Shown one piece after another: positions 1 through 64,000 of a stretch of DNA of 64,000 nucleotides. The DNA is taken from the NCBI GenBank assembly GCA_042565725.1, contig JBHORK010000004.1, positions 2,750 to 66,749 on the forward strand, given 5' to 3'. The position numbers and the translations under genes are program-made. The notes under the pieces were generated by a model, which had not been told where the DNA came from, ran no database searches, and was given only the letters and a program-made list of their open reading frames with translations. The stretch is from Verrucomicrobiota bacterium. GTDB taxonomy: Bacteria > Verrucomicrobiota > Kiritimatiellia > UBA8416 > JBHORK01. Within the stretch, counting starts at the first letter, position 1, and every line of letters begins with the position of its first letter.

Positions 1-2
1 GG

Positions 3-164
3 TCTACTGCGGAACGCAAGCCTTACGCCGATTTTATCGAACTTGTCAGGGCTCAGTATCCACGCCTGAAAGCTGCCGGTATTGACTATGGCAAGGAAAC
101 AGGAGCCGTGTCGCCGCCAGGAAAATCTCCTGAAAAACGGAAGAAAAGGCATCGTAATAGGTAG
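3..164 (+). CDS. 3' end of an upstream gene (partial, product unknown)
   Basis: The frame starting at base 3 is open (STAERKPYADFIELVRAQYPRLKAAG...) and ends at TAG 162-164. Too short to assign a product. Confidence 0.45.
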   Translation, partial: STAERKPYADFIELVRAQYPRLKAAGIDYGKETGAVSPPGKSPEKRKKRHRNR

Positions 165-188
165 TCGATGCTGAAGAAGAATATAGGT

Positions 189-1313
189 TTAAACGTTTTC
201 AACAATTCTTTCATAATTCTTCATGGCTTGTGGTGATAGTTTTCGGCCGTAAGGACATGAGGATGGCAGCAGGACGAAACCTCGACCTTCGCCGGATGTT
301 CCTTCTTCCAGAGCACGCTTTACTTTTTCTTCGAATTGAGCTGTCGGCATATTTTCAATATCACTGGCTTCAAGATTTCCGAACAACACCAGATCCTTGC
401 CGTATTTCTCGCGGACATACTTGAGTTCAACATCACCCTGCGGCGGCGGCTCAATCGGGTCCAGCCCGATGGCGCCGGTTTCAACGATATAATTCAGAAT
501 ATCTTTAGTGTTACCATGTGAATGAATTCTGGCAAAACCGCCGTTTCCTTGAATCATCTCTATCATGGTTTTATCATAGCCCACGACGTATTCTTTAAAC
601 AGGTTCGGGGGCAGATAGGGCGGGGCGGCAAATTCCGGGCCGTAGATTCTCCACAATCTGCCGGGTAAAGCTTTTGCAACCGCGTCTGTTCTGGGATAAA
701 GATATTCGGCAAACTTGTTCAGGAGTGTTCTGAATAATTCCGGCTCGGTCATTGCAATGATGGTATATTCTTCCATGTTAAAAAGTGACGCAGCCAGGCA
801 CAGCGGGTCAGGTGTGTCTATCATTACAATTCCCGTGTCGCCTAAAGCCCTTTCTGCATCCAGTACCCGATTAAGATCAAGTGTTCCGTCAAATTCAGGT
901 AAATTGATTTCCAGAAATGATTTAAGGTCATTTGTGTTTTTGAGATAATGTTCTTCTGTCCAGATCGTATTTACATCCCGGTCACGGCGGGTGCGTGATG
1001 TCAGTTTCCCTGTATTTGTTTTTAATGTTTTTTTATGAGTTCTGCTGTTTTCGTTCTCAATCGTTTCAATATCTGCCAGAGCATCAACAGGATCAGGTGT
1101 GAAGCTGTCAAAAAACAGACTCCGCATTACAATGCGATCGGTTTTGTCGCGTGTCAGATCAATAAGCGGTTTCCATGAAGGATCTGAATAGATGTTGTAC
1201 GGATCCGTATCGACTGGGTCTTCGTCCAGTCCGTTCAACTCATAAAAGTTTACAGGTGGGCGGTCGACGGATTCGCCCCGTAATGTTGCCATTAGTCTTT
1301 CACGACGTGTCAT
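189..1313 (-). CDS. Uroporphyrinogen decarboxylase (URO-D/MtaA-CmuA-like) family protein
   Basis: N-terminal MTRRERLMATLRGESVDRPP and C-terminal IHSHG...GLDPIEPPPQGD...VLFGNL...GFVLLPSSCP motifs are typical of this superfamily. Confidence 0.85.
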   Translation of the reverse strand: MTRRERLMATLRGESVDRPPVNFYELNGLDEDPVDTDPYNIYSDPSWKPLIDLTRDKTDRIVMRSLFFDSFTPDPVDALADIETIENENSRTHKKTLKTNTGKLTSRTRRDRDVNTIWTEEHYLKNTNDLKSFLEINLPEFDGTLDLNRVLDAERALGDTGIVMIDTPDPLCLAASLFNMEEYTIIAMTEPELFRTLLNKFAEYLYPRTDAVAKALPGRLWRIYGPEFAAPPYLPPNLFKEYVVGYDKTMIEMIQGNGGFARIHSHGNTKDILNYIVETGAIGLDPIEPPPQGDVELKYVREKYGKDLVLFGNLEASDIENMPTAQFEEKVKRALEEGTSGEGRGFVLLPSSCPYGRKLSPQAMKNYERIVENV

Positions 1314-1540
1314 GGTGCTTTTAGTCTCTATGTTTTTTTGTTCAAGTTCGTTTTCGAACGACTGACAGGAATTTGATTTTTGCTTATCATATACACAGCC
1401 TCCGTATAGGGCAAATCATTCTGAATGAATCAAGGCTATGGTGCGGATGCGTCCTTCAAGCTTCTGTTACAAACTCGTTACACACAAAAACCGATTCTTA
1501 TGCGATCATATTATTAGAACAAGGAAGGATCAGGTTGCTG

Positions 1541-4500
1541 ATGAATAGCGGAATAAAAACAAAACGGGTTGCCAAATTAATTATTGCTCTGTCGATTTGC
1601 TTTGTCTTGTTTTTCGGTATAAAGATTTTCAGAGAGTATTTCTACGGCGACCCTGACGCGCCGTATTATATTGTTCCGGAAGAATGGCATGCGTTTCTTT
1701 CCGTAACTGACGAAAAGACCAATGTTGATTTGCAGTGGAATCTTGATGTCCTGAAGATTGATCCCGGGCATGTTGCCATGGTCCAGCTTTTTCCGATCGG
1801 CACGGTTTTCCGTGAAGTTAAAATGAATGAAGAAGATGTCCTGCCGGTTAAAAGGTCCGGATGGTTTTGTGTTGAGATTAAAAGGCCGGGCACATACTCC
1901 GTATCCGCCGGGGTTGATGTTCATACGGAAGAAAAAGAGAACGTTTCTTCCGTAAAATTCAAGAAACCTTTCTTTATTAATTCGGTTATTCACGTTGATT
2001 CAGATGATGTATTGGAATTTGCGGTTGATGATGCGGTCGGTTCGGTAACGGGTGATGAAGAAGGAACGCATGGCGCTATTCATGTGGGATTGCTGAGAGA
2101 TTTGACGGTTACATGGCGGGCGCTCCGTGAAAGAGTTGAACAGGTGGGGATACCGTCAATAAAACCGTCAATCGCGTGGACTGTCAGCGACAGCACAATT
2201 TCCGCTAATGCGCTTTTAGATGTTACGATTATGGGCGGCTCCAGCGAGATGGTTTCCATGATACTTCCTTTTGGTGCTGACAGGGTAGATGTCAGGAGCG
2301 GGGTTATGCGTGACTGGCGGAAGACCGGGGACAGACTCGATATTTATTTTACCGAGAAAGTCAGTGGTCAATTTAAGATCAGTTTGTCATTTGATATTCC
2401 CAGGACGGGTGATGTTGCGGAATGTTCCATGTTTAAAGTTGAAGGCGGCAGGCTGGATGCCGGCGGCTGGATGTTGGCTGTAAATGACACCAGCGGGCTG
2501 ATGCTTGAAAACAATATTGCCGGCCTGCAGGCGGCAACTGATCTGGATGTTCCTGCGGATGTAATAAGTCTTGTAAAAGGGAAGCCTTTGTTTTTTTACA
2601 GGGTCCTTAATCGTAATGCCGGGCCGGTATTTGATGTTGTTACCAAGAAGCCTTTTCCTGTTGTTGATACCATAGCTGATCGGCTCGATATATTTACGGT
2701 TGTTCATAATGGCGGTGAGGAAATAAGCAGGTTGTCTTACCGTATAAGAAATAACAACAAGCAATTCCTGCGCGTTAAAATGCCTGAAGAGTTCAGGTTG
2801 ATATATGTTGAAGTTGATAATGAGCGCTGCAGCATTTCAGAGGAAGACGGGGTTTTGCTTGTTCCCCTGGTTAGATCTATTCAGACAATGGGCGGGCTTG
2901 TTCCGTTTCCTGTGGAAATAGTTTATTGCCGGCAGGGGATGACGATCTCCAATGGTGATAAGTTCAGGCTGGATCTCCCCGAGCTTCCTGAAGTGCCTGT
3001 CGCGCATGTAACCGCAAGAGTATTTTACCCCGGCGAGATGAGCATCAATTCGTATAGAAGTTCATTAACAAGGGTGGATAAATTAAGTATTGAGGATGCG
3101 GTATCATTCCGGGATGCGCCCCTGATAGTAACAAACGCGGCTTATGATGTGTCCGGTTGGGTCAACGATGCTTGGGTATATAACAATTATCAGGTTGGTT
3201 ATGATGCTTACAGGAAGAACGACCTTGAATCCGCCGAGCAGTATTTCAGAAAAACACAGTTACTGTCTCCGCAGGGTGCGCCTATATCAAAAACAACCAA
3301 AGATCTGCTTGGTAATCTCATGGTTGGCAGAGGAGAGATCAAAGGGAAGGATAAGCTTGAGAAGGCGAAAATGCTTTCTATTAAAGGTCAGCTCGCGAGT
3401 GATGTGGATGATATTCAGACTCAGCAGGGAAAGCTGATTCAGGTCGGCCTTGCCAATCTGAAAGAAGGAGATGAGGAGCTTGGCGCTGAGCTGTTGAGGG
3501 AGGCTGAAGATCTCGGAAAAGAAATTTCTCGAAGGGGTGGTTCCGCATTGCGACAGAAAGCTGTAAGCAGAACTTACGAGCGTCAGCTGCAGGACATTGA
3601 AGATCAGCGCAGATATAACAGGGATCTCAATAAAAAGCTTGAGAAGCTTCAGAAGCAGGCGCAGACGGTTCTTGCGAATGCGCCAAATGATAAAGGCGAA
3701 AAAGCGCGCTCGTTTGCGCAAGGTGTCATTGTTGCGGCTGAGGAAGAGAATGTTTCGCTTACTGAAATGCCCGTTGCCGATATTGCATGGAGCGACAAAA
3801 GTGCTAAGAAGAATTATTCTAAACGCGCTGAAGCGTCACAGGTAAGAGGCAGGTTTGCCAGATCAGGCAAATCTTCATGGAGATCCGATATTAAAAAAAG
3901 GAGTAAGAATGAATCTTTGAAGGAGAAGAACAAAGAACTCCGTAAAAAGGTGTCGATCCTTGATAGAGCACTTTCTGTAATGAACAGTGATACGGCAAAC
4001 AAGCCGGTGCAGATTGATTCTTTGAGTGTAAGAAAGTCTGTCGCGAGTCTTAAGGATGATGTCGCGGATGCCAAAAGCCGTTTTCAGGAGCTGGCCAGTG
4101 GTTCTGCCGGCGTTAATGATTATATGAATGCGGAAAAAGAGCTGAGCATGCTTGAGCAGAAAGCACAGGGCGGTAAGGTCTCCTTTGGGGCTTTGGATGA
4201 TACTGTTCAGCAGGAACTTTCTGAACTTGAAGAAGAAGTTAAGGGTTTGAAGAATAAAATTGCGGGTCAGCGCGCCGCGCAGGAGAAACAGGACGTTATT
4301 GAAATTAATATTGGTAAAATCGTAAACACTGATAATCCCAATGCGACAAAAGCATTTAAGCAATTCATGGGCACAAATTATTGGGGATCGCAATTGGATC
4401 AATCCGGTTTTTGGATAGATGGCCAAAATCTGGTGGTTACGAATGCCTGCAACATTCCTGCGGAATTTAATCAGGTGGTAGAGAAAATTGCTGATAACCG

Positions 4501-5020
4501 CGGCAACGCGGTTTCGGTTGCCGGCAATACTATTGATCTGGATGTAAATAATGTTCCCGTTGTTAATAACTGGTTTTCAAATACAACGGCTACAGGGAAG
4601 AAATACGCGATTCTTGATGAAGCCCAGTACAGGACCATTGTCCAGGCAAACGCGGCATTGTCCGGTGAGAGTCTTGATTCGGAGCGCATGGAAAAGAAGG
4701 AAGTAATACTCGGAACACCCAATGGTGTTAACGGCATCAACTTTACATTATCTGATGCGGACAATGATGCTAATGGATTGTTGATTGAAGGGAGCGAGAT
4801 CAATATTTCGCATGACCAGTATTACGCTGTTGCTGATGGTAAGAAAGTTTCGGTTTTAAAGGCAGGCGAGCTGCATAACTGGCAGGAAGAAGGAAGCGAT
4901 ATAAACATGGAGGTAAGCATTCCTTACAAGCTGGATATTCCGCAGGCAGGTGTTCGGGTTTGTTTTGAAAAAACACTTTTGTCGGCCGGTGAATCACCGG
5001 ATATAGAAATTGGATTTTAG
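1541..5020 (+). CDS. Large membrane-anchored protein of unknown function (beta-sandwich repeats, TPR-like and coiled-coil insert); paralogue of 5542-7506
   Basis: Long ORF; likely start ATG 1541 (MNSGIKTKR) after AGGAAGG. N-terminal hydrophobic helix. Shares motifs with the next gene (YRIRNNNKQFLRVKMP vs YNVRNHRNQFLRIELP; FPVEIVY; C-terminal EKTLL/EKILV). Confidence 0.8.
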   Translation: MNSGIKTKRVAKLIIALSICFVLFFGIKIFREYFYGDPDAPYYIVPEEWHAFLSVTDEKTNVDLQWNLDVLKIDPGHVAMVQLFPIGTVFREVKMNEEDVLPVKRSGWFCVEIKRPGTYSVSAGVDVHTEEKENVSSVKFKKPFFINSVIHVDSDDVLEFAVDDAVGSVTGDEEGTHGAIHVGLLRDLTVTWRALRERVEQVGIPSIKPSIAWTVSDSTISANALLDVTIMGGSSEMVSMILPFGADRVDVRSGVMRDWRKTGDRLDIYFTEKVSGQFKISLSFDIPRTGDVAECSMFKVEGGRLDAGGWMLAVNDTSGLMLENNIAGLQAATDLDVPADVISLVKGKPLFFYRVLNRNAGPVFDVVTKKPFPVVDTIADRLDIFTVVHNGGEEISRLSYRIRNNNKQFLRVKMPEEFRLIYVEVDNERCSISEEDGVLLVPLVRSIQTMGGLVPFPVEIVYCRQGMTISNGDKFRLDLPELPEVPVAHVTARVFYPGEMSINSYRSSLTRVDKLSIEDAVSFRDAPLIVTNAAYDVSGWVNDAWVYNNYQVGYDAYRKNDLESAEQYFRKTQLLSPQGAPISKTTKDLLGNLMVGRGEIKGKDKLEKAKMLSIKGQLASDVDDIQTQQGKLIQVGLANLKEGDEELGAELLREAEDLGKEISRRGGSALRQKAVSRTYERQLQDIEDQRRYNRDLNKKLEKLQKQAQTVLANAPNDKGEKARSFAQGVIVAAEEENVSLTEMPVADIAWSDKSAKKNYSKRAEASQVRGRFARSGKSSWRSDIKKRSKNESLKEKNKELRKKVSILDRALSVMNSDTANKPVQIDSLSVRKSVASLKDDVADAKSRFQELASGSAGVNDYMNAEKELSMLEQKAQGGKVSFGALDDTVQQELSELEEEVKGLKNKIAGQRAAQEKQDVIEINIGKIVNTDNPNATKAFKQFMGTNYWGSQLDQSGFWIDGQNLVVTNACNIPAEFNQVVEKIADNRGNAVSVAGNTIDLDVNNVPVVNNWFSNTTATGKKYAILDEAQYRTIVQANAALSGESLDSERMEKKEVILGTPNGVNGINFTLSDADNDANGLLIEGSEINISHDQYYAVADGKKVSVLKAGELHNWQEEGSDINMEVSIPYKLDIPQAGVRVCFEKTLLSAGESPDIEIGF

Positions 5021-5067
5021 CAAAGGTAGTGGAATAAAATGCATGAAAAAATGAAGAGAAGAAGAAA

Positions 5068-5400
5068 ACCACGGAGGTCACAGAGATACGGAGAAGAAAT
5101 AGAGGAGGTTGCATGAATTTGGCGCAGATATTGCATCCTCTAAATATTAAATTGCACGTATATATAGAAATATCTGCGCCAAATTCATGCAACGATTGAT
5201 GCCTGGAGAAAGGCGGAGGGAAAATAAGATATGATTAAAAGTATGTATTATGTAAGGGATGCTGATGTTTTTTCGGTCTTTTTTTCTGCCTCCTCTTTAC
5301 AACCCGTTGCGGAATTTTCTGTCCGGATACTTCCGGCAGAAAATAACGCAACACTCTTTTCTTTTTTATCTCTTCTCCGTGACTCCGTGTTCTCCGTGGT
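5068..5400. repeat. Intergenic element bounded by 30-bp imperfect inverted repeats built from 9-mer CACGGAGnn units
   Basis: 5068-5097 ACCACGGAGGTCACAGAGATACGGAGAAGA vs the reverse complement of 5371-5400, ACCACGGAGAACACGGAGTCACGGAGAAGA (25/30 identical). Confidence 0.8.
5108..5193. repeat. 86-bp MITE-like element with a perfect 25-bp inverted repeat
   Basis: GTTGCATGAATTTGGCGCAGATATT (5108-5132) is the exact reverse complement of 5169-5193, with a 36-nt AT-rich spacer. Confidence 0.85.
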
Positions 5401-5541
5401 TAAATCTTTTAAAGAACGTGGAGGGTGGGTTTTAAAAGAGGGACAAGGGTGGTTCTTGCGTAACATGTTCCAGGACATGATGTTCTGCAGATGACAGAAT
5501 GGAATTCGTTGCAAAACGTTAACACAATAAAGGAGGTAGTC

Positions 5542-7506
5542 ATGAACGAGGAACGTAAAGAAGAAGAGCTGGTGCCGCAGGATGAAGAGATTCAACCGGA
5601 GGCAGAACAAATTGAAGAGACAGAACAAGTTGAAAAGGTAGAAGAAGTAACGGATGAGGATGAGAATAAAGAAGGGCCTGTAGCAGAAGAAATGACGACA
5701 GAATTGCAGGCTGAAGAAAAGCCGGTTGAAAAAAAGCCGCGCAAGCCGAGAGGTTCTGTTTTTCCGTGGCTGATGATGATTGTCATGATGGCGGCTGTTG
5801 TATCGGGATTCTGGTACACAAAAGAATATTGGCTGAGCTTGTTGAACCCCGCTCCATGGGATGCGCCTTATATAATAACAGCAACGGAGTATGACGGAAC
5901 AGAGGTAAGCGAAGAAGGCGCAAACTTCAAGGCCACGTATCATATAGATATAGAAAGCAAGGATACGTGGAAAAAGATACCTTTAATTCCTGCAACTGTT
6001 GCGATTATTGATTCGGACCTTCCTTCTGACGCGTATTTGGTATTGTCAGATGGGCATTACACTATGCTTACACGTAAGAATGGGAAAATAGATGTTTCTA
6101 TAACATTTTCTGTTGCAGTCTCTGAAGTTGGGTCGGGACACAAAGTAGCTTTTGCGAGGGTGCCTTCGGTCACATGCGTTTTAGAGGCAATACTGCCGGA
6201 AGAAGGGCTTGATATAAAGGTTACAGGCGCGCAGTCAACGGATATAAAACCTGAGAATGGTACCACAAGCGTGTCCGCGGCACTGCCGGATGGAACGCCT
6301 ATAGAATTGGCATGGGAAAAAGCAATCCCTGAACTGCCTGAGGGACCTTCTCAGTTTCATAGTTATACAAAAACCCTGATATCGGTTGCTGAAGGCATAG
6401 TGCATGGTGAAACAAGAATAGATTTCAGTATTCTTCATACACCTACGTATGTGCTGGAACTTAATGTGCCTGAAAACGTGAGTGTTCTGGAAGTTACTGG
6501 TGCGGATATAAGGGACTGGCGTCTTGAAAATGAAAAGATGACTGTGCATTTTGAGAAAGAAGTTATCGGGCTATATAACATGAACATAAAATACGAAATG
6601 CCCGCTAACGTTGAAGGAGGCAAGATTAACGTTCCGATGATAACAGGTTCCGGTGTTAAGAGCGAAAAAGGTGAGATAGGCATTGTTGCGCTTACCAATA
6701 TTGAGATCAAGAACGGCGAAGTTTCTAACGCGCATCTTATAGATGTTAAGGATCTTCCTTCCGATATAATAGGCATGACATCTCAACCCGTTCTGCTGGC
6801 GTATCGTTACGCGAACCCTGAGTTTGATGTGACTCTGGATGTTAACAAGCCGAACGATGTTGACGTATTGCTTGCTATAATTGACAGAGCGAACGTTACT
6901 ATCATGCAGACTCTTGATGGAAAGCGCGTAACACGCGCTGTATACAATGTGAGAAACCACAGGAACCAGTTCCTGAGAATAGAGCTTCCTGAAGGAGCTG
7001 AGCTCTGGAGCGCATCTGTTGCCGGCAGGGTCAGTCAGCCGGTAAAAGATGAAAGCGGCAGAATACTTTTGCCCCTTGTCCGCTCACAGGGCGGCAGCAG
7101 GATGTCGGCATTTCCAGTCGAAATCGTCTATGCCGAGGAAGGTGAAAAGCCTGATGAGCGCGGGCGTGGTATCGCAAAGGTAACACTGCCTTCATGCAGT
7201 GAACCGATAATGCATCTTATGGTTTCGCTGTATGTTCCTGAACAGGGAAAGTATGATGATTTTGAAGGAACGATGCATAAGGTGGAGAACTTCTCTGCTG
7301 TCAGGCGCGAGGTGCCTGTGCGGGTTATAAATAATGTCAATCAGATGCGGCAGGTAGCTATTCGGAAGCCTGTTCCGGGCGGTAACGGGCGCACGGATAT
7401 TGATGTTCAGATTCCTTTAAGCGGTAAATCCTTTTTACTGGAAAAGATTCTTGTTATAAAAGATCAACAGTGGTTTTCTTATAGTTATAGGAACCTTGAT
7501 AAATAG
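5542..7506 (+). CDS. Membrane-anchored protein of unknown function; shorter paralogue of 1541-5020
   Basis: AGGAGG RBS at 5531-5536 before ATG 5542. Acidic N-tail, one TM helix (FPWLMMIVMMAAVVSGFWY), then beta-rich domains shared with the upstream gene. Confidence 0.85.
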   Translation: MNEERKEEELVPQDEEIQPEAEQIEETEQVEKVEEVTDEDENKEGPVAEEMTTELQAEEKPVEKKPRKPRGSVFPWLMMIVMMAAVVSGFWYTKEYWLSLLNPAPWDAPYIITATEYDGTEVSEEGANFKATYHIDIESKDTWKKIPLIPATVAIIDSDLPSDAYLVLSDGHYTMLTRKNGKIDVSITFSVAVSEVGSGHKVAFARVPSVTCVLEAILPEEGLDIKVTGAQSTDIKPENGTTSVSAALPDGTPIELAWEKAIPELPEGPSQFHSYTKTLISVAEGIVHGETRIDFSILHTPTYVLELNVPENVSVLEVTGADIRDWRLENEKMTVHFEKEVIGLYNMNIKYEMPANVEGGKINVPMITGSGVKSEKGEIGIVALTNIEIKNGEVSNAHLIDVKDLPSDIIGMTSQPVLLAYRYANPEFDVTLDVNKPNDVDVLLAIIDRANVTIMQTLDGKRVTRAVYNVRNHRNQFLRIELPEGAELWSASVAGRVSQPVKDESGRILLPLVRSQGGSRMSAFPVEIVYAEEGEKPDERGRGIAKVTLPSCSEPIMHLMVSLYVPEQGKYDDFEGTMHKVENFSAVRREVPVRVINNVNQMRQVAIRKPVPGGNGRTDIDVQIPLSGKSFLLEKILVIKDQQWFSYSYRNLDK

Positions 7507-7590
7507 TCGACACTGAGCAGAATGGTATTGTTCAAATGTTAAGACCTGGCAATCTTATGTGTTTCAGTGCATAGGGAAATGAGGTTTAAG

Positions 7591-7633
7591 AATTGAATAT
7601 CCAATATCCAACAAGGAATATCCAACATCCAAG
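7591..7633 (+). repeat. Heptamer-periodic ATATCCA array with CCAACAAGGAA core
   Basis: AATTGAATATCCAATATCCAACAAGGAATATCCAACATCCAAGG. The 25-mer 7601-7625 is identical to 8569-8593. Confidence 0.85.
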
Positions 7634-7788
7634 GAGGGAAGCAGTGAGTGCTGTCAATATCTTGTGCTGCAGGTGCTTGCAAGGTTCTCTTTTGATAGTA
7701 TGAATATTCGTGATACAGAGGTTCAGTCATTAGCTTTTGAATGAAATTAAGAAATGTTTCAACGCCGACTAATAAAGGAATTATTGAA

Positions 7789-8496
7789 ATGGCAAAGCGT
7801 ACTATACTTGTTGTTGAAGATGATGCATCGATCAGAAGAGGCATTGTTGACGCGCTTCAGTTCGCGGAATATAACGTGATAGAAGCTGATAATGGCAATG
7901 ACGGCATGCGTATGGCGGTTCGGGGCGGATATGATCTGCTCCTTCTTGACCTGGTTTTACCCGGGCCGGGCGGGTTGGAAATACTTGCTGAAGTACGCAC
8001 TTCTCGACCGACGCTTCCCGTGATTATACTTACCGCTAAAGGCGCTGAATCCGACCGTGTCAAAGGCTTGAAACTTGGCGCGGATGATTACGTTGCCAAG
8101 CCGTTCAGTGTAAAGGAGCTTATGGCTCGGATAGAAGCAGTTATGCGGCGTTCACCGGAAAGGCCTGTTGACTTGAATGAGGTGGTTTTTAATGGGGGAG
8201 TCGCCGATCTGAAACGCGCTGAAATAAGATTCAAGAATGGAGACCGCGCGGAATTGTCCGAACGCGAGATGGAGCTGTTACGTTATCTTGCGGGGAACAG
8301 GGGCAGGGCGATTTCAAGAGAAGAAATACTCAGGCGTGTTTGGCGTATTGATCCGGACAGAATAGAAACCCGCACCATAGATATGCATATAGCGCGGCTA
8401 AGAGAAAAACTCGGAGATGATTCTGACAAACCGCATATCCTTTGCACGGTACGGGGTAAGGGATATATGTTTATGCCGTTAAAGAGTAAAAAATGA
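7789..8496 (+). CDS. OmpR/PhoB-family response regulator
   Basis: Receiver domain (ILVVEDD, LLLLDLVLP, ILTAK, DDYVAKPF) plus winged helix (RTIDMHIARLREKL, TVRGKGY). Likely start ATG 7789. Confidence 0.95.
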   Translation: MAKRTILVVEDDASIRRGIVDALQFAEYNVIEADNGNDGMRMAVRGGYDLLLLDLVLPGPGGLEILAEVRTSRPTLPVIILTAKGAESDRVKGLKLGADDYVAKPFSVKELMARIEAVMRRSPERPVDLNEVVFNGGVADLKRAEIRFKNGDRAELSEREMELLRYLAGNRGRAISREEILRRVWRIDPDRIETRTIDMHIARLREKLGDDSDKPHILCTVRGKGYMFMPLKSKK

Positions 8497-8568
8497 ATAT
8501 TGTTCAGAAGTTGACGCTTGGGGCTTTCAGAGCACGAGCTGATTTTGGGTTGAAAGAAAGGTGAACAC

Positions 8569-8697
8569 CCAATATCCAACAAGGAATATCCAAGGAAGAA
8601 GTGGATGAGGAAAGTGAATGAATGTCACAAAGGCCTGCGATTTGCTTCTCTTAGCGCACTTAGGAGTTGGGAGTTCCTTGTTGGCTGTTGGATGTTG
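8569..8697. repeat. Inverted pair of heptamer arrays (CCAACAAGGAA ... TTCCTTGTTGG)
   Basis: Core at 8576-8586 and its exact reverse complement at 8674-8684, each within 7-nt periodic flanks. Confidence 0.8.
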
Positions 8698-8771
8698 AGA
8701 AGGTGTCGCCAACGGGGACAGTTTCCCGGAACGGTGATGATCATGTGTTAACATTTGAACGTTATCAAAAA

Positions 8772-10838
8772 ATGAAAAGACATTGGCATAGCTGGTTATT
8801 ATTTACGGTATTTGTGGTTGCGGTTCTCGCGGCTATGGGCTGGTTAAGCAGTAAAATGGTAACTTTGCAGGAGGCGAACATCAAGGCCCAGCAGGATGCG
8901 GCCTTTGAAGAGTCCGTTCGGCTTGCACTCTGGCGGATGGACGCGGAGATTTCTCCCATGATACTGGAGGAAAGTTCCCGGCCGTATTACGATTACTGGG
9001 CATATAATTATAACGGTCAGATTATTGAGAGAGAAGAGCTTGGGAATAATGACTTTAATATCAGGCCAAACGCTTCCCCTTTGCTTGCGCAGACTAATGC
9101 TGCAGGTGTTAATATCTATTTTCAGACTGAGCTGAATGACAAAGAGAAGAACGCATCCCAAATAGAGTCGCCCCAGGTTCTTGACACGATAACCAATCTG
9201 GCTGTTGGTAAAGATATTGACTTAAGAGATAACTGGAGACAGCTTGATACTCTTAACAGGACTATAAACGCGGAAGATTTAAATAATGCTTTGCAGGTTG
9301 CGAATGCAACCGAAGAAATAAATGCTGATAATGAAACTGAAGACCTTAGTCGGCAGGTTACAAGCGTTGGGGTTGTATCAGGTGAAAAGAGGCAGCAACT
9401 TGCCAACAATGATTATACCCTGGATGCTCAAAAACAGGGGAATATGCCTGTTCAGGGAAGGGGAATGCAACAGGCGGCGCAGGTTGATCAGTCGAGTTAT
9501 CTTCAGCGCAGATCTAAGAATGAAGAGTCGAAAAAGAAAGTGCAACAGACAAAATCACGTTTTTACGATGAAATATCGTTGGCAAATGCAGCTCGCCAGG
9601 AGCCAGTTTCAAGAAGTGATAAATCCAAGTCAAATGCCTCGAAAGAAATCAGAGGGAAAGCAGGTAAACTAAGGAAATCAAGTTGGGGAAAAGGCGAATC
9701 AAAGGAGGCGGAGCAGATCATTGCGCAACAGCCGGTTGCGCGGCAGATTAAATATTCTGATGACCAGTCGGTAAAGGTCAAAGAGGATGTTATGCATCCT
9801 GTATGGGTAAATGATCTTCTTATCCTCGCGCGGACAGTCAGGATTAACGGTAAATCAACTATCCAGGGTGTCTGGCTTAACTGGGAAAATATAAAGAGCC
9901 AATTACTTGATGAAATAAAGGATCTGTTTCCTGAAGCTGAACTTGTAGCCGCTGATCCTTTAAAAGAAACAGATAAGTCCAGGTTGATGGCCGCTATTCC
10001 TGTAAAGCTTATTCCCGGTAATGCGATTAATCTGCCGGTTATACCTGTGTCATCTTACAAGCTTCCTCTTGCGATAGCCTGGGTGTTTGTGCTTATAGGT
10101 GTATTTGCTGTAGCGATATTGCTTCTCGGTACATCTGTGCTGAGTGAGCGGAGGGGCGCATTTGTTTCGGCAGTGACACATGAGCTGAGAACACCTCTGA
10201 CTACTTTTCGAATGTACACCGAGATGCTGGCGGAAGGTATGGTCAAAAACGAAGAAAAGAGAGATGAATATCTTCAGACTTTACATAAGGAAAGTAATCG
10301 GCTTGGACATTTAGTGGAGAACGTTCTTGCTTATTCAAGACTTGAGAATGGTTCTGTAAGCAGTTCGCTCGAGAAAATAAGAATTAATGATATAATAGAG
10401 CGGGTTCAGGAAACTTTATCGCGCCGTGCCGAAGAAGCCGGCATGCGGTTGGTGATAGATATATCTGACGAAAATCGTTATGCGGAAAGTCATACCAGTC
10501 TTATGACCGTTGAGCAGATTCTGTTTAATCTTGTCGATAATTCCTGCAAGTATGCGTCATCGGCAGATGATAAAAGGATTCATTTTGCTGTGACTGTAGA
10601 AGGAGAATCAGTGATTATAAGAATCTGTGATCATGGTAAAGGCTTGCAGAAGACGGATCGTCAGATAGCGTTCAAGCCATTTCGTAAGTCTGCGGAGATG
10701 GCTGCCGAAAGCGCGCCCGGGGTGGGGCTGGGGCTTGCGTTATGCAAGCGGCTTGCTGCGCAGATTGATGCAAGGATTTATTATGAGGAGCATAAGAGCT
10801 ATGGAGCCTGCTTCACTCTCCGCCTGCCTTTAAGCTGA
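8772..10838 (+). CDS. Sensor histidine kinase (HisKA + HATPase_c) with a large periplasmic region
   Basis: H-box VTHELRTPLT, N-box QILFNLVDNSCKY, DHGKG and GVGLGL G-boxes, and two TM segments. Likely start ATG 8772 (MKRHWHSW). Confidence 0.95.
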   Translation: MKRHWHSWLLFTVFVVAVLAAMGWLSSKMVTLQEANIKAQQDAAFEESVRLALWRMDAEISPMILEESSRPYYDYWAYNYNGQIIEREELGNNDFNIRPNASPLLAQTNAAGVNIYFQTELNDKEKNASQIESPQVLDTITNLAVGKDIDLRDNWRQLDTLNRTINAEDLNNALQVANATEEINADNETEDLSRQVTSVGVVSGEKRQQLANNDYTLDAQKQGNMPVQGRGMQQAAQVDQSSYLQRRSKNEESKKKVQQTKSRFYDEISLANAARQEPVSRSDKSKSNASKEIRGKAGKLRKSSWGKGESKEAEQIIAQQPVARQIKYSDDQSVKVKEDVMHPVWVNDLLILARTVRINGKSTIQGVWLNWENIKSQLLDEIKDLFPEAELVAADPLKETDKSRLMAAIPVKLIPGNAINLPVIPVSSYKLPLAIAWVFVLIGVFAVAILLLGTSVLSERRGAFVSAVTHELRTPLTTFRMYTEMLAEGMVKNEEKRDEYLQTLHKESNRLGHLVENVLAYSRLENGSVSSSLEKIRINDIIERVQETLSRRAEEAGMRLVIDISDENRYAESHTSLMTVEQILFNLVDNSCKYASSADDKRIHFAVTVEGESVIIRICDHGKGLQKTDRQIAFKPFRKSAEMAAESAPGVGLGLALCKRLAAQIDARIYYEEHKSYGACFTLRLPLS

Positions 10839-10877
10839 TTAATTAGTTGTTACTGAGAAATCTTATTTTTCAAGAAT

Positions 10878-11048
10878 GCAGAAAGAATTTCGTTCGAAAA
10901 TCGAACCCGCATATTACCGCTTCTGCTGCGTTCCTGCTCCCCTAAAATACCAAAGTATGTGTCGGGTCGCAGCGCCTTGCATAAGCGGCAATCTGCTGAT
11001 CCGATTTTCGAATCCTTCGACAAGCTCAGGAAACGAAATTCTTTCTGC
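10878..11048. mobile_element. MITE-like palindromic element with a nested REP-like insert in the right arm
   Basis: Exact 17-bp terminal IR GCAGAAAGAATTTCGTT (10878-10894) / 11032-11048, continued by CGAAAATCG / CGATTTTCG. The right arm is interrupted by TCCTTCGACAAGCTCAGGA (11013-11031). Related left ends occur at ~15768-15832 and ~50557-50640. Confidence 0.7.
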
Positions 11049-11055
11049 GGTTTAC

Positions 11056-11084
11056 ACCCCGCTCCCGCGGGGAGGGGTTTGTTT
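11056..11084 (+). terminator. Possible intrinsic terminator between the convergent kinase and nagB genes
   Basis: GC-rich hairpin ACCCCGCTCCCGCGGGGAGGGGT followed by TTGTTT. Confidence 0.35.
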
Positions 11085-11331
11085 GTCATTCCCCCGGTCC
11101 TTTTTGTTGTTGGATTTTTGAGCACTTGATTCTGTGTTAGGCATACCTATACCGGATATATTAACTGTTTGAAGTTGAGCGGCTTTCTTTCTCTTTTATA
11201 CTTTTTTCTGATATGTGATATATGGATATGCGGATAATGCGTCCCGCGGTAGCATCTCCGTCTCCCGACGGATGGGCTTATTAAGAATTCCCCCGGTGCT
11301 TCATTATTACAACACTTTTCGATGTGAAACC

Positions 11332-12117
11332 TTACCTATACAGTTCCCATTCAGGTTCGTTTTCGAATAGCCAGCGGTAATAGTCTTTTCCTTCAAGCTT
11401 TGTTGCTGCATCTTCATCAACTATAACTGTGGTTGTCGCATGTAATTGAATTGCCGTAGCCGAAATCATGGCTGTAACAGGTCCTTCCACGGCTTTTGCG
11501 AGAATATCAGCTTTAGCTTTTCCCGTGACCAGCATAATGATTCGTTTTGAATCAAGAATAGTACCCACGCCCATGGTAAAGGCACGCTTGGGCATTTCAT
11601 CAGGGTTGTCGAATAGAGGCGAGTTCTGGTCAATGGTTGTTTGAGTAAGGGCTTTGTCTCTGGTGCGTGAGAACAGTGCGGAAAGAGGTTCGTTAAATCC
11701 TATATGGCCCGACATTCCTATGCCAAGTAACTGCAGATCAATTCCTCCTGCTTTTTTTATAAGTTCTTCATAACGTTGAGCTTCTGCTTTCTGGTCCTCA
11801 GCCATTCCGTTGGGCAGGTTGGTATTGTTTATTTTAATATCTGTTTTTGAAAACAGATGTTTATTCATATATGTTCGGTATGAACCGGGATGATTTTCGG
11901 GTATTCCGATATATTCATCGAGATTAAATGTTTTGCATTCAGCAAGGTGAAGATTGTTTTCCGAGCAGGCTTGAGCAATTTTTCCGTAAACATGTTCCAT
12001 AGTACGGCCGGTTGCCAGTCCTAACGTGAGATTGGGTTTTTGTTTAACCGCGTCGATTATGAGTCGGGCGGTTAATTCGGTTGCTGCTTCAATATCCGGT
12101 CTGATTATTACTTCCAT
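11332..12117 (-). CDS. nagB: Glucosamine-6-phosphate deaminase
   Basis: LGLATGRT, FNLDEYIG, IDLQLLGIGMSGHIGFNEP and TMGVGTIL motifs. Confidence 0.95.
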   Translation of the reverse strand: MEVIIRPDIEAATELTARLIIDAVKQKPNLTLGLATGRTMEHVYGKIAQACSENNLHLAECKTFNLDEYIGIPENHPGSYRTYMNKHLFSKTDIKINNTNLPNGMAEDQKAEAQRYEELIKKAGGIDLQLLGIGMSGHIGFNEPLSALFSRTRDKALTQTTIDQNSPLFDNPDEMPKRAFTMGVGTILDSKRIIMLVTGKAKADILAKAVEGPVTAMISATAIQLHATTTVIVDEDAATKLEGKDYYRWLFENEPEWELYR

Positions 12118-12968
12118 TATAGTTTCTCCAATCGTGCCTTAACATCTGTTTTAAATTTTTCGATAAATGCAAGAGTATATTCTGTTATCGAAAGAGTGTT
12201 GCTCTTGATGAGAGGAGTCAGATCCATTGCGAAAGTAAGGCCCTCAGCTTCATCCACGCCGTGTGATGCGAAAAACGTGGCGTTGGCCAGACGGCGACCC
12301 TGTGCCGCGAGATCATAACGCTTGCCGCCGCTGATCTGGGATTCATAAAAACCCATTAGAGACGCGGCCAGTTCGGGATATTTATCAACAGCAAGTGTTT
12401 GTTTTTCTTTATCATCGAGCCAATCAAGATCACGCCATACTTCGCAGCCGTAAACTTTTGAAGGCTGTTTATCATGGGGCAGGGTGCGTATAGCGGTCAA
12501 TGCTCTTAATAATGATGCAACATGTGTATCATGCTTGTCGGCAGGGTTATGGAGATAAACCACTTCCGGCAAAGCAGATTCCATAATAAGACGAATATTG
12601 TTTGCCGGGTCCGAATTTGAAGCGTCCTTGATTTGACTGCTCGAATACATGAGTTGAAGCATACACGAATATTTGCCTGATTTGGCGGCTTTGCGCTGTT
12701 CTTCCTGGCGGAGTTTCTGCATATCTTCATCGGTGCACTCCGCGTATTTGCCGGTGCGCGGGCTTCCCGCTCCATTTGTAAGGATAACACCTGTAAACCA
12801 TTTGTCTTCTTTTTCGTAACATTCGGCTATTCCGTGATAAGCCATGATTTCCAGATCATCCTGATGCGCGCCGATAGCCAGATGCGTAGTACGTTTGAGT
12901 GCTTTCTCTACATCAACACCATCAGGAACATAAATATCTGCATCTGTATTATTCAGCTTCATTTTCAT
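12117..12968 (-). CDS. PIG-L/LmbE-family N-deacetylase
   Basis: AIGAHQDDLE metal-binding motif, and HNPADKHDTH; coupled to nagB by a 1-bp overlap. Confidence 0.88.
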   Translation of the reverse strand: MKMKLNNTDADIYVPDGVDVEKALKRTTHLAIGAHQDDLEIMAYHGIAECYEKEDKWFTGVILTNGAGSPRTGKYAECTDEDMQKLRQEEQRKAAKSGKYSCMLQLMYSSSQIKDASNSDPANNIRLIMESALPEVVYLHNPADKHDTHVASLLRALTAIRTLPHDKQPSKVYGCEVWRDLDWLDDKEKQTLAVDKYPELAASLMGFYESQISGGKRYDLAAQGRRLANATFFASHGVDEAEGLTFAMDLTPLIKSNTLSITEYTLAFIEKFKTDVKARLEKL

Positions 12969-13027
12969 TTCTTTTTTTCGCGTTATTTAGCGTATTTCGC
13001 GGTTAAACTCTTTTCATTTCTTCGCTT

Positions 13028-14416
13028 TTAGCTACGCCGTGGCAAGCTCGCGGCGGCGATAGCCTGGCCGTGCCGTTTCATCTTTTCGTCAGGAGTTGTA
13101 ATGTTGATTTTTTCTTCCAGTTTTGGGAACTCGTCTTTTAATACTTCCTGTGCTTTGTTGATGATAATTTCGCCGCCTATTCCGCTGGTTACGCGACCAA
13201 GAAAAAGCAGGTTCCGGAAATTATAAAAATCAGAGAAATGAGCTATGGTATATCCGAAACATGTTCCGACGGTTTCAAAAATCTTTGAGGCGCGCTTATC
13301 TCCTGATTTCATTAAATTCTGGATTTCCGCGAGGCGTTCTGCAAGAGGCATGTCAGCAGGGTATTTGATTCCTGCTTCAGGAGCCAGTCGTGCCACTCCC
13401 TGCTGTGAGAAATACTGAACGCTGCAGCCTTCGTCTCCGGACCATTCGTCGACAGGCGCGTTATCACGGTAATCAACAGGCACAAAGGCAAGCTCGTTCA
13501 GCCATGGAGTGATGTTTCCTTCGGGAGTTACATAGCCGGCGGCAACGCTTGTGCCCATGGATATGCCGAGTACGGCATTATCGTTCAATGACATTGATGC
13601 GGCAAGCGCGGTAACTTCGCCGTCATTAACAACTTCAAAAGGAACATTGTTCCAGCGTTTTTTTAATTCAAAAAACAAGCCCTTGATCTGTTTGTTGAAA
13701 ATATCTTCACTTAACCCCCGGAAAAGGGATGCCGCGCGAACTTCGTTATTAACATAAACACCGGCGGCGCTGCCGCCGATAGCGTCTACCCGGGGTAATT
13801 TTTCAGCTGCGCGTTTAAGAGAATCATTAATGCCTTCTATATGGTAGTTCGGGTCTTTTTCAAAATAGGGATTCCATTTTACCTCTTCAGAGAAAATAAC
13901 TTTGCCGTCTATCAATGCGGCGCATTTTCTGTCACTGCCGCCAAGATCAAAACCGATGCGGCATCCGTCTAAATGGCGGCCAAGCGGTTTTGTTGTTTCT
14001 TTGGACGCAGGCATTTTATCTGCGGGGCAGTGTTCTATCCGCATAGTTTGGCTGTAGATCTTTTCGCCCATAAAATGGTAGTCGAACGAACGTTCACCGG
14101 AAGGGCTGTATATTTGAGCAATCATTTCAGCAGCTTTGGGGTCACCGCTGATGAAAATTTTGTATCCGCCTTTTTGCCAGAGCAGAAATTTGATTAATCG
14201 TTCAAGATATTTTTTGTTTAGTTCAATATATGGTTTCTCGTGGGGGAGTATTGCGGTGTCGAAAACCGAGACGGTTTCGTCTTTACGAATCAGGGCTATT
14301 GAAGTGGGAACGCCTTTTTTTGATTCCGTAACGCATTTGCTGAAAGCTCTGTTCCATAGCACCGCGGGGATAAAGCCTTCATCCAGAACGGGCTTGTGTT
14401 TAGTTTCTATTTTCAT
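13028..14416 (-). CDS. ROK-family sugar kinase-like protein with an N-terminal extension
   Basis: GFDLGGSDRK phosphate loop, VVNDGEVTA, GISMGTSVAAG and ELAF motifs. Likely start ATG 14416 (MKIETK). Confidence 0.85.
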   Translation of the reverse strand: MKIETKHKPVLDEGFIPAVLWNRAFSKCVTESKKGVPTSIALIRKDETVSVFDTAILPHEKPYIELNKKYLERLIKFLLWQKGGYKIFISGDPKAAEMIAQIYSPSGERSFDYHFMGEKIYSQTMRIEHCPADKMPASKETTKPLGRHLDGCRIGFDLGGSDRKCAALIDGKVIFSEEVKWNPYFEKDPNYHIEGINDSLKRAAEKLPRVDAIGGSAAGVYVNNEVRAASLFRGLSEDIFNKQIKGLFFELKKRWNNVPFEVVNDGEVTALAASMSLNDNAVLGISMGTSVAAGYVTPEGNITPWLNELAFVPVDYRDNAPVDEWSGDEGCSVQYFSQQGVARLAPEAGIKYPADMPLAERLAEIQNLMKSGDKRASKIFETVGTCFGYTIAHFSDFYNFRNLLFLGRVTSGIGGEIIINKAQEVLKDEFPKLEEKINITTPDEKMKRHGQAIAAASLPRRS

Positions 14417-14441
14417 AGTCTTTTCTCTCAATATCAGCAAG

Positions 14442-14471
14442 TATCATATATGATATTTAATGATATGTCAA
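14442..14471 (-). promoter_or_regulatory. Sigma70-type promoter of the ROK-deacetylase-nagB operon, overlapped by a 14-bp palindrome
   Basis: Minus strand TTGACA (14471-14466), N17, TATGAT (14448-14443). Perfect palindrome TATCATATATGATA at 14442-14455. Confidence 0.7.
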
Positions 14472-14601
14472 CAGGGTGAGGAAGGCGGTGGTATTTATCG
14501 TATAGGCGACATAAAGGTTGTTGTGTACGTATTTCTGTCTTATTATTGTCCCATATAGATACTGACAAGAGGAAGCAAATGGGTTTTGGGAGACTTTGGA
14601 G

Positions 14602-15753
14602 ATGAGTTCGGAGCAGGCAAAAAAAAGAGATAGAAATCGTTATACAATTCTTTCAGCGATTCAGTCGCAGGGGCCATTGAAGCGTACGGAGTTGGCCACT
14701 AAATACAGCATAAGGAAATCCAGTGTGACAAGTCTGGTGGATGAACTGATAACGCGTGAGATATTGTGCAATAAGATTGCAGAAAGACCACGAAGCCCTA
14801 TGACATTTACGAGCGGTAAATGGTTCGCGGTCGCGGTTAGTGTCTTTGTCGAGGAAATTCATTTCGGGCGTATAGATTTGACAGGGAAGATTTATGACAA
14901 ACTGACGTTACCTCTAAAAGGGGAGTCACAGAAAGAACTCCTGGAGATTATTTCGGATGGTATAGGTCGTATGTTGAAAATTAATCCATCCAGGAGTCTA
15001 GGTATTGGAATTGCTGTTCCCGGAATTGTTAATTCAAATGATGGCATATGTAATTATGCGATTAACATGCCGCAGTTACGTGACGCGAAGATTGGAGCAT
15101 ATATAAAAAGCAAATTTAATCAGAGCGTTATGGTTGAGAATGATGTCAGGGCAAGTCTTTGGGCCGGTATATGGTTCGAGCGGTTTCTCTCTAATTACAG
15201 GAATGTTATTTATCTGGATATTACTTCAGGCATCAGTTCCGCTTTATTGGTAAATGGTCAGCGTCATGTGGGCGCAACTTTTTCAGCAGGAGAGCTTGGT
15301 CACATGAAGGCGGGTGACGAGAACAGATCATGCCGATGCGGGAAGGTGGATTGCCTGGAGACATATTGCAGTATAGAAGCAATATGCAGGGATATTCACG
15401 CGATTGCTCCCGAACTTGGGAATTTGAAGTCTGCTGTTGATATTGTGGATGCCGCCAAAGATAACGTTGTTGTAATGAACGTGTTGGATCGGGCAATGGA
15501 GCGTTTGTGTCGGTTGCTTTCGGTTCTGGTAGCTTATGTTGATCCTGATGTGATTCTGCTTGGAAATCAAGATCCCCGGTTTTATGAGCTGGTTCTTCCA
15601 ATGCTGAAAAAGCATCTGCTTACGCAGCTGCAGGGATGCAGTTCGGGTGAGGTTGATATGCATATCGTGCCTTCCGCAATGGATAGCGCGTTGCGTGGTG
15701 TTGCCGGGTTGGTTATAGACAACGCGTTCAAGTTTAATTTCCATGCTGAATAA
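14602..15753 (+). CDS. ROK-family transcriptional repressor (NagC/XylR-like)
   Basis: N-terminal HTH (LKRTELATKYSIRKSSVTSLVDELI) and ROK domain with VENDVRA, GELGH and CRCGKVDCLE zinc motif; divergent from the catabolic operon. Confidence 0.92.
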   Translation: MSSEQAKKRDRNRYTILSAIQSQGPLKRTELATKYSIRKSSVTSLVDELITREILCNKIAERPRSPMTFTSGKWFAVAVSVFVEEIHFGRIDLTGKIYDKLTLPLKGESQKELLEIISDGIGRMLKINPSRSLGIGIAVPGIVNSNDGICNYAINMPQLRDAKIGAYIKSKFNQSVMVENDVRASLWAGIWFERFLSNYRNVIYLDITSGISSALLVNGQRHVGATFSAGELGHMKAGDENRSCRCGKVDCLETYCSIEAICRDIHAIAPELGNLKSAVDIVDAAKDNVVVMNVLDRAMERLCRLLSVLVAYVDPDVILLGNQDPRFYELVLPMLKKHLLTQLQGCSSGEVDMHIVPSAMDSALRGVAGLVIDNAFKFNFHAE

Positions 15754-16053
15754 AAATTCTGTATACAGTTTGTTAATATAAGAATGCAGGAGAATTTCGT
15801 TTCTCTTTTCGCTCAGAAGCTACCGCGGACAAGTTGTTTCTGTTTTTTCAACCCTTTGGGTAACAAAATGCGCAAAGCGGCTTACAGCCCCCCCCCCCCC
15901 GGCGGAGGCATGCCCAAGTTTCGGAGTATCTGTTATCTGCCTTGTTTCTACCGCCATCTTAAATGTTGTTTTGCTCCGAATAACCAGTGGGACTACTTAA
16001 TCAAAGGTTATGTTATCATCCGGAATTGGAGAGTTCCCTACTTTCGCTACCCC

Positions 16054-17100
16054 TCATTTTTTGCGGCTGTTTGGATCGTTGTTTATTTCTTTTTCGATGC
16101 TATGTGATTGAGTAATGATTTCATCAAATGTTGGTGGGGATTCTAGGAACATTTCATGCATTGCGCGGTAATCTTTTTTCAGGTCTTCAATTCTGTGATC
16201 AGGTGGAGCAAGTTTGAGTGTTGGCGGCTTTGCTTCTTCGTAATTGGCCCATGACGACTTGAAGTATGTCTGCTTGAATTTAACCACATCCGCAAGAACA
16301 TCAATCATCTGTATCGCCTTTCTGCCGGAAGGATGCAGGGATAGGCAGTAAATATCGTAATAATCTCTGGAAAGCCTGCTTCTCATTGGGGAGTCTTGGT
16401 GGCGATGATATTCTGCATGCAAAATGGTAACTTTCTCCCAGAATGTTCTTTCTAGTTCCAGCGTGGATACTTCTATTTGCGCGTCTTTTAATAGCTCCGG
16501 GAATTCTTTTGCAACCCAGGGTGTTATAGTATGACTTCCTTTGGGGCGTTGATCCGCAAGCGAGCCAAACTCAAATTTTACCTGTGGTAATATATATTGC
16601 CCTGCACGGCTTTCATATGTCGGATAGTTGAAGATCAAAACGGAGCTTTTTGTTTCTTCATCAATATTGAAGTCGAGGTAAGTATTGCTATTGGCGGGTT
16701 GACCGATAGCATCTTGTATCTCTGCTTCCAAAAGCGGCATTACCTGTTGTTCTACAGCGGCATGACATGCTTGGTTAAGGCTCTTTAATCTCTTATTGAA
16801 TTGCTCTCCTGATGGCGCAGAGGCGGGGCTGTTGTCTCCGGCAAAACCAAGCCATTCCGGATCAATAGAAATATCAATATCTTCAGAAAATCGTTTTATT
16901 ACATTGAAGACTTTTGATAGGGAAGTTCCGCCCTTAAAAATAAATTTATCTATTATTTCTGGGATTCCGAACAGCATCTTTAACGCAAAACAGACCCAGA
17001 AATCTTTTTCTACAATCAGTTGTCTTAATGCGCGACGGTTTGCTGCTTCTTCAAAGTAAGTATTTCTTTCTTCTTGGGGCAGTCTGGCAAATTCAATCAT
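16054..17100 (-). CDS. abiEii: AbiEii-family nucleotidyltransferase toxin (type IV TA)
   Basis: IVEKDFWV, FKGGTSLSK, RFSEDID, ERTFWEK and RDYYD motifs. Confidence 0.92.
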   Translation of the reverse strand: MIEFARLPQEERNTYFEEAANRRALRQLIVEKDFWVCFALKMLFGIPEIIDKFIFKGGTSLSKVFNVIKRFSEDIDISIDPEWLGFAGDNSPASAPSGEQFNKRLKSLNQACHAAVEQQVMPLLEAEIQDAIGQPANSNTYLDFNIDEETKSSVLIFNYPTYESRAGQYILPQVKFEFGSLADQRPKGSHTITPWVAKEFPELLKDAQIEVSTLELERTFWEKVTILHAEYHRHQDSPMRSRLSRDYYDIYCLSLHPSGRKAIQMIDVLADVVKFKQTYFKSSWANYEEAKPPTLKLAPPDHRIEDLKKDYRAMHEMFLESPPTFDEIITQSHSIEKEINNDPNSRKK

Positions 17101-17703
17101 TTAATTATCCGTAATTCTTTTGATGATAGGATGCAACCATGAGGGGGCGTACTTCGCATCTAGCTGAAGGCGTTTCTTATCTCTGGCATTGAGAAATTTT
17201 CTTAAGTTTGCAATATGTTTATTAGTAATTTGCTTTTCTCCAATATGCCGCAATGCTTGGATAATAATTCCGCTGATTTTATCAGCCAGCATCATATTGC
17301 GGGAGGTAGTCTTTTTTAGTATGATTTCCTGCTCCCCAATCTTTATTTTTCGGGAAGGGCCATCTGTCAGAAAAGTTATTTTTGCTGGAACTTGTTCCGA
17401 AAGCCCCAGAATATTTGCCGCATACGCTCCGGAAGGAAGAATCCTGGTCGAATCTCTGTCTGCCAAAGCTTGGGCTATATTCTCAGGTTTTGGGGACAAT
17501 AAGCCTAATTTTGGGTGTTTTGTGGGATAATCGTAAAGGCCTTGAGCAAGACGTCTTGTTATATGCTTCTCGGCCAATCGTAATAGTGTTTTATTTATTG
17601 TTTTACGTGAACCAAGATCTAAGAATGAATTTGGAGTAAAACACCAACCCCTGCCTTTGCTATATATTCTGTTTAATGCTTTATTTGCAATGCTTTTAGC
17701 CAT
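17101..17703 (-). CDS. abiEi: AbiEi-like antitoxin / transcriptional regulator (DUF6088-type)
   Basis: N-terminal wHTH (FTPNSFLDLGSRKTINKTLLRL...RRLAQGLYDYP), GAYAANILGLSEQVPA; directly upstream of the toxin. Start ATG 17703 follows AAAGGGGG. Confidence 0.88.
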   Translation of the reverse strand: MAKSIANKALNRIYSKGRGWCFTPNSFLDLGSRKTINKTLLRLAEKHITRRLAQGLYDYPTKHPKLGLLSPKPENIAQALADRDSTRILPSGAYAANILGLSEQVPAKITFLTDGPSRKIKIGEQEIILKKTTSRNMMLADKISGIIIQALRHIGEKQITNKHIANLRKFLNARDKKRLQLDAKYAPSWLHPIIKRITDN

Positions 17704-17720
17704 GATTACCCCCTTTATTA

Positions 17721-17757
17721 TGTCGTAAAATATACCCATTATTTACGACACGGTCAA
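17721..17757 (-). promoter_or_regulatory. TA operon promoter overlapped by a 9-bp inverted-repeat operator
   Basis: Minus strand TTGACC (17757-17752), N17, TATATT (17734-17729). IR TGTCGTAAA (17721-17729) / TTTACGACA (17742-17750). Confidence 0.75.
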
Positions 17758-17863
17758 GGACTATAAGCAGATTACTCATCAGTGTACTGCTAACGTGTTA
17801 CATTGCTCCAAAGGACATGTTGAGGCTAATAGGTAGCGAAAACGTACTAGACGTGCGGAGCAA

Positions 17864-19420
17864 CTAATTGGTCGGCGCGGTAATCTTATAAAAGATATTC
17901 GGCCAGCAATTTGAGGCATTAAGATCGATCCACACATTCGTGCCGCTGGCATTGGTGCGAGGGTAATTGGTTATTGGTGTCCATACACCATCCAGCAGAT
18001 TTGTTGCACGGTATATCTGATATGCATTAGTTACGCCGTTTGTACCGCCCAGCCACATTATCTTGACTTCCGCGTTGCTTGTTACGGCCTGTACAAGTGA
18101 GCCGAAATCATTCGCGTCATGCCCGCTGTGCATAATTATTTTGAAAATAGAATTAGAATTGCCCGGATCAGTACCGGCTATATATTCGTCAAGGTTTTGT
18201 GAGTTATCGGTATCCGCATCGCCGCTCGCATCATCCGAGAGCGGATTCAACGAATTGCTAATTTCCCAGCCATCGGGCATCTGGTCAGCGTCGGTGTCGG
18301 CACTTGTATGAACAAATTCATAAGCTCCTATATCCCACGCAATAATACTGTCATCATTTCCATCAAGCGGGCGGGGAACACCATTGAGATCTGTTATAAT
18401 ATTAAGCAGATTAGTTCCTGTATCAATGCAGGGAGAGCCGAGCAGTAAGTGGTAGTTATTTGAGAGTCTCCCGACGAAGGCAGGTGGATTCGTGATGTTA
18501 TCTGGAGATCCCGGGTGTGGCAATGTGCAGCAGTTTGAGAAAACGGTTGATCCAGAGTAGTTATTATCTGTTGCCGCCGTGTTGTAATAGAGAATGGTGT
18601 TAGCAACGAATGATGTTTTTACCCCAGATGTGTAGATGCCACCTCCGGCGTCGTTGCTGGAAGTATTGTCACAGATCGTACAATTCAGTATGTTTCCCCA
18701 ATATGTCCAGATACCACCACCTCTGTCTTTGGAGCTGTTGTGAATGATCAGGCAGTTCTCAATCGTGCCTTCGTAGTTGCAGATTCCTCCACCATTCCAG
18801 TAGGCGTAGTTGTCTCGGATAATGGAGTTCCTTACTGTGCCGGAGTTCTCTATAAATATGCCGCCACCCCGCCGTGAGGTTCCAGTGCCAGCTATCCGGT
18901 TGCTTATGATGAGGCAGTTGTCAACTATACCACCATTCTCGCAGTAGATCCCCCCGCCTCGTCCTAGAGTCTCGTTGCCGGACACGATACAGTTCCTTAC
19001 AGTGCCACCACCGTCACACCAGACTCCTCCCGCTTTTGTATTAGAGAGGGAATCGGCAATGGTTAATCCCTGGATAACGGCATTGGTGTGGCTCAAATAG
19101 AAAGGGCATCCTCCCGTAGGGTTGCCGCGGATTATCGTGCTCTCGGCACCTCCCACACTCCGAATAGTGATATCATTCGTAACCCAGACTCCTATAGTTA
19201 TCGTATATACGCCGTTTGTTACGAGTACGCTGTCGCCGTCTTCAACCACTTGAACAGCGTCATAGATGTCGTTCGCCGCCGTTGCCCAATTAGTGTATGG
19301 CGAGAGTGGCGTGCTATTTGTGGATACGTAGACGGTCTTTGCGGAAGCATGGAGACACAAAAGCAGGGACCCCAAGATGGCAATAAACAGCATCGCACTA
19401 TTATGGCATGCTCTTAGCAT
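17864..19420 (-). CDS. Secreted right-handed beta-helix repeat protein (choice-of-anchor-Q-like) with a PVC-type C-terminal module
   Basis: Signal peptide, repeated N..xGGGI units, GSPCIDTG...DIGAYE segment, then DTDADQMPDGWE...NLDEYIAGTDP and a terminal beta domain. Confidence 0.8.
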   Translation of the reverse strand: MLRACHNSAMLFIAILGSLLLCLHASAKTVYVSTNSTPLSPYTNWATAANDIYDAVQVVEDGDSVLVTNGVYTITIGVWVTNDITIRSVGGAESTIIRGNPTGGCPFYLSHTNAVIQGLTIADSLSNTKAGGVWCDGGGTVRNCIVSGNETLGRGGGIYCENGGIVDNCLIISNRIAGTGTSRRGGGIFIENSGTVRNSIIRDNYAYWNGGGICNYEGTIENCLIIHNSSKDRGGGIWTYWGNILNCTICDNTSSNDAGGGIYTSGVKTSFVANTILYYNTAATDNNYSGSTVFSNCCTLPHPGSPDNITNPPAFVGRLSNNYHLLLGSPCIDTGTNLLNIITDLNGVPRPLDGNDDSIIAWDIGAYEFVHTSADTDADQMPDGWEISNSLNPLSDDASGDADTDNSQNLDEYIAGTDPGNSNSIFKIIMHSGHDANDFGSLVQAVTSNAEVKIMWLGGTNGVTNAYQIYRATNLLDGVWTPITNYPRTNASGTNVWIDLNASNCWPNIFYKITAPTN

Positions 19421-19717
19421 CTATCACTCTCCATGTCGAACTAGTTAGTGAGTCGCAGACGGAGTCCGCATATCTATAATTATTGAAAATCTCATAACGA
19501 GTCAACTGTACTGCCAACACTACCTTTAAACAAGGAAGACTATTTATTATTGAGAATGGTAGAATGAGGCCGGGAAGTGCATAAATGAGAACTTTGGGAC
19601 AGTCAATGTGTTACTTGGAGCAATATAACACATTAGATCTCACTAAATGGAATCTGCCTGTTTTTGTGTTTTTTGCGCTTTTTGTGGTTTGATTCCTAGG
19701 TTTGTGCAATGATCGGG

Positions 19718-20923
19718 TTAGATGAGTGCAGTTACGGAATCTACAATGGACTGCAGCCATGTTGTCCCTGATTGTTTTGCGTCAGGATCAAGAGCCTTAA
19801 TCGCTTCTATGTAAGACATGTTACTGTTAAGTTTGTTCAGGAAGGTGTCTTGGGCTTTAATGTCTGCATTTGTCGCGTTGTCTGTCTCCAGCCTGGATTC
19901 GAGTTCCGGCCATTTCTCGATAAAAGCCTGCTGTTCCGTGTATGGAGAAACTGAAAGATCGGCACCTGATTTTGAGCGGATAAATTCGAGTGACTTTTCC
20001 AGGTTGTTTTTCAGTTGAGAGAGTCTTTTGACGCGTTCTTTTATCATAAGTTTTATTTGATTCACGGCACCTTCGGCACAGGCTTTCAGGTATGGGGTTT
20101 TTGTCATAAATTGCGATCTTACGCTGGTGTGCCATTGCAGTAACGCGTGAAGGTTGCCGATATAAACGAAATTATTAATCAGTATGCGGTGTATATTTCC
20201 GTGTATTGAGGAGTTATATGGATGCTGGCTGTGTTTTCTGGCGGGACGATCATGCACAAGACATCCTTCTTCGCAAACATCTTTCCTGAGAATTGTTCCT
20301 GCGGCGACTATGGTTCCGTAAGCTACGCGGCATGGTCCTACCAGGCCGCCCTGACCGCCCAGAAAGATGGGTTTTTCTTTCATCATTACTCCGCGCGGAA
20401 CATCGCCTATAAGTGATGGAGTAGCTTTGTCCTGATGTGGGGTGTAGTTGAAATGAATATATGAAGAACCTACCTCGCTGTGGTTTTTTTTGTCGGTTCC
20501 GCCTGACATAAGGCAATCGCAGAAGTTTATCAGGCTGCCGAGCGTTACGAATGGCAGAAGGACTGTTTGTTTCAGCCCGACGGTGTGGGCGCATGATGCC
20601 TGTTCTTCCAGAAGGGTGCCGGGTCTGACATGAGCGCCTGAACATAATTCTGCCCCGGACATAAATGTAGCGCCGGAAAAGAAGCCGCCTTTAAGTTTTA
20701 CGTTTTCTGCGAGTTGACAATCTTTGATAGTTGCGGGGGCTTCTTCGCCAAGAATACAGGATGGGCCGATAGATGTTTTTTCGCCTGAAATTCGACAGCC
20801 GGGATAGATTGTTATATCAGGGGAGATGAGGTCTAGATTAACGGATGGATCAATGAAAACAGAGTTGGGGTCAAGAATCGTAGTCCCCTGATCTATTAAT
20901 GTTTTTATTTTTATGTTTTGCAT
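19718..20923 (-). CDS. GlmU-related left-handed beta-helix acetyltransferase lacking the uridylyltransferase domain
   Basis: Starts with the GlmU linker-like LIDQGTTILDPNSVFID, then hexapeptide repeats (GAHVRPGTLL, LGSLINFCD); no GGxGTR NTP-transferase motif; directly downstream of glmS. Confidence 0.7.
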   Translation of the reverse strand: MQNIKIKTLIDQGTTILDPNSVFIDPSVNLDLISPDITIYPGCRISGEKTSIGPSCILGEEAPATIKDCQLAENVKLKGGFFSGATFMSGAELCSGAHVRPGTLLEEQASCAHTVGLKQTVLLPFVTLGSLINFCDCLMSGGTDKKNHSEVGSSYIHFNYTPHQDKATPSLIGDVPRGVMMKEKPIFLGGQGGLVGPCRVAYGTIVAAGTILRKDVCEEGCLVHDRPARKHSQHPYNSSIHGNIHRILINNFVYIGNLHALLQWHTSVRSQFMTKTPYLKACAEGAVNQIKLMIKERVKRLSQLKNNLEKSLEFIRSKSGADLSVSPYTEQQAFIEKWPELESRLETDNATNADIKAQDTFLNKLNSNMSYIEAIKALDPDAKQSGTTWLQSIVDSVTALI

Positions 20924-21050
20924 TAACTAGAGCCTGTCCGAAAAGGTGTTTTCAGTCTGGGGAGTTTCGATATCCAATAACCAACAAGGAATATCCAACC
21001 GAACATCGGAATTGAGGACAATGTAAAATGATGCAACATTTCTTCTCTTT

Positions 21051-21095
21051 ATCTGTTTTAATCTGTTTTATCTAGTCCGCCTCGGACGGGTGGGC
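21051..21095 (-). repeat. Dispersed 3'-UTR element (copy 1, after glmS)
   Basis: ATCTGTTTTAATCTGTTTTATCTAGTCC-GCCTC-GGACGGGTGGGC; near-identical to 44592-44640 apart from the hairpin core. Confidence 0.85.
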
Positions 21096-21112
21096 AAATT
21101 CTTCTCTATCTT

Positions 21113-22960
21113 TCATTCTACTGTTACCGACTTTGCAAGATTTCTCGGCTGATCTATTGAGCAGCCTCTGATTTTTGCGACATGATACGCGAATAATTGG
21201 GTGGCTATTACAACGGGGATAGGAGTAAGGTATTCAGAGCATGCCGGTACTCGTATAATATCATCGGCATGCCCTTTGATTCCTTTATCATTCTCGGTGG
21301 CTATAGCTATCACAGGTGATTTTCGCGCGCGGCATTCCTGCATGTTACCGATGGTTTTACTTTTGCCGGTAATATCAGGAACGCAGACTACGACTGGAAC
21401 ATTTTCTTCGAGTAAGGCAATTGGGCCGTGTTTCAATTCTGCGGCGTGATAACCTTCAGCGTGAGCATATGATATTTCCTTGAGTTTGAGTGCTCCTTCC
21501 AGAGCTGCAGGATACATATAGCCGCGTCCGATATAAAAAAAGTTGTTTGCCTTAGCGTACTTCTTCGCGATCTTTTTGATCTCAGATTCCTGACCCAAAA
21601 CACTTTGAACAATTTCTGGCAGTCTCGAAATTTCTCTGATCAACTCGCGGCCAAGGCTTGCTGACATGTGACGGGTTCTTGAAAAAGTAATGGCCATCAT
21701 GGCCAGAACGGTTACCTGACAGGTAAATGCTTTGGTCGAAGCAACTCCGATTTCAGGACCCGCGTGAATATAAACACCGCGTCCTGTTTCACGGGCGATT
21801 GTTGAACCTACCACGTTGCAGATTCCGAGTGTCATGGCGCCTTTGCGTTTGGCTTCTCTGACCGCGGTAAGCGTGTCCGCTGTTTCGCCTGACTGGCTGA
21901 TGGCAAGCATGCAGGTGTCTTTCAGAATAATCGGATCTCGATCGCGGAATTCAGCGGACTGCTGTATTTCTGTGGGTATATGAGCAAAATCCTCGAAATA
22001 GTATTTGCCTACCATGCCGGCATGATAGGAGGTTCCACATGCGGCTATGGCAATTCGTTCTATTCTTGCCATTTGATAAGGATCCATCTGCATTCCGCTT
22101 AATTTTGCAGTTCCTTCACTTTCCAGGAGTCGGCCACGACTGGCATTAGCAATAGCATTTGGTTGTTCATTAATTTCTTTCAGCATAAAATGTTCATAAC
22201 CACCTTTTTCGATTTCGCCAATATCCCAGTCGATGTGTGTCATTTCGCGGGAGACGGGAACATTCTTTAATGAGGTGATATCAACGTTTTCGGAAGTAGC
22301 GGTAAGAATGTCTCCATCATCAAGAAACACAACTTGTTTTGTGTGGCTTACAAGTGCACTTATGTCGGAAGCGATAATTGTTTCTTTGTCACAGATGCCT
22401 ATGGCGATAGGGCTGCCTTTTCTGGCGGCAACAATTGTATCGGGCTGTTTGCTTGAAATTACTGCTATGCCGTATGTGCCTTCAAGTTTTTCCAATGAAG
22501 CGGCGACCGCGCCGCGTAGATCATCTTCATAACATTCTTCAATAAGGTTTGCTATGACTTCGGAATCTGTGTCGCTTTTGAATTCATAACCTTGTTTAAT
22601 GAGTTTTGTTTTGAGGTCTGCATAATTCTCTATGATGCCGTTGTGGACGATCGCGAATTCACCGTTTCGGCTTAAATGTGGGTGTGCGTTTGCCTGGTTT
22701 GGTTCGCCGTGTGTTGCCCAGCGTGTGTGACCGATTCCGAGTGAAGGTTTAAATGATTTGTCTTTGAGGACTGTTTTTCTTAAGACATTTTCGAGGTTAG
22801 ATATTTTTCCTTCGGCCTTGACTACGGTTATTTTGTCTGGCTGATCCGGGCACAGCGCGATGCCGGCAGAATCGTAACCGCGGTATTCAAGTCTATGCAG
22901 GCCGGAAATAATAATATTCGCTGTGTCTCTTGGGCCGATGTATCCTACTATTCCGCACAT
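21113..22960 (-). CDS. glmS: Glutamine-fructose-6-phosphate transaminase (isomerizing)
   Basis: MCGIVG N-terminal nucleophile, LEYRGYDSAG, GHTRWATHG, SQSGETAD and C-terminal PRNLAKSVTVE. Confidence 0.98.
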   Translation of the reverse strand: MCGIVGYIGPRDTANIIISGLHRLEYRGYDSAGIALCPDQPDKITVVKAEGKISNLENVLRKTVLKDKSFKPSLGIGHTRWATHGEPNQANAHPHLSRNGEFAIVHNGIIENYADLKTKLIKQGYEFKSDTDSEVIANLIEECYEDDLRGAVAASLEKLEGTYGIAVISSKQPDTIVAARKGSPIAIGICDKETIIASDISALVSHTKQVVFLDDGDILTATSENVDITSLKNVPVSREMTHIDWDIGEIEKGGYEHFMLKEINEQPNAIANASRGRLLESEGTAKLSGMQMDPYQMARIERIAIAACGTSYHAGMVGKYYFEDFAHIPTEIQQSAEFRDRDPIILKDTCMLAISQSGETADTLTAVREAKRKGAMTLGICNVVGSTIARETGRGVYIHAGPEIGVASTKAFTCQVTVLAMMAITFSRTRHMSASLGRELIREISRLPEIVQSVLGQESEIKKIAKKYAKANNFFYIGRGYMYPAALEGALKLKEISYAHAEGYHAAELKHGPIALLEENVPVVVCVPDITGKSKTIGNMQECRARKSPVIAIATENDKGIKGHADDIIRVPACSEYLTPIPVVIATQLFAYHVAKIRGCSIDQPRNLAKSVTVE

Positions 22961-23282
22961 ATATTAAAGTCTTTCTTTCCTTGTTAGTTGAACCTCCGTG
23001 TTTCTACCTTATTACGTGTGATAAAACAACAAAGAAGAGAAAAAAGAAGAATTTCCAATTCCGCCTTGGCGAAACAAAGAATATCCCGCGTGAGAGGCCA
23101 CGTTGCCGCGGCCAACACGGCTTACTGTGGCAATGATGAAGTTAAAGAACTGCATTTTTTGCGTTTACAGAACTCTTAAGCTTGTTTACTTTATTACTTG
23201 ACGGTTACGGTGTTAATGCCGCAAAGTACGCCGAGAACGTTGAGTTATTTCTGGTTTTGAGTTTGAAGCAGGATAGATACTG

Positions 23283-24302
23283 ATGTGGAACAATTTTTTA
23301 AGCCTTTTCTCAAATGATATCGGCATTGATTTAGGTACTGCTAATACTCTGGTTTATGTAAAGGATCGGGGGATAGTTCTCCGGGAACCGTCGGTAGTGG
23401 CTATTCAGTCAGGGACAAAACGTATTCTTGCTGTTGGTGATGAAGCTAAGCGTATGCTTGGCAGGACCCCCGGAAATATTGTGGCCATTCGGCCGATGAA
23501 GGCTGGCGTTATTGCTGATTTTGAGATTACCGAAGCAATGCTCAGGTATTTCATTAAGAAGATTCATAATCGCCGCAAGATGGTTCGTCCCAGGATTATT
23601 ATTGCGGTGCCAAGTGACATTACCGAAGTAGAGAAACGAGCAGTAAAAGATTCCGCGACTCACGCAGGAGCGAGAGAGGTTTATTTAATTGAAGAACCTA
23701 TGGCGGCGGCTATTGGTGTGGGTCTTCCAGTTCAGGAACCTGCCGGGAATATGATTGTTGATATAGGAGGAGGAACAACAGAAGTAGCTTTAATATCATT
23801 AGCGGGTATTGTTTTCAGTCGGACCGTTCGTGTGGGCGGTGACGAAATGGATGAATGTATTATTCAGTACATGAAGCGAGTGTACAATTTAATGATTGGA
23901 GAACGAACATCGGAGGAGATAAAGATTTCAATGGGGTCGGCTTATTCTGTCGCGGAAGAGACAAGCGCAGAAATCAAAGGACGTGATCTTGTCGCTGGGC
24001 TTCCTAAGACACTTACAATAACTTCTGAAGAGATTCGCGAAGCTCTTCAGGAGCCGGTATCTTCGATTATCGATGCTATCAGGGTTACGCTGGAGCGTTG
24101 TCCGCCGGAGCTATCGGCTGATCTTGTGGACCGGGGTATGATTCTGGCCGGCGGCGGAGCTTTGTTGACAGGTATAGACAAGCTCATAGCCGAACAGACC
24201 GGTTTGCCGGTTCATCTGGCAGATGATCCTCTCAGCGCGGTTGCAGAAGGTACCGGTGTGGTGCTGAATGAGCTGAATTTCCTTCGTAAAACGCGTCTAT
24301 AG
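23283..24302 (+). CDS. mreB: Rod shape-determining protein MreB
   Basis: IGIDLGTANT, IEEPMAAAIG, VDIGGGTTE and LAGGGALL actin-fold motifs. Confidence 0.98.
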   Translation: MWNNFLSLFSNDIGIDLGTANTLVYVKDRGIVLREPSVVAIQSGTKRILAVGDEAKRMLGRTPGNIVAIRPMKAGVIADFEITEAMLRYFIKKIHNRRKMVRPRIIIAVPSDITEVEKRAVKDSATHAGAREVYLIEEPMAAAIGVGLPVQEPAGNMIVDIGGGTTEVALISLAGIVFSRTVRVGGDEMDECIIQYMKRVYNLMIGERTSEEIKISMGSAYSVAEETSAEIKGRDLVAGLPKTLTITSEEIREALQEPVSSIIDAIRVTLERCPPELSADLVDRGMILAGGGALLTGIDKLIAEQTGLPVHLADDPLSAVAEGTGVVLNELNFLRKTRL

Positions 24303-24376
24303 CGTATCTCATCTAATCATCCTACTCGCTTCTTGTACTACTATTGTTGTATTTGATTTTTTGTACAGGAAAGACC

Positions 24377-25207
24377 ATGAAAGAGAAAAAATACGTATTC
24401 TTAATTGTTCTTCTGGGAGTAGTGATTCTGCTTAATCTACCGCCCCCCGTATCCTGGCGTGTAAAGTCAGGAACTCGGGATAATATGGTGCCATTTCAGA
24501 ATGTGATGATGCTCATTATCAATAAGGCTCGGGACGGGGTATTGTTTGTAAAGAAAGCTAGAACTGTTCTTGATAACGAAGCAAAGGTGATGGAGGAACT
24601 TGTGATGCTGCGTGAAAAAGAACGCAGCATGAAAGAATTAAAACGGGAGAATGAAGATCTAAGGAAACAAATTGGATTCTCAAAACGTTCGAAACATAAA
24701 TTAGTATGCTGCGAAGTGGCTACTCGCGGCGACATAAGCGGTTGGTGGCATACGATTACGCTGAACAAGGGTACGGATGAAGGGGTTAAGCGTAATATGG
24801 CAGTGATTACAACCAAGGGTTTAATCGGGAAAACAATAGGTGTGTCAAAGCACACTGCTGATGTTTTGTTAATTACGGATCCAAATTGTAGGGTGGCGTG
24901 CAAATTTTCTCGAACGGGTTCGTTTGGTATTCTCTGTGGCGCTGGAGTTTCTGCAAAGGGCAAGTCAGCGTTGGAGATGCTTGCTTCAGTTAAACCATGT
25001 AAAATGAGTTATATGTCTAAAGACGATGAGATATGGGGGTATGACGAAGTGGTTACATCGGGTCTGGGTGGTATTTTCCCGGAGGGACTTTTGGTAGGGA
25101 ATGTTACCGGATCAAGTGTTGATTCTGCCGGTCTGTATCAACGAGCTGATATTCTGCCTGCGGCAGAGTTGGGTGCTTTGAAATATGTTTTTGTGGTAGT
25201 TGAGTAG
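24377..25207 (+). CDS. mreC: Rod shape-determining protein MreC
   Basis: TM anchor, coiled coil (LKRENEDLRKQIGF), TLNKG..GVKRNMAV and VVTSGLGGIFPEGL. Likely start ATG 24377. Confidence 0.93.
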   Translation: MKEKKYVFLIVLLGVVILLNLPPPVSWRVKSGTRDNMVPFQNVMMLIINKARDGVLFVKKARTVLDNEAKVMEELVMLREKERSMKELKRENEDLRKQIGFSKRSKHKLVCCEVATRGDISGWWHTITLNKGTDEGVKRNMAVITTKGLIGKTIGVSKHTADVLLITDPNCRVACKFSRTGSFGILCGAGVSAKGKSALEMLASVKPCKMSYMSKDDEIWGYDEVVTSGLGGIFPEGLLVGNVTGSSVDSAGLYQRADILPAAELGALKYVFVVVE

Positions 25208-25332
25208 CTACGGGATGCACCTTTTGTTTGGCTGGAGTTCGCGGACTCACTAGGCCTGCACAAGAGGCACATCCCTCCGCTTGGTGGTTACAGGAAGGAT
25301 GAAAAAGTTTTTTGTTTATTGTGGAGTAAATA

Positions 25333-25399
25333 TGAAATCCGAAATTCTAAATTCAAAATTGGGCATTAACATCTGTGTGTTATTCTTTCCAATTTCCAG
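25333..25399. repeat. Paired heptamer arrays (AAATCCG/AAATTCT and TTTCCAA/TTTCCAG)
   Basis: GAAATCCGAAATTCTAAATTC ... TTTCCAATTTCCAGTTTCCAATTTCCAGTTTC between mreC and mreD. Confidence 0.7.
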
Positions 25400-25435
25400 T
25401 TTCCAATTTCCAGTTTCAGGCCGGGAGGCCTAAAT

Positions 25436-25954
25436 ATGACTTGGATTGTTATGGTGTTTGTTTTGCTGTGTGCTGCCGTTATACAAGCACTATTGCCGGG
25501 TTGTGCTTTTCTGGGGCACGCTAAGTTTCCGCTGTTGCTAATGGTTGTTCTTTATTATGCGCTTAATCGAGAAGTCTATGTCATGCTTATTGCGGGTTTT
25601 ATGGCCGGTTTTATTCACGACTCTTTTAGTCTCATGCCTCTGGGATATTCGTCAGCTTGTTTTTGCATTATTGGTTTTGTCGCCGGATGTTTCCGGAAAC
25701 TGATAATGGCTGATTCATTTATAGCTCCTGTTTTTTTTGGCGCTCTTGCAGGCGTTCTCGCTACGATTGGTTTCTACGCGCTGTTGGCAATGGGTAGTTT
25801 TATTGTTTCTTCCGCAGGACTGGTTGTTATGAAAACGATAGGCACAGGGATTTTGGGGATGGTATGTGCGCCGATAGTATTTTATGTCATAGGACGGTTT
25901 GACCGGCTGGTGGGTAATGTTTACGTGGGGGAGAGTATAGATGGTGTTGAATGA
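25436..25954 (+). CDS. mreD: Rod shape-determining protein MreD
   Basis: 172-aa multi-TM protein with GFIHDSFS...LG motif, located between mreC and the PBP2 gene. Confidence 0.85.
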   Translation: MTWIVMVFVLLCAAVIQALLPGCAFLGHAKFPLLLMVVLYYALNREVYVMLIAGFMAGFIHDSFSLMPLGYSSACFCIIGFVAGCFRKLIMADSFIAPVFFGALAGVLATIGFYALLAMGSFIVSSAGLVVMKTIGTGILGMVCAPIVFYVIGRFDRLVGNVYVGESIDGVE

Positions 25955-27734
25955 CATGCATGGCAGAGATCTTATGCGCATTCGCATAGCCCTGTTTATG
26001 ATGATAGGGGCTTTTGTGTTTTTGATAACGGCATTATGGAAGATCCAGATTGTCAATGCCGGCCGCTATGAGGTGAGCTTGGATAAGCAAAGTATAAGAC
26101 GGGTACGCTTGCCGGGAGTACGAGGAAGAATTCTTGATAGAAATGGCGTGTGTTTAGCTGATAACAGGCCGAGTTACTGTATTGCAATCTTCATGGATGA
26201 AATCAGGCAATTGGTGAAAGGTGAGAATACTACTGATAAAGTTGAGAAAGTTATTACCGAGCTGAGCGAGGTTCTTAATATAGAAAGACAGGTTACGCGT
26301 AAGAATATAGCTACACACATTAGAAGGCGTTTGCCTTTGCAGTTTCTCGCGTGGCGCGATGTTGATGAGACTGTGCTGGCAAGATGGGCAGAGAGTAAAG
26401 ATTTTCCCGGGGTGGATGTACATGTTGAGCCTGTTAGAGTTTATCCACAAGGCGCTTTGGCGGCGCATATTCTGGGCTATGTGGGAAAGGCCGAGCTCAA
26501 GCAGGATCAGGAGGAGCCGTATCATTATTATATACCTGAGATGGAAGGAAAACGAGGTATAGAGGCGGTAATGAATAATTTGTTATGTGGAGTACCAGGC
26601 GGGCGGATGATACGCGTGGATGCATCGGGTTTTAAGCGGGAGAAATGGAGAAAGAAAGATCCCCGGCCGGGTATGGATATAGTATTGACAATTGACTCTC
26701 GTATCCAACGACTGGCCGAGCGGTCTATTATGGGTAAACGGGGTGCGGTTGTGGTATTGGACCCAAGAAATGGAGATGTGCTTGCGATGGCGAGTTCGCC
26801 GTCATTTGATGCTAATAACATCAGCACGGATTGGAGAAAGTGGAGTCTTGATAAAGACAGGCCGCTCATCAATAGAGTTGTTTCAGGGATTTATCCGCCG
26901 GGGAGTACTTTTAAGCCGATTGTAGCTATTACGGCACTGGTTAACGGCAGAGCAACAGAGCATACTGAATATAGTTGTCCTGGTTATTATGATCTTGGGG
27001 GTGTTCGTTTCCGTTGTTGGAGGAAAAGCGGACATGGTCGGATTGCGATGCGTAAATCATTGGAGCAGTCATGCAACGTATATTACTGCCAGCTGGGATT
27101 AAGATGCGGACATGAACGAATTATTCACATGGCTGATTCTATAGGATTTGGGAGAAAGACAGGTATTGATTTGATGAGCGAATCTTCCGGGATTCTGCCA
27201 AATAATGAATGGAAAGTTCAGCTTTATAATGATGCGTGGCGTAAGGGAGATACATGTAATATGTCAATTGGTCAGGGAGCTTTGAGTGTTACGCCGTTAC
27301 AGATGGCGGTGTTGACGGCGGCTTTAGCAAATGGAGGCTACGTGTATCGCCCCAGACTTCTTTTAGATTATCATAGAGAAGAAGGGGTGTTGATGAACAA
27401 ACTGGCGTGGCCGGCTGATAAATTGAAGATAGTAACAGGCGGAATGCACGATGTTATTCAGTCTGACAGAGGAACGGGTAAGCGTGCCCGTATTGCGGAT
27501 GTGGAGATGGCTGGGAAGACCGGTACTGCGGAATATGGTCTCAAAACGCAGGGGAAGAAACATGCATGGATGATAGTTTTTGCTCCTTTTAAACGTCCGC
27601 GGTATGCAGTGGCAATGGTGATAGAGGATGCTGTTTCTGGAGGTTCAACAGCGGCACCACGCATAAAAGAACTGATGAAAGGCATATTTGAGGAAGTAGA
27701 GAGTAATGAAGAGAGAGTAGCAAGTAGAGAATAG
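25941..27734 (+). CDS. mrdA: Penicillin-binding protein 2
   Basis: RGRILDRNG dimerisation domain, YPPGSTFK (SxxK), SCNVY (SxN) and AGKTGTAE (KTG). Confidence 0.96.
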   Translation: MVLNDMHGRDLMRIRIALFMMIGAFVFLITALWKIQIVNAGRYEVSLDKQSIRRVRLPGVRGRILDRNGVCLADNRPSYCIAIFMDEIRQLVKGENTTDKVEKVITELSEVLNIERQVTRKNIATHIRRRLPLQFLAWRDVDETVLARWAESKDFPGVDVHVEPVRVYPQGALAAHILGYVGKAELKQDQEEPYHYYIPEMEGKRGIEAVMNNLLCGVPGGRMIRVDASGFKREKWRKKDPRPGMDIVLTIDSRIQRLAERSIMGKRGAVVVLDPRNGDVLAMASSPSFDANNISTDWRKWSLDKDRPLINRVVSGIYPPGSTFKPIVAITALVNGRATEHTEYSCPGYYDLGGVRFRCWRKSGHGRIAMRKSLEQSCNVYYCQLGLRCGHERIIHMADSIGFGRKTGIDLMSESSGILPNNEWKVQLYNDAWRKGDTCNMSIGQGALSVTPLQMAVLTAALANGGYVYRPRLLLDYHREEGVLMNKLAWPADKLKIVTGGMHDVIQSDRGTGKRARIADVEMAGKTGTAEYGLKTQGKKHAWMIVFAPFKRPRYAVAMVIEDAVSGGSTAAPRIKELMKGIFEEVESNEERVASRE

Positions 27735-27751
27735 CAAGTAGAGAGTGTAAG

Positions 27752-28960
27752 ATGGTGAATAGGTTTTTTAGAGATATACAAATACTGAAGCGCATGAACT
27801 GGCTGAACGTAGTTGCGGTAGGCTTGCTCGTGGTTATTGGGATTTTGTTCATTTACAGCGCCTGCTGTATGAGTGAAGAACAGTTAATGCGTTCTCTCTA
27901 CAAGAAACAGATGTTGTGGGCGGCGGCAGGTGTTTTGTGCTACTTGTCTTTTGCTGCGTATGACTACAGGCGATTCTGGAAAATCTCGTGGTGGGTGTAT
28001 GGCACGGTGGTGTTAATGTTGATTCTGGTTCTTTTTGTGGGCACGAAGTTGGGCGGTGCCAAACGGTGGCTGCCGCTTTTGCCTCAGGTGGGTCTTGGTA
28101 TTCAGCCGTCAGAGTTAGCGAAACTGGCGACTATTATTGTTCTGGCCAGAATAATGAGTAGGCCGGGATCGGATTTGCATCATATTAAATATATGCTGAT
28201 TATAATGGCGACGGTTCTGGTTCCGATGATGTTGGTGATCAAGGAGCCGGATCTTGGTACCGCGCTGATTTTTGTTCCGTTAACTTTTATTATGATGTTT
28301 ATCGGAGGGATTTCGCTGAGGATACTGGGTGTTTTATCTCTTGTCGGAGTTACCGTTGTCATGCTCTTTTTGGGGGCGTTGTTTCTGCCTGAGCAATTGG
28401 GGATGAGTAAGGAGCGCCAGCAGGAGATATCAAATCTTACGGGCCTGGGTGAATATCAGCAAAAACGTATTGTAACTTTTTTTCAGCCTGAGAAAGATCC
28501 GCTTGGCGCTGGTTGGAATAAGATGCAGTCAGAGATTGCAGTTGGGTCAGGGGGAGCATGGGGCAAAGGTTTTAAGAATGGCAGACAGAATATTCTTGGC
28601 TTTTTGCCGAGAAAAGTGGCGCCCACTGATTTTATTTATTCAGTGATTGCCGAGGAAAAGGGGTTTATGGGGTCTGTTGTAGTGCTTTCCCTTTTTGGGG
28701 CTCTTGTGGTTTTCGGGATGCGGACGGCCTGTATAGCAAGAGACAGAATGGGGAGGTTTTTATGTGTAGGGATAATTACAATGATATTTTGTCATGTGTT
28801 TATCAATATAGCAATGGCTATTGGACTTATGCCAATTACGGGTTTGCCTTTGCCTTTGCTGAGTTATGGTGGTTCGTTCATGGTTGTGACAATGTCAGCA
28901 CTTGGCATTGTTCAAAGTGTATATATTCGCTCCTGTCCGATGGAGCAGAGGTTTTTGTAG
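27752..28960 (+). CDS. rodA: Rod shape-determining protein RodA (SEDS family)
   Basis: GAKRWL, QPSELAK, EPDLGT, TDFIYSVIAEE and GLPLPLLSYGGS. Confidence 0.96.
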   Translation: MVNRFFRDIQILKRMNWLNVVAVGLLVVIGILFIYSACCMSEEQLMRSLYKKQMLWAAAGVLCYLSFAAYDYRRFWKISWWVYGTVVLMLILVLFVGTKLGGAKRWLPLLPQVGLGIQPSELAKLATIIVLARIMSRPGSDLHHIKYMLIIMATVLVPMMLVIKEPDLGTALIFVPLTFIMMFIGGISLRILGVLSLVGVTVVMLFLGALFLPEQLGMSKERQQEISNLTGLGEYQQKRIVTFFQPEKDPLGAGWNKMQSEIAVGSGGAWGKGFKNGRQNILGFLPRKVAPTDFIYSVIAEEKGFMGSVVVLSLFGALVVFGMRTACIARDRMGRFLCVGIITMIFCHVFINIAMAIGLMPITGLPLPLLSYGGSFMVVTMSALGIVQSVYIRSCPMEQRFL

Positions 28961-28969
28961 GAGGTAACG

Positions 28970-30550
28970 ATGTTAAAGTGGCTTTGTAAGGGTAACAGGA
29001 TTAAAAGAGAAATTATTATTAATTGCGAAAAGCTGGAGACGCGGGTTGCGATTCTGGAGGAAGGCAAACTTGAAGAGTTCCAGGTAGAGCATCCGATGAA
29101 AGAGCGGATTGTGGGCAGTGTCTTCAAGGGCAAGATCCAGAATCTTGAGAATGATCTTCAGGCGGCCTTTATTGATATTGGGCTTAGCAGGAATGCTTTT
29201 CTGCACTATTGGGATATCGTTCCCAATGGGGCTGCGATGTTTGATTTTGAGGAGACGGGACGAAGGAGCAGGGCTTCCCGCAAAGAACGGTTTACAAACG
29301 CAAAGATAGCCAAGCGTTTTCCGGTCGGCTCAGAGATCATTGTACAGGTTACAAAAGGTCCTATTGGGACAAAGGGCCCGCGTGTTACGGCGAGTTTGAG
29401 TATGCCCGGGCGGTATCTTGTATTGATGCCTGGGGCCAAGTTCAAAGGTGTCTCGCGTAAGATAGAAGACAGAAAAGAGAGGCAGAGACTCAAAAAAATA
29501 CTGATGCGTATGCCACTGCCTGAAAAAGCTGGACTGGTAGTCAGAACGGCTGCAATAGGGGCTCGGAAGACAAGTTTTGTTCGCGATTTGAGAGCTTTAA
29601 CGGCTACATGGAAAGAGCTTCAGGAGGCTATTGACTCTCAGTCGGCGCCATCTTGTGTGTATCAGGAGCTGGATCTTGTAGAGCGCGTTGTTCGTGATTG
29701 GTTGACCGAAGACGTGGATCGTATTGTTGTTGATTCAAAGGAGAAATTCGAAAAGTTAAGAGACATTGCGTCTAAGATCTCTCGCTCCGCTCGTTCAAAG
29801 ATCCATTACTATGACGGGGAATTGCCTGTTTTCGATCATTACGATGTGGAGCATCAGTTGGAGGAAGCATTTCGCCGAAAGGTTAAACTGAAATCCGGTG
29901 GTTATATAGTTTTTGATGAGACAGAGGCCCTCATTGCCGTTGATGTAAATACGGGTCGCCATAAGGGCAGAGGGTCTCAGGAAGAAGCAATATTACATGT
30001 AAATACCGAGGCTGTAGAGGAAGTGGCCCGTCAGTTAAAACTTCGCAATATTGGAGGGTTAGTTGTTCTTGATTTGATTGATATGAGGCTGAGAAAGCAT
30101 CAGAACGCAGTGTACCGAGCTATGAAAGCGGCGTTGAAGAGGGATCGCGCGAGGGCTAATGTCCTGCCCATATCTGGGTTAGGTATTATGGAAATGACTC
30201 GTCAACGGGTGGAGGAAAGTATTCTCTCATCAATGTATATTGACTGTACCTATTGTCACGGCAGGGGTAATGTTAAGTCTCCATTGAGCATGAGCGTGGA
30301 AATTCAGCGTCAAATTTCTGCGGTTATAAGAAAACACAGGGGAAGCCGTAAACCTATGAATCTACAGGTTGTTATTCATCCAACTGTCCTGGATCGTTTG
30401 CGGAATGAGGACGAAGCAATTCTTATTGAGTTGGAATCGAAGTTTGATGGGCATCTAGGCTTTAAGTCGGATCCTGCAGGTCATGTGGAGCGTTTTGTGA
30501 TTAGCGATGCCGATACAGGAAAAGTGTTGTACTTAAGCACGGATAAGTAA
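28970..30550 (+). CDS. Ribonuclease E/G family (Rne/Rng)
   Basis: S1 domain (AFIDIG), VQVTKGPIGTKGPR, IAVDVNTG, QLKLRNIGGLVVLDLIDM and CTYCHGRG zinc link. Confidence 0.95.
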   Translation: MLKWLCKGNRIKREIIINCEKLETRVAILEEGKLEEFQVEHPMKERIVGSVFKGKIQNLENDLQAAFIDIGLSRNAFLHYWDIVPNGAAMFDFEETGRRSRASRKERFTNAKIAKRFPVGSEIIVQVTKGPIGTKGPRVTASLSMPGRYLVLMPGAKFKGVSRKIEDRKERQRLKKILMRMPLPEKAGLVVRTAAIGARKTSFVRDLRALTATWKELQEAIDSQSAPSCVYQELDLVERVVRDWLTEDVDRIVVDSKEKFEKLRDIASKISRSARSKIHYYDGELPVFDHYDVEHQLEEAFRRKVKLKSGGYIVFDETEALIAVDVNTGRHKGRGSQEEAILHVNTEAVEEVARQLKLRNIGGLVVLDLIDMRLRKHQNAVYRAMKAALKRDRARANVLPISGLGIMEMTRQRVEESILSSMYIDCTYCHGRGNVKSPLSMSVEIQRQISAVIRKHRGSRKPMNLQVVIHPTVLDRLRNEDEAILIELESKFDGHLGFKSDPAGHVERFVISDADTGKVLYLSTDK

Positions 30551-30853
30551 GAGAATGATAAATTATAAATTATGAATGATGAATCAGAAAAGAAATCCTA
30601 AGCACCCGCCTTCGCGCAAGGCTACGGTGAGGCAGGCTAAACTCTAAATTCTAAACAATCCGCCGTCGCCAAGGCTATGGCGGGACAAGATTCCAATGAT
30701 TTAAATTCAAATGTTCAAAACGCAGAAAGTGCTCTGGAATGCACATTTGCAAGTATTGGCGCCGAATGTCTTGATCATTTGAACATTAGAATTTAGAATT
30801 TGTTTAGGATTTTCCGCCACAGGCGGATCAGCCGTGGTTGAAGATATTAGAAT
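30551..30853. repeat. Composite intergenic repeat region (heptamer arrays plus REP-like hairpins)
   Basis: GATAAAT/GATGAAT units, CTAAATT units, hairpins at 30606-30636 and 30660-30689, inverted TTAGAAT units, and TTCCGCCACAGGCGGATC (also at ~53401). Confidence 0.8.
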
Positions 30854-30901
30854 TTGATTGCGGCCGCAGGTCGACTTAGAGGAAATATCGGGATGTGTGT
30901 T

Positions 30902-33136
30902 ATGAATTATAAGTTGCCATTTTGCTGTTTGTTAGTGGCATTAAGTGCGGTAATCTTTACCGGGATATCGCAAGCTGCTGGAAACAAGAAAACATCATTT
31001 TACGATGCGGGACCTGGCTCAGGTGATTTGGAAATTAAATCCGAGAAACTTGAATACGATCGTCACACAGGATGGTGGCAAGCCTCAGGCAATGTTGTAA
31101 TCCGTAAAGGTGATCAAGAACTTCGCGCGAATAAAGTTCGAATTAACAGAAACACAGAGGTAGCTGAAGCCACTGGTGATGTTGTTCTGAAAAAAGCCGG
31201 CGAAGTGGTGTCGACAGGCCGTAGTTTACGGCATAATTTCAAAGATAAAACGGGAAGAATAGATAATGCAGTTTGGAAGGCGGATCCGTTTTATGGGGCT
31301 TCCGCAGAAATAAGGAAAAAACCCGACGACACGTTCGCGGCTTATGGAAATAAAGTTACCACCTGTACAAACAAATACCCTCATTGTCATTATCACCTTA
31401 AATCCCGCAAGCTGTCAGTTGTGCCCGGCGAACACATTAAGGCGTACGGATCTGTATTATATTTAGGCCGTGTTCCTGTGATGTACATGCCTTACTGGTA
31501 CAGGAACTTAAAGGAAGATTTTGGCTTCAGGTTGTACCCGGGTTATGGCAGCAGGATGGGAGTTTTTCTGTTGGGGTCATACAGATACCGGCTGAATCCT
31601 GTTTTAAAAGCCGAGACCCATCTGGATTACCGGACAAAGCGTGGTGTTGCGGTGGGCCAGGATTTGAAATGGCGGCATAAAAAAAATGGATCCGGAAAGT
31701 TGAATCTGTACTACGCAGATGATCAGAATCCCGATGCCGATCATAGTGACCGTGAGAATGAGGATCTTGAGAATGATCGGTATCGTATACGGCTTACGCA
31801 CGATTGGAATCTGAGTTGGAAAGATTATGTCTTATTAAAGGCAAATTACTTGAGTGATATCCACATTCTTGAAGATTTCTTTGATAAAGAATACAGAAAA
31901 AACGTTCAGCCGGAGAATTATTTCTCCTATACCCACAGAGAAGACAGTTTTACCGCTGGTGTCTATATGGGAGGCAGGCTTAATGATTTTTATTCAAGTG
32001 TTAATCGTATGCCGGAATGTTCTATCGATTTTGTACGGCAGCAGTTGGGCGAGAGCGCTTTTTATTATGAAGGTCAGGCAGCTGCGGCATCTTTGGCGCT
32101 GGTGCGGGAAAAAGACAGCACAGATGATGAATATTCAGCATTCCGGCTTGATTCATCTCATATGGTTTTTCGTCCGACCAGATATTTTGGATTCCTGAAT
32201 GTGATTCCACGGTGTGGTTATCAAGGAACATATTATTCAGATATACGTGATGAGACTATGTCTGTAACGAACATATCTCAAACTATGGTTACTAATACAG
32301 TTGTGGATAGCGGCGGCAATACTAATACATCGATATCCATCGCGCAGAGCACAAATGTTTCGGAAGTATTGGTTGCTACCAGAGGCGCTGATTTCAGATC
32401 AAAATTCGAGGTTGGGGTTGAGACTTCTTTTAAGGCATTTAAAACATGGGATGATATTGGAAACGGATTGCGACATGTGGTTGAGCCGTATGCGAACTAT
32501 ACGTATATACCGGAACCAACTTTACTTGCAGAAGACATTCACCAGTTTGACGATGTTGATACGCTTGAAGAGGATCATTCGATTCGATTCGGTGTGCGGA
32601 ACAAGTATCAAACCAAATTAGACAATCAGCCATTCGATTTAGTAGATGTTGATATATACACAAAATACGCAATAAAACGTGATTCAGAAGAAAAAGCGAT
32701 ACAGGATGTTGGTTTTGACGCGGAGTTCAGAGTAAGTGACTGGCTGGCGCTGGATATTGATGGCGTTTTTGATACTGATCAATCTGTTATGGGTGAATTC
32801 AATAGTCAGGTGTTTGTTTATTATGAGCCTTGGTGGAGCGCGAATGTTGAACACAGATATCGGTATGAGAACAGCAACCTGTTGTTCGGATATTTCACCT
32901 TTTATCCGAATAGGAATTGGGCTTTCAGCTCATATACACGTTATGAGCTGGATAACAGTCGTTTGGAGGAGCAGGCGGGATATATTCGGCGCAATTTTGA
33001 CTGTATGACAATAAGACTGGGCGTGGGGATGATTCCTGGTTATAGCGGGGATGATGGTTTCGAAAGAGATAATGAATGGAAATTTGTAGTGCAATTCTGG
33101 CTTACAGCCCTTCCCGACCTGAGCGTATCGGAATAG
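30902..33136 (+). CDS. lptD: LPS-assembly protein LptD (OstA) family
   Basis: Signal peptide, N-terminal jellyroll (ASGNVVIRKGDQELRANKV), TTC..PHYH, VPVMYMPY and GYGSRMG, then a beta-barrel. Start 30902 or 30893. Confidence 0.85.
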   Translation: MNYKLPFCCLLVALSAVIFTGISQAAGNKKTSFYDAGPGSGDLEIKSEKLEYDRHTGWWQASGNVVIRKGDQELRANKVRINRNTEVAEATGDVVLKKAGEVVSTGRSLRHNFKDKTGRIDNAVWKADPFYGASAEIRKKPDDTFAAYGNKVTTCTNKYPHCHYHLKSRKLSVVPGEHIKAYGSVLYLGRVPVMYMPYWYRNLKEDFGFRLYPGYGSRMGVFLLGSYRYRLNPVLKAETHLDYRTKRGVAVGQDLKWRHKKNGSGKLNLYYADDQNPDADHSDRENEDLENDRYRIRLTHDWNLSWKDYVLLKANYLSDIHILEDFFDKEYRKNVQPENYFSYTHREDSFTAGVYMGGRLNDFYSSVNRMPECSIDFVRQQLGESAFYYEGQAAAASLALVREKDSTDDEYSAFRLDSSHMVFRPTRYFGFLNVIPRCGYQGTYYSDIRDETMSVTNISQTMVTNTVVDSGGNTNTSISIAQSTNVSEVLVATRGADFRSKFEVGVETSFKAFKTWDDIGNGLRHVVEPYANYTYIPEPTLLAEDIHQFDDVDTLEEDHSIRFGVRNKYQTKLDNQPFDLVDVDIYTKYAIKRDSEEKAIQDVGFDAEFRVSDWLALDIDGVFDTDQSVMGEFNSQVFVYYEPWWSANVEHRYRYENSNLLFGYFTFYPNRNWAFSSYTRYELDNSRLEEQAGYIRRNFDCMTIRLGVGMIPGYSGDDGFERDNEWKFVVQFWLTALPDLSVSE

Positions 33137-33292
33137 ATGTGAGGAAGAATGGTTAATGGTTGGCGGGGACAGGTTACAAGCAGTGGAAAGATGAGACGTA
33201 ACCGTTAGACGATAGACGATTCGAGCTGCGCAACCGCAACCGTAGACCGTGGCAAAGAAGAGAAAGTAGAGAACAGAGGAGGAAGGACGGAT

Positions 33293-34228
33293 ATGGAGTA
33301 TCTTGTAACAGGCGGGGCGGGTTTTATTGGTTCTAATATTGTTCACACTCTTGTTAAAGACGGAAAATCTGTGAGAGTATTAGATAATCTTTATACCGGC
33401 AAACTGAATAATATTAGTGAAATCCTGACTGATATTGATTTTATGGAAGGCGATATCAGGGATGAGGCTTCTGTACGTAAGGCTGTTGATGGAGTTAAAA
33501 ACGTTTTGCATCTGGCAGCTTTGCCATCGGTAATAAGATCAGTCGAAGATCCTTTGAAATCCAACGATATCAATATGCTTGGAACTTTGAGAATGTTGAT
33601 TGCCAGTCGTGACGCAGGTGTTGACAGATTTGTTTTTTCTTCTTCATCTTCGGTTTACGGGGACACACCTACTTTGCCTAAGCATGAGGATATGGCTCCT
33701 ACTCCGCTATCTCCGTATGCTGTTCAAAAGTTGTCAGGAGAATTCTATTGCAGGATGTTTTATAAACTCTACGGTCTAAAAACTTTTTCGCTGAGGTATT
33801 TTAATATATTCGGGCCGAGACAGGATCCGTCTTCTCAGTATTCCGGAGTAATATCTTTGTTTGTTGAAGCTCTTAAAAATAATACACAACCGACCATTTA
33901 TGGTGACGGCGGGCAGACTCGAGATTTCACGTTTGTTGATGATGTTGTTCGGGCGAATTTATGTTGCTGTGACGCGTCGGAGAACGCGGCAGGGGATGTG
34001 TACAATGTTGCTCGCGGCGGAAGAGTTTCTATCAATGATCTTTTCTTTGCATTGGCCCGGATTATGAAGAAGGATATGAAGCCTGTTTACAGTGATCCGC
34101 GCGCAGGTGATGTGCGTGATTCGAAGGGTGATACCGGCAGGGCTCAAAAGGCGTTAAACTGGAAATCGGAAGTTGAGTTTGAGGAAGGCCTGAAGAGAAC
34201 GGTAGCGTACATTTTAAATGATGAATGA
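33293..34228 (+). CDS. NAD-dependent NDP-sugar epimerase/dehydratase (extended SDR)
   Basis: LVTGGAGFIGS, SSSSVYG, SPYAVQK (YxxxK), RYFNIFGPRQD and QTRDFTFV. Confidence 0.95.
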   Translation: MEYLVTGGAGFIGSNIVHTLVKDGKSVRVLDNLYTGKLNNISEILTDIDFMEGDIRDEASVRKAVDGVKNVLHLAALPSVIRSVEDPLKSNDINMLGTLRMLIASRDAGVDRFVFSSSSSVYGDTPTLPKHEDMAPTPLSPYAVQKLSGEFYCRMFYKLYGLKTFSLRYFNIFGPRQDPSSQYSGVISLFVEALKNNTQPTIYGDGGQTRDFTFVDDVVRANLCCCDASENAAGDVYNVARGGRVSINDLFFALARIMKKDMKPVYSDPRAGDVRDSKGDTGRAQKALNWKSEVEFEEGLKRTVAYILNDE

Positions 34229-34278
34229 TAAGTGATAAATGATGAATTAGTAAGGGTTGATAAATCCAGGTTTTATAA

Positions 34279-36651
34279 ATGACGCAGAAAGAAGCAAAGC
34301 GTTCCGCAATCCGCAATCCGCAATCCGCAATCCGCAATTCATATGATCCTTTACTATATGGCGGCAATCAGGACACAGGCCTTGTTGCTGTTGAACATGT
34401 CGAGAAGAAGACATCTGATCAGATCGTTTTGTTCTTTAGAGAGAACGATAAAATAATAGAGAAACAAGAGTCTTTCAATCCGTTTATTGCAGTTAATGCG
34501 GATGTTATTGCTGATTGCCCTCTTGAATTTAAATCAAAAAAGCTTAAGGGCCGCGGTCGGCTGAATCTCCTTGCCCTGTTTTCGTCTTGGAAAGACTTTC
34601 TTAAAGCAAAATCCTGGCTAACCAAAGAAACCGGATTTGCGCCCAGTGCGCCCGGTGCCCCGTTTTTATGTGTTAATGATCCGGTTCAGCAATACCTTAT
34701 GTTATCAGGCAGGACTCTCTTTCTGGGTATGGAGCTCGAGGATCTCAGGCGCATGCAGGTGGATATCGAATGTTTTACAACAGAGGGATATGAGTTCTGT
34801 AATGCTGAACGTGAAGGTGACAAAATAATAGCAATTGCGTTTGGTGATCAAACGGGATGGACAAAGGTTTTATCAGGAGGTGAACTGAGCGAAAAGGAAT
34901 TGCTGGAACAATTCGTAGCCATTATACAGGAACGCGACCCGGATGTTATAGAAGGCCATAATGTTTTCAACTTTGATCTTCGATATATAGCGAAACGTGC
35001 TAAGCGGCATGGCGTAAAACTGGCTGTAGGTAGGAATAGCGGTATGCCCGTATGGCGTCCCAGCAGGTTCAACGTTGGTGAGCGTACGATTTCGTATCAA
35101 CGCTGCAATATTTTCGGCAGGCATATAATTGATACGCTCTTTCTTACTCAGGCATATGATATTACACATCGTTCACTTAATGGGTATGGATTAAAAGAAG
35201 TTGCGATTCATTTCGGGCTGGCTCCTCGGAATCGTACTTATATTGAAGGTTCGAAAATCAGTAAAGAATTCGATCGAAATCCTGAAAAGGTAATGAAATA
35301 CGTTTGTGACGATATCAAAGAGACGCGTAAATTAAGTGAATTGCTCTCTCAGAGCGCTTTTATACAAACGCAAATGCTGCCGTATTCGTACCAGAATGCC
35401 TGTATCAGGGGGAACGCCACAAAGATCGACGCATTGATGATCAGGGAATATCTCAGGAAAGAACATTCCCTGCCTTTGCCTGATATAGCGCGTGAGTTTG
35501 CCGGCGGTTATACTGATATGTTTATCGAAGGGATAATTGAGAATGTTCATCATTGTGATGTTCGTTCTCTTTACCCGTCGCTGATGCTTACTCAGAAACT
35601 TGTTCCGAAAAGTGACAAGCTGGGTGTTTTTGAAGCGCTGTTAAGTAATCTTCGGGAATTTCGTATTAATGCCAAAGAAAGAATGCAGAAAAGTTCAACG
35701 GAATCGAAAAAAACATACTTTGATGCGCTTCAGGCAACTTTCAAAGTTCTGATTAACTCGTTTTACGGGTATCTTGGTTTCTCGCAGGCGCGCTTCAGTG
35801 ATTTTAAAGCCGCAGAGCAAGTCACAGCAGAAGGTCGGTCACTTCTTCAGTCCATGATAAAATGGATGCGGAAACATGGTGCAGAACCAATAGAAATTGA
35901 TACGGACGGGATCTACTTTGTTCCGCCGGGACAAAGTGACGCGGCGAAACGGCGAAGCGGGGACGCGGCGAAAGGGAATAAGAGTGAAGCGGGGAAACGG
36001 GTCCCGCAGTGGCGGGATCTCCGCTCCGCTCCGAGAAGCGGCGAGATAGAGAAGTTCAGGGAGGAATTTGCGAAGTTTCTGCCGGAGGGGATTGAAATAG
36101 AATTTGATGGTGAATATGAATCCATGTACAGCTATAAAATGAAGAATTATGCTCTGCTGACATATGATGGTGAAGTGATTATAAAGGGCGCGGCGTTAAA
36201 ATCGAGGGGATTGGAACCGTTTCAAAGGTCTTTCTTAAAGGAAGTAATTAAGTTGAAACTCGAAGGAAACGAAGAAAAGATTCCGCGATTGAAAAGTGAA
36301 TATGAAAAGGCCATAAGGAACAGGGAGTGGTCAATAGAAAAACTTGCAAAAACTGAGAATCTGCAGGACGCTCCATCAACCTACGCGGCCAAGCGCGCAC
36401 AGGGTAAGAGTTCGAGACGTGCTGTATATGAGCTGGCCTTGCGGTCCGGGCGTGATTATAAGGCAGGTGATCAGATATCCTATTATGTTACGGGTGAGAA
36501 AAAGAGTGTGGCTGTACATGAGAATTCGAAACTTGTTTCGGATTGGAACCCGAAGAAAAGAGATGAGAATGTTGTTTACTACTTAGCCAAGTTGGATGCA
36601 TTATATAAGAAATTTGGCGGGGAGGATATGCAGGGGAGATTGAATATATGA
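34279..36651 (+). CDS. polB: Family B DNA polymerase (Pol II-like) with a 3'-5' exonuclease domain
   Basis: Exo I DIECF, Exo II GHNVFNFD, Exo III YVCDD; polymerase motifs DVRSLYPS, KVLINSFYGY and EIDTDG. Confidence 0.93.
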   Translation: MTQKEAKRSAIRNPQSAIRNSYDPLLYGGNQDTGLVAVEHVEKKTSDQIVLFFRENDKIIEKQESFNPFIAVNADVIADCPLEFKSKKLKGRGRLNLLALFSSWKDFLKAKSWLTKETGFAPSAPGAPFLCVNDPVQQYLMLSGRTLFLGMELEDLRRMQVDIECFTTEGYEFCNAEREGDKIIAIAFGDQTGWTKVLSGGELSEKELLEQFVAIIQERDPDVIEGHNVFNFDLRYIAKRAKRHGVKLAVGRNSGMPVWRPSRFNVGERTISYQRCNIFGRHIIDTLFLTQAYDITHRSLNGYGLKEVAIHFGLAPRNRTYIEGSKISKEFDRNPEKVMKYVCDDIKETRKLSELLSQSAFIQTQMLPYSYQNACIRGNATKIDALMIREYLRKEHSLPLPDIAREFAGGYTDMFIEGIIENVHHCDVRSLYPSLMLTQKLVPKSDKLGVFEALLSNLREFRINAKERMQKSSTESKKTYFDALQATFKVLINSFYGYLGFSQARFSDFKAAEQVTAEGRSLLQSMIKWMRKHGAEPIEIDTDGIYFVPPGQSDAAKRRSGDAAKGNKSEAGKRVPQWRDLRSAPRSGEIEKFREEFAKFLPEGIEIEFDGEYESMYSYKMKNYALLTYDGEVIIKGAALKSRGLEPFQRSFLKEVIKLKLEGNEEKIPRLKSEYEKAIRNREWSIEKLAKTENLQDAPSTYAAKRAQGKSSRRAVYELALRSGRDYKAGDQISYYVTGEKKSVAVHENSKLVSDWNPKKRDENVVYYLAKLDALYKKFGGEDMQGRLNI
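34303..34337 (+). repeat. Perfect (TCCGCAA)5 tandem repeat within the polB 5' end
   Basis: Five exact 7-nt units, read in frame as SAIRNPQSAIRN. Confidence 0.95.
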
Positions 36652-36756
36652 GGGATGAGGGCTGAGACCCCGAAACAAGTACGGGGCCAAAGCGCCTGAA
36701 ACCTGAGTGGGGGGGGAGAAAGAGCCTGTCAATCTTGTCAAAAAAAGGAGCAGACT

Positions 36757-37191
36757 ATGAATAGTAAAGCTGGTTTTACATTGTTGGAGATATTGGTGGT
36801 TGTGTTGATTATTACTATTATCGCGACTATTGTCGGTGTTAAAGTCTTTCCGCAGCTTGGGAAAGCTAAAACGGCTGCTGCTATAGCGCAGATAAGTATA
36901 TTTGAACAGGCTCTCGATTTGTATCGTCTTGATAGTGGTCGATATCCCACTTCGGAGCAGGGCCTTAAGGCTCTTTGTGAGAAACCCGTTATTTCTCCTG
37001 TTCCGCAAAGGTATTCAGATGAGGGCTATTTGAAGAAAGGTCTTCCCCTTGATCCGTGGGAGCACAAATATATTTACCTGGTTCCGGGATCGGACGGTTC
37101 TGCTTATGAGATTATAAGTTACGGGTCTGACTGCGAGCCCGGTGGTTCAGGTGAAGCGGCCGATATTTCGAGTATAGATTTAGCCAAATAA
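36757..37191 (+). CDS. gspG: Type II secretion major pseudopilin GspG
   Basis: Prepilin cleavage site G|FTLLEILVV, ALDLYRLDSGRYPT and LPLDPWEHKYIY...SYGSD. Confidence 0.93.
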   Translation: MNSKAGFTLLEILVVVLIITIIATIVGVKVFPQLGKAKTAAAIAQISIFEQALDLYRLDSGRYPTSEQGLKALCEKPVISPVPQRYSDEGYLKKGLPLDPWEHKYIYLVPGSDGSAYEIISYGSDCEPGGSGEAADISSIDLAK

Positions 37192-37491
37192 CGGTATGTT
37201 AATTCTGTAAGAATCTTGTAAGTATTCATTCAGCCTGCGCCAACCTCCGTCAAGGCAAGCGGGGAGGCAGTATTCTTCTCTTTTAATTTTATATTGGTAA
37301 GTTTTCTCATGCCCTCAAATTTGTAAGGGAATCCCCTACAAAAATCACCCAAACCTCAGAAATCATCTGATAAAAAGCCCGGAATCTCGAGTTTTGCCTT
37401 ATTTCTTCTTGACAATGCTATTGTGCTAGTCTCAGCATATTAATACATGTATTTAAATTGCGTTTTGTGACGAAACGGAAGGATATAATTA

Positions 37492-40400
37492 ATGAGAACT
37501 TCGAGCTTATTTACGATGTTGATGGCAATTGTTTTGTTGATCACTTTTCCATTTCTGGGAGTTGCGGATTTAACAAACGGCCTTGTTCTTCATTACACAT
37601 TTGACAGTGATGAAGGAGGGACTGTTACGGATCAGAGTGGGAACGGGAATATAGGTATAGTTACCGGAGCGACGTGGACTGCCAGCGGGAAAATCGGCGG
37701 GGCAATGGATTTCAGTGGGATTGGTGATTGTATAAGGGTAAATGACGCAGATATATTGTCGTTTACTGATGGGGCAGGAAATGACCAGCCTTTTTCGGTC
37801 AGTGTCTGGGCGTATTTTGATGAGGCTAATAATGGACCTTTGCTTTTCAAGAAGGAAAGCGGGCTTCGGGAATGGAGTTTTAATTCCGCAGGATCTGGTG
37901 GTCCGGCCGAGACGTTACAATTTGGGGTTTTTCATGCTGATGAGAGCGCTAATGTTATGAGAAGCACAGCCCCGATAGGCGCTTACGAGGGGCAGTGGGT
38001 TCACTTAGTTGGAACATACGACGGGTCTGAAGCCACCAACGGCGTGAATGTATATATAAATGGGGTTTTACAGAATTCTGCAACCAATATAGCAACGGGT
38101 TCTTATACGGGAATGTCAAATACAACAGCGGCCCTTTTCCTGGGTTATAATTTAGTTAGTGGTTACCTTGATGGTAAACTTGATGACGTTCGTGTTTATA
38201 ACCGCGCGCTTTCGGCGGGTGAAGTCGCACAGCTTTATCACAAAGCAAGAGATGGTCTTATTCTGCATTACACGTTTGACAGTGATGAAGGAGATATTGT
38301 TACTGACGAGAGCGGGAACGGGAATATGGGTACAGTTACCGGAGCCACGTGGACGGCGAGCGGAAAGATCGGCGGAGCATATGAGCTTTATGGTGATGAT
38401 GATCATATGATTGCATCTAATAACCCAGCATTTCACCAGGTTTTTAATGGGCAGCATCCTTTTACGATTTCAGTATGGTACAACAGAAGAAAGATTCTTA
38501 ATGACAAAGTTAACGTTTTAGTTTTAAAGGGCACAGATCCTTATATGGTGAGGCTAAACCTGTCGCCTTGGCAGGGAGTTCGCTATGCGCGGTTTATCTT
38601 AAAGAATGGCAGTGATGCTAATTCTATTAGGGGCTATGCCGATGGATTTAATTCAACAAATAGCTGGCATCATCTTGTTTGGACTTATGACGGTTCTGGA
38701 GTTGGTGCGGGTTGTAAACTGTATAAGGATGGGGTTTCTCAGTCGTTAACTCTTCAGAATGATAATTTGGTTGGGCCAATTGTTCTGGATGAACCAGTTG
38801 TAATAGGAAATTGGACGAACGAAGTAGGAAATATGCATTTACTTGACGGAAAGATGGACGATGTCCGCATCTATAGCCGCGCGCTTTCGGCAGTTGAAGT
38901 TTCCAGGCTTTATCATAATGGGGAGGACGGTTTGGTTCTGCGCTACACATTTGATTCAGATGAGGGCGGAATCGTAACTGATCAGAGCGGGAACGGGCAT
39001 ATAGGTACAGTTGTCAGTGCGACGTGGACTGCCAGTGGAAAGATTGCCGGGGCGATGAATTTTGACGGCACGAATGATTTTGTCGATGTAGGAGATACTG
39101 ATAGTTTAAGTTTTGGAGACGGGACAAACGATTCACCCTTTTCCGTCAGCGTATGGGTAAGAAGATCATCAACCAATGGCGTGGACGAACTTCAAGGGCT
39201 GGTTTCAAAATATATGAATGATGGGAGCGGTAGAGAATGGGACTTGCAGCTCTATAGAGACACCGGTCAATTTAATTTTCTTGTGTATGACAACAGTGCC
39301 GGATCAGCACAGAGCAGAACCAGTCAGGCTATGATTACTGACACAAACTGGCATCATATTGTTGCAATATATGACGGCAGGGGCGGCAATAGTGCGCATG
39401 AAGGAATAAAGCTTTATCTTGATGGAACTGATGCGATTGCTTTAGTGGGGCATACTCAAACGCCATATGTATCTATGGAAAACGTGTCTGCACCCGTTCA
39501 TGTTGGGCAATATGGTGCTGCTAGTGGCTCAGGTAAATTTTATGGGAATATTGATGGTGTCCGCGTCTACAACCGCGCGCTTTCGGTGGATAAAGTTTTT
39601 CAGCTTTATCAAAGCGGGGATGATGGTCTTATTCTGCATTACACGTTTGACAGTGATGAAGGAGATATTGTTACTGACGAGAGCGGGAACGGGAATATGG
39701 GTACAGTTACCGGAGCCACGTGGACGGCGAGCGGAAAGATTGGCGGGGCATATGAGCTTTATGGTGATGATGATCATATGATTGCATCTAATAACCCAGC
39801 ATTTCACCAGGTTTTTAATGGGCAGCATCCTTTTACGATTTCAGTATGGTACAACAGAAGAAAGATTCTTAATGACAAAGTTAACGTTTTAGTTTTAAAG
39901 GGCACAGATCCTTATATGGTGAGGCTAAACCTGTCGCCTTGGCAGGGAGTTCGCTATGCGCGGTTCATCTTAAAGAATGGCAGTGATGCTAATTCTATTA
40001 GGGGCTATGCCGATGGATTTAATTCAACAAATAGCTGGCATCATCTTGTTTGGACTTATGACGGTTCTGGAGTTGGTGCGGGTTGTAAACTGTATAAGGA
40101 TGGGGTTTCTCAGTCGTTAACTCTTCAGAATGATAATTTGGTTGGGCCAATTGTTCTGGATGAACCAGTTGTAATAGGAAATTGGACGAACGAAGTAGGA
40201 AATATGCATTTACTTGACGGAAAGATGGACGATGTCCGCATCTATAACCGCGCGCTTTCGGCAGGTGAAGTTTCCCATCTTTATCAAAAGGGAGATGACG
40301 GGCTTGTGCTTCATTACACGTTTGACAGTGATGAAGGAGAGATTGTTACTGACCAGAGTGGGAACGGGAATATAGGTATAGTTACCGGAGCGACGTGGAC

Positions 40401-43400
40401 CGCCAGCGGAAAGATTGGCGGGGCAATGAGTTTTGACGGCACAAATGATTTTATAAAAGCCAGTGATGCAGATGTTTTATCGTTTACGGATGGGGCCGGC
40501 AATGACAAGCCGTTCACTGTCAGTGTCTGGGCGTATTTTGATGAGGCTAATAATGGACCATTACTTTTCAAGAAGGAAAGTGGACTTCGGGAGTGGAGTT
40601 TTAATTCCGCGGGACCTGGCGGTCCGGCAGAGACGTTGCAATTTGGAGTTTTTCATACTGATGAAAGCGCTAATGTCATGAGAAGTACAGCTCCGATAGG
40701 CGCTTACGAGGGGCAGTGGGTCCATTTGGTTGGAACATACGACGGGTCTGAAGCTACCAACGGCATGAATGTATATATAAATGGAGTTTTACAAGATTCC
40801 GCAACCAATATAGAAACGGGTTCTTATACTGGAATGTCAAATACAACAGCGACCCTTTTCCTGGGTTGGAATCTAGTTGGAGGTTACCTTGACGGCAAGC
40901 TTGATGATGTTCGTGTTTATAATCGAGCGCTTTCTTCTTTTGAAGTGATGCGGCTTTGCAACAGATCTCCGGTTGCTGATGTGTCGGTCAGCAGTACAAA
41001 TGGTCCGGCACCTTTACTTGTCACTTTCGATCTTTCTGGATCATCGGATCCGGATACAGATATTGTCAGGTGGGAAATAGACCGTGAAGGCGATGGTATG
41101 TATGAAATCTCAGGAGAGGGACTTGGCAGTGTAGTTGTGGAATATCCTGAACCCGGCTCTTTCACAACATCCGTCAAGGTTGTAGATGATTATGGCGCTT
41201 CCGGTTCAACCTCTGTTGTGATTGAGGTTTGGGGGGCGCCTCCTGTTGCGGATCTTCAGGTAATACCTTCAAATACTATCGCAGGAACTGCTGTTACACT
41301 TACGGGAACAAACTCTACTGCCGCTGCCGGGCATGAAATTGTTGTTTATGAATTTGATGTTGATGGTGATGGGAATTATGAGATGACTGTTACTAATGGT
41401 GTCATATCCTGGACCTACAGGGAGCCTGGTTTAAACACCGCTGTTTTGAGAGTAACGGATGATCAGGGCTTACAAAGCGCAGATTCAGAAACAGTAACTG
41501 TTTCTGTTGTAACAAATCCGCCAGCGGTATTTCTCTCAGCGTCACCAGATGAAGGAAATGTTCCGCTTGATGTTGTTTTAACGGCTAATACGGTGGATGA
41601 TGGAACTATAGTTAGTTTCGAGTGGGATTTTGATGGTGATGGTGATTGCGACATAATAACCACAACAAATATAATTACAAACACTTACACTCTTGCCGGT
41701 TCATATGCGCCGGGTGTAACTGTTATTGATAATGATGGATTATCTGGATCAGCTTCGATAGTTGTGCATGCGTCTGAGGCGTCGGCTTTGAAAGCGTGGA
41801 TCAGCACTCCTAAAATGAACTGGGATGTAAGTGGCGCAGAGGTAACAGTGCATGCCAATACCGCCCCGGGCAATCTTACTGGTTCTGTTCTTATGCAATA
41901 TAAGAAATCTTCCGATTCCGTATGGATAGATATAGGAAGTGTAATAGTGCCGCCGCCGTATTCATTTAAGACCACATGGGATGTCAGCGGGTTGGTCAAT
42001 GCTGCCGACTATGATTTAAGGGCTAAAGCCACTGACATAAGCAGTAATATAGTATATTCCCAGATAGTAACTGTTCAGGTTTATTCTGCCTGGAACGATG
42101 AAATAGATGACATCGAAGAAGCTGATGTCGGAGGGAAGCATACAAGAAAACAGAAATGCAGCAAAAATAAGACAACGACCTTGGATATATACGATAATAC
42201 TTCTGTGATACTACCTGTAGGGACAGTGAATACTGATCCAACTGTGAATATTGTGCTGACTGATGGAAATACTAACCCCGTCAATGGGGCGGCTGTAGGA
42301 ACCATAAGTATAGGCAAGAACAGAAAAGTATCCATTGATGGTAATCCATCGTTGAATAAACCGATAACCATAATAATACCTTACGATGATGTTGATGATG
42401 ATGGAATAGTAGATGGACTGGGAATATCAGAGACGGTTCTTATTCCATACTGGTATGATACGGAATCTGGTCAATGGAAGCGTGTTTTGTCTTTTGAAGT
42501 ACATGCGACAGCCAATTATATCAAGGCTATAACTTATCACCTGACGGAATTCGGTGTGTTTGGCTCAAAAAATATTCTCAGGCCGGGAAATGGTGGTGTG
42601 TTGGAATCGTTTACTTCAGAATATACCAATACAATGTCAGCCGTAAACCTGGCTGATGGTAATAAGGTCAGTTTCTGGAGAAGTGAGCTTAATCCCTCGG
42701 GTCCTCAAACGTTTGTTTATTCTTTCACGAATAGTGAGAGTGCTGTTATTACGATGGCAGGGATTAATAATTGCATCGTTAATGGTTATGAGAGTGAGGA
42801 TTTTGAGATTCAGGCGTCAATCAATGGTTCTTCATATTGGTCATTAACAAATGGAACATTAGCCGCAAATGAGAGCTTGCAGGAATTTGATTTTGGCAGT
42901 GTTACCTGCAGATTTGTTAAATTAATAATGTCAAGCGGTGCTGATGCACAAGCATGGGATGTGGCAGAATTTGGAGTGCATGGTCAATTGACCAATGACG
43001 TGGATGCAGATGGTTTGCAGGATGCATGGGAAGTGCAATATTTTGATGATTTATCGCGTGATGGTACGCTTGATTACGATAATGATGATTTGTCTGATCT
43101 TGGGGAGTACCAGAATTCCACATGTCCTACGAACACTGATTCCGATGGAGATGGCATGACTGATGGCTGGGAAGTTGATAATAGTCTTGATCCGCAACTT
43201 GACGATTCTTCTGATGATGCTGATGGAGATGGAATGAGCAATCTGGAGGAATTGATTGCGGGAACTCATCCTAACAACTCATCTGATTTGTTTGAAATAG
43301 ATGATCTGCCTTATAACACTACTGTCGAAACCAATATTGTTATTGGTTGGGAAATGGTTTCCGGTCGCTTCTATAGTGTTTACAGCAAGACGAATCTTAT

Positions 43401-43521
43401 GGATTCTTTCTGGTTTACTAACATTCACAGGATGCAAAGCATATCTAATGGCGTAATGAGCTTTACAAACGCAATTGAAGGGAAAGGAAAATTCTTCCGT
43501 ATAGGTGTCGAGAATGAATAG
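37492..43521 (+). CDS. 2009-aa secreted surface protein: five LamG-like domains, PKD domains, an F5/8-like domain and a PVC-type C-terminal module
   Basis: Signal peptide; five GLxLHYTFD...DDVRVYNRALS units; PKD-like repeats (WEIDREGDG...YPEPGSF); DADGLQDAWE / DGDGMTDGWE repeats; ends KFFRIGVENE. Confidence 0.9.
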   Translation: MRTSSLFTMLMAIVLLITFPFLGVADLTNGLVLHYTFDSDEGGTVTDQSGNGNIGIVTGATWTASGKIGGAMDFSGIGDCIRVNDADILSFTDGAGNDQPFSVSVWAYFDEANNGPLLFKKESGLREWSFNSAGSGGPAETLQFGVFHADESANVMRSTAPIGAYEGQWVHLVGTYDGSEATNGVNVYINGVLQNSATNIATGSYTGMSNTTAALFLGYNLVSGYLDGKLDDVRVYNRALSAGEVAQLYHKARDGLILHYTFDSDEGDIVTDESGNGNMGTVTGATWTASGKIGGAYELYGDDDHMIASNNPAFHQVFNGQHPFTISVWYNRRKILNDKVNVLVLKGTDPYMVRLNLSPWQGVRYARFILKNGSDANSIRGYADGFNSTNSWHHLVWTYDGSGVGAGCKLYKDGVSQSLTLQNDNLVGPIVLDEPVVIGNWTNEVGNMHLLDGKMDDVRIYSRALSAVEVSRLYHNGEDGLVLRYTFDSDEGGIVTDQSGNGHIGTVVSATWTASGKIAGAMNFDGTNDFVDVGDTDSLSFGDGTNDSPFSVSVWVRRSSTNGVDELQGLVSKYMNDGSGREWDLQLYRDTGQFNFLVYDNSAGSAQSRTSQAMITDTNWHHIVAIYDGRGGNSAHEGIKLYLDGTDAIALVGHTQTPYVSMENVSAPVHVGQYGAASGSGKFYGNIDGVRVYNRALSVDKVFQLYQSGDDGLILHYTFDSDEGDIVTDESGNGNMGTVTGATWTASGKIGGAYELYGDDDHMIASNNPAFHQVFNGQHPFTISVWYNRRKILNDKVNVLVLKGTDPYMVRLNLSPWQGVRYARFILKNGSDANSIRGYADGFNSTNSWHHLVWTYDGSGVGAGCKLYKDGVSQSLTLQNDNLVGPIVLDEPVVIGNWTNEVGNMHLLDGKMDDVRIYNRALSAGEVSHLYQKGDDGLVLHYTFDSDEGEIVTDQSGNGNIGIVTGATWTASGKIGGAMSFDGTNDFIKASDADVLSFTDGAGNDKPFTVSVWAYFDEANNGPLLFKKESGLREWSFNSAGPGGPAETLQFGVFHTDESANVMRSTAPIGAYEGQWVHLVGTYDGSEATNGMNVYINGVLQDSATNIETGSYTGMSNTTATLFLGWNLVGGYLDGKLDDVRVYNRALSSFEVMRLCNRSPVADVSVSSTNGPAPLLVTFDLSGSSDPDTDIVRWEIDREGDGMYEISGEGLGSVVVEYPEPGSFTTSVKVVDDYGASGSTSVVIEVWGAPPVADLQVIPSNTIAGTAVTLTGTNSTAAAGHEIVVYEFDVDGDGNYEMTVTNGVISWTYREPGLNTAVLRVTDDQGLQSADSETVTVSVVTNPPAVFLSASPDEGNVPLDVVLTANTVDDGTIVSFEWDFDGDGDCDIITTTNIITNTYTLAGSYAPGVTVIDNDGLSGSASIVVHASEASALKAWISTPKMNWDVSGAEVTVHANTAPGNLTGSVLMQYKKSSDSVWIDIGSVIVPPPYSFKTTWDVSGLVNAADYDLRAKATDISSNIVYSQIVTVQVYSAWNDEIDDIEEADVGGKHTRKQKCSKNKTTTLDIYDNTSVILPVGTVNTDPTVNIVLTDGNTNPVNGAAVGTISIGKNRKVSIDGNPSLNKPITIIIPYDDVDDDGIVDGLGISETVLIPYWYDTESGQWKRVLSFEVHATANYIKAITYHLTEFGVFGSKNILRPGNGGVLESFTSEYTNTMSAVNLADGNKVSFWRSELNPSGPQTFVYSFTNSESAVITMAGINNCIVNGYESEDFEIQASINGSSYWSLTNGTLAANESLQEFDFGSVTCRFVKLIMSSGADAQAWDVAEFGVHGQLTNDVDADGLQDAWEVQYFDDLSRDGTLDYDNDDLSDLGEYQNSTCPTNTDSDGDGMTDGWEVDNSLDPQLDDSSDDADGDGMSNLEELIAGTHPNNSSDLFEIDDLPYNTTVETNIVIGWEMVSGRFYSVYSKTNLMDSFWFTNIHRMQSISNGVMSFTNAIEGKGKFFRIGVENE
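38251..40275 (+). repeat. Near-identical intragenic domain duplication (38251-~38905 vs 39622-~40276, offset 1371 bp)
   Basis: Over the first ~620 bp I found only three differences, all synonymous (ATC/ATT, GGA/GGG, TTT/TTC). Confidence 0.92.
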
Positions 43522-43526
43522 TGTGC

Positions 43527-43550
43527 AACAGTGATCTTCAGGTCACTGTT
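43527..43550. terminator. Hairpin between the convergent LamG and IMPase genes
   Basis: AACAGTGATC-TTCA-GGTCACTGTT, a 10-bp stem with one G:T pair; no strong U tract. Confidence 0.4.
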
Positions 43551-43603
43551 AATAGCTTGGTTCGGAACGTAGTTGTTGATGTTATCTTAATTCTGATGCG
43601 TGA

Positions 43604-44428
43604 CTAAGAAGCCGGGAAGGCGGTCAGTTTCCTGAGCTCACTGTAAATATGGTTGTTGCTTGCCATGAAGATCATTCGGTGATTGTTGTCAAGGTGCTTA
43701 AGAATTTCAGCTTTACCGCCGGCTTGTTTCACAATTAATTCTGCGGCCGCAACATCCCACAAATAAATGCCGGATTCAAAATATCCGTCGGCCCGTCCGC
43801 ATGCTACCTGGCAGAGATCAAGAGCCGCTGATCCCGTTATTCTTGCCTTACGGGCATTTGAAGCGATTCGCGAAAAGATTTCATATGGTTTTAGATTCGG
43901 TTCAAGTTTTTTATCCATTCCCGTAAGGATTATGGAATCAGACAATCTTGCGGTTGTGGAAACTTTAATAGATTTACCGTTGCACTTTGCCGTCTGCTCC
44001 AGGCTTGCTGTATATGTTTCTTCCATTTGTGGTGTATATACAGCTCCAGCGACTACCTGCCCGTTATGTTCAACCGCCACAGAGGCACACCACCAGGGTA
44101 ATCCATGATGAAAATTCACAGTTCCATCAATGGGGTCGATAATCCAGGTGTGAGGAGAGGGCTGCCCTGTCATTCGGCAGGGTTCAGGGCTTCCAGAAGG
44201 GGCTTTTGTATCTTCTTCGCCTAGGATTGCGTGGTCGGGGTATTTACTTTTGATGACGGATTCGGCTTTTTCCTGGCATTCGACGTCCAGCTTCAGTTTA
44301 ACGTCATGATCGAATGTTTCTATTGTCTCACTGCGTCTGTGATGGTTCTGAAACGCGTGATTACCGGCCGCCTGGGCGGCCTTAATAGAACAAGCAAGAA
44401 GATCGTTTAACGGTATGGGTGATTTCAT
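43604..44428 (-). CDS. Inositol monophosphatase family protein
   Basis: ILGEE, WIIDPIDGTVNF, GSAALDLCQVACG and WDVAAA motifs. Confidence 0.95.
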   Translation of the reverse strand: MKSPIPLNDLLACSIKAAQAAGNHAFQNHHRRSETIETFDHDVKLKLDVECQEKAESVIKSKYPDHAILGEEDTKAPSGSPEPCRMTGQPSPHTWIIDPIDGTVNFHHGLPWWCASVAVEHNGQVVAGAVYTPQMEETYTASLEQTAKCNGKSIKVSTTARLSDSIILTGMDKKLEPNLKPYEIFSRIASNARKARITGSAALDLCQVACGRADGYFESGIYLWDVAAAELIVKQAGGKAEILKHLDNNHRMIFMASNNHIYSELRKLTAFPAS

Positions 44429-44488
44429 GATATGCTCGCTTGAGGTCAGGCCATTGAATTTTCGCCCCGTTTACCCCCGTAAATTGCA

Positions 44489-44640
44489 ACCTCCGTCGCC
44501 AAGGCTATGGAGGTCAAGAGGCCAGACCCCGTCTCGCCCAAATGTGCTTTTAATTGTTTTGCTGCCTGATCATTTTACAAATCTTTCTTTCATCTGTTTA
44601 AATCTGTTTTATCTAGTCCCGCATTGCGGGACGGGTGGGC
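44489..44640. repeat. Cluster of REP-like elements between the IMPase gene and smc
   Basis: CAAG-tailed hairpin 44489-44518; CCAGACCCCGTCTCGCCC (an inverted copy lies at ~53382-53399); copy 2 of the glmS 3' element at 44592-44640. Confidence 0.8.
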
Positions 44641-44651
44641 ATAGTCCTTTT

Positions 44652-47600
44652 TCAGCTGGCGGCTACCGGTTCAGGTTCCTCATGGTCCTTGAATTTCATT
44701 GATACAATACTGGAGATTCCTTTTTCATGCATTGTAACGCCGTACAGAATACTTGCCGCCGCTATGGTCTGGCGATTGTGGGTAATGACTACGAACTGAG
44801 ATTGTTTGACAAATTCCTGGAGTACGGTTGCAAAACGTCCGATATTGGTATCATCAAGAGCCGCGTCCAACTCATCGAGCAGACAGAATGGGCTGGGTTT
44901 GATCATGTAAATGGCAAACAGCAGCGCTACAGCTGTAAGGGTTCGTTCACCTCCAGAAAGAAGGGTAATGTTTTGAAGACGTTTTCCGGGTGGACGTGCA
45001 ATTATTTCGATTCCGCATTCCAGGACATCTTCTTCGTTAACCAGGACAAGTTTTGCGGAACCGCCGTTAAAGAGTTTTTTGAACATTATCTGGAAATTTT
45101 CGTTAACCTTAGCAAAAGTTATGCGGAACATTTCTGAAGTTGTTCTGTTGATCTTACGAATCATCTCAAGAAGCTGTTCTTTGGCTTTTATAAGGTCTGC
45201 TTCCTGGTGGGTTAAGAAAGAATGTCGTTCTTCAAGTTCTTCGTGTTCTTCAATAGCAACCAGGTTGACCGGGCCCATGGCTTCTATTTTTGTGCGAAGC
45301 TCCTCGATATTGGTTTCAAGTGCTTCCATCGGAGGTTTTCCGTCTTTCCAGTCGGGGTCCGGTTCGTTCATTACCTTTTCCAGAGTTGTGCTGTATTCAG
45401 AGGCAATTCTGTCGAGCTGGTTCTGACGCTTCATGGTGTTTTCGTGGAGCTTTAGATCATCTTCTGCTCTTTTATCTTTAAGTTCATCGGCTAAAGCCCT
45501 CTTGCTCGTCAGCATTTTTTCCATTTCTTCAAGTTCTTCGCTCTGCTTCTTCCTGTTTTTGTCCAGGCTTTCCGATTTTTCTGTGTTAACTTCTATTTCC
45601 TTCTGAAGTTCGATCAGTTGCTCTTCTGCGTTTTTAATTGATTCCTGGAATTGTTCAATGCTGCTTCTGTATGACACGATTTCTTGTGAACGGGTTTGGA
45701 CAAGGGTTTCGAATTCTTTTAAATGAGCCTCTCCTGATTGACGGCGGTTTTCCAGGTGTTCAGCTTCATGTCGAAGCTGGGTAAACTTTATGCTCTGTTC
45801 AGTGACACGGGATTGAAGACTTGAATATTTGCTTTCGAGTTCATTGATGGCAGAAGTTTTTTCTTCTATTATCTTTGAAGTTTTTTCGCGTTTAGATTGT
45901 GCAGCTTCAATTTCTTCTGTAATAGATGTTCTTTTCTGCTCCGCCGAATCATCTTCCTTGGTGATATTGTTAAGTTCCCATGTGACGGTATTTAATCGGT
46001 CTTTTGCCTGGTCGGCTTCCCTGGATACGATTTGGGTTTCACCTTCTTTGACTGCAAGAGCGTGTTTTTGTTCATCCAGACTTGATGTGGCTTTATCAAG
46101 GGAATTCTGAAGAGAGGATGTTTTTGAGAGCAAAACTTTGAGTTTATTCTCGTTGTCCTCAATCTGGTTCTCCAGGCTGGAGGATTCTTTTTCGAGATCG
46201 CTCAGTAGGTATTTACGGGCCATCGGGGTGTTTGCATGTGCGTCAGTCGGCCGGAATTCGAGACAGCCGTCTCCGCGGATGATTGATCCTTCACGGGTAA
46301 CATATGTTTTCCCTGCAGGAAGAGGATCAGGAACTAAGGCAAGTGAATCAGCCACAAAAACGTTTCCCAGCAGTCGGCGTATTACCGGCATTATCGATTC
46401 CGGGCACTTTACATGGTCGGACAGTCTGACGCCTGTTGTTTCGGTCTTGCCTAAAGATCCTGGTTCGTTGGAAGTATTTACAGCTATAAGTCGGGCGGAG
46501 CCTTTTTTGTTAGACTCCAATTTTCGCAGTATTTCGATAGCACTTACAGTGTCTGAAACAAGTACAGCGTCGAGCCATAAAAAGAGAACTGCGTCCAATG
46601 CCGTTCTGTACTCGGGTTTTACATCAATATGAGATACAAGAGAGCCCATCAGCTTATCTTTATTTATATTCAGAGGATTATCTTCGTTTAATAAAAGGCT
46701 GGTGTTTTCGCGGGACTGTTCGCCTGAAGTCTCATTATCGCGAAGAATGTCAATTTGCGCTTTCTTGCCGGCTGACTCAGATTGAAGTTTTGCGCAGTTT
46801 TCCTGGAGGATTCTGGTCTCTAGTTCTTTCTCTGATTTCTGCTGTTTCAATTCATTGCATTGGTTGATGTAAGTCTTTGACTGTTCTTTAAGATCGTTAA
46901 GCTCGTGATGCATTTCGGATTGCCGCTTTTCGTAGCCTTTTGCGACACGCTGCAATTGAGCTTGTTCGGCAAATAGACGTTCTTTGCGAATGGTGTCAGA
47001 ACGTTCGTGAAGATCAACCTGTGCGAGTTGATTCTGAAGTTTATAGTGACCGCTTTCCAGTTCAACCAGATCTGCGCGAAGTTCGTGAATCTCGTTTCGT
47101 GTTGTCTCAAGCAATTGTTGATGAGTGGCCAGGTTATCATTGCAAATCTTCAGTTCGTGTTCAGCTTCGTCTTTTTCGGGAGAAATTTTATTGAGCCGGG
47201 CGACAAGTTCGGTCAGGCTTTTCTTCTGGCTTTCAATTTGTTGATGTGCTTTCTCGGCCTCCATTGAATCGCGCTGTGATAATTTGCCGTATTCCTCAAT
47301 TCGTTGATGATTTACGCGGATAAGTTCACGTGTATGCTCAAGTTTGCTTCGTGCGGAAAAGCTTTTTTCGAGAAAGGATGTTTTTTCTGAATCGGTCTGC
47401 TGGATGCTTTTGCGAAGAATCAAGTTACCTTGCTCAAGATCCTGTGTTTCCGTCTTGGCAGTATTGAGTTGGTCGTTAAGATTGGATATTCGGGATTGGA
47501 GTTCGCTGATTTCCCGATCCAGCGATTTCAGCCGTTCCTTTGTTGTATGGATATCGAGTTGGCGCAGTTCGTCACGGAGCGTTTTGAAGCGTCGAGCTTT

Positions 47601-48230
47601 ACCTGCCTGTCTTTGCAATGAACCAATCTGGCGTTTGACTTCACGAATCACATCGGCAAGGCGCAAAAGATTAGCTTCGGTATGTTCGAGTTTTCTGATG
47701 GTTTCTTTTTTGTCTGCTTTGAATTTTGTTATCCCGCTGGCCTCTTCGAAAATTGTGCGGCGGTCCTCAGGGCGCGAACTTAGAATTTGGTCTATTCGTC
47801 CCTGTTCCATAACAGAATATGAGGTAGTGCCGATACCGGTATCCATAAACATACGCTGGACATCTTTCAGGCGGCAGGGTGTTTTGTTTATAAAGTATTG
47901 GCCTTCTCCGGACTTAAAAACGCGGCGGCTTATTGTCACTTCGTTGTATTCGATGCCGAGTGATTTTTCACAGTCGGCAAAAGTAATGTTGACTTCGGCC
48001 ATGCCGAGCGGCTTTCGTTCGTCAGTGCCGTTGAAAATGCAATCTTCCATTTTTGAGCCGCGCAGGGCTTTGGGTCTTTGTTCCCCGAGAACCCAGCGAA
48101 CAGCATCGGAAATATTGCTTTTACCACAGCCGTTAGGGCCGACAATACAGGTCATTCCGGGTTCGAATTTGAGAATGGTTTTCCCCGCAAAGCTTTTAAA
48201 GCCGACTATTTCCAGTGTTTTAAGGTACAC
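44652..48230 (-). CDS. smc: Chromosome segregation protein SMC
   Basis: GFKSF, Walker A GPNGCGKSN, long coiled coils with a hinge, LSGGE signature and LLDELDAALD Walker B/D-loop. Confidence 0.97.
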   Translation of the reverse strand: MYLKTLEIVGFKSFAGKTILKFEPGMTCIVGPNGCGKSNISDAVRWVLGEQRPKALRGSKMEDCIFNGTDERKPLGMAEVNITFADCEKSLGIEYNEVTISRRVFKSGEGQYFINKTPCRLKDVQRMFMDTGIGTTSYSVMEQGRIDQILSSRPEDRRTIFEEASGITKFKADKKETIRKLEHTEANLLRLADVIREVKRQIGSLQRQAGKARRFKTLRDELRQLDIHTTKERLKSLDREISELQSRISNLNDQLNTAKTETQDLEQGNLILRKSIQQTDSEKTSFLEKSFSARSKLEHTRELIRVNHQRIEEYGKLSQRDSMEAEKAHQQIESQKKSLTELVARLNKISPEKDEAEHELKICNDNLATHQQLLETTRNEIHELRADLVELESGHYKLQNQLAQVDLHERSDTIRKERLFAEQAQLQRVAKGYEKRQSEMHHELNDLKEQSKTYINQCNELKQQKSEKELETRILQENCAKLQSESAGKKAQIDILRDNETSGEQSRENTSLLLNEDNPLNINKDKLMGSLVSHIDVKPEYRTALDAVLFLWLDAVLVSDTVSAIEILRKLESNKKGSARLIAVNTSNEPGSLGKTETTGVRLSDHVKCPESIMPVIRRLLGNVFVADSLALVPDPLPAGKTYVTREGSIIRGDGCLEFRPTDAHANTPMARKYLLSDLEKESSSLENQIEDNENKLKVLLSKTSSLQNSLDKATSSLDEQKHALAVKEGETQIVSREADQAKDRLNTVTWELNNITKEDDSAEQKRTSITEEIEAAQSKREKTSKIIEEKTSAINELESKYSSLQSRVTEQSIKFTQLRHEAEHLENRRQSGEAHLKEFETLVQTRSQEIVSYRSSIEQFQESIKNAEEQLIELQKEIEVNTEKSESLDKNRKKQSEELEEMEKMLTSKRALADELKDKRAEDDLKLHENTMKRQNQLDRIASEYSTTLEKVMNEPDPDWKDGKPPMEALETNIEELRTKIEAMGPVNLVAIEEHEELEERHSFLTHQEADLIKAKEQLLEMIRKINRTTSEMFRITFAKVNENFQIMFKKLFNGGSAKLVLVNEEDVLECGIEIIARPPGKRLQNITLLSGGERTLTAVALLFAIYMIKPSPFCLLDELDAALDDTNIGRFATVLQEFVKQSQFVVITHNRQTIAAASILYGVTMHEKGISSIVSMKFKDHEEPEPVAAS

Positions 48231-48303
48231 TACTTACTCCAATATTTAATGAATATTCCAAAGGATAATTCTAAAACATTTATGCTAAAAATTCAATCAA
48301 ATG

Positions 48304-48350
48304 TCTCTATATCATGTGGTTCTGAATAATGCAACCACAATATATGGTAT
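48304..48350. promoter_or_regulatory. Candidate tandem NrdR boxes upstream of smc
   Basis: TCTCTATATCATGTGG (48304-48319) and CCACAATATATGGTAT (48335-48350) resemble acaCwAtATaTwGtg and are 31 bp apart. Confidence 0.55.
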
Positions 48351-48499
48351 ATATAGCGGCGAAAGATCGCCGCAGGTATTAGGGCTCAGAGGGAAAGCCT
48401 TCAGGGTGTTTTCTTGCCAATAGATAACACAGGTTTGTTTTTTCTAGCTTGTTTTATCGATTCCTTCTTTTCAATTGTTGTATGGGTGAAGTATATGGC

Positions 48500-50515
48500 A
48501 TGATAAATCGTATGAAGCTTTCGATAATCATTCCGGCGCATAATGAAGAGAAGAGAATAGGGCGTATGTTTGATGCCTATCTTCCCTTTTTTACGTCACG
48601 CTATGGCGATAATGTTGAATTCATTACGGTTATCAATGGCACTTCCGATCGAACGGAAGACGTTGTCAGGAAATACAGGGAGAAATATCCAAATCTGCGT
48701 TATATTGTTGAGCCGAAGAGTGTCGGCAAAGGCGGGGCGCTTATGTTGGGGTTCCCGGATGCGAGGGGGGATTTAATCGGGTTCTCAGATGCCGATGGAT
48801 CCACTACCCCGGAAGCTTTTCAGGACCTGGTGGATAATATTGGTGATTCTGATGCTATTATTGCCTCCCGGTGGTGTCGAGGCGCCAAGGTAAGTCCCAG
48901 ACAGCCTCTTTTGCGCAGAATAGCATCGCGGGTTTTTAATCTTCTGACGCGGATATTCTTTGGTCTTCCTCTTACCGACACTCAATGCGGTGCCAAGCTT
49001 ATAAAAAGGGAAGCTGTTATACGGGTACTGTCTAAACTTGGTCTTACGCATTGGGCTTTCGATGTGGACCTTCTCTTTCAGTTGAAAAGGGCTGGATATA
49101 AAATTATAGAAATTCCAACAACATGGCATGATGTTGAGGGGTCAAAGATAGAAATTACCCGGGTTTCTCTTGAGATGTTTGCCGCGTTGACGCGTTTGCG
49201 TTTGCTGTATTCTCCTTTTGCATGGGTGGTGACTTTGTATAATAAATATCTTGGGCCGTTTATTCATCCTCCCGGATTGGAACAGGACCACTTATTCAGA
49301 CACAGCCTTCTCTTGATGGTGGGAATGCAGATAGCAAGTTTTCTAAATGTGTTATTTCAAATAGCTATGATGAGAATGTTGTCTGGACCGGAATATGGCG
49401 ACATGGCTGTTATGCTTCGCGTTTTCTTGATTGTCAGCTTTTCAGTTGGGGCTTTCAGGTGGACTATGGCTCATTTTACCGCGCGCCTTATTAAAGAGGG
49501 TAATTCTGAGAAAGTTAAATCAATGATAGCGGATATAGTGCGGAGTTTTTTAATTTTAGGTATTTTAATCTTTGCGTTACTTGTGGTTGGTTCATCTGGT
49601 TTAGCGGGATTCTTTAATGTGGAAAGCAGTAAATTGATAATAGTAATGGGCGTATCTGTTATTGCGGGGCTTTATTCTCCGATATTGGCGGGGGTGTTAA
49701 ATGGTTGCCAGGCGTTTACATGGTTGTCTGGGACTGGAATCGCGTGGGGATTGATACGTTTGGTATTTGCAATTACTGCCGTGGCAATGGGTTTTTCGGC
49801 AGTTGGGGCAATGTCAGGTCATGCAACTGCCATGGCGGCGAGTATTGTTATTTATATTATTGCTTTAAGGAAATTATTAGGGCCGGGTATTTCAAGGACG
49901 GAGAGAGTTGTTGGTGTTTATCCGTATTTTTTCAAGTATGTAATAGCTTTGACCGCGTTCGCGGTTCTGATGAATGCGGATGTTTTAATTGTTAAACATT
50001 ATTTTGATTCGGTTACAGCGGGTTATTTTGCGAAGGCATCTGTTATTGCAAGCATTGTGGTTTTTCTGCCGCAACCTATTGCGATGGCAATGTTTCCCAA
50101 GGTTGTATCATCAGGTGATGCATCTTACGCGAGTTGTAGGATTCTGCTTAAAGCTTTGGCGCTGGCGGCGTTTATTATTGGTAGCGTAGCGTTGGCATGC
50201 ACGATCTTTCCGCAATTTTTCTTATGGTTGTTTAAAGGTGATCGATCGTTTGATTCAGTGCCGTTACTGCGCGGTATGGTATGGGCGTTGTGTCCTGTGA
50301 GTATGGTTTTTGTGATTATGAGCTACGAATTAGCACAGCGCAGATTCATGATTACATTACCTTTAATTATATGTGCCGTAGGATATATTGCGGGAGTTAC
50401 TGTATGGCACGAAACACCATTGCAGATTGTTGCCGTTTTGGGTATATCGGGTGTGTTTGCTCTGGCGTTTTCGATTATGTGTTTGCCGTGGCGTGTTATG
50501 CGTAAAGGTAAGTAG
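48500..50515 (+). CDS. Fusion of a polyprenol-phosphate glycosyltransferase (GT2) with a Wzx/MATE-like flippase domain
   Basis: N-terminal LSIIIPAHNEE, GKGGA, FSDADGS and DTQCGAK (Dol-P-Glc/Man synthase-like), then ~12 TM helices of flippase type. Start 48500 or 48512. Confidence 0.85.
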   Translation: MINRMKLSIIIPAHNEEKRIGRMFDAYLPFFTSRYGDNVEFITVINGTSDRTEDVVRKYREKYPNLRYIVEPKSVGKGGALMLGFPDARGDLIGFSDADGSTTPEAFQDLVDNIGDSDAIIASRWCRGAKVSPRQPLLRRIASRVFNLLTRIFFGLPLTDTQCGAKLIKREAVIRVLSKLGLTHWAFDVDLLFQLKRAGYKIIEIPTTWHDVEGSKIEITRVSLEMFAALTRLRLLYSPFAWVVTLYNKYLGPFIHPPGLEQDHLFRHSLLLMVGMQIASFLNVLFQIAMMRMLSGPEYGDMAVMLRVFLIVSFSVGAFRWTMAHFTARLIKEGNSEKVKSMIADIVRSFLILGILIFALLVVGSSGLAGFFNVESSKLIIVMGVSVIAGLYSPILAGVLNGCQAFTWLSGTGIAWGLIRLVFAITAVAMGFSAVGAMSGHATAMAASIVIYIIALRKLLGPGISRTERVVGVYPYFFKYVIALTAFAVLMNADVLIVKHYFDSVTAGYFAKASVIASIVVFLPQPIAMAMFPKVVSSGDASYASCRILLKALALAAFIIGSVALACTIFPQFFLWLFKGDRSFDSVPLLRGMVWALCPVSMVFVIMSYELAQRRFMITLPLIICAVGYIAGVTVWHETPLQIVAVLGISGVFALAFSIMCLPWRVMRKGK

Positions 50516-50692
50516 TCGAGCTATTAGTTAGTCGGTCCTGAAGAACCCTGTTTAAAGTTTGTTAACTTAAGAATGAAGTAAGAATTTCGTTCCCCCCTTC
50601 GCTCAGAAGCTACGGTGGGACAAGCGAAAATCAGACCCGCATCTCTTGTCGCTTCGGGATATGCTCTTTCTTGTCTGGAGCTCGAAGACTCG

Positions 50693-52315
50693 CTAGCCCG
50701 AATGTTTCATGAGTAAGATTTATTAACCGCCGATGAACGCCGATAGACGCAGATAAGATTTTCAGACAGGATCAATCCTCTGGATCCATAGGATCCAACG
50801 GATCCGAGGACAGGATTAACAGGATTTTTTATATCTGAGGACAGAGCTCCGCCATATCCTCCGTTCTTTTTCTGGTGCCGGGGACAGCACACTTTGTATA
50901 TCACTCGATTGCGAGGCGACGGGCAACATCAAGGAAGAGCGTTTGATAGGGATATGCACTTGATGCATGGAACCTGATTCGGCGAGTGTTACGAATAATC
51001 ACGCAACCTATCTTCAGGAGCTTCAGTCGGATGGTTCCACATTGAGCGTTGGCCATCGCTGTGCCTTTTAACGCTGTTCGTCGTATAGTTTCCACAAGAA
51101 CATATGCTAACCCGGAAAGCATCATGCGCAACTGATTCGGCCACCAGTTATGACAACTTGTGCGGTCACTGAACATATCGAGTTGCTGTTCTTTGATGCG
51201 GTTCTCCATGTCGCCACGCATTACATAATCTCGGTCGTAAAGCTTTTGAGGATCACCCGGCAGGTTGGTCGCAACGTAACGAGGGTTGCTGCCCATAGAA
51301 GAGTGTTCTGCTTTGACTATGATACGACGCTCTTTGTCCCAGGGCATGGCAGCGTATTGAACTGATGTAAACAGCCGCTGCTTTTCTCCTGTTTCACCAA
51401 ATAGCTTTTCTGCTTTTTCGATGAGCGGTGCAGCCACAGCATTGATGCGGGAGTTTTTCGCTAAGCCAATAATATAGCCCACTCTATGATTATCGCACCA
51501 CTGCATCATACGCCACTTGCAGTAACCACTGTCTCCTCGAATGATGATCTTCACACCCGGCCATTCTTTGCGAAGTCGTTCAACCAATAGACGCAGAATA
51601 GCCCATGCATGTCGCGCAGCGCCACGCCTGCTCGGACGAAGATATGAAACGAGTAACTGAGAACCGCAGAAGACATATAAAGGCAGAAAGCAGTAACTTC
51701 GGTAATACCCATGAAAGAACCGTCCAACCTGTTGGCCATGGATACGATCATCAGTAGCATCAAAATCCAGAACTAATCGTTTTGGCACCTCCTTAAATGA
51801 GGAAATAAACTTTTCTACAAGCAGATTAGATATTGCCCAGGCCGTTTCTCTGTCAGCGGCGTTTTCCAGTCGGCATAGCGTAGGAGCGCTGGCCAGGGCT
51901 TCATCACGCTCAACTGCGGTCTGTAATGCCAGATCATATCGCAAGGTCTTATGATCGTTCAGATCCTCGTAGCCAAGAGCCAGTCCGTAAATCCGCTGTT
52001 TGAAGAGCTTTTGAAGAGAGTGATCGCAGCTCTTTGTGCGGCGATTGTCCTTAAGCGCTTTGCTCAAGTCGCGTGTCAGGCCAATACAACGATCTGCTTG
52101 TCTTAGAAGCAGGCTGCCTGCGTCACTGGTGATATCGCCACCGTTAAAATCAAATTCTATTTTACGTGACTTATATGCTGGAAACAGCTCTTGTTGCGTG
52201 CTACACTTTGTCATGGTAACTCCTTTCTGTTGTGCTTTTGTAACTAACTGCACTATAACAGGTTACAAAGGAATTACCATCTTTTTCTAGAGGATTCGTG
52301 AAATATTGGGGCTAG
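50693..52315 (-). mobile_element. IS1380-family insertion sequence
   Basis: Imperfect terminal IRs CTAGCCCGAATGTTTCATGA (50693-50712) and the reverse complement of 52296-52315, CTAGCCCCAATATTTCACGA (17/20), enclosing the transposase. Confidence 0.9.
50901..52214 (-). CDS. IS1380-family DDE transposase
   Basis: FNGGDITSDAG, LGYEDLNDH, LDFDATDD, RGDSGY and RGDMENRIKEQQ motifs; appears intact. Start ATG 52214 follows AGAAAGGAG. Confidence 0.95.
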   Translation of the reverse strand: MTKCSTQQELFPAYKSRKIEFDFNGGDITSDAGSLLLRQADRCIGLTRDLSKALKDNRRTKSCDHSLQKLFKQRIYGLALGYEDLNDHKTLRYDLALQTAVERDEALASAPTLCRLENAADRETAWAISNLLVEKFISSFKEVPKRLVLDFDATDDRIHGQQVGRFFHGYYRSYCFLPLYVFCGSQLLVSYLRPSRRGAARHAWAILRLLVERLRKEWPGVKIIIRGDSGYCKWRMMQWCDNHRVGYIIGLAKNSRINAVAAPLIEKAEKLFGETGEKQRLFTSVQYAAMPWDKERRIIVKAEHSSMGSNPRYVATNLPGDPQKLYDRDYVMRGDMENRIKEQQLDMFSDRTSCHNWWPNQLRMMLSGLAYVLVETIRRTALKGTAMANAQCGTIRLKLLKIGCVIIRNTRRIRFHASSAYPYQTLFLDVARRLAIE

Positions 52316-52327
52316 CAACATCTCGAC

Positions 52328-53362
52328 ATGACAGACATACGACTCATAGCAACAGACTTTGACGGAACTCTTGCAGGCAGATCAGATGAATTTGCTTACT
52401 ACATAGAATTCCGCGATATCCTCAAACAACTGCGCAAGACACACAATACCACCTGGGTGGTATGTACAGGCCGATCCCTGAAAAGTCTCCGGCAGCTCTT
52501 GGCCCCAATGCAAATGATTGGAATAATGCCGAATTATGTTATCATGCAACACGCATATATCTACAGCTATTCCGATATCGGATATATTCCACATATATTC
52601 TGGAATTTGCGAGTCCTGTGTCACTTATGGGCCGACACGATACGGGACAAAAAAGCTATCAGGAAATGGTGTCATGAAGTTACAGGCTTTTTCCCTGCAG
52701 TAAAAATTGTTCGCATAAAAAAGGACCGGCTGTTCCTGCGCTTTAATTCCGATAATGCGGCATCTCTCGCCGTTGACATGCTCAAAGATAAAGTAAAACT
52801 GCACGAGCATTTAACATTATTCAAATATCCCAGGGAAATCGATATTCGACAAATTCTTTTCACAAAAGGTTTAGCGGTTTCTGAACTGGCACGACAGATC
52901 AGAATTGACCCCTCAAATATTCTGGCCATAGGAGATGGTCTCAATGATATAAGCATGCTGAATGGCCGTATAGCAAAGCTTACAGGCTGTCCTGCCAATG
53001 CGGCTAAAGATGTAATAGATACAGTCCATAAATCAGGTGGCCATATAGCAAAAGAAAACTCACTGAGCGGCGTAATTGAAACCTTGAAAGCCTATATGAA
53101 CAATACCGTCTGCAGTAACCGGCCCGAAGGCTGGGAGGATAGGGATCAGAAACAACCCCCCCCACTATCAAAAAAATTAGATCGAAGCGCTCAGAATGCT
53201 AAGATCTGGAAAAATGTGTGTTTATTTATCGTCGTAGTATATGTCTCACTCCTTATTTTTGCCAATTTCAACCTATTACCCTTCTCGCACCTCATTATGA
53301 AGCCTTTTCTGTTCCTGATGTCGCTTCTCGAAAAGATTATGGGAAAGCTGTTCTGGTCTTGA
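52328..53362 (+). CDS. HAD-superfamily (Cof/IIB-like) hydrolase with a C-terminal membrane segment
   Basis: IATDFDGTL motif I, VCTGRS motif II, TKG, and AIGDGLNDISM motif IV; hydrophobic C-terminus. Confidence 0.88.
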   Translation: MTDIRLIATDFDGTLAGRSDEFAYYIEFRDILKQLRKTHNTTWVVCTGRSLKSLRQLLAPMQMIGIMPNYVIMQHAYIYSYSDIGYIPHIFWNLRVLCHLWADTIRDKKAIRKWCHEVTGFFPAVKIVRIKKDRLFLRFNSDNAASLAVDMLKDKVKLHEHLTLFKYPREIDIRQILFTKGLAVSELARQIRIDPSNILAIGDGLNDISMLNGRIAKLTGCPANAAKDVIDTVHKSGGHIAKENSLSGVIETLKAYMNNTVCSNRPEGWEDRDQKQPPPLSKKLDRSAQNAKIWKNVCLFIVVVYVSLLIFANFNLLPFSHLIMKPFLFLMSLLEKIMGKLFWS

Positions 53363-53484
53363 TTCTATGATTCGTCTTCCGGGCGAGACAGGGTCTGGTC
53401 TTTCCGCCACAGGCGGATCCGCCCGCGGAGGAGAATTTAAAGGGCAAAAAGGGAAATTCAATCGGCCTGACACTAAACAAGCTG

Positions 53485-54915
53485 TTACGATTCGTCTTCA
53501 GATTTGTTTTCCGGTCCTGATTCCGGAGGCAAAGCCTCCTCCTCTTTCCCTTCTCCTTTAGGCAGCTTACGATAAAGCGTTGCCAAACTGATTCTTAAGG
53601 CTTCAGCGGCTTTTTCTTTGTCTCCGGCCAACGCTTTAACAACTTGCGTGAGGTACTCCTGCTCCTTAACTTGAAGAAACTTCTTGAGAGACTTGAAACG
53701 ATATCCACATTCTTCACCAGGATCTGAAGCAACATGAACATCACCAACTACATTGAGAATTTTTGGAGGTAGCACATCTCTTGTGATTTTGTTTCCGGTT
53801 GCAAAAGTTAGAGCATGTTTTATCGCATTTTCTAATTCGCGCACATTTCCCGGCCATGCATAACTTTCCAGTATTCTTTCAACTTCCAGATCTATTAATG
53901 GCGTTTTCTTGTTTGGCCCCAATTCCTGCCGCATGACATGATAAACCAGCGGCATAATGTCTTCCTTCCTTTTGCGCAAGGGTTCAATCGTAATCGGTAT
54001 GACGCTTAACCGGTAATACAAATCTTCCCTGAACCGTCCCGATTGCACAAGCTCTTCCAGACGAGTGTTTGTTGCTGCAAGAATTCGCGCGTTAACAGGA
54101 ATATGCTCATTCCCGCCAACCCTGCGTACTTCCTTTTCCTGAAGCACGCGTAAAAGCTTACCTTGTATACTCAAAGGCATTGCACCAATCTCGTCCAGAA
54201 AAATAATTCCTCCCTCGGCAGCTTCAAAAAGACCTTTCTTATCGGACGATGCTCCGGTAAACGATCCCTTTACATGGCCAAACATTTCGGATTCAAGAAG
54301 CGGTTCAGGCAGCGCAGCGCAGTTGACCGCCAGGAATTCCTTGTTACTGCGGTTGCTGTAAGCTCGAATAGCTTTGGCAACAAGCTCCTTGCCGGTTCCG
54401 CTTTCTCCGTATATCAACACTGTTGTGTCCGTCGGCGCTACACGTTCAATCATCTCACACGCGCTCTTCATTGAAGGACTTTCTGCCACGATATTCTCAA
54501 AACGATACTTGGTTTTGAGTTGAGCCTTCAGATTCATATTTTCGGAAAGTGCGCTTTTGTATTCTAACGCCCGGCGAATCGTAATAACAAGTTCATCAAC
54601 CTTAAAAGGTTTGGTTACGTAATCAAAAGCCCCAAGTTTTAATGCCTCTATCGCAGTTTCTATGGTTCCGTATGCCGTCAACATGATGACCGATATTTCC
54701 GGGTATTCGGAACAGGCGAACTCGAGCAGTTCCATGCCCCCAACGGGAGACATACGAATATCTGAGATCATAAGATCGAATGTCTCCGATTTCATGAGCT
54801 CCTTGGCTTTGGCCCCATCCAGCGTAGAAACAACTTCATAACCCTCAGCATTTAACAAGGTGCTCAGCACGCTGAGAATGTTGGCTTCATTATCAACCAG
54901 TAATATTCGAGACAT
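53485..54915 (-). CDS. Sigma-54-dependent response regulator (NtrC family)
   Basis: Receiver domain, GESGTGKE Walker A, GSFTGA (GAFTGA variant), FLDEI, WPGNVRELEN and a Fis-type HTH. Confidence 0.96.
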   Translation of the reverse strand: MSRILLVDNEANILSVLSTLLNAEGYEVVSTLDGAKAKELMKSETFDLMISDIRMSPVGGMELLEFACSEYPEISVIMLTAYGTIETAIEALKLGAFDYVTKPFKVDELVITIRRALEYKSALSENMNLKAQLKTKYRFENIVAESPSMKSACEMIERVAPTDTTVLIYGESGTGKELVAKAIRAYSNRSNKEFLAVNCAALPEPLLESEMFGHVKGSFTGASSDKKGLFEAAEGGIIFLDEIGAMPLSIQGKLLRVLQEKEVRRVGGNEHIPVNARILAATNTRLEELVQSGRFREDLYYRLSVIPITIEPLRKRKEDIMPLVYHVMRQELGPNKKTPLIDLEVERILESYAWPGNVRELENAIKHALTFATGNKITRDVLPPKILNVVGDVHVASDPGEECGYRFKSLKKFLQVKEQEYLTQVVKALAGDKEKAAEALRISLATLYRKLPKGEGKEEEALPPESGPENKSEDES

Positions 54916-55190
54916 AACTTTCCCTTTGCTTTAAATAGAAAAAACTACCCGTGAAGCACCTGACTCCAATAATATAATAATATGCGAATGATAGTAGCAA
55001 GAGAGAAATTCGCAAATATGCGAATGATATTGCTTTGTCTGCGTTATATGGATATAGTTCCAGTGTTTTTTGAATATTTATATGATCTGCTTAACCCGCA
55101 TATTGCAATAAGTGGGTTAGCCACAATAATCTTGCCATAGCATGGCAACACAGATGCTCTGCGATGCGGGATAAATATGGAGTAGTTTCT

Positions 55191-55988
55191 ATGAAAATAG
55201 GGTTTATCGGAGCAGGGAAAATGGCGGAAGCGATAATTGCCGCACTTATAAATTCCAAACTATTTGTGCCGCACCAGATATTTGCAGGTGATGTCAGTTC
55301 TGAAAGACGCAAACTGCTGAAGAGACGGTATGGCATCAATACATACTCTAACAATAATGCTATTCCCGGAATGGCGGAGATTATATTCCTTTCGGTCAAA
55401 CCGCAACAACTGGTTGACGTTCTGAACGAAATCTCCGGAGGTGTAAACAAGAGACATCTGGTTATTTCAATTGCCGCTGGAAAGAAAATATCATTTATAC
55501 AGTCATTGTTCTCCACTGCAAGAATCGCAAGGGTTATGCCTAATCTTGCCTGTCTTGTCTCCGAGGCAATGAGTGTCTTCTGTGTTGGAAAAACTGCTAC
55601 AGTCTCGGACAAAAAAACGGTTACAAGGATACTTTCATGTTTTGGTAAAGTAGCAGAACTCCCGGAAAGCCGATTCGACACAGTTACCGCACTGAGCGGT
55701 TCCGGCCCCGCTTTTTTCACATACTTCCTCGAAAGCATGGTAAACGCCGGAACTAAAGAAGGACTAAGCAGAAAAGATGCCCTTGCCCTTGCGGTACAAA
55801 CCATGCTGGGTACTTCGAAATTACTTATGGAGAAAAAAATAGATCCCGAAGAACTTATAATGTCCGTAACATCAGAAAAAGGCACAACTGCCGCAGGACT
55901 CGAAGTAATGGAAAACTCTGAGCTTTCAAAAATTGTGTGCAAAACAATAAAAGCTGCGGCAAAACGCAGTAAAGAACTCAGCGCCTAG
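55191..55988 (+). CDS. proC: Pyrroline-5-carboxylate reductase
   Basis: IGFIGAGKMAEAI, SVKPQ, RVMPN, ALSGSGPAF and VTSEKGTTAAG. Start ATG 55191 follows GGAG. Confidence 0.96.
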   Translation: MKIGFIGAGKMAEAIIAALINSKLFVPHQIFAGDVSSERRKLLKRRYGINTYSNNNAIPGMAEIIFLSVKPQQLVDVLNEISGGVNKRHLVISIAAGKKISFIQSLFSTARIARVMPNLACLVSEAMSVFCVGKTATVSDKKTVTRILSCFGKVAELPESRFDTVTALSGSGPAFFTYFLESMVNAGTKEGLSRKDALALAVQTMLGTSKLLMEKKIDPEELIMSVTSEKGTTAAGLEVMENSELSKIVCKTIKAAAKRSKELSA

Positions 55989-56141
55989 ACCGCATATTGC
56001 ATGAAGAAAGTCAAACGGTTTGGGTAAAGTATTGCAAGAACGATGTTTAGAAAAGAAGCGATGTCACTGTTTTAAGTTGCAAATTGTATACATGTGGATT
56101 AAAAGAAAAAGAATGTTTGGCTTTCTTCACTGAAGCGAGCC

Positions 56142-56226
56142 CAGAGCACCGAATTTGCTGCGTTCCGCGATGTTTCGCATAGAGTCTATAGCGAAACACC
56201 GCGCGTCTTGCACTTTCGGCACTCTG
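56142..56226. repeat. Structured palindromic element upstream of leuS, related to the core of 10878-11048
   Basis: Shares TGCTGCGTTCC and GCGYCTTGCA boxes with 10924-10981; inner stem TGTTTCGC/GCGAAACA. Confidence 0.65.
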
Positions 56227-56426
56227 AACTCGTGCAATAAGCAGGTTAATCCGGCACAGCCGGAAATAACGAATGACCCCGCCATTTGGCGGGACAAGCG
56301 AAATACCCAAATCCGAAGCCCAAATGACAAATTAGCAAGCCAGGGAGATCGCAGAGAGTTTGAATGAGATTATGTGAAAGATTCTGTTCATCGCAAACAA
56401 AATACGCTTCACGAGATACGCAAATA

Positions 56427-59018
56427 ATGAAAGAGAAATATCCCTATAGCGAAATCGAAAAAAAATGGCAGACCACTTGGAAAGAAAATAATACGTTTGC
56501 CACAGATTTAAACAAAACAGATAATAAATTCTATTGTCTAACCATGTTCCCCTATCCATCCGGTGTACTGCATATGGGACATGTAATAAATTACACTCTC
56601 GGCGATGTTATTGTCCGCTATAAACAGTTGCGAGGATGCCATGTTCTCTCGCCTATGGGTTGGGACAGCTTTGGATTACCGGCTGAAAACGCCGCTATCC
56701 GCACAGGAGTTCATCCTCATCAATTGACCGAAAATAATATAGACCGCATGACGGAACAGATGCAGCGCGCCGGATGGGGATACGACTGGCAGCGCGAAAT
56801 AGCTACGAGTCATCCCAATTATTACCGATGGACCCAATGGCTTTTTCTGCAGTTCTATAAAAACGAACTTGCCGTAAAAAAGTCAGCTCCCGTCAATTGG
56901 TGCAGCTCCTGCCAAACCGTTCTAGCCAATGAACAGGTACATGACGGACAATGCGAACGATGCGGCACCAAGGTCGAACAAAAAGACATGTCACAATGGT
57001 TTTTCTCCATGAGCAAATATGCACAGCGGCTCCTGGACGGCCATACCAGATTACGCAACAAATGGCCCGATTCTGTACTCGCCATGCAGGAAGAATGGAT
57101 AGGCCGTTCTGAAGGCGCCCGTGTAAACTTTCATATAAAAGAAACAAATGAAGAACTCCCGATTTTCACTACCCGGCCCGATACTTTGTTCGGAGTTACT
57201 TTTATGAGTCTCGCGCCCGAACATCCGCTTGTTGAAAAACTCGTATGCGGTACGGAACACGAAGATCGCGTCATGACGATCGTCAGGGAAATGCGCCAAC
57301 AGAGCACCAGCGAACGCGATATTGCTGATCGCGAGAAGATAGGGGTCTGGACCGGATTTCATGTTATAAACCCTGTTAACGGAGACACCGTTCCTTTATG
57401 GGTGGCTAACTTCGCGCTCATGACATACGGCACAGGATCCGTAATGGCTGTTCCCGCACATGATCAACGCGACTTTGAATTCGCAAAGAAATATAACATT
57501 CCGATCAAAGTCGTGATTGAACGGGACAACAATCCACTGGATCCCGAAACTATGACAGAGGCTTATGTTGATCCCGGAACAATGGTCCATTCAGGACCCT
57601 TTGACGGCCATAACAATTGCGAAGCTATGACCGATATTATTTGCTGGCTGAAAGAACAAGGTTACGGCGAAGGCACGATTAACTATCGGCTTCGAGACTG
57701 GCTCATCAGCCGCCAGCGCTATTGGGGCGCTCCTATCCCTGTTGTTTACTGTGACACATGCGGTATAGTACCCGTTCCGGAACAGGATCTGCCTGTACTC
57801 CTGCCTCCCGATATCCATTTCAAGGAAGGAGGCGGTAATCCGCTTGCCACAACTGAATCGTTCTTCAAATGCGCCTGTCCCAAATGCGGAAAAACGGCCC
57901 GCCGTGAGACCGACACAATGGATACATTTGTAGACTCAAGCTGGTATTTTCTACGTTATTGTGACCCGCAAAACAAAGAGCAGGCATTTGACCCGAAAAT
58001 TATCAAGCAATGGATGCCGGTCGATCAATATATAGGCGGCATCGAACACGCCACAATGCATCTTATTTATGCTCGTTTCTTCACAATGGTATTACACGAT
58101 ATCGGTCTTATAGATTTTGAAGAACCATTCACACGTCTCTTCTGCCAGGGAATGGTCTGCAAAACAGCTTATTACTGCGAAACTCATAAATGGCTTCGTG
58201 AAGATCAGGTAACGGACTGTAAGCGCGAAGGGGACGTCATCGTAGACGGCAAATGCTGTCAATGCATGCAGCCTGTTAAAGCCGAAATGACTAAGATCAG
58301 TAAATCCAAATTAAATGTAGTTGACCCTGATAAAATGTTTGAACGTTATGGGGCCGACACCGTAAGACTTTACATGCTGTCCGACGCACCGCCGGATAAA
58401 ATGCAGATCTGGAGCGAATCCGGAATCAATGGGGCATGGCGCATGTTGAACAGACTCTGGGACACGGTTATTAAAAGTCTCGATAACGTCACGAAAAAAG
58501 ATACTGCTGTGCCGGAAAATCTCGACTCAACTAACCGCGCCCTGCGCCGCAAGACACATCAATGCATTATGCGCGCAACCGAAGCGATCGAAGGTGGTTT
58601 TCATTTCAATACGGCAATAGCGCGTTGTAATGAACTTCTCAATCAGCTCAGAGCGTCCGAAAATCAGGTGGAACCTGCTATCCTGCGCGAAGCCATTGAA
58701 ACCGTACTACGCCTGCTCTCACCAATTGTGCCCCATTTCTCCGAAGAACTATGGGAACGGCTTGGATACACAAAAAGCATTTTCACCTCCAGCTGGCCGA
58801 AAGCTGATTCAAGCATTGCCACGGAAGAAGAGCTTGTCATACCTATACAGGTAAACGGCAAAGTTCGTGACCGAATTACAGTATCGCCCGATATTGACAA
58901 AAAAGATCTGGAAGAAAAAGCGCTCAAAGCGGAAAACATCGGAAAATACATCGAAGGTAAAACCGTCCGAAAGGTAATCATAATACCAGGTAAGCTGGTG
59001 AATATTGCCGTACAGTAG
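56427..59018 (+). CDS. leuS: Leucine-tRNA ligase
   Basis: MFPYPSGVLHMGH (HIGH), GWDSFGLPAENAA, DWLISRQRYWG, KISKS (KMSKS variant) and QVNGKVR. Likely start ATG 56427. Confidence 0.97.
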   Translation: MKEKYPYSEIEKKWQTTWKENNTFATDLNKTDNKFYCLTMFPYPSGVLHMGHVINYTLGDVIVRYKQLRGCHVLSPMGWDSFGLPAENAAIRTGVHPHQLTENNIDRMTEQMQRAGWGYDWQREIATSHPNYYRWTQWLFLQFYKNELAVKKSAPVNWCSSCQTVLANEQVHDGQCERCGTKVEQKDMSQWFFSMSKYAQRLLDGHTRLRNKWPDSVLAMQEEWIGRSEGARVNFHIKETNEELPIFTTRPDTLFGVTFMSLAPEHPLVEKLVCGTEHEDRVMTIVREMRQQSTSERDIADREKIGVWTGFHVINPVNGDTVPLWVANFALMTYGTGSVMAVPAHDQRDFEFAKKYNIPIKVVIERDNNPLDPETMTEAYVDPGTMVHSGPFDGHNNCEAMTDIICWLKEQGYGEGTINYRLRDWLISRQRYWGAPIPVVYCDTCGIVPVPEQDLPVLLPPDIHFKEGGGNPLATTESFFKCACPKCGKTARRETDTMDTFVDSSWYFLRYCDPQNKEQAFDPKIIKQWMPVDQYIGGIEHATMHLIYARFFTMVLHDIGLIDFEEPFTRLFCQGMVCKTAYYCETHKWLREDQVTDCKREGDVIVDGKCCQCMQPVKAEMTKISKSKLNVVDPDKMFERYGADTVRLYMLSDAPPDKMQIWSESGINGAWRMLNRLWDTVIKSLDNVTKKDTAVPENLDSTNRALRRKTHQCIMRATEAIEGGFHFNTAIARCNELLNQLRASENQVEPAILREAIETVLRLLSPIVPHFSEELWERLGYTKSIFTSSWPKADSSIATEEELVIPIQVNGKVRDRITVSPDIDKKDLEEKALKAENIGKYIEGKTVRKVIIIPGKLVNIAVQ

Positions 59019-59104
59019 AATAATAGACACGGCGACCCTGAAGTAGAAACTTCTCTTCACTTCAAGGCAGGCACGGGGATGGAAGAAGGCCAAGGAGGCA
59101 CTCT

Positions 59105-59224
59105 ATGAAGATTATTATTAATTCCTGGTTCAAACTTACTTCTCTTGAACAAAAAGCCGTAATCATTGTTCTGATTCTTTTCATGCTCGGAGTACTGGTC
59201 CGCTTCTGGCATGTCTGTATGTAA
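59105..59224 (+). CDS. 39-aa single-TM small protein (below the ORF-track cutoff)
   Basis: AAGGAGG RBS at 59092-59098; MKIIINSWFKLTSLEQKAVIIVLILFMLGVLVRFWHVCM*. Confidence 0.6.
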   Translation: MKIIINSWFKLTSLEQKAVIIVLILFMLGVLVRFWHVCM

Positions 59225-59252
59225 CTTGAGCTTGCTCAAAAAGGTCGCAAGC

Positions 59253-59391
59253 TCTAAAATTCGAATATCGAAACCCTAAATACTAAACAATAGCAAATGA
59301 CCAAAGCTCCGAATTCAAAATAAACGACCAACAAATTCAGTCGTTTTGAACATTTTGTCATTTAAATTTTAAATTTAGATATTAGGATTTC
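59253..59391. repeat. Inverted pair of heptamer arrays
   Basis: CTAAAATTCGAATATCGAAACCCTAAATACTAAAC ... GTTTTGAACATT...TTTAAATTTTAAATTTAGATATTAGGATTT; same architecture as 30640-30853. Confidence 0.7.
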
Positions 59392-59423
59392 CTATTCGAA
59401 ACCTTTTCGAATAGAGTCTAACT

Positions 59424-60584
59424 ATGGCTTATTATCTCGCTATAATTCCTCCCGCTGTTTACGAATCTCTCAGCAAGTCTGACCGCACAATCTGCGGCTT
59501 CCGTGAACAATGGAAGAAAATCGCCGGAGAAATCCATGCCGGCGACAAACTTGTCTGCTACATGAAACATTTTTTCCGCTGGATCGGTGTGCTGGAAGTC
59601 GACGGCGATTATTTTACTGATAACACGCCCATATTCTTTGAAAAAACCGATCCTCTGACAGTAAGGTTTAAAGTTCGCCCTCTTGTGTGGCTGTCAAAAG
59701 AACAATGCATACCCAAAAACGAAAAGTCTATTCAGGACAAGCTTTCATTAACCATAGCCAACGACAAAAAATTTCCTGCTCTAAGCAGAATAGAGGAAAA
59801 GGACGGCTTGTTTCTTGAAGCAATTCTTAACGAACAGATCCATAAAAAAGAAATATACACGATAGATGAAAGAAAATATCAAAAACTTGTAACAGAGAGA
59901 ACAAAACGTCAGTCGGTGTTTTTCAGGATGCGGCGCGGTATTATTTATTCAAACTTTTTCCTGAATGTCCTCACGGGGCTGATAGTCTTTTTTATTAGAC
60001 TTTATAATAAAACACTGAAAACCCGGACTGAATACCCACCGGAATTCAGCAAATTGGATCCCACAAAAGCTATTTACGCTTTATGGCATGCCAAAGATTT
60101 CCTGCTCCTCTCAAACTTCGGCAAATGGAAAGTGTGCATAATGGTTGACGACAGTTGGGCGGGAGAATTTATTGCCAGAATACTGGAAAAACTTGGCTTT
60201 GCTACTGCGCGAGGTTCCAGCAAGAGAAAAGGAGCACATGCTTTACGCGAAATGAAAAAGGTTATGGAACAGGGCTATGCCGGCGCAGTAGTTGTAGACG
60301 GCCCCACCGGCCCTGTTTACAAATCAAAGCCGGGAGTGTTACTGCTTTCCCGAATGACCGGTTGTCCTATTGTCCCATGCACTACGACGGCAAATCGTGC
60401 CTGGATATTCAAAAATACATGGTGCAAATACATGATACCCAAACCTTTTGCCCGCTGTTTCATCACAGCAGCCAACCCGCTCTGGAAATCGACAAAAAAA
60501 GGAGCCATGACCTCAAAAGACCTGGACAAAAAAATGATGGATTTGATGATAGATGCCGACAAAAAAATGGGATTAACCGATTAA
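59424..60584 (+). CDS. EVE (PUA-like) domain fused to a DUF374/lysophospholipid-acyltransferase-like domain
   Basis: N-terminal GDKLVCYMK..RWIGVLEV...VRFKVRP (EVE-like); C-terminal ALWH, RGSSKRKG, VDGPTGP and PKPFAR (DUF374-like). Confidence 0.75.
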   Translation: MAYYLAIIPPAVYESLSKSDRTICGFREQWKKIAGEIHAGDKLVCYMKHFFRWIGVLEVDGDYFTDNTPIFFEKTDPLTVRFKVRPLVWLSKEQCIPKNEKSIQDKLSLTIANDKKFPALSRIEEKDGLFLEAILNEQIHKKEIYTIDERKYQKLVTERTKRQSVFFRMRRGIIYSNFFLNVLTGLIVFFIRLYNKTLKTRTEYPPEFSKLDPTKAIYALWHAKDFLLLSNFGKWKVCIMVDDSWAGEFIARILEKLGFATARGSSKRKGAHALREMKKVMEQGYAGAVVVDGPTGPVYKSKPGVLLLSRMTGCPIVPCTTTANRAWIFKNTWCKYMIPKPFARCFITAANPLWKSTKKGAMTSKDLDKKMMDLMIDADKKMGLTD

Positions 60585-61246
60585 AAGCAAATCGAGACCC
60601 CGATAGAAAGCACGGGCCAGAAACTGAAAACTTTCGCGTCATCTTCCCACTGATCCACTTCCGCTTGAAGAGAATCATTCAGCATAGATTGAAACGCCGG
60701 ATTAATTGCTGTGCCTGTCGCCTCTAATTCCGGCGCGCCATGAAACATTAAGCCGAAATCGCAATTAAAATGTATCTTGCCATCTTTATCTACGGCGTTG
60801 CCGCTGCCTATACCAATGTAAAGGCTTGTTCTGTTAAAGGTGGCTTCTCCGTCAAGACTTGTAACAATGTAATGGACTTCTTCAAGCTCAAACTCATCAC
60901 CCGGTGTAGCCGAGAAAGAAAGCTCGTTATTATTGAGCACCACACCACCAGAAATACGAAACCCGCCCTCGAAAGGATGCCAGTCCAAAAGTATTGGAAT
61001 AGTCTCAAGAATTAATTCTCCGTCTATTTCGGCTTCATCCATATCCATAGATCTTTCGTAAGTAAAACCATTATAACCGCCGCGCAAGTTGAAATATGAA
61101 CCAAGGTTAAGCGTCAAATCCACGCCCGGCCCAAGAGTACCCACCTTGGCAGTGACACCGATAATCGGTGCGCTTTCTCTTGCCACAACAGTATGCCCCG
61201 CTAAAATCATAGTTATAACTACTACTGCTAAAATACATTTCTTCAT
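60581..61246 (-). CDS. Outer-membrane beta-barrel protein
   Basis: AGGAGG RBS before ATG 61246; signal peptide; KVGTLGPGVD, amphipathic strands and C-terminal Phe (WPVLSIGVSICF). Confidence 0.8.
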   Translation of the reverse strand: MKKCILAVVVITMILAGHTVVARESAPIIGVTAKVGTLGPGVDLTLNLGSYFNLRGGYNGFTYERSMDMDEAEIDGELILETIPILLDWHPFEGGFRISGGVVLNNNELSFSATPGDEFELEEVHYIVTSLDGEATFNRTSLYIGIGSGNAVDKDGKIHFNCDFGLMFHGAPELEATGTAINPAFQSMLNDSLQAEVDQWEDDAKVFSFWPVLSIGVSICF

Positions 61247-61460
61247 ACATCCTCCTTGTTGTTGTTGCGTACTTCGCGAAACATATCTTTCCCTTCGATG
61301 TTCGAAGTTCAATGTTGGATGTTACCTCTTCCCTAAAACCCAACACTTTCTCCCCGCACAACCTGCAATTTTGCTCTTTTCCCTCCACCCCTCTTTGTGT
61401 AGTCTGTTCACGTTAATTACGTGGGATTGTACCCTTTTTATTATGGAGGACTCAATAAAA

Positions 61461-61883
61461 ATGAATCCTGATTGTATTTTCTGCAAAATATCAGCCGGCG
61501 AACTTCCTTCTGCCAAAGTTTACGAAGATGAAGACACTCTGGCCTTTATGGATATCGGCCCGGTTGTCAAAGGCCATACCCTCGTAATACCTAAAAAACA
61601 TTATGACCCCATTACAGGCACCCCTCCGGAAACATTACAGAAACTGATTATGGTTGTTCAGAAAATCGCACAAGCCCAATATGATGGTCTGGGCGCGAAT
61701 GGAATAAATGTAACCCAGGCAAACGGCAAGGTCGCCGGTCAGGTTGTTCCGCACATTCATTTCCATGTCATCCCGCGCTTCGAAAAAGACGGTCATAAAT
61801 GGAACTGGACACCCAGAGAATATAACAGCCAGGACGAAATGAAACTGATGGCAAAAAAAATCGAAGATTCACTAACCGGATAA
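61461..61883 (+). CDS. HIT-family hydrolase
   Basis: DCIFCKI, GHTLVIPKKH and VPHIHFHVIPR histidine triad. GGAGG RBS supports start 61461. Confidence 0.95.
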   Translation: MNPDCIFCKISAGELPSAKVYEDEDTLAFMDIGPVVKGHTLVIPKKHYDPITGTPPETLQKLIMVVQKIAQAQYDGLGANGINVTQANGKVAGQVVPHIHFHVIPRFEKDGHKWNWTPREYNSQDEMKLMAKKIEDSLTG

Positions 61884-61920
61884 TCTTAGAAATACTAAAT
61901 GCGATTCACGAGACACGAAA

Positions 61921-62430
61921 ATGCAAGAACTTGATTTTGGCAAAATAGTAAAAGATATCATAAGCAAAGATCCACGCTATGATGCCGAGGCATATTCATT
62001 TACCAGAGAAGCCGTGGATTTTACGGTAAAAACGCTGGACAAACCGATAGAAGGTCCCGACAGACACATAAGCGGCAGGGAACTCCTTGATGGTATAAGA
62101 CAATACGCACTGCAGGAGTTCGGCCCCATGGCTTTAACCGTATTCCGCATCTGGGGAATCAATAACACCAGCGATTTCGGCGAAATGGTCTTTGCTCTCG
62201 TAGATTCCGGAGTGCTTGGCAAAACTGAGCAGGACAACAAAGAAGATTTTGCCAATGGCTACGACTTTAACGAGGCCTTTGCCAAACCATTCCTGCCTGA
62301 AAAACCGCTTAAACAAAAAAAAGCCAAGCCCCAGACTGCTTCATCGCAAGATTTGAAACCAACAAAAAGCAGGAAACCGATAAAAAAAACACGCCGAAAG
62401 AAAAAAAATACGGAGACAGATGAAAAATAA
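61921..62430 (+). CDS. Planctomycetes/Verrucomicrobia-restricted conserved protein (Minf_1886-like) with a Lys-rich tail
   Basis: DPRYDAEAY, HISGRELLDGIR..A..EFGPMA, WGI..TSDFGEMVF.LV..G.L.K..D..EDF pattern, recognised from memory of the family. Confidence 0.8.
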   Translation: MQELDFGKIVKDIISKDPRYDAEAYSFTREAVDFTVKTLDKPIEGPDRHISGRELLDGIRQYALQEFGPMALTVFRIWGINNTSDFGEMVFALVDSGVLGKTEQDNKEDFANGYDFNEAFAKPFLPEKPLKQKKAKPQTASSQDLKPTKSRKPIKKTRRKKKNTETDEK

Positions 62431-64000
62431 ACTGCTCGTTTTACTATCAGCATGCCTTCTGACATGGATCCTGCCGCCCTGCTCTTCTTCCGCGCGAGAA
62501 AAATCGTCAGATGTCTTCAATAACTGCCTGGCCACTCTTCAAAAAAATAATGCGCAACTGAAAAGGTTCGTCCTGGATAACGGTATGATCTGCCTGATCA
62601 AGGAAGACCGCGCCGCACCTGTTGTTTCCATCCAGATATGGGTCGGTACCGGCTCAATACACGAACAGGAATATCTGGGCGCGGGCCTTTCGCATGCCAT
62701 TGAACACATGATCTTTAAGGGCACGGAGAAAAGAGGGGTTGGTTCAATTTTCGGGGAAATCAATGCCGCGGGTGGACGTGTCAACGCGTATACCAGTTTT
62801 GATCGTACCGTTTTTCTCGCCGATCTACCGGCCAAAAACTGGAAAGTCGGACTGGATGTGCTGACCGATGCTGTCATGCATTCCACCTTTCCAGCAAAAG
62901 AATGGGAAAAAGAGCGAAATGTGATCCTGCGTGAAATCGCTATGGGTAAAGATGACCCTGACCGGGTAATCAGTAAACTGCTCTGGCGCACTGCTTACAG
63001 TGTGCATCCTTACAAATTCCCGGTAATAGGATATAAGGAGATATTCGAAACATCCTCAAGAGAAGACCTTACAGCCTTTTTCCATCGTAATTATGTTCCG
63101 GACAACATGATCACTGTAGTAGCAGGCGATATCAACGCGAAAGAAGTTGAAACTATGATTCGGTCCGTATTCGCCAATTTTCACCGCAAGGCCCGTGCTC
63201 CCGTTATATTGCCGCGCGAACCTGCCCAGATCTCACCGCGTTTCGAAAGACAAACTGGACCATACAAAATTTCCCGACTGGAATGGGCGTATCATATCGT
63301 TCCGCTCAGCCATCCTGACGCACCGGCACTTGATCTTCTGGCAGCAATTGTCGGCTACGGCCAAAGCTCAAAGCTCAACAGGCAGATAAAAGAAGAACTC
63401 AAACTTGCGTTCAGTATAAATGCCTGGTCCCATACACCCAAGGAACCCGGCGTTTTCGGGATCAGCGCTGAATTCGACCCGGCCAATGAAGAAAAAACCG
63501 TTGCTGCCATCCAGAACGAAGTTAATTCATGGCAGAATTCACATTTTACGAGAGACGAAATTGATAAAGCCCGCAGAATGCTCCTGTCTGCTGAACTGTC
63601 CGCACTTCAAACCATGAGCGGGCAGGCAGGCAATTACGCGTCTGGTGAATTTTATGCCGGTGACCCGCGATTTTCTGAAACTTACCTCAAATTGTTAAAC
63701 GAAGTAACCCCCGCCCGCCTGAAGGAGGTAGCCAACAAATATTTCAACAAAAGAACATTAGTTATTCTTTCCCCTGACACGGAAACAAAGGAAGAATCAA
63801 CGCAACAGTCAAAACCAGCCATAATAAGACCGAAGAAAACCGTGTTGTCAAATGGTGTCCCTTTAATTATACGCGAAGACAGGCGCCTGCCCTTTGTGCA
63901 TTTCTGCGCTGTATTCGGCGGAGGACTCCTTTCGGAAAATAACACCAATTACGGCATTACCCAGCTGATGTCGAAGCTGATTACTAAAGGCACAAAAAAA
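62420..64000 (+). CDS. M16 (pitrilysin-like) zinc peptidase, 3'-truncated by the window end and absent from the ORF track
   Basis: ATG 62420 (MKNKLLVLL..., signal peptide), VLDNGM, WVGTGSIHE, inverted zinc motif HAIEHMIFKGT and NAYTSFDRT; a second domain begins VLSNGVPL; no stop seen before 64000. Confidence 0.92.
   Translation, partial: MKNKLLVLLSACLLTWILPPCSSSAREKSSDVFNNCLATLQKNNAQLKRFVLDNGMICLIKEDRAAPVVSIQIWVGTGSIHEQEYLGAGLSHAIEHMIFKGTEKRGVGSIFGEINAAGGRVNAYTSFDRTVFLADLPAKNWKVGLDVLTDAVMHSTFPAKEWEKERNVILREIAMGKDDPDRVISKLLWRTAYSVHPYKFPVIGYKEIFETSSREDLTAFFHRNYVPDNMITVVAGDINAKEVETMIRSVFANFHRKARAPVILPREPAQISPRFERQTGPYKISRLEWAYHIVPLSHPDAPALDLLAAIVGYGQSSKLNRQIKEELKLAFSINAWSHTPKEPGVFGISAEFDPANEEKTVAAIQNEVNSWQNSHFTRDEIDKARRMLLSAELSALQTMSGQAGNYASGEFYAGDPRFSETYLKLLNEVTPARLKEVANKYFNKRTLVILSPDTETKEESTQQSKPAIIRPKKTVLSNGVPLIIREDRRLPFVHFCAVFGGGLLSENNTNYGITQLMSKLITKGTKK

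Follow-up and report, generated by a model that had tools for sequence, protein, structure and literature searches.

The locus studied here raises the question of what two related envelope proteins do beside an OmpR-type two-component system, and whether that system controls them. It lies in a window of 64,000 nucleotides, the whole stretch of Verrucomicrobiota DNA that was analysed. ORF calls place four genes on the forward strand between positions 1541 and 10838, in the order g1, g2, response regulator and histidine kinase (Table 1), as the initial annotation had described. The unit is flanked upstream by a divergent gene (189-1313, reverse strand) and downstream by convergent genes, also on the reverse strand, from position 11332 on.

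The start of g1 was set at its ATG because a conserved promoter and ribosome-binding site are present, and that of the regulator because its orthologues are also 235 residues long. For g2, the ATG at 5542, which gives the form on record, is most likely the start, rather than position 5491 (a 671-residue frame). The kinase start is taken as ATG 8772; the alternative TTG at 8667 sits within an inverted-repeat arm.

Table 1. Features of the four-gene unit, in window coordinates
Feature	Position	Strand	Description
Candidate response-regulator box GTTACAAACTC GTTACACAC	1466..1485	+	Direct repeat, 11-bp period, overlaps -35 position of g1 promoter
Extended -10-like element TGCGATCAT	1501..1509	+	Conserved in orthologous promoters
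g1 ribosome-binding site AAGGAAGGA	1521-1529	+	3' of -10-like element
g1	1541..5020	+	1159 aa, larger paralogue, N-terminally anchored periplasmic protein; ORF call, orthologues
g1 TM anchor (aa 12-30)	1574..1630	+	Hydropathy; helix 10-35 in AF2 model
g1 all-beta module (aa 44-512)	1670..3076	+	Homologous to g2 core (BLASTP E=1e-27)
g1-specific insert (aa ~535-1135)	3143..4945	+	Split profile alignment, model secondary structure
g1 terminal beta-strands (aa 1138-1158), motif FEKTLLSAGESPDIE	4952..5014	+	Common to g2 C-terminus; profile alignment, model
Dispersed repeat element, g1-g2 spacer	5067..5401		35-nt imperfect terminal inverted repeats
Inner perfect 25-nt hairpin	5108-5193		Within the 5067..5401 element
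g2	5542..7506	+	654 aa, smaller paralogue, N-terminally anchored periplasmic protein
g2 TM helix	5755-5811	+	After acidic cytoplasmic tail
g2 all-beta module	5869-7284	+	Followed by disordered linker
g2 terminal strands	7426-7491	+	After disordered linker
Short dispersed repeat unit, g2-regulator spacer	7589..7640		~80 blastn matches across genome
OmpR/PhoB-family response regulator	7789..8496	+	235 aa from MAKRT; Response_reg + Trans_reg_C
Receiver domain (Response_reg)	7804-8136	+	PF00072, 3.3e-28, full length (1-111 of 111)
Winged helix (Trans_reg_C)	8245-8472	+	PF00486, 2.2e-24, positions 3-77 of 77
Inverted-repeat element, regulator-kinase spacer	8564..8696		30-nt arms; covers TTG 8667; 63 blastn matches across genome
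Sensor histidine kinase	8772..10838	+	688 aa; HisKA + HATPase_c; alignment with three orthologues; TM segments
HisKA	10152-10352	+	PF00512, 1.2e-19
HATPase_c	10509-10832	+	PF02518, 2.3e-19

Gene products

The g1 and g2 proteins are 24% identical across 522 aligned residues (BLASTP E=1e-27). This similarity is far above chance and, by this measure, the two are true paralogues, as had been claimed from their common motifs. The motif pairs YRIRNNNKQFLRVKMP / YNVRNHRNQFLRIELP and VPLVRS / LPLVRS are present in g1/g2, FPVEIVY is found in both proteins, and the terminal motifs IPQAGVRVCFEKTLL / IPLSGKSFLLEKILV are in place; the motif given earlier as WLLAVN actually reads WMLAVN. Hydropathy and structure models agree with the initial annotation in giving each protein one N-terminal transmembrane helix, which in g2 spans residues 89-107 of the 671-residue frame. 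In one relative (L001) both proteins have signal-peptide-like N-termini in place of the anchor. Together these N-termini support the periplasm-facing location that had been proposed.

The AF2 model of g1 has a pLDDT of 82 and a pTM of 0.63; that of g2 has a pLDDT of 77.9, rising above 90 across most of the beta core. Against g2 proteins, the g1 profile gives two separate aligned blocks, at profile positions ~30-530 and ~1140-1165; the residues between the common module and the terminal strands of g1 are accordingly regarded as an insertion. In the model this insert is composed of a helical TPR-like/coiled-coil bundle (537-915), an alpha/beta domain (919-1041) and a beta domain (1051-1113).

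The recognition of the other two genes as an OmpR-type two-component system is confirmed by their domains. An acidic DD pair and an LLLLDLVLPG motif are visible in the regulator. Among NCBIfam models it scores best with PhoB and RpaB, but below their equivalog cut-offs, and on that ground it is not orthologous to any named regulator. The kinase H-box SAVTHELRTPLTT is invariant across four orthologues. Two hydrophobic segments, TM1 and TM2 (residues 44-62 and 459-477 of the 723-residue frame), enclose a periplasmic domain of ~400 residues, which in the alignment with three orthologues is conserved at both ends but variable and of low complexity in between. No Pfam model matched this domain.

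Conservation of the pair and the shared promoter box

All 73 loci with sufficient DNA 5' of g2, drawn from Lentisphaerales, Planctomycetota and Myxococcota, have a g1-like ORF immediately before it. A median of 19 nt separates the g1 stop from the g2 match, and in one locus the genes are fused. Two complete modules occur in a single chain of 1,400-1,750 residues in at least 24 independent cluster representatives. As judged from gene order, the linkage of g1 to g2, on which the initial annotation had staked its proposal, is obligate, and the linkage and natural fusions suggest that the two proteins form a heteromeric complex. The neighbourhood survey found no further conserved neighbour around the pair, glycosyltransferases included.

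The kinase-regulator pair is linked to g1-g2 only in a Lentisphaerales-type clade, in at least eight genomes and two gene orders: that of the window (also L006, L007, L008/L019, L015, L020 and L021) and a rearranged one, regulator-kinase-g1-g2 (L016/L022). In Planctomycetota, Myxococcota and some Lentisphaerae, g1-g2 occur without it. Since a two-component system is lacking beside the majority of family members, the core function of the pair is independent of one. The earlier suggestion that g1-g2 are coupled to the adjacent kinase and regulator stands for the regulator, by virtue of a conserved box at the g1 and regulator promoters, but it applies to this clade and not to the family as a whole.

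The box has the consensus GTTACA-N5-GTTACAC, a direct repeat. It is invariant across an alignment of 11 promoters in which the flanking sequence is not conserved, and in the orthologous promoters TGCGAT(N)AT follows at a fixed spacing, 21 bp past the second repeat. There are two exact sites in the organism's own 2.96-Mb genome, against ~0.33 expected, and 12 matches in eight related genomes, against none for a reversed-pattern control. The box precedes the regulator gene in every case where that gene is first in the unit or has no g1-g2 beside it: in L022 it is found upstream of the regulator and also of g1, and in L099, L100 and L101, which have no adjacent g1-g2, upstream of the regulator. 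In genome G015, where the kinase-regulator pair is unlinked, the box precedes a paralogous pair of the g1/g2 type that lies on a different contig. It is absent from L001, L005, L018, L024 and genome G043, all of which have g1-g2 without the kinase-regulator pair. The sharing of the box by the g1 and regulator promoters indicates that g1-g2 are very probably the main target of the regulator. Comparative footprinting suggests that the regulator binds the box, and the boxes upstream of its own gene point to autoregulation. PhoB-activated promoters carry direct repeats with an 11-bp period in place of the -35 element (the "pho box"), an arrangement resembling that found here, and we know of no described regulator to which GTTACA-N5-GTTACAC could be assigned.

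Fold and relatives of g1 and g2

The statement that neither protein can be assigned to a characterised family holds: there is no match for g1 or g2 among Pfam and NCBIfam models at E<=1, or in the PDB by sequence, profile searches included. The PADLOC protein models match neither these proteins nor the kinase, and give only weak receiver-domain cross-hits to the regulator. The module common to g1 and g2 is found in ~7,000 cluster representatives. By this count the pair belongs, as a single branch, to a very large superfamily that has no annotation, and is not an isolated oddity.

The top PDB match of both models in Foldseek is Ost1/ribophorin I (RPN1), a non-catalytic subunit of the eukaryotic oligosaccharyltransferase, with a probability of 1.0 (E=4e-10 for g1, at a TM-score of only 0.12-0.30; E=1.5e-8 for g2). 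The matches extend over ~415-470 aligned columns, nearly the whole lumenal part with its tandem beta-sandwich fold, at TM-scores of 0.11-0.32, which show that the domain arrangement differs and that the similarity is one of domain type, not of a common assembly. Like g1 and g2, Ost1 is anchored in the membrane and exposes tandem beta-sandwich domains on its non-cytoplasmic face. However, its anchor is C-terminal to the module, as in other members of the superfamily, whereas that of g1 and g2 is N-terminal. There is no sequence relationship: the Ost1 family (PF04597) is matched by neither g1, g2 nor 26 g2 homologues (hmmscan, E<=1), has no match in the whole genome at E<=10, and is not recovered by PDB profile searches. 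No partner of the STT3/PglB type is encoded near g1-g2. A survey in 2016 found no convincing prokaryotic Ost1 homologues (PMC4973528).

Lesser matches of both models, at the level of the fold only, are to VIT domains and then to the N-domains of M1 aminopeptidases. The VIT domain of ITIH1 (6fpz/6fpy) is matched with a probability of 1.0 over ~250-270 columns; by sequence, the VIT family (PF08487) gave no Pfam match at E<=1. The DUF4139/DUF4140 proteins (TIGR02231, "mucoidy inhibitor MuiA-like") are likewise uncharacterised bacterial beta-sandwich proteins, and have a coiled coil between their beta domains, as does g1. As a family for g1 and g2 they were rejected: PF13598 finds a different protein (contig C160, 136 bits), and the hhalign probability for the g2 family is 0.2%.

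A proposed mechanism and its rivals

The reading preferred here, at a probability of about 0.55, is that the unit consists of an autoregulated OmpR-type two-component system and its principal target, a paralogous periplasmic pair from a large undescribed family, acting as an inducible envelope scaffold or connector. The kinase would sense an envelope or periplasmic cue through its periplasmic domain and phosphorylate the regulator, which would then bind the box overlapping the -35 position, 21 bp upstream of the TGCGATnAT -10 element. The bound regulator would activate transcription of g1-g2, probably reading through into the regulator and kinase genes. The two proteins, each held in the inner membrane by its N-terminal helix, would display homologous beta-sandwich stacks (an Ost1/ribophorin-I-like, VIT-like fold) in the periplasm and would most likely pair as a pseudo-symmetric heterodimer. 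The ~600-residue insert of g1, situated in the loop that precedes the final two strands, would form a helical stalk carrying the alpha/beta and beta domains and would extend to a partner located in the outer-membrane or peptidoglycan layer; once induced, the complex would in this way serve as an envelope scaffold or connector. An inducible heteromeric periplasmic complex of this kind is our best guess, its role as a connector being a guess read from the architecture.

A distinctly less probable reading is that g1 and g2 are accessory sensors and not effectors, their periplasmic modules binding the periplasmic domain of the kinase and setting its activity; being induced by the regulator, they would then form a feedback loop. 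YycH and YycI set the activity of WalK in this manner, as CpxP does that of CpxA. In WalRK-YycHI and CpxAR-CpxP, as here, an OmpR-family regulator and a HisKA kinase form a unit with N-terminally anchored periplasmic proteins, and g1 and g2 share with YycH and YycI a single pass through the membrane. However, they are unrelated to YycH, YycI and CpxP in sequence and are widespread without any two-component system.

The sensor reading also gains from the wider superfamily, members of which are recurrently encoded next to transmembrane signalling proteins whose extracytoplasmic domains are large. In addition to the kinase-regulator pair, these include an ECF sigma factor and a Ser/Thr kinase in L002/L003, and the ECF sigma/anti-sigma-VWA (YfbK-like) units of the same bacterial order. 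In the latter a paralogue of ~2,200 residues, with four module copies per protein, directly follows the genes for an ECF sigma factor and a zf-HC2 anti-sigma-VWA protein in at least 13 of 18 related genomes; it occurs in ~35 of 60 genomes of the order, as against 5 of 60 for g2 orthologues. The same module is likewise hard-wired to extracytoplasmic signalling there, but the signalling device is different and the module resides in one giant polypeptide with internal TM hairpins, not in two genes. The resemblance of the g1 and g2 modules to the VIT domain of ITIH1 favours sensing as well. ITIH proteins combine VIT and VWA domains within one chain, a partnership echoed by the giant paralogues beside their VWA-domain anti-sigma factor, although the VIT-like and VWA parts would here be separate proteins and no VWA protein is adjacent in the window. 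Against accessory sensing, at least 60 Planctomycetota and Myxococcota loci keep the pair with no signalling gene nearby, and the kinase-regulator pair persists in three related genomes where g1-g2 are not adjacent. As each occurs without the other nearby, neither strictly needs the other.

It is improbable that g1 and g2 are inner-membrane parts of a trans-envelope secretion or uptake machine, in which the distal domains of g1 would dock a secretin or a TonB-dependent outer-membrane protein. Planctomycete g1 orthologues do carry Pfam Secretin_N (125.7 bits, L059) and STN (30.8 bits, L066) within the insert; in some loci a gene with repeated FecR_C/STN units is inserted between g1 and g2, and the extra gene of L056 has an STN score of 53.6 bits. 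Residues 919-998 of the window's g1 model have a beta-alpha-beta-beta-alpha-beta topology. However, neither Secretin_N (PF03958) nor STN (PF07660) has a Pfam match in this g1 or in eight close orthologues, and its alignment to the L059 segment just downstream of the confirmed Secretin_N, plausible in register, has a non-significant hhalign probability of 1.8%. The distal domains are wholly absent from Myxococcota g1 in the profile alignment, and around the pair no component of such a machine is conserved, whether secretin, ATPase, TonB-dependent receptor or any other.

A purely coincidental juxtaposition of the four genes, with the two-component system regulating something else and g1-g2 being unrelated housekeeping envelope proteins, is already disfavoured and very improbable, for although most homologues of the pair have no two-component system and the window's spacers are long and repeat-filled, the linkage is kept across the clade in both gene orders, and the same rare direct repeat marks g1 promoters, regulator promoters and the unlinked pair of G015.

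The gaps between g1 and g2 in relatives are ~15-140 bp. Hairpin-bearing dispersed repeats are situated in all three internal spacers of the unit and may halt transcripts before they reach the regulator and kinase genes. The element between g1 and g2 has a copy on contig C159 that is 85.6% identical over 499 bp, and dozens of partial copies elsewhere in the genome.

Gene organization and predicted structure

All four genes described in the initial annotation are indeed co-oriented, lying on the plus strand between positions 1541 and 10838, with a divergent gene upstream (189-1313, minus strand) and convergent genes downstream. The first two, g1 and g2, each encode a protein with one N-terminal transmembrane (TM) helix, as had been noted, and every sequence motif listed as common to them was found. 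The proteins are 24% identical across 522 residues (BLASTP, E=1e-27), which identifies them as true paralogues. The g1 protein evolves faster than g2, their identities to the same relative being 44% and 67%, respectively. In the kinase, two TM helices bracket a periplasmic domain of ~400 amino acids (residues 28-425 of the 688-aa form).

Features of the four-gene unit. Coordinates are window positions unless marked aa (residues of g1, from the predicted model).
Feature	Position	Strand	Description
Candidate regulator box GTTACAAACTCGTTACACAC	1466-1485		upstream of g1
-10-like element TGCGATCAT	1501-1509		21 bp past second repeat; followed by ribosome-binding site and ATG at 1541
g1	1541-5020	+	1159 aa
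g1 insert, helical part	aa 537-915		TPR-like/coiled-coil bundle
g1 insert, alpha/beta domain	aa 919-1041		
g1 insert, beta domain	aa 1051-1113		
First-spacer repeat	5067-5401		~335-500-bp element, 35-nt terminal inverted repeats, perfect 25-nt inner hairpin
g2	5542-7506	+	654 aa; frame open from 5491
Second-spacer repeat	7589-7640		~45-bp unit, about 80 genomic matches
OmpR-type response regulator	7789-8496	+	235 aa; Response_reg and Trans_reg_C domains
Third-spacer repeat	8564-8696		inverted repeat with 30-nt arms, about 60 genomic matches
Histidine kinase	8772-10838	+	688 aa; HisKA and HATPase_c domains

The internal spacers are 521, 282 and 275 bp long, compared with about 10-140 bp in relatives, where the regulator and kinase genes overlap. 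All three contain dispersed repeat DNA that has dozens of genomic copies. Because the spacers of the relatives are compact, these repeats represent insertions into the operon, and they may attenuate read-through. The first-spacer element has a copy on contig C159 that is 85.6% identical over 499 bp. Long antisense ORFs (e.g. 5248-5943, minus strand) were discarded as artefacts of the repeat-rich spacer. Just 3' of the kinase there is an inverted-repeat element (10878-11048) with 17-nt perfect outer arms and 34-nt inner arms, followed by a terminator-like hairpin (11062-11074).

Neither envelope protein could be assigned to a characterised family, in agreement with the initial annotation. There was no Pfam or NCBIfam match at E<=1, no PADLOC match and no PDB sequence match in single-sequence or family-profile searches. 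A Pfam scan of 26 g2 homologues gave no match, and the C-terminal domain of g1 taken alone retrieved nothing from Pfam (9 orthologues) or in a PDB profile search. Weak matches to UCH_UBL1, MDY2_C and SLATT fell under the cut-offs and were rejected. Where sources name the homologues at all, the only name is "hypothetical protein".

Structures were predicted with AlphaFold2 using family alignments. The g1 model has a pLDDT of 82 and a pTM of 0.63; the g2 model has a pLDDT of 77.9, with values above 90 over most of its beta core. Past the TM helix, both proteins are predicted to be all-beta stacks, in which the final two strands (FEKTLL.. in g1, FLLEKILV in g2) come after a loop. In the g2 model a disordered linker of 35 residues forms this loop, and in that of g1 the loop accommodates a ~600-residue insert. 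Against g2 proteins, the g1 profile gives a split alignment (positions ~30-530 and ~1140-1165), proving that a ~600-residue stretch of g1 is an insertion.

In a Foldseek search of the PDB, the top match of both models was ribophorin I/Ost1 (E=1.5e-8 and 4e-10, probability 1.0, alignments of about 415-470 columns), followed by integrin legs, M1-aminopeptidase N-domains and the VIT domain of ITIH1. The TM-scores are low (0.1-0.3), showing that the likeness is in the type and order of the domains and not in a rigid assembly. Judged by sequence, g1 and g2 are not members of ribophorin I, of the other fold-matched families or of DUF4139. The Ribophorin_I profile had 0 matches in the genome at E<=10, and hhalign of the g2 family to the genome's true DUF4139 protein was null. 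The latter (contig C160, 6433-8307, 136 bits) has ~590 residues in a 624-codon open frame, includes a coiled coil and shows no sequence relationship to g1 or g2. Whether the eukaryotic ribophorin I and VIT domains have bacterial relatives is a question that the similarity in fold raises without settling.

The g1-g2 cassette and its link to the two-component system

Relatives of g2 were collected by a word-seeded search (72) and by genome scanning (the best 80 of 169 were kept). They span Lentisphaerales/Victivallaceae, Planctomycetota (Phycisphaerae, Planctomycetia and Brocadiia) and Myxococcota, the last including two cultured carriers of the pair, Nannocystis punicea FL3 and Paraliomyxa miuraensis SMH-27-4. 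A same-strand g1-like gene is situated directly 5' of g2 in 73 of the 73 loci that have enough upstream DNA, at a median distance of 19 nt. Exceptions in spacing are two loci with an extra STN-repeat gene in between and one with a gap of ~1 kb; in one further locus of the 73, the two genes are fused. Two complete modules (the all-beta region homologous between g1 and g2) occur in one chain of 1,400-1,750 residues in at least 24 independent cluster representatives. When all ORFs across 86 loci were clustered, only g1, g2, the regulator and the kinase proved to be conserved. By gene order, g1-g2 is an obligate two-gene cassette. The heteromeric complex proposed in the initial annotation is supported, although not proven, by this pairing and by the fused two-module chains.

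The regulator and kinase genes are found 3' of g2 in loci L006, L007, L008/L019, L015, L020 and L021 from related genomes, and 5' of g1 in L016/L022. A linkage that outlasts gene rearrangement argues for function. Both genes are missing from the g2 loci with at most 50% identity (L001, L005 and L024) and from every Planctomycetota and Myxococcota locus. The gene linkage to the two-component system is real, occurring in two gene orders, but on this gene-neighbourhood evidence it is specific to one clade. The sensor domain of the kinase is present in 7 of 60 genomes of the order, 4 of which carry g2 orthologues; in G053, G015 and G029 the kinase-regulator pair has no adjacent g1-g2. A 602-residue ORF 3' of g2 in L004 is unrelated to the kinase. 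The most divergent pair (L002 4320-6841, and L003; 32% identity) comes after a co-oriented ECF sigma factor and Ser/Thr protein kinase. These add a third type to the signalling partners of the family.

A candidate regulator box at the g1 promoter

The g1 promoter contains a direct repeat, GTTACA-N5-GTTACAC. In 11 aligned promoters, taken from genomes with g2 proteins just 51-67% identical, GTTACAnAnnnGTTACACA and the -10 element show little or no variation, and the flanks are unconserved. The repeat lies 5' of both g1 and the regulator gene in L022, and 5' of the regulator in L099, L100 and L101, which have no adjacent g1-g2. It is absent from the examined loci, and from one genome, having g1-g2 without the two-component system. 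In the genome of the window, about 0.33 exact sites would be expected and 2 are present; 8 relatives have 12 sites, against 0 for a reversed control. Classically, OmpR/PhoB-activated promoters are laid out in this way, with an 11-bp direct repeat that overlaps the -35 position. This layout, and the conservation at the g1 and regulator promoters, indicate that the g1-g2 pair is very probably the principal conserved target of an autoregulated regulator, assuming that the predicted binding holds. For functional work, the locus provides a predicted regulator together with its precisely predicted binding site and a small putative regulon, and a reporter could be used to look for the inducing conditions.

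The sole other exact GTTACA-N5-GTTACA site in the same genome is outside the window (contig C77, minus strand, 39375). It precedes genes for a MoxR-type AAA+ ATPase, a DUF58-like protein, a BatA-like protein (676 aa) and proteins of 728 and 939 aa, and this operon comes with a -10-like element and a ribosome-binding site of its own. The same MoxR AAA+/DUF58/BatA-like operon lies directly 3' of the kinase in L007 (14775-21872), where a box upstream of it was looked for and not found. In L103 (G015, contig C77, 1-9129, minus strand) the box is in the promoter of a divergent paralogous pair of the g1/g2 type, of 1158 and then at least 1839 aa; the matching kinase-regulator pair of G015 is on another contig (L100). 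Further copies in related genomes (L104 6456, minus; L105 945, plus; L107 31, plus; L108 322, minus; L004 3312, plus; L099 8351, plus; L100 7272, minus) precede small membrane or secreted proteins, which are possible extra members of the regulon.

The superfamily and proposed function

An exhaustive profile search with the module retrieved 6,959 representatives of 50% identity clusters at E<=1e-3 and 2,796 at E<=1e-30. Among these are single-module and two-module proteins as well as multi-module ones of ~2,100-2,600 residues. The module occurs in most genomes of the order and in Planctomycetota, Lentisphaerota, Verrucomicrobiota, Myxococcota and Acidobacteriota. Six large representatives were scanned and had no Pfam domain, the only NCBIfam match being weak and below the cut-off. 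A superfamily of thousands of cluster representatives, the scanned members of which have no Pfam model, is a large annotation gap. The protein pair, put forward in the initial annotation as a candidate undescribed system, belongs to an undescribed superfamily. Its predicted mode of regulation is a known one. The four-gene finding is real and of more interest than an ordinary operon.

Orthologues of g2 are rare in the order (5 of 60 genomes), and a paralogue of ~2,200 residues is common. In this giant, TM hairpins and acidic cytoplasmic linkers connect four copies of the module (C27; L014 5088-15748; L109-L125). The genome of the window has one on contig C27 (L010, L012 and L013), truncated by the contig end. 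The giant is directly 3' of an ECF sigma factor and a zf-HC2 anti-sigma factor in 13 of 17 further genomes, as in G016 (at least 13 of 18). The adjacent anti-sigma factor carries vWF_A/VWA/YfbK_C domains; in three more genomes an anti-sigma-VWA protein lies beside the giant, in two of them with the contig ending before any visible sigma gene. The module is thus repeatedly wired to three kinds of extracytoplasmic signalling device, which suggests that it helps to survey or remodel the envelope in bacteria whose envelopes are unusual.

A broader reading, to which we give perhaps one chance in seven, is that the Ost1/VIT-like module defines a very large, hitherto unrecognised bacterial superfamily of paired periplasmic proteins monitored in dedicated envelope-surveillance devices. 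Whether encoded by two genes, fused in one two-module chain or combined in a four-module giant, the paired modules would form a trans-periplasmic assembly. Its state would be read by the signaller wired to it, which is a histidine kinase in the unit described here and elsewhere a VWA anti-sigma factor or a Ser/Thr kinase accompanied by an ECF sigma factor. In split form, such devices would correspond to the VIT-VWA partnership of eukaryotes, and the ribophorin I fold would have a bacterial relative in them.

For the pair itself, the explanation we favour is an inducible, inner-membrane-anchored heteromeric scaffold or connector in the periplasm. In the main rival explanation, g1-g2 would be a co-sensor exerting feedback on the kinase. 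Planctomycete g1 orthologues have Pfam Secretin_N (125.7 bits) and STN domains within the insert, and in known systems such domains dock periplasmically to outer-membrane proteins or build rings. The g1 protein of the window shares only the topology with these domains; the hhalign alignment is non-significant, and the Secretin_N likeness is kept as a lead only. In two planctomycete loci (L041 5061-7648 and L056 3002-5965), an extra gene with 4-6 FecR_C/STN-like repeat units is situated between g1 and g2.

Follow-up and report, generated by a model that had tools for sequence, protein, structure and literature searches.

The window (the whole stretch of 64,000 nucleotides analysed here) comes from a metagenome-derived genome of 2.96 Mb in 203 contigs with 73% completeness, designated G000, and contains, just 3' of a plus-strand open reading frame (ORF) that ends at 10838, a 171-base stretch (10878-11048) representing a single full copy of a dispersed, non-coding foldback repeat family. 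The 5' arm of this copy reads GCAGAAAGAATTTCGTT|CGAAAATCG (10878-10903) with an empty junction, and its 3' arm reads CGATTTTCG-AA-TCCTTCGACAAGCTCAGGA (11013-11031)-AACGAAATTCTTTCTGC and ends at 11048; as read from these sequences, the only interruption to the complementarity of the two arms is a 19-nt hairpin (11013-11031) located at the junction. On the plus strand, the outer stem P1 is formed by GCAGAAAGAATTTCGTT (10878-10894), which ends at the GTT|CGAAA junction, and AACGAAATTCTTTCTGC (11032-11048), whereas the second helix, P2, is formed by CGAAAATCG (10895-10903), which abuts P1 with zero unpaired bases between them, and CGATTTTCG (11002-11010). The inner rod, or core (10904-11001, model positions ~28-124), combines the conserved boxes TCTGCTGCGTT (10922-10932), GCGCCTTGCAT (10972-10982), and GGCAATCT (10987-10994) with a variable and perfectly paired apical hairpin. 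A side hairpin of the TCG..CTC loop type, P3 (TCCT-TCGACAAGCTC-AGGA, 11013-11031), branches from the 3' arm at the junction and is the part that an earlier note on this DNA had called an insert. The rod is followed by a tail (11049-11097) composed of the GGTTTACA spacer, a GC hairpin (CCCCGC-TCCC-GCGGGG, 11057-11072), and further bases. When folded as single-stranded DNA, the 10878-11048 copy reaches -40.8 kcal/mol (z = -7.2 relative to shuffled sequences). An 81-aa ORF (10876-11121) covers the copy, and a coding role was rejected because the copies vary in length by amounts not divisible by three, their start codon is not kept, and the variation is compensatory. The reading as an intrinsic terminator was also rejected, since most copies have no T-run after the rod or the tail hairpin (judged by eye).

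Two other copies in the window were examined together with their gene context. The left end of a composite copy (50575-50641, plus strand), located 3' of a plus-strand ORF ending at 50515, consists of the left arm (50575-50591), a 33-nt TTCGCTCAGAAGC hairpin module (50592-50624), and the 5' strand of P2 with the rod start (50625-50641), such that CCCCCCTTCGCTCAGAAGCTACGGTGGGACAAG stands between GTT and CGAAAATC; another hairpin repeat and then an insertion sequence come next. A partial or hybrid copy (15786-15907, plus strand), located 3' of a plus-strand ORF ending at 15753, is made of four pieces, namely a left arm GCAGGAGAATTTCGTT (15786-15801), a 32-nt TTCGCTCAGAAGC hairpin module (15802-15833), a mini hairpin with the right arm of another subfamily (CCCTTTGGG-TAACAAAATGCGCAAAGC, 15852-15878), and a tail (15879-15907); within 15786-15833, TCTCTTTTCGCTCAGAAGCTACCGCGGACAAG, which is related to the 50592-50624 module, stands after GTT. 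A core-only relative at 56142-56226 (plus strand) has the same conserved boxes but a different outer stem and apical hairpin. All sequences and positions previously given for the three copies were found as stated, and AGAATTTCGTT occurs four times in the window (0.10 expected; 0 of 100 shuffles reach four) and 25 times in the 2.96-Mb genome. The remark that all three copies lie just 3' of a plus-strand gene holds in the window but not genome-wide, as a co-oriented gene is found on the 5' side of only 10 of 22 copies. Directly after the composite copy, an ORF for a 450-aa DDE transposase (50901-52253, minus strand; IS4/IS1380-like by eye) has related copies or fragments on contigs C44 and C33 and seems to have interrupted a hairpin repeat at ~50696. 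This repeat (50652-50696) belongs to a second family, also observed at C11:18180-18250 and on C60, C116, C120, C169, C178, and C181, which forms a long hairpin whose stem is wholly different between copies yet complementary and whose apex CTTTGTCTGGAGC-TCGAAGACTC-GCTAGGCCTGCAG is conserved. A small module, TCCTCTGGATCCATAGGATCCAACGGATCCGAGGACAGG, is free-standing at 50776-50814 and also nested in the apical loop of the element copy at C142:2077-2330.

Using BLAST and profile searches, at least 22 full copies were detected in G000 along with numerous fragments. The MITE-like family proposed earlier is borne out as a dispersed, non-coding palindromic family. Every full copy in this genome possesses P1, P2, the inner rod with a variable, perfectly paired apical hairpin, P3, and the conserved tail, and the box consensus of the inner rod is TCTGC.GCGTT, GC.CCTTGCA, and GGCAA.CT. 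The rod measures ~170 nt, and the element ~300 nt if its conserved flanks are included; the conserved tail outside the palindrome comprises GGTTTACA, the GC hairpin, and then often TGCCCAAGTTCATA. In G000 the tail is always joined to the 3' arm of the rod, and G016 shows the same architecture. According to RNAalifold, one strand folds into a three-way junction at which P1 and P3 meet a long inner rod, comprising P2 and the core, that has two conserved internal loops and carries the variable apical hairpin. The arms differ between subfamilies, but the partner always matches (GCAGGAAGAATTTCG/CGAAATTCTTCCTGC, GCGGAACGCATTTCG/CGAAATGCGTYCCGC, and GCTTTGCGCATTTCG/CAAAATGCGCAAAGC). Compensatory changes were found by RNAalifold in 38 of 57 pairs within two genomes, and compensatory double changes in 56 of 57 pairs when 36 copies from ~25 genomes were compared, in which 95% of cells are paired, as opposed to 34-44% with the partner slid; these pair counts derive from model-fitted alignments and thus lean towards the structure. 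For the P1 helix, compensatory changes are seen in all 16 pairs across genomes.

A covariance model built from 21 copies gave full-length matches in 26 of 64 genomes from the order, representing 19 of 39 genera and having at most 42 copies each, as well as matches in many other families of the class Kiritimatiellae. Elsewhere in the phylum, weak core-only matches were obtained in three genomes, and the inner rod (core) was also found standing alone. The family is old and class-wide across Kiritimatiellae. A search of the whole window against Rfam 15 at gathering scores returned zero matches, and the element at permissive thresholds gave chance-level matches only (E above 3). A gapped DNA pattern had zero matches over 185,579 species genomes, this pattern being too strict and missing the form present in G021. 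Judging from Rfam and the literature searched, the family appears to be undescribed. Examination of the neighboring genes in single-copy genomes found no recurrent partner.

The mismatches within the fold bear on the molecule in which pairing matters. Among 1935 paired cells, 1811 hold Watson-Crick pairs; G·U accounts for 33, A·C for 41, and other mismatches for 50. If selection acted on an RNA, G·U should be much better tolerated than A·C. The finding that G·U is as rare as A·C therefore fits a situation in which pairing matters on DNA, or on both strands, and the lack of a G·U excess among mismatches points to pairing of the element at the DNA level.

The orientation of the element is also strongly polarized. 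The flank GC skew on the element top strand is positive for 19 of 22 copies in G000 (17 of 20 after removing the coding-strand effect) and likewise, in genomes from three other families, for 19 of 23 in G016, 11 of 11 in G005, and all six unpaired copies in G008. Taken together, 55 of 62 unpaired copies from these four genomes have their top strand on the G-rich strand, and when one copy per contig or region is counted, 45 of 48 are positive (sign test, p ~7e-11 by our own arithmetic). The orientation relative to neighboring genes is inconstant, being mostly antisense in tandem contexts in G000 and mostly sense in G016. The G-rich strand usually has the leading-strand sequence, a general rule whose backing in this class is limited to G016, where the G-rich strand is also the gene-rich strand. 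If this rule applies, the top strand should therefore lie on the lagging-strand template and be transiently single-stranded. Thus, with replication direction deduced from skew and gene bias, element orientation suggests a biology of single-stranded DNA at the replication fork. A lagging-strand-template bias of this kind has been described for IS200/IS605 elements (PMC5027513, PMC6006769), and some DDE insertion-sequence families also have a replication-linked orientation bias (PMC3971601).

These data also bear on the idea that the element is a structured non-coding RNA family, or a cis-acting RNA in 3' untranslated regions or intergenic transcripts, with P3 as a variable stem. The very strong covariation and the conserved unpaired loop sequences over the whole class would suit such an RNA, as would the optional stems, the long and short variants common to two families, and the location of many copies 18-100 nt downstream of a gene. 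However, G·U pairs (33) are not commoner than A·C (41), orientation tracks GC skew and not the neighboring genes, and copy numbers reach 42 per genome, with identical copies in bursts, forms that are truncated or hybrid, and sites of presence or absence among them; in addition, a conserved promoter or terminator was not seen by eye, and zero Rfam families matched. We therefore consider an RNA family quite improbable.

Considering that the 3' arm carries a hairpin at the point where the 5' arm is empty, the earlier note had interpreted the filled right arm as the product of an insertion. Among exact-match arms in G000, the left one is empty in 10 of 12 cases and the right one has a hairpin in 10 of 10 (Fisher's test, p ~1e-4, our own arithmetic), and the contrast between empty and filled follows the arm and not the copy. 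P3 is present in all 22 full copies of G000, with varying type and length, and G021, which belongs to another family of the same order, has a minimal P3 (TCCTTCGGA, TCC-TTC-GGA) at the same point; in some lineages P3 is absent, with just a bulge of 3-6 nt in its place. The presence of P3 in all full copies together with the minimal P3 in G021 indicates that the right-arm hairpin is an old built-in helix and therefore not an insertion in this copy. P3 is a constitutive, ancient helix, and the insertion claim for the right arm is not supported.

Nevertheless, P3 is the most length-variable site of the family, and in G016, 9 of 10 insertions of at least 6 nt fall within it. The P3 types in G000 are discrete, including TCCGCC-nnnn-GGCGGA, TCCY-TCGNAGACTC-RGGA, TCCCTTCGGG, and longer fillings. 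When P3 type was mapped on a backbone tree from which P3 had been left out, eight changes were counted, compared with a mean of 7.9 for shuffled labels, and at least four changes are forced by well-supported backbone branches. The claim that different small hairpin modules are found at one junction is upheld in that they occupy closely related backbones, and the P3 fillings in G000 are exchanged regardless of backbone relatedness. A true indel was identified in the left arm, where the 33-nt module of the composite window copy is lacking from the otherwise same composite at C11:18139. Because the two window copies with left-arm inserts share their left flanks, these inserts probably record one event. 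Extra hairpins were also detected on both sides of the TTGCAT loop (C122, C142, and C143, the same two hairpins recurring in the 203-nt variants that G021 has), within the apical loop (C142), and within the tail-hairpin loop (C155, C142, and C161), and all of these other insert sites are loops or junctions of the fold. The proposed fixed hotspot at GTT|CGAAA is thus the main site of variation in length and sequence, but it is a built-in helix and inserts are observed at three further places. The scattering of inserts along the element, which was named as evidence against a hotspot, is accordingly half realized, since inserts extend beyond one junction but are confined to loops and junctions.

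The sequences filling P3 were then traced in other contexts. The hairpin TCCGCCnnnnGGCGGA is present at ~34 loci in G000 (~0.5 expected), ~20 of which are in other contexts, and CCTCGNRGACTCRGG is present in 12 of 64 genomes, with 42 copies in G052 and 17 in G051, both of which are without the big element; as a control, the reversed pattern of CCTCGNRGACTCRGG had three matches in all 64 genomes. The mini-hairpin CCTCGGGGACTCGGG in G051 (17 copies) and G052 (42 copies) often occurs as inverted doublets 50-65 nt apart, resembling REPINs. The TTCGCTCAGAAGC hairpin has at least nine copies in a hairpin context and mostly caps other palindromes, and a third copy of its module (the 33-nt left-arm type) is located inside P3 of the C161 copy. 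The TCGAAGACTC loop, which caps another repeat family in G000, also forms part of P3 in G006 and of tail hairpins in G008. In two copies the filling is CCCGAT...ATCGGG, which is similar to the hairpins of pseudo-tRNA-Ala cassettes. A region of G000 (C170:10950-12100) contains pseudo-tRNA-Ala units before tRNA-Ala(GGC) with hairpins CCCGATGTCTGCGCATCGGG that are similar to the P3 fillings at C131 and C142. P3 modules begin with TCC or CCC, and a GTAG or CGTC head is absent, whereas short GC-rich hairpins in high copy number, both single and as inverted doublets, are what characterize REPs and REPINs, and high copy number is seen for TCCGCCnnnnGGCGGA and, often as doublets, for CCTCGNRGACTCRGG. 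P3 modules are therefore independent, dispersed, REP-like hairpin families, and what looked like a hotspot is a constitutive variable arm repeatedly refilled from them.

As a RAYT- or IS200-like enzyme flanked by the same hairpins had been suggested as the driver, we read the flanks of all four Y1-domain genes of G000. Two of them encode proteins of ~350 aa and have their own inverted ends, the third is a truncated fragment of that type, and the fourth encodes a 163-aa RAYT (C177:5610-6101), which is the sole compact, REP-flanked RAYT in this genome. The RAYT gene has its own, unrelated GTAG-type REPs (CGACGGCG...GTCGGCTACAG) on its flanks and not any P3 module, and the mini-hairpin was not found near the RAYT loci that were fetched. 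After this reading of the four genes the RAYT link was rejected. Y1-domain genes are present in 63 of the 64 genomes of the order, with or without the element, and being near-universal they do not track it, so that the correlation is uninformative. A RAYT mechanism for the hairpin hotspot is thus unsupported. The region C177:5500-6330 has the arrangement of a textbook REPtron, with the RAYT gene followed by five tandem GTAG-type REP units (GACCGCGGGGACAGGAACCGACGTCAGCGCCGTCGGCTACAG) and related units upstream. The ~350-aa Y1 proteins (C164:1227-2288 and C122:2808-3852) are 42% identical, each within inverted GGGGTCA..GTCTCGACATTCGACA ends; one of the genes adjoins a tRNA gene, and Y1 proteins of this size are common throughout the order.

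These results allow an assessment of the model of the earlier note, in which a RAYT/IS200-like HUH enzyme inserts REP-like hairpins at GTT|CGAAA, an empty arm being a free target and a filled arm an occupied one. Several observations agree with it: the P3 fillings belong to dispersed hairpin families, nearly identical backbones carry different P3 types, the left arm offers one filled/empty pair, the replication-polar orientation suits single-strand DNA enzymes, and a RAYT is present in G000. However, an empty 3' arm was seen in none of 10 exact-match arms and none of 22 full copies, the minimal hairpin in G021 marks the site as a built-in helix, the REPs of the RAYT (GTAG...CGACGGCG) are unrelated and the mini-hairpin is absent at the fetched RAYT loci, Y1 genes do not follow the element, further insertion sites exist, and recombination between copies would yield the same mosaic pattern. 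On balance, such site-specific insertion at the junction seems unlikely.

Evidence for mobility was obtained at another level. G021 contains dozens of rods that are identical save for the apical stem, which exists in two fully different self-complementary versions, and these rods sit in a more diverged carrier consisting of a left extension and a tail hairpin. Of these carriers, one contains no rod (...CCCTGC|AGCCCGC...) and another keeps the last 10 nt of the rod alone; by this single empty/filled comparison, insertion occurred after CCCTGC, and filled sites show no duplication. The filled, empty, and footprint carriers thus demonstrate that element-into-element insertion is real in the family, although in G021 it takes place one level above that originally proposed, with the rod entering a carrier. 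In three genomes the rods follow (T/A)GC, which is too little to define a target. In G000, an empty site for the rod was looked for and not found, the tail never occurs without the 3' arm of the rod, and no target duplication is visible at the rod ends. Neither G000 nor G021 yielded an autonomous copy, in which a gene would stand between the arms, and the lone arms in G021 are truncated copies beside ordinary genes. A different, classical MITE, 231 bp long, encloses the core in G020; its inverted ends measure 13 bp and its target duplications 5 bp. This MITE underwent a very recent burst in G020 (L092-L103), with 12 identical 231-bp copies having ends CCTATATACGGCA/TGCCGTTTCTAGG and AT-rich 5-bp target duplications; a core-less variant of 137 bp has six copies there, and diverged relatives are present in G000 (C173, C200, and C91).

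It might be argued that the whole element moves by ordinary cut-and-paste as a MITE, with arms that represent the terminal inverted repeats of a DDE transposon and inserts that are unrelated small indels tolerated where they leave the ends undisturbed. The long inverted arms, small size, and intergenic sites are in line with this possibility, as are the core within a genuine MITE of 12 identical copies in G020, whose inverted ends span 13 bp and whose target duplications span 5 bp, and the replication-linked orientation of some DDE families (PMC3971601). However, the arm sequences are not conserved but co-vary by subfamily (GCAGGAAGAATTTCG, GCGGAACGCATTTCG, and GCTTTGCGCATTTCG), with the partner matching each; target duplications are seen neither at the rod ends nor at the empty site of G021; conserved flanks lie asymmetrically outside the arms; and a transposase-bearing relative with these arms was not found in G000 or G021. 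We thus give little credence to a cut-and-paste origin of the rod.

The best explanation, which we hold with some confidence, is that these sequences form an ancient, class-wide foldback DNA family with a three-way junction, in which P3 is exchanged and the single-stranded hairpin on the lagging-strand template would be handled by a structure-specific enzyme. The element would live as a DNA hairpin formed while the lagging-strand template is single-stranded, and it may be copied, excised, or exchanged at the fork by such an enzyme, for which the HUH/Y1 type is the best precedent. Loops and junctions, chiefly P3, would be the spots where small hairpins land or survive without breaking the fold. 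Against this explanation, the conserved unpaired loop bases throughout the class would also fit a host function, DDE families with orientation bias are known (PMC3971601), and the core in G020 rides in a MITE with terminal inverted repeats and target site duplications. It is also conceivable, although we regard it as less probable, that the rod, the core, and the small hairpins make up a previously unrecognized, nested hierarchy of structure-defined elements (hairpin in hairpin in carrier) that spread as single-stranded folds on the lagging-strand template by means of a structure-specific enzyme other than a classical RAYT or IS200 transposase, or that a replication-polar core kept by the host was taken up by mobile vehicles, with P3 serving as a programmable landing pad.

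As a DNA-level, replication-polar element defined by its fold and carrying nested hairpins, the family is in kind to be placed beside ERIC, REPIN, and IS200/IS605-derived elements. It is similar to ERIC/IRU sequences of Enterobacterales and vibrios, which are imperfect palindromes of more than 100 bp with many intergenic copies and a distribution over an order or more. A further likeness is that longer and shorter ERIC variants reportedly arose from internal insertions and deletions at set places, as Wilson and Sharp are said to have described in 2006. However, there is no sequence relation between the two, and the Kiritimatiellae family has a three-way junction, a constitutive side hairpin, conserved asymmetric flanks, Watson-Crick-only covariation, and a strong replication orientation. 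We know of no report of replication orientation or Watson-Crick-only covariation for ERIC. ERICs have been classed with MITEs and are co-transcribed with neighboring genes (PMC3184786). The bcr1 repeat of the Bacillus cereus group is likewise a dispersed sequence of ~155 bp in which compensatory changes keep a cruciform-like fold (PMC3184786), but it has 5-bp direct repeats and was described at the RNA level, whereas the Kiritimatiellae family is far wider and its mismatches are DNA-like.

REPs and REPINs share with our data the small, GC-rich, multicopy hairpins that sometimes form inverted doublets, as does the mini-hairpin CCTCGGGGACTCGGG in G051 and G052, and they are believed to function in single-stranded form (PMC6006769, PMC3116915). 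REPs are recognized by a conserved GTAG or CGTC head beside the hairpin (PMC3733652); the modules described here are without such a head and do not surround the RAYT of G000, and the 170-nt rod is not two REPs. IS200/IS605 elements and their gene-less derivatives resemble the family in having structure-defined ends with no logic of inverted ends and target duplications, in precise presence or absence without duplication (as in G021), and in orientation, because their active strand lies on the lagging-strand template (PMC5027513), which corresponds to the placement of 55 of 62 unpaired copies here, with direction deduced from skew and gene bias. They differ in possessing two short subterminal hairpins instead of one long foldback; moreover, no associated TnpA or TnpB and no gene between the arms were found for our family. 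IS200/IS605-type elements insert without duplication 3' of a fixed tetra- or pentanucleotide, and the sequences preceding the rods are too few to establish a tetranucleotide target of this kind. IS1397 and ISKpn1, as cited in PMC3184786, set a precedent in that a repeat specifically targets the loop of another, palindromic repeat, but they are full insertion sequences with a transposase, whereas the incoming units here are hairpins of 15-45 nt. Integron attC sites were considered as well and rejected, as the RYYYAAC ... GTTRRRY core sites are missing by eye, the junction reads GTTCGAA, GGTGCGT, and the like with no conserved AAC/GTT pair, and copies occur singly among housekeeping genes and not in cassette arrays.

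Bacterial interspersed repeats are usually described genome by genome as sequence families, whereas the present family is defined by its fold, is class-wide and replication-polar, and contains nested, exchangeable hairpins. It therefore constitutes a natural data set on how single-stranded DNA structures are recognized, copied, and tolerated at the replication fork, and the orientation of its copies may serve as a marker of replication direction on metagenome contigs of a poorly studied group. The family also points to an enzyme activity, and the side hairpin, if it is a true landing site, would be a small and defined target for hairpin insertion.

Mirrored arrangements of the element were observed in two genomes. 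In G008, it occurs in convergent pairs 170-510 nt apart (L107 9568-10077 and 17358-17991, L110 9730-10239, and L113 9301-10153), in which the tail hairpins lying between the partners carry the CCCCTCGNGGACTCGGGG mini-hairpin and the tail unit of L113 is tandemly repeated. On the 2.8-kb contig C90 of G000, a copy has 422-aa ORFs on either side in mirror orientation, which may be an assembly fold-back around the palindrome.

Follow-up and report, generated by a model that had tools for sequence, protein, structure and literature searches.

A translated (TCCGCAA)5 array near the start of a family-B DNA polymerase gene is probably a tolerated microsatellite of a heptamer-rich genome

A perfect heptanucleotide array in the 5′ coding region of polB is probably a lineage-specific microsatellite of a genome-wide 7-nt array family, and not an evolved contingency switch. 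The tract looks tolerated and not purpose-built because it is one of ~93 such arrays, several of which lie in indispensable genes. Positions refer to the window, that is, the whole 64,000-nucleotide stretch of DNA analysed, in which the relevant features are:

34215–34247, + strand: degenerate TAAATGA-like heptamer array, 4.7 copies, 80% matches (TRF, sequence)
34257–34259, + strand: upstream TTG, in frame with the polB body at a unit number of 1, 4 or 7 (frame simulation, sequence)
34279–34281, + strand: ATG start codon, used at a unit number of 2, 5 or 8 (frame simulation)
34279–36651, + strand: polB, encoding an intact 790-aa family-B DNA polymerase (ORF list, translation, Pfam, NCBIfam, PDB)
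34303–34338, + strand: heptanucleotide array, (TCCGCAA)x5 plus one base, forming polB codons 9–20; its 12 codons read SAIRNPQSAIRN (sequence, TRF)
34342–34398, + strand: first conserved block, codons 22–40, YDPLLYGGNQDTGLVAVEH, common to all homologues (alignment of 60 N-termini)
34429–34431, + strand: TTG at codon 51, sole start for the frame class with 0, 3, 6 or 9 units
35932–36045, + strand: second lineage-specific, in-frame, repeat-derived insertion in polB, residues ~552–589, just past the DTD motif

Inspection of the 5′ end of polB reveals five exact TCCGCAA units on the + strand (34303–34337), eight codons (MTQKEAKR) 3′ of the ATG at 34279–34281. One extra matching base beyond the fifth unit brings the perfect period-7 run to 36 nt, for which TRF reports period 7, 5.1 copies and 100% matches, and base composition predicts only 3e-13 such runs per 64-kb window. 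The degenerate array at 34215–34247 falls in the 50-nt spacer 5′ of polB, where it also provides the final four codons, and with them the TGA stop (34226–34228), of the upstream neighbour, an ORF at 33293–34228 with a Pfam Epimerase match. A promoter and terminator scan of 33900–34500 returned no match on the + strand. An earlier sequence-only reading of this DNA had described five exact 7-nt units after the ATG and eight codons, a TTG at codon 51 as the next in-frame ATG, GTG or TTG, and a nearby ATG that is out of frame (34343–34345, offset 64 nt); each of these observations holds.

The same reading had named the gene a DNA polymerase B, and the domain and structure comparisons agree. The product matches Pfam DNA_pol_B (PF00136, 1.2e-25) and DNA_pol_B_exo1 (PF03104, 1.9e-18), both above cut-offs, and in PDB comparisons it aligns with archaeal PolB structures at 5e-41 and with E. 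coli Pol II at 1e-16. Its translation holds the Exo I–III motifs VDIECF, NVFNFDLRY and YVCDD (DIE, NxxxFD, YxxxD) and the Pol A/B/C motifs DVRSLYPS, KVLINSFYG and IDTDG (DxxSLYPS, KxxxNSxYG, DTD). The genome also encodes DnaE, which makes PolB a probable accessory enzyme whose loss the cell could survive. The insertion past the DTD motif contains an imperfect repeat of 8-nt period (35942–35973, TRF), and matches in 30 relatives break around it into query residues 19–551 and 589–782.

Alignment of 60 N-termini locates the start codon with respect to the tract. The N-terminal leader is not conserved, and conserved sequence begins at codon 22, directly 3′ of the tract; matches of relatives to PolB start at query residues 16–26, and residue 5 of Pfu PolB aligns with residue 38. 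Since the block at codons 22–40 is common to all homologues, the start codon must lie 5′ of it, and in the assembled state the ATG at 34279 is the sole canonical in-frame start there. A start 3′ of the tract was considered and rejected, because there is no canonical start before codon 51 and residues 22–50 are conserved. Conservation from codon 22 together with the lack of an in-frame start before codon 51 thus indicates that the tract is translated, as SAIRNPQSAIRN.

Any change in unit number other than a multiple of three shifts the polB frame, as had been claimed for the gain or loss of one or two units, and frame simulation qualifies the consequence. With four or seven units, the full-length frame would be regained from the TTG at 34257, with a predicted product of 795 aa at four units. 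Loss of one unit therefore places this TTG in frame, leaving a single shifted frame, of the two, as a clean OFF state. The TTG is directly preceded by TAA-GGG and so lacks a properly spaced Shine-Dalgarno sequence; judged from the sequence, it could potentially rescue one shifted frame. With three, six or nine units, the in silico outcome is a 17–31 aa peptide from the ATG, or else a truncated ORF of 740 aa that begins at the TTG of codon 51 and is without the conserved N-terminal block. A single extra unit would yield a 24-aa peptide and at best the 740-aa truncated enzyme.

The polB tract is a member of a large family. Across the whole genome, 93 perfect arrays of at least three copies have period 7, where 0.01 are expected by chance, and the counts for periods 5, 6 and 8 are 11, 6 and 9, respectively. 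The TCCGCAA unit class accounts for 12 of the 93 perfect arrays out of 1172 possible classes; TCCGCAA arrays occur at 19 loci on 10 contigs, among which the polB copy is the longest. A mobile-element flank common to these arrays was looked for and rejected, as their flanks are unrelated except among paralogues, and the flanks of the polB array are unique in the assembly. On a crude longest-ORF map, arrays are 4–5 times denser outside ORFs than inside (91–107 versus 22 per Mb), and 59 of the 93 perfect arrays sit within long ORFs, where they are translated. Long intergenic arrays include the one at C118:28580–28676. The polB tract fits this family of long heptanucleotide SSRs in its head-to-tail 7-nt units with 100% identity over 36 nt, and also in its preference for gene boundaries, lying 24 nt inside one with a sister array in the upstream spacer.

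Heptamer arrays are not confined to conditionally useful genes. The long ORFs that carry them include valS, murC-murB, nadB, nadC, prc and a PMT_2 glycosyltransferase, and fabD has an equivalent as well. Compared with T. thermophilus ValRS, the valS array at C193:2482–2514 is an inserted loop, and the nadB array is built of the TCCGCAA unit, translated as QSAIRNPQSAI. The closest analogue of the polB arrangement is fabD, where an ATG is fused to (GAAATCC)x4.7 at C141:1943–1975, the FabD fold begins at residue 16 and the next in-frame start is codon 29, past the GQG motif. When each of the 93 arrays was lengthened and shortened in simulation by one or two units, no gene frameshifted at an array came to light in the assembly, in a screen with poor sensitivity for arrays at the very 5′ ends. 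The single OFF-gene candidate that it flagged (C179:6454) was rejected as an intergenic pair of opposed arrays (hairpin) between two oxidoreductase subunit genes.

A PQQ_2 beta-propeller family with at least 20 paralogues provides a view of array turnover. The array-bearing linker stays at ~13 aa while its flanks are only ~62% identical, no 7-aa length steps were seen in it among these paralogues, and unit sequences are homogenised within arrays. Even in the closest paralogues, with flanks 75–80% identical, the units are unrelated, i.e. they have been replaced. Homogenisation and replacement among paralogues imply that units are gained and lost on evolutionary time scales, such that frameshifted intermediates must occur.

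Within the order, polB is present in 36 of 41 genomes (20 of the 21 of high quality), and all 29 of the order-level relatives' loci compared lack a heptamer array at polB. In one relative (G021, L004), a pair of heptamer arrays lies 5′ of polB, outside the gene. The nearest PolB homologue is 65% identical, the protein cluster has one member, and a genome search found no genomes of the same genus or family. Metagenome contigs gave 0 matches both to a flank-anchored DNA pattern with room for 2–6 units and to a codon-degenerate pattern covering the 20 residues with which conservation in PolB begins. The MAG assembly contains no strain-variant contig of the polB locus; the array alone matches elsewhere.

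We propose that the tract would have arisen as a clean in-frame insertion of 36 nt (12 codons) into the short, non-conserved N-terminal leader of an otherwise intact polB. Translation would then run from the ATG at 34279 through the repeat-encoded peptide into the conserved YDPLL...GLVAVEH block, and the leader minus these 36 nt would read MTQKEAKR-SYDPLL, a length usual in relatives. On this proposal, three properties make the array tolerable: a net length divisible by three, the absence of stop codons from every frame and a place outside the folded domains. Slippage of a single unit during replication would throw polB out of frame, a mutational liability common to dozens of genes, essential ones included, and any ON/OFF heterogeneity at polB would be a by-product. 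We infer that slippage is slow at five units, that the leader is dispensable and that the role of PolB is accessory. Several considerations count against this explanation: no array of its unit family is longer and this one is free of mismatches, as fits slippage that is recent or still under way; the turnover of units among paralogues implies frameshifted intermediates; and polB, unlike valS or fabD, could survive an OFF state, so that OFF subpopulations may exist.

Such subpopulations would be central if the tract were a selected slipped-strand contingency locus that sets PolB to ON (ATG frame), possibly LOW (TTG frame) or OFF, generating subpopulations, heritable and reversible, with different damage tolerance or mutation rates. 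We regard this as unlikely. The sequence-only reading had inferred a switch of this kind, and the structural preconditions that it rested on do stand: a unit of frame-shifting length is found in the 5′ CDS ahead of the residues where conservation begins, with no start afterwards until codon 51. The layout is that of neuO of E. coli K1, where an AAGACTC repeat occupies the 5′ CDS (PMC13001214), and the arrangement of two starts and three frames resembles multi-level phase-variable genes. The probable dispensability of PolB in the presence of DnaE, the turnover of array units seen in the PQQ_2 paralogues and the precedent of a repeat-switched repair gene, H. pylori mutY (PMC8875331), all point the same way. 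A dedicated switch is nonetheless weakly supported, and the genomic context does not back that part of the earlier inference: arrays of equal length and perfection occur in valS, murC-murB and fabD, genes in which switching would kill the cell, so the position of the tract within a CDS is no sign of selection for switching. Further against it, the tract has 5 units where NeuO alleles have 3–53 (mode 20) and even 21 repeats give only ~7% off-length cells; no array is associated with an OFF-state gene; polB belongs to the core genes of the order; the array is absent from relatives; and one shifted frame is potentially rescued by the TTG at 34257. We know of no repeat-switched DNA polymerase. The earlier statement that no case had been described is too broad for repair genes, in that a mutator state results from homopolymer slippage in mutY of H. 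pylori (PMC8875331). We likewise give little credence to the stronger claim that the polB tract slips appreciably, leading to a natural mix of PolB-ON, PolB-low and PolB-OFF cells and making this the first microsatellite-switched DNA polymerase. In a wider version, heptamer arrays would be an actively homogenised system that spreads between loci and writes peptides of 7-residue period, with polB as the one host gene in which the ensuing frameshifts are both viable and exploited.

The arrays might instead work at the level of the nucleic acid, with heptamer arrays at gene boundaries serving as signals in DNA or RNA and the polB array being a leader element that is incidentally translated; we consider this improbable. 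Candidate roles would be as sites for a single-strand-binding or Csp-like protein, or as modulators of translation initiation or mRNA stability. The higher density of arrays outside ORFs suits such signals, as do the return of preferred unit families at unlinked loci and the way in which arrays flank the polB start, one lying over the upstream stop and the other running from 24 nt past the ATG. Arrays that are internally perfect beside flanks diverged to ~62% identity suggest constraint at the nucleotide level or homogenisation, in Beggiatoaceae, TAACTGA arrays 5′ of start codons have been proposed to act in translation, and CspB binds heptamer repeats (PMC4679880). Set against these points are the many different units in both orientations, the mid-gene linker arrays (valS, murC-murB, PQQ_2 family) that are hard to fit to start-site signals, and the empty + strand scan for promoters and terminators around the tract. 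Less probable still is that the tract is untranslated, as a 5′-UTR array with a downstream or non-canonical start, that polB is a pseudogene, or that the array is an assembly artefact. Near gene starts, arrays are mostly intergenic, the ATG at 34279 has only a weak AGG at −12 to −10, and two ATC codons lie within the array, all of which would suit an untranslated tract. The conservation of residues 22–50 in all homologues, with no in-frame start from the tract to codon 51, argues against it, as does the same ATG-plus-array arrangement in fabD. The intact catalytic motifs and the open frame of 790 codons oppose a pseudogene, and a 36-nt repeat far below the size of a sequencing read, at a locus that is single copy in the assembly, opposes an artefact. 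A tolerated microsatellite thus remains our preferred explanation of the polB tract.

As it stands, the value of the polB finding is mainly cautionary. That is to say, in a heptamer-rich genome a perfect non-triplet repeat in a 5′ CDS is by itself no evidence of phase variation, because valS, fabD and murC-murB share such repeats. If polB switching were true, it would take contingency logic beyond the surface structures that host-adapted pathogens vary, to a polymerase of genome maintenance in an environmental bacterium, and would provide a free-living sediment bacterium with heritable, reversible bet-hedging for damage tolerance or mutation rate. The more interesting lead is that translated arrays in essential genes hold their length while the sequence of their units changes more quickly than the flanks do, which raises the question of how 7-nt arrays enter reading frames and persist there without lethal frameshift stages.

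Among known systems, neuO offers the closest likeness in layout. This O-acetyltransferase gene of the E. coli K1 CUS-3 prophage undergoes translational phase variation through its heptamer repeat, full-length protein is made only at repeat numbers that are multiples of three, 65.6% of genomes are OFF (with the 3–53 units and mode of 20 given above), and ±1 alleles are measurable in culture (PMC13001214). Like polB, it has a perfect tandem 7-nt unit in the 5′ CDS that encodes a peptide of 7-aa period, and full-length protein in one of three repeat-number classes, with the caveat for polB of the TTG at 34257 at four or seven units. Unlike polB, neuO is a horizontally carried surface-modification gene, polymorphic and commonly with ~20 units, whereas polB, with five units and no known polymorphism, is of housekeeping type and part of the core of its order, in a genome that carries like arrays in essential genes too. 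Other repeat tracts comprise 13–38 units in hmw promoters and 1–13 units of AACAACC in H. influenzae, and the 5.1 units of polB stand at the low end among the heptanucleotide switches known.

The idea of a switch finds its functional counterparts in H. pylori mutY and in mutS and mutL genes controlled by mobile elements, where a hypermutable or excisable sequence alters mutation rate in a subpopulation (PMC8875331). Those are glycosylase or mismatch-repair genes in which switching and a mutator phenotype were measured; here the gene is a polymerase with a five-unit heptamer, and any switching would be putative. At the protein level, E. coli Pol II and PolB of Thermococcales share with the polB product both domains, exonuclease and polymerase, and every catalytic motif, archaeal PolB being the closer. 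The 21-residue leader with its repeat and the ~37-residue insertion past the DTD motif are both absent from relatives.

At the genome level, the likeness is to the heptanucleotide SSRs of prokaryotes. An excess of heptanucleotides has been described for some prokaryotic genomes (Mrazek, Guo and Shah 2007, as summarised in PMC4679880 and PMC4692102), with examples in the cyanobacterial STRR, GGGNATC of Xanthomonas and Nostoc, and TAACTGA of Beggiatoaceae (PMC4679880, PMC4692102). We found no such report for the group to which this Kiritimatiellae MAG belongs. The present arrays share with those described a period-7 excess, a few preferred units that recur at unlinked loci, typically in 3–6 copies, and enrichment between genes with overlap of start and stop codons (PMC4679880, PMC4692102). 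In contrast, the described heptanucleotide SSRs are reported to be under-represented within coding sequence, whereas here those within ORFs are translated (valS, murC-murB, fabD and polB among them), and many unit families populate this genome where one dominant word characterises the heptamer-rich genomes described before.

Inspection of the 5' end of polB (34279-36651, + strand) reveals ATG (34279) ACG CAG AAA GAA GCA AAG CGT followed by TCCGCAA x5 at 34303-34337 and one further matching base. Tandem Repeats Finder reports this tract (34303-34338, period 7, 5.1 copies, 100% matches) as the top-scoring repeat in the entire window, where base composition predicts 3e-13 perfect period-7 runs of 36 nt. 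Downstream of ATG 34279 the polB frame offers no canonical start until a TTG at 34429 (codon 51); the ATG at 34343 belongs to another frame. On all of these points the sequence-only reading, which proposed the tract as a phase-variable ON/OFF switch of polB, was correct. The 790-aa product carries Pfam DNA_pol_B and DNA_pol_B_exo1 domains, with legible Exo I (VDIECF), Exo II (NVFNFDLRY) and Exo III (YVCDD) motifs and polymerase motifs A (DVRSLYPS), B (KVLINSFYG) and C (IDTDG). NCBIfam Pol II and PolB models match it, but below their equivalog cut-offs, and the nearest solved structures are archaeal family-B polymerases (5e-41), with E. coli Pol II farther (1e-16).

Further repeats lie in and around the gene and elsewhere in the window. 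The polB start is bracketed by two arrays, the tract and a degenerate one upstream, and the gene holds a second in-frame, repeat-derived insertion that is missing in all relatives, whose polB matches break into query 19-551 and 589-782. Four further period-7 arrays have 4-5 copies with 70-88% matches and lie mainly in intergenic spacers.

Other repeats in the window
34215-34247: degenerate TAAATGA-like heptamer array; the NAD-dependent epimerase gene upstream (33293-34228) draws its final four codons and TGA stop from it
35932-36045: polB insertion of ~37 aa (residues ~552-589) immediately after the catalytic DTD motif, including an imperfect 8-nt-period repeat (35942-35973)
7596-7632: AATATCC array
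25386-25417: TTTCCAA array
30553-30584: GAATGAT array
61294-61323: TTCGATG array

Matches to polB were found in 36 of 41 same-order genomes, all starting at query residues 16-26. No homologue exceeds 65% identity, and the homologues' names point to Kiritimatiellae as the group of the host. Across 60 aligned N-termini, a check named with the switch proposal, conservation sets in at (Y/H)DPLLFG..N...GLVAVEH, which is query codon 22, the second codon past the tract and well ahead of TTG codon 51. Between the tract and codon 51 there is no canonical start, so an enzyme with its conserved N-terminal block intact can only arise by translation through the tract. Leaders of relatives are short and non-conserved (~6-12 residues, a few longer), residue 5 of Pfu PolB aligns with residue 38 of polB, and polB minus the 36-nt run has a leader of normal length, MTQKEAKR-SYDPLL. 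From these alignments, the tract looks like a clean 12-codon insertion in the polB leader. Sequence from the same species or genus was absent from the protein collection, species-representative genomes and metagenome contigs, and the host MAG assembly holds no variant contig of the locus.

The locus was rebuilt in silico with 0-10 units (n).

Predicted consequences of unit number
n = 2, 5, 8: ATG 34279 in frame; full-length protein
n = 0, 3, 6, 9: peptide of 10-31 aa; TTG codon 51 the sole start for the polB body (740 aa, without the conserved block)
n = 1, 4, 7: peptide of 49-63 aa from the ATG; TTG 34257-34259 in frame, which would yield a full-length product (795 aa at n = 4)

The claim that unit changes shift the polB frame therefore stands, but a simple ON/OFF switch does not, since the third class makes the locus at best three-state. 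Use of TTG 34257-34259 is uncertain, as it directly follows TAA-GGG and so has no properly spaced Shine-Dalgarno sequence.

The tract is one of many. A census of perfect tandem repeats with at least 3 copies was performed in the host MAG (2.96 Mb, 203 contigs, 73% complete), in which the window occupies C148:2750-66749, with expectations from base composition.

Perfect tandem arrays in the host MAG
Period 5: 11 seen, 2.3 expected
Period 6: 6 seen, 0.15 expected
Period 7: 93 seen, 0.0095 expected
Period 8: 9 seen, 0.0006 expected

The TCCGCAA class (AATCCGC) accounts for 12 of the 93 heptamer arrays among 1172 possible classes; counting shorter copies as well, the class is found at 19 loci, which are spread over 10 contigs and unrelated in their flanks, and its longest copy is the one in polB. 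The recurrent classes are few and mutually related (for example AATCCGC 12 arrays, AACCATC 7, AATGATG 6, ACTCCTG 6, AAATCCG 6), and one unit, CAGGAGT, occurs in the unrelated murC-murB, prc and glycosyltransferase genes. On a crude map built from the longest ORFs (89% coding), long ORFs contain 59 of the arrays, 29 fall between ORFs and 5 at their edges; the density is 22 per Mb inside ORFs versus 91-107 per Mb outside. The ATCATTC array at C116:1-55 recurs at C179:11214-11268, in each case as exactly 55 nt at a contig end; the assembly therefore seems to break where arrays exceed the assembler's k-mer, and the longest arrays are probably under-counted. In the polB locus of one order-level relative (L004 of G021), perfect TTGAACC x4 and GATGACG x3.3 arrays (194-221, 1217-1239) lie within 1.3 kb upstream of polB, and the other 28 relative loci (~126 kb) hold no perfect heptamer array, so heptamer richness is patchy in the order.

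Several arrays are translated within housekeeping genes, identified by Pfam.

Genes with translated arrays (C, contig of the host MAG)
C193:2482-2514: valS, valyl-tRNA synthetase, between catalytic and anticodon-binding domains; a loop insertion in alignment with T. thermophilus ValRS
C117:25697-25731: MurC-MurB fusion, interdomain linker
C137:52436-52467: nadC, quinolinate phosphoribosyltransferase
C181:48598-48629: nadB, L-aspartate oxidase, with polB's unit translated QSAIRNPQSAI
C163:4212-4243: prc, tail-specific protease
C141:1941-1975: fabD, ATG fused to (GAAATCC)x4.7 (MKSEIRNPKSEI...)
PMT_2 glycosyltransferase

The valS, murC-murB, fabD, nadB, nadC and prc arrays are perfect, have 4-5 units, and lie in frame at single-domain-boundary loops or N-termini. 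The closest parallel to polB is fabD, which has no further in-frame start until codon 29, past the GQG motif, although residue 16 already belongs to the FabD fold as its first residue. Arrays also open an adenylate-kinase-like P-loop protein and a giant secreted protein. Bacteria are known to require ValS, MurC/MurB and FabD, so a perfect in-frame array of 4-5 heptamers does not mark a gene as a contingency locus here.

The dynamics of such arrays are visible in at least 20 paralogues of ~1100 aa with PQQ_2 beta-propellers, which carry an array at one linker site (...YG[K NPQSAIRNPQS D]WPMYRHD) and are arranged in tandem at C11:24823-54851, C66:4985-46920, C130:2362-19014 and elsewhere. Their linker units vary (AAATCCG, CAATCCG, ACCATCA, TCAAATC and others). 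Flanks share ~62% DNA identity (closest pair 77-83%); each array is nonetheless internally near-perfect, some are mosaics of two unit variants, and the pair that ranks second in flank similarity (75-80%) has unrelated units (ACCATCA-type versus AAATCCG/CAATCCG). Units thus turn over or homogenise faster than flanks diverge, which requires both gain and loss of units. Linker length remains steady at ~13 residues with no 7-residue steps, so selection maintains the length and removes out-of-frame intermediates. By analogy, slippage at the polB tract probably happens, and at 5 units it would behave as a liability removed by selection. DnaE is present in the MAG, so PolB is probably dispensable, and solely for that reason OFF polB alleles could linger.

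Where genomes do use repeat switches, many of the switch genes turn up in an out-of-frame state; neuO, for example, is OFF in 65.6% of complete K1 genomes (PMC13001214). Changes of +/-1 and +/-2 units were simulated at all 93 arrays, asking whether two open frames fuse, and flagged 1 of 93, C179:6454. This candidate was rejected as a frameshifted gene; it belongs to an intergenic opposed-array pair (C179:6370-6475) between two 2-oxoacid:ferredoxin oxidoreductase subunit genes, where TCGAACA/TCCAACA arrays face GATGTTC/GATGTTT arrays as a potential long hairpin. No array-associated pseudogene was found among the 93 arrays in this screen, which is insensitive at extreme 5' gene ends.

Read from sequence, the tract is real, translated and able in principle to frameshift polB. 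It is likely one more of the genome-wide family of heptanucleotide microsatellites, its in-frame insertion of 12 codons being tolerated in a leader that the protein can do without. The weight of evidence runs against a dedicated ON/OFF switch: perfect 4-5-unit arrays also sit in frame in the ValS, MurC/MurB and FabD genes, and the simulation yields no OFF gene, making an evolved PolB switch very unlikely. That the boundary arrays act at the nucleic-acid level is unlikely as well, if slightly less so. More intriguing than the polB tract itself are the translated, length-constrained, sequence-homogenised heptamer arrays found genome-wide in essential genes.

To our knowledge no repeat-switched polymerase has been described, as the sequence-only reading also held. 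For repair genes, a repeat-controlled precedent does exist in H. pylori mutY (PMC8875331). Part of the literature (PMC4679880, PMC4692102) credits Mrazek et al. (2007) with identifying heptanucleotides as the commonest class among 5-11-nt long SSRs and with proposing a slippage bias tied to the polymerase. Heptamer-rich examples include Xanthomonas and Nostoc (GGGNATC) and Beggiatoaceae (TAACTGA), whose repeats are mainly intergenic, near starts and stops (PMC4679880, PMC4692102). In H. influenzae, hmw promoters are modulated by heptanucleotide repeats of 13-38 units, and ORFs are interrupted by repeats of 8-14 units (PMC2651432). The nearest mechanistic model for the polB tract is neuO of E. 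coli K1, where a heptanucleotide repeat in the 5' coding sequence (3-53 repeats) gives the ON state only if the count is divisible by three, and where alleles with 21 repeats keep the parental length in 93% of cells (PMC13001214).

Follow-up and report, generated by a model that had tools for sequence, protein, structure and literature searches.

Introduction

Short-unit repeat families are widespread and poorly understood, and to our knowledge the conversion of non-coding repeat DNA into protein has previously been documented mainly in Rickettsia. The known systems closest to the locus described here are the Rickettsia palindromic elements (RPEs) and the short-unit repeats termed STRR and LSSR. 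As summarised in PMC10969869, each RPE is a discrete unit of ~100-150 bp in which both the DNA sequence and the peptide it encodes are conserved (Ogata et al. 2000/2002). STRR are cyanobacterial heptanucleotide repeats and LSSR have units of 5-11 nt; in the part of PMC4679880 that reports the work of Mrazek et al. 2007, slippage is the classical explanation of short-unit repeats, and units whose length is not divisible by three are rare in coding regions. MITEs and REP/RAYT elements (ERIC, BOX, Nezha and others) are related in another way to the segment described below, being small non-coding repeats able to give in-frame fusions (PMC10969869, PMC3733652).

Here we describe a segment of polB from an uncultured Kiritimatiellia bacterium (genome JBHORK01), found in a 64,000-nt stretch of one contig (the window). 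About 111 nt of the genome's own dispersed repeat DNA lie inside this gene, in frame, with all the catalytic residues of the polymerase kept. This is a clear, though not unprecedented, case of junk-like repeats turned into protein, and it means that in an environmental bacterium stop-free non-coding repeat DNA can become protein, within core enzymes of replication and biosynthesis.

Results

The polymerase gene and its insert

The gene is situated within an 80-kb contig, in a conserved LptD-PolB-GspG neighbourhood. Its product matches Pfam PF00136 and PF03104, its best solved relatives are PolB of the Pfu/KOD type, and the AlphaFold model (overall pLDDT 90.5) gives TM scores of 0.70-0.75 to KOD, 9N and Pab PolB. 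An alignment of 97 sequences shows that it keeps the invariant columns D162/E164, N228/F232/D233, Y341/D345 and D427/SLYPS, and also K489/NSFYG and D541-T-D543-G. No close relative was found, the best match among 5.8 billion proteins being 65-67% identical; a search of metagenome contigs with the exact flanks, for a polB allele of the same species, gave no match either. Without a close relative there is no true empty allele to compare and no date for the insertion. The features of the locus are the following.

34279..36651, forward strand: polB, family B DNA polymerase of 790 aa with an archaeal-type fold, catalytic motifs all intact
34303..34337, forward strand: perfect (TCCGCAA)x5 tract, encoding SAIRNPQSAIRN within the N-terminal extension of PolB
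35899..35910, forward strand: motif C codons D541-T542-D543-G544, from sequence, translation and alignment
35935..36045, forward strand: whole repeat-derived insert, 111 nt, codons S553-E589, a net gain of ~32 codons over the modal orthologue
35935..35977, forward strand: module A, an AGT leader followed by five octamers, GACGCGGC GAAACGGC GAAGCGGG GACGCGGC GAAAGGGA
35982..36031, forward strand: module B, a 50-nt imperfect palindrome with left arm AGT + GAAGCGGG GAAACGGG and right arm TCTCCGCTCCGCTC
36002..36017, forward strand: core mini-hairpin TCCCGC-AGTG-GCGGGA, member of a 31-copy genome family (listed as C148:38751)
36036..36043, forward strand: terminal out-of-phase unit GAAGCGGC, right edge of the insert, as read from the sequence
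44617..44633, forward strand: intergenic hairpin relative GTCCCGC-ATT-GCGGGAC, one of the 31 copies, for comparison only

The insert combines, as a mosaic, two repeat families that are dispersed over the host genome, an array of GAnnCGGn octamers and a TCCCGC-N-GCGGGA mini-hairpin. The initial annotation had recognized in-frame repeat DNA at 35932-36050, directly after DTDG; the repeat DNA and its frame are as described, but we set the boundaries at 35935-36045 (37 codons), and the insert starts nine residues past motif C. The translation that had been quoted, SDAAKRRSGDAAKGNKSEAGKRVPQWRDLRSAPRSGE, is exact, and so is the position given for the hairpin. Likewise, the proposed 8-nt units are present: the first four octamers of module A occupy 35938-35969, the fifth is followed by an 8-nt spacer, and two further in-phase units stand at 35986-36001.

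In composition the insert differs from the remainder of polB, with a GC content of 67% vs 43% and a purine content of 68% vs 55%. Five of its six reading frames are open, and the encoded peptide is basic (+5; 10 K/R vs 5 D/E). Module B folds as DNA with -15 kcal/mol (z = -2.55; 4/200 shuffles equally good) and its helix recurs in the RNA centroid structure, whereas the fold of the whole insert reaches a z of only -1.0. The ends of the insert show neither terminal inverted repeats nor a target-site duplication (a 4-nt AAGT present in both flanks is compatible with chance), and BLAST returned no second full-length copy, with partial matches of 13-38 nt only. We therefore infer the insertion event solely from composition and family membership.

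Two dispersed repeat families

The genome contains 48 GAnnCGGn arrays of at least three units, against none in five shuffled genomes, and 86 windows with the octamer pattern, against 1 for a reversed-pattern control, which places the octamers beyond chance. Five positions of the unit are fixed and positions 3, 4 and 8 vary, giving a skeleton GA--CGG-, and neighbouring octamers are identical in 14% of pairs genome-wide vs 8% expected at random. Most frames across the arrays are open (268/288). When the insert was used as a BLAST query, ~30 other loci matched, sharing the AGTGAC leader; the leader of module A, (A/G)AGTGAC, is common to many intergenic copies. The family is almost absent from relatives, 37 of 40 having no arrays. 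Several contigs of the genome end in octamer-type arrays, and TRF called 637 arrays of period 7 and 247 of period 8, counting overlapping calls unmerged.

The TCCCGC-N3-5-GCGGGA hairpin occurs 31 times vs 0 for one scrambled control of equal stem length. With the core shortened to 5 nt (CCCGC-N3-6-GCGGG), 78 copies were found, as compared with 2 and 6 in two same-composition controls; a third control (CCGCC...GGCGG) gave 70 copies, and is itself a repeat stem of the host genome. As for the hairpin's kin, which had been placed at 44616 and 56278, the first is the copy at 44617, while the second, at 56279, is only a looser variant. The CTTG/CAAG foot, present in most intergenic hairpin copies, is absent from the PolB hairpin. 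Both families are found mainly outside long ORFs, in agreement with the view that the insert is intergenic-type repeat DNA. The octamer pattern with its five fixed and three free positions, the lineage restriction and a sense-strand bias suggest some activity that reads or writes the octamers.

A second repeat in the same polymerase, as had been claimed, is the (TCCGCAA)x5 tract at the N-terminus. It belongs to an extension absent from orthologues, whose matches start at PolB residues 16-26 and whose N-termini are 10-20 aa shorter, and its pLDDT is 43-53. Being perfect, this tract is what slippage predicts, and one may ask whether the array after motif C also grew in place by slippage, starting from an octamer that the ancestral loop contained by chance, with nothing imported, as the missing target-site duplication and full-length donor copy would allow. 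Local replication slippage fits the features of the insert poorly. Its four to five units are each unlike their neighbours, in line with the low adjacent identity throughout the genome, they fit the genome-wide skeleton, and next to them stand a second array, likewise led by AGT, and a hairpin that belongs to another family. We regard growth in place as very unlikely. Units unlike their neighbours, an adjoining second repeat family and a leader common to intergenic copies together point to import; pre-formed repeat DNA would have been brought in by template switching, illegitimate recombination or some mobilising activity.

In-frame arrays in other genes

The octamers are read in frame in at least seven genes besides polB, which supports the proposal that the repeats of this genome generate protein insertions. 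In IspH the array forms a 31-aa insert relative to 3dnf, in an OppD-like ATPase a 17-aa insert relative to 8j5q, and the MurC-MurB linker and further ORFs contain arrays as well. The resulting peptides are cyclic variants, with no single conserved segment. We also considered whether repeats had created the MurC-MurB fusion, and ruled this out, the fusion being ancestral in the order.

These additional copies bear on the most trivial explanations, namely a chimeric assembly at the repeat, or a segment removed before the mature protein as an intron, an intein or by translational bypass. Metagenome assemblies are often broken or wrongly joined at repeats, and contig ends in such arrays do occur here, but the PolB insert is exactly in frame within a long contig, with both flanks collinear with the orthologues, and comparable copies recur in the genes just named. 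Further, the insert has no match in Rfam, no terminator was found in it, it contains no splicing motifs, and its 37 residues are far too few for an intein and lack the Cys/Ser/Thr...His-Asn ends. Artefact and removal are thus the least probable of the explanations considered, and hardly credible.

The motif-C loop among orthologues

The initial annotation had called for mapping the insert on a predicted structure and for comparing it with orthologues, where an equally long, alignable loop would have counted against it. In the AlphaFold model the insert falls within the surface loop between the motif-C beta-hairpin and the palm helix that follows, at a pLDDT of ~44 (44-68 for residues 551-590), with disorder predicted for this loop. 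The segment measures 58 residues vs a modal 25-26 in orthologues (n=112), so that the modal loop is 32 residues shorter; ours is the longest, the next having 52, and an alignment with Pfu skips 33 residues at the insert. No equally long alignable loop was found, and the long versions that exist do not align with one another.

Across the 97 aligned orthologues, the motif-C loop is alone among internal regions in combining low occupancy with numerous independent long inserts. In at least two further lineages it contains repeats of their own genomes: the palindrome in the PolB loop of genome G029 has about a dozen further loci there, and a 24-nt motif in the loop of genome G013 has 8 copies in that genome and 32 in JBHORK01. 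A repeat origin cannot be demonstrated for every long loop, since those of G004 and G026 lack further copies elsewhere in their genomes.

Repeated use of the site could also mean that the basic insert was kept for its usefulness to the polymerase, e.g. by adding, near the palm, a contact to DNA or to a partner protein. Besides the charge of the insert itself, a net positive charge is found in eight of the nine orthologue loops that exceed 20 aa (mean +2.4), as compared with an average of -0.6 for 95 short loops, which could reflect functional selection and not mere tolerance. However, K, R, G and E arise from purine-rich repeat DNA read in the sense direction whether or not selection acts, the long loops have no sequence in common, octamer arrays also occur in unrelated enzymes and linkers, most orthologues do without a long loop, and the prediction for the segment is one of disorder. 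We therefore consider an adaptive loop improbable, if less so than growth in place.

The best reading, to which we assign a probability of roughly 80%, is that stop-free repeat DNA is tolerated in a permissive surface loop of PolB. A piece of repeat whose length was a multiple of three would simply have been read through, giving a basic loop with ~32-37 more residues; the inserted segment would be translated and roughly neutral, and would persist because the motif-C loop is the only internal site at which the PolB family tolerates added length.

Discussion

The comparison with RPEs, proposed in the initial annotation, holds for the outcome and fails for the element. As in the RPEs described in the relevant part of PMC10969869, dispersed hairpin-capable repeats occur in intergenic DNA as well as in frame within unrelated housekeeping genes, with the peptides at fold-compatible sites; a dispersed multi-copy family, in-frame copies in conserved genes and hairpin potential (module B) are all present here. 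In contrast, the PolB insert has no fixed-length unit and no conserved sequence or peptide, and neither a full-length second copy nor a target-site duplication; it is a mosaic of 8-nt arrays and a 16-nt hairpin, unrelated in sequence to RPEs.

The likeness to STRR and LSSR, as these appear in the account of Mrazek et al. 2007 within PMC4679880, consists of many dispersed arrays of 3-6 copies of 7-8-nt units, in several families and mainly intergenic. The tandem arrays of this genome fall in the 5-11-nt range. Unlike near-identical slippage copies, however, the octamers show patterned degeneracy, and in-frame copies occur in essential enzymes. The heterogeneity of the units also led us to reject a phase-variable contingency repeat, which would be a perfect tract with frame shifts upon changes in unit number.

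MITEs and REP elements differ from the PolB insert in their terminal inverted repeats, target-site duplications or GTAG/CGTC foot. Genes for Y1 (RAYT-like) transposases do exist in the genome, one of them with its own REP array; a link to the insert was rejected, as the RAYT-like gene on contig C177 is flanked by a REP of different sequence. Palindromes of the GGGGTCAG type are rare in the genome. Six PF05635 genes (23S rRNA intervening-sequence protein) are each bracketed by inverted arrays of 6-8-nt units, an arrangement resembling module B, where an array faces an imperfect inverted partner. A link between these six cassettes and the octamer family was rejected, as the cassettes use units other than GAnnCGGn and no inverted pairs of GAnnCGGn arrays were found within 1.5 kb. 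No gene is associated with the octamer arrays.

A loop of a family B polymerase that takes 20-37 added residues in many lineages is useful for placing tags or insertions in PolB engineering, and the PolB loop with its counterparts in relatives makes a compact test case for the repeat mechanism. Two of these counterparts invite a more speculative reading. The PolB proteins of G029 and GCA_964495975.1 are 83% identical and carry inserts at exactly the motif-C loop site. The outer ends of the two inserts are identical (GGGGTCAGCCCTT...AAGGGCTGACCCC), while their inner arms, built of heptamers, differ (AAGTTAA-AAGATAA vs GACTTAG-GACTTAA); the palindrome arm in GCA_964495975.1 is GACTTAGGACTTAAC. 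Since each insert is a perfect inverted repeat of 27-28 nt, the six differences are mirrored in both arms. The arms of the G029 insert match other copies within its genome. Possibly, the motif-C loop of Kiritimatiellia PolB is a recurrent target, in which palindromic elements of the array type are inserted or replaced time and again, with the frame kept, by an undescribed copying process that keeps the elements of each genome uniform; we hold this to be doubtful, albeit less so than an adaptive loop. A side observation compatible with a recurrent target comes from paralogous ~1100-aa proteins of the JBHORK01 genome, in which the same two sites are occupied by differing heptamer arrays.

Repeat DNA is read in frame within PolB

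The initial annotation had described repeat DNA inserted in frame after the catalytic DTDG (motif C) of PolB, and that this is a real case of repeat DNA read as protein is well supported. The gene and the parts of the insert are as follows (window coordinates).

34279-36651, plus: polB, family B DNA polymerase, 790 aa (Pfam DNA_pol_B and DNA_pol_B_exo1)
35935 to about 36045: repeat-type DNA from the AGT leader to the right edge, 111 nt, codons S553-E589
35938-35969: four octamer units
After 35969, plus: fifth octamer unit (GAAAGGGA), then an 8-nt spacer
35986-36001, plus: two further in-phase octamer units
36002-36017: hairpin TCCCGC-AGTG-GCGGGA

The four octamers and the hairpin were those originally reported, and the peptide quoted for the insert matches the translation exactly. 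The insert consists of DNA from repeat families and keeps the reading frame, with no stops; five of its six frames are open, and its GC content is 67%, compared with 43% in the remainder of the gene. That it is an assembly artefact, or that the segment is removed before the mature protein, is unlikely. Positions 35982-36031 form a 50-nt imperfect palindrome enclosing the small hairpin (DNA fold -15 kcal/mol, z = -2.55), and no unusual RNA fold was found for the insert region as a whole (z = -1.0).

The polB gene is present in 35 of 40 related genomes of the order. It lies between an LptD-like gene and an epimerase gene on one side and a GspG pseudopilin gene on the other, and since the LptD-PolB-GspG order is also found around an orthologue from another assembly, we regard it as chromosomal. 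Among solved structures, the archaeal Pfu/KOD/9N enzymes are closest to the protein in both sequence and fold, and its placement in Kiritimatiellia follows the source names of its relatives. Just 5' of the polB start (34220-34262) there is a further heptamer-type tract, TGATGAA TGATAAG TGATAAA TGATGAA, so that the 5' end of the gene is bracketed by two different short-unit arrays.

The insert is an extra segment in a length-tolerant loop

When PolB is aligned with the Pfu enzyme, 33 query residues are skipped between Pfu 553 and 554. We measured the segment from DTDGxY up to the IEFDG strand across 112 PolB orthologues: 55 have 25-26 residues, 23 have 31-32 and the others are scattered up to 52, while here it has 58 and is the longest. 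Long versions from different orthologues do not align mutually, and none of the 112 has an equally long, alignable loop, which agrees with the insert being an extra segment, as first proposed. No protein among 5.8 billion is more closely related than one of 65-67% identity, and therefore these contain no true empty allele.

In the AlphaFold model (mean pLDDT 90.5, pTM 0.89) the insert is flanked by strand 544-548, the one after the motif-C hairpin, and by helix 587-600. The pLDDT across residues 551-590 is 64, 44, 44 and 68, against 89-95 in the flanks. In an alignment of 97 PolB sequences, the present protein included, the exonuclease and polymerase motif residues are all invariant columns; the loop is the only internal region with independent long insertions in many sequences (10), the remaining variable regions being the two termini. 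The loop that holds the insert is predicted to be disordered and is the one place inside this otherwise conserved enzyme that tolerates changes in length.

A basic loop might be adaptive at this site, given that the long loops are net positive in eight of nine orthologues and the short ones mostly acidic. However, purine-rich DNA read in sense gives basic peptides regardless, and the long loops have no common sequence. The PolB insert would rather be a translated segment that the enzyme tolerates, roughly neutral in its effect.

The octamer and hairpin families are dispersed in the genome

Used as a BLAST query, the insert matched about 30 loci, many of them with the same (A/G)AGTGAC leader as in PolB. 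The pattern GA[N][ACG][CG]GG[CGT], in at least three consecutive copies, gave 48 arrays in the 2.96-Mb assembly and none in five shuffled genomes; a looser pattern (GANNCGGN, three copies) gave 86 windows versus 1 with the reversed control. Of the 40 related genomes, 37 lack the looser pattern, which indicates a lineage-specific octamer family. It is mainly intergenic, since no more than 10-11 of the 48 arrays are located well inside long ORFs, roughly half of the 44% that random positions would give. Of the 288 frames through these arrays, 268 are open. G1, A2, C5, G6 and G7 of the unit are fixed and variation is confined to positions 3, 4 and 8; neighbouring units usually differ (adjacent pairs are identical in only 14%), and intergenic arrays tend to follow a co-directional gene in sense orientation (22 versus 8). 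In these three respects the arrays resemble a periodic recognition site more than a product of slippage.

The hairpin TCCCGC-N3-5-GCGGGA occurs 31 times, compared with none for a scrambled control of equal stem length; one of these copies, at 44617, had already been recognized as an intergenic relative. Its 5-nt core occurs 78 times, versus 2 and 6 for two of three 5-nt-stem controls; the third, CCGCC...GGCGG, is a repeat stem of this genome in its own right and hence reaches 70. Copies are usually flanked by short-unit arrays. Over the whole genome TRF called 637 period-7 and 247 period-8 arrays, overlapping calls unmerged, and 56 of 117 heptamer arrays under strict criteria fall within long ORFs.

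Arrays are read in frame in other genes

In-frame copies were found in IspH, an essential isoprenoid enzyme, in an OppD-like ATPase and in the MurC-MurB linker (G000, present genome; C, contig).

G000:C126:19443-19466 plus flanks: IspH, 31-aa insert relative to Aquifex structure 3dnf, GAATATCC-type heptamer array and octamer array
G000:C190:4561-4599: OppD-like ATPase (oligopeptide transporter), 17-aa octamer-array insert relative to 8j5q
G000:C117:25614-25731: MurC-MurB fusion linker, CAGGAGT heptamer array adjoining an octamer array
G000:C188:4680-6312, minus: LipB-like/LipA-like frame

The OppD-like insert precedes a C-terminal Cys-rich segment. The MurC-MurB fusion is ancestral in the order: 11 of 12 relatives have an open frame of 786-939 aa, and in the twelfth the match lies within a short 177-aa frame. 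The fourth frame joins what we take, from the translation, to be LipB-like and LipA-like sequences; at their junction the pyrimidine-rich strand of an octamer array is read, giving PVSPRHRVTAS. Further copies occur in what are presumably, again from translations, an ankyrin-FGE and a glycosyltransferase-TPR protein, and in a 1714-aa protein. The purine-rich strand is read in 8 of about 10 in-ORF arrays, resulting in hydrophilic D/E/K/R/G/A/S/T peptides.

Tandem paralogues of about 1100 aa, with a presumed beta-propeller region (by eye), carry heptamer-array peptides at the same two positions, around aa 150 and aa 650, and the repeat unit varies from one paralogue to the next (NPKSEIRNPKS, TPQSAIRNPQS, HRTSNIEHPT and others).

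G000:C11, e.g. 44669-48164: paralogues of about 1100 aa
G000:C66, e.g. 4984-8329: the same family
G000:C130, e.g. ORF around 10680, minus: the same family

The same loop has received repeats in other lineages

The PolB loop of the related genome G029 (G029:C122:27777-27866) is a perfect 27-nt inverted repeat, in frame, and its arms are found again at about a dozen other loci there. The PolB of GCA_964495975.1, 83% identical to that of G029, carries an in-frame insert at this site too (loop about 90 nt after the DTDG codons), and here the perfect inverted repeat measures 28 nt. The two loops have common outer termini (GGGGTCAGCCCTT...AAGGGCTGACCCC), and their inner arms, built from heptamers, differ. 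In G013, which belongs to a different family from the present genome, the 24-nt hairpin motif CCGCCGNCGCCAAGGCTATGGCGG lies in frame in the PolB loop (G013:C107:11334-11357); this is one of 8 copies in G013, the present genome contains 32, and controls gave none.

30660-30683 and 44490-44513 (window): copies of CCGCCGNCGCCAAGGCTATGGCGG

The long PolB loops of G004 and G026 have no copies elsewhere within their own genomes. What this case adds is recurrence: repeats have landed in one and the same PolB loop in more than one lineage. Both the G029/GCA_964495975.1 pair and the paralogues of about 1100 aa would fit the idea of a fixed site with changing content.

Origin of the insert and comparison with known systems

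Pre-formed repeat DNA was probably imported into polB, rather than generated there by slippage, because the units are heterogeneous and are adjoined both by a second array whose leader is the same and by a hairpin from a different family. Neither a donor copy nor a target-site duplication nor a terminal repeat was found for the insert. Its outcome is the same as that of Rickettsia palindromic elements and in-frame MITEs (PMC10969869), and its building blocks are those of STRR/LSSR short-unit repeats (PMC4679880). Unlike the former it has no discrete conserved element, and unlike the latter its units are not slippage-identical; it is a member of neither family.

PF05635 (23S rRNA intervening-sequence protein) cassettes are associated with arrays in this genome, but with sequences other than those of the PolB insert, and the RAYT-like genes do not use the insert's sequences.

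G000:C118:25268-25579, C126:61558-61791, C77:27001-27312, C177:3293-3595, C182:4469-4774 and C182:8594-8896: six PF05635 genes
G000:C177:5609-6098 and 400 nt downstream: RAYT-like Y1 transposase, 163 aa, followed by five tandem REP-like units (CCGACGTCAGCGCCGTCGGCTACAG)

Each of the six PF05635 genes has inverted arrays of 6-8-nt units on both sides, with a unit that varies from gene to gene. Two Y1 proteins of about 350 aa (C164 and C122) are flanked by GGGGTCA...TGACCCC inverted repeats.
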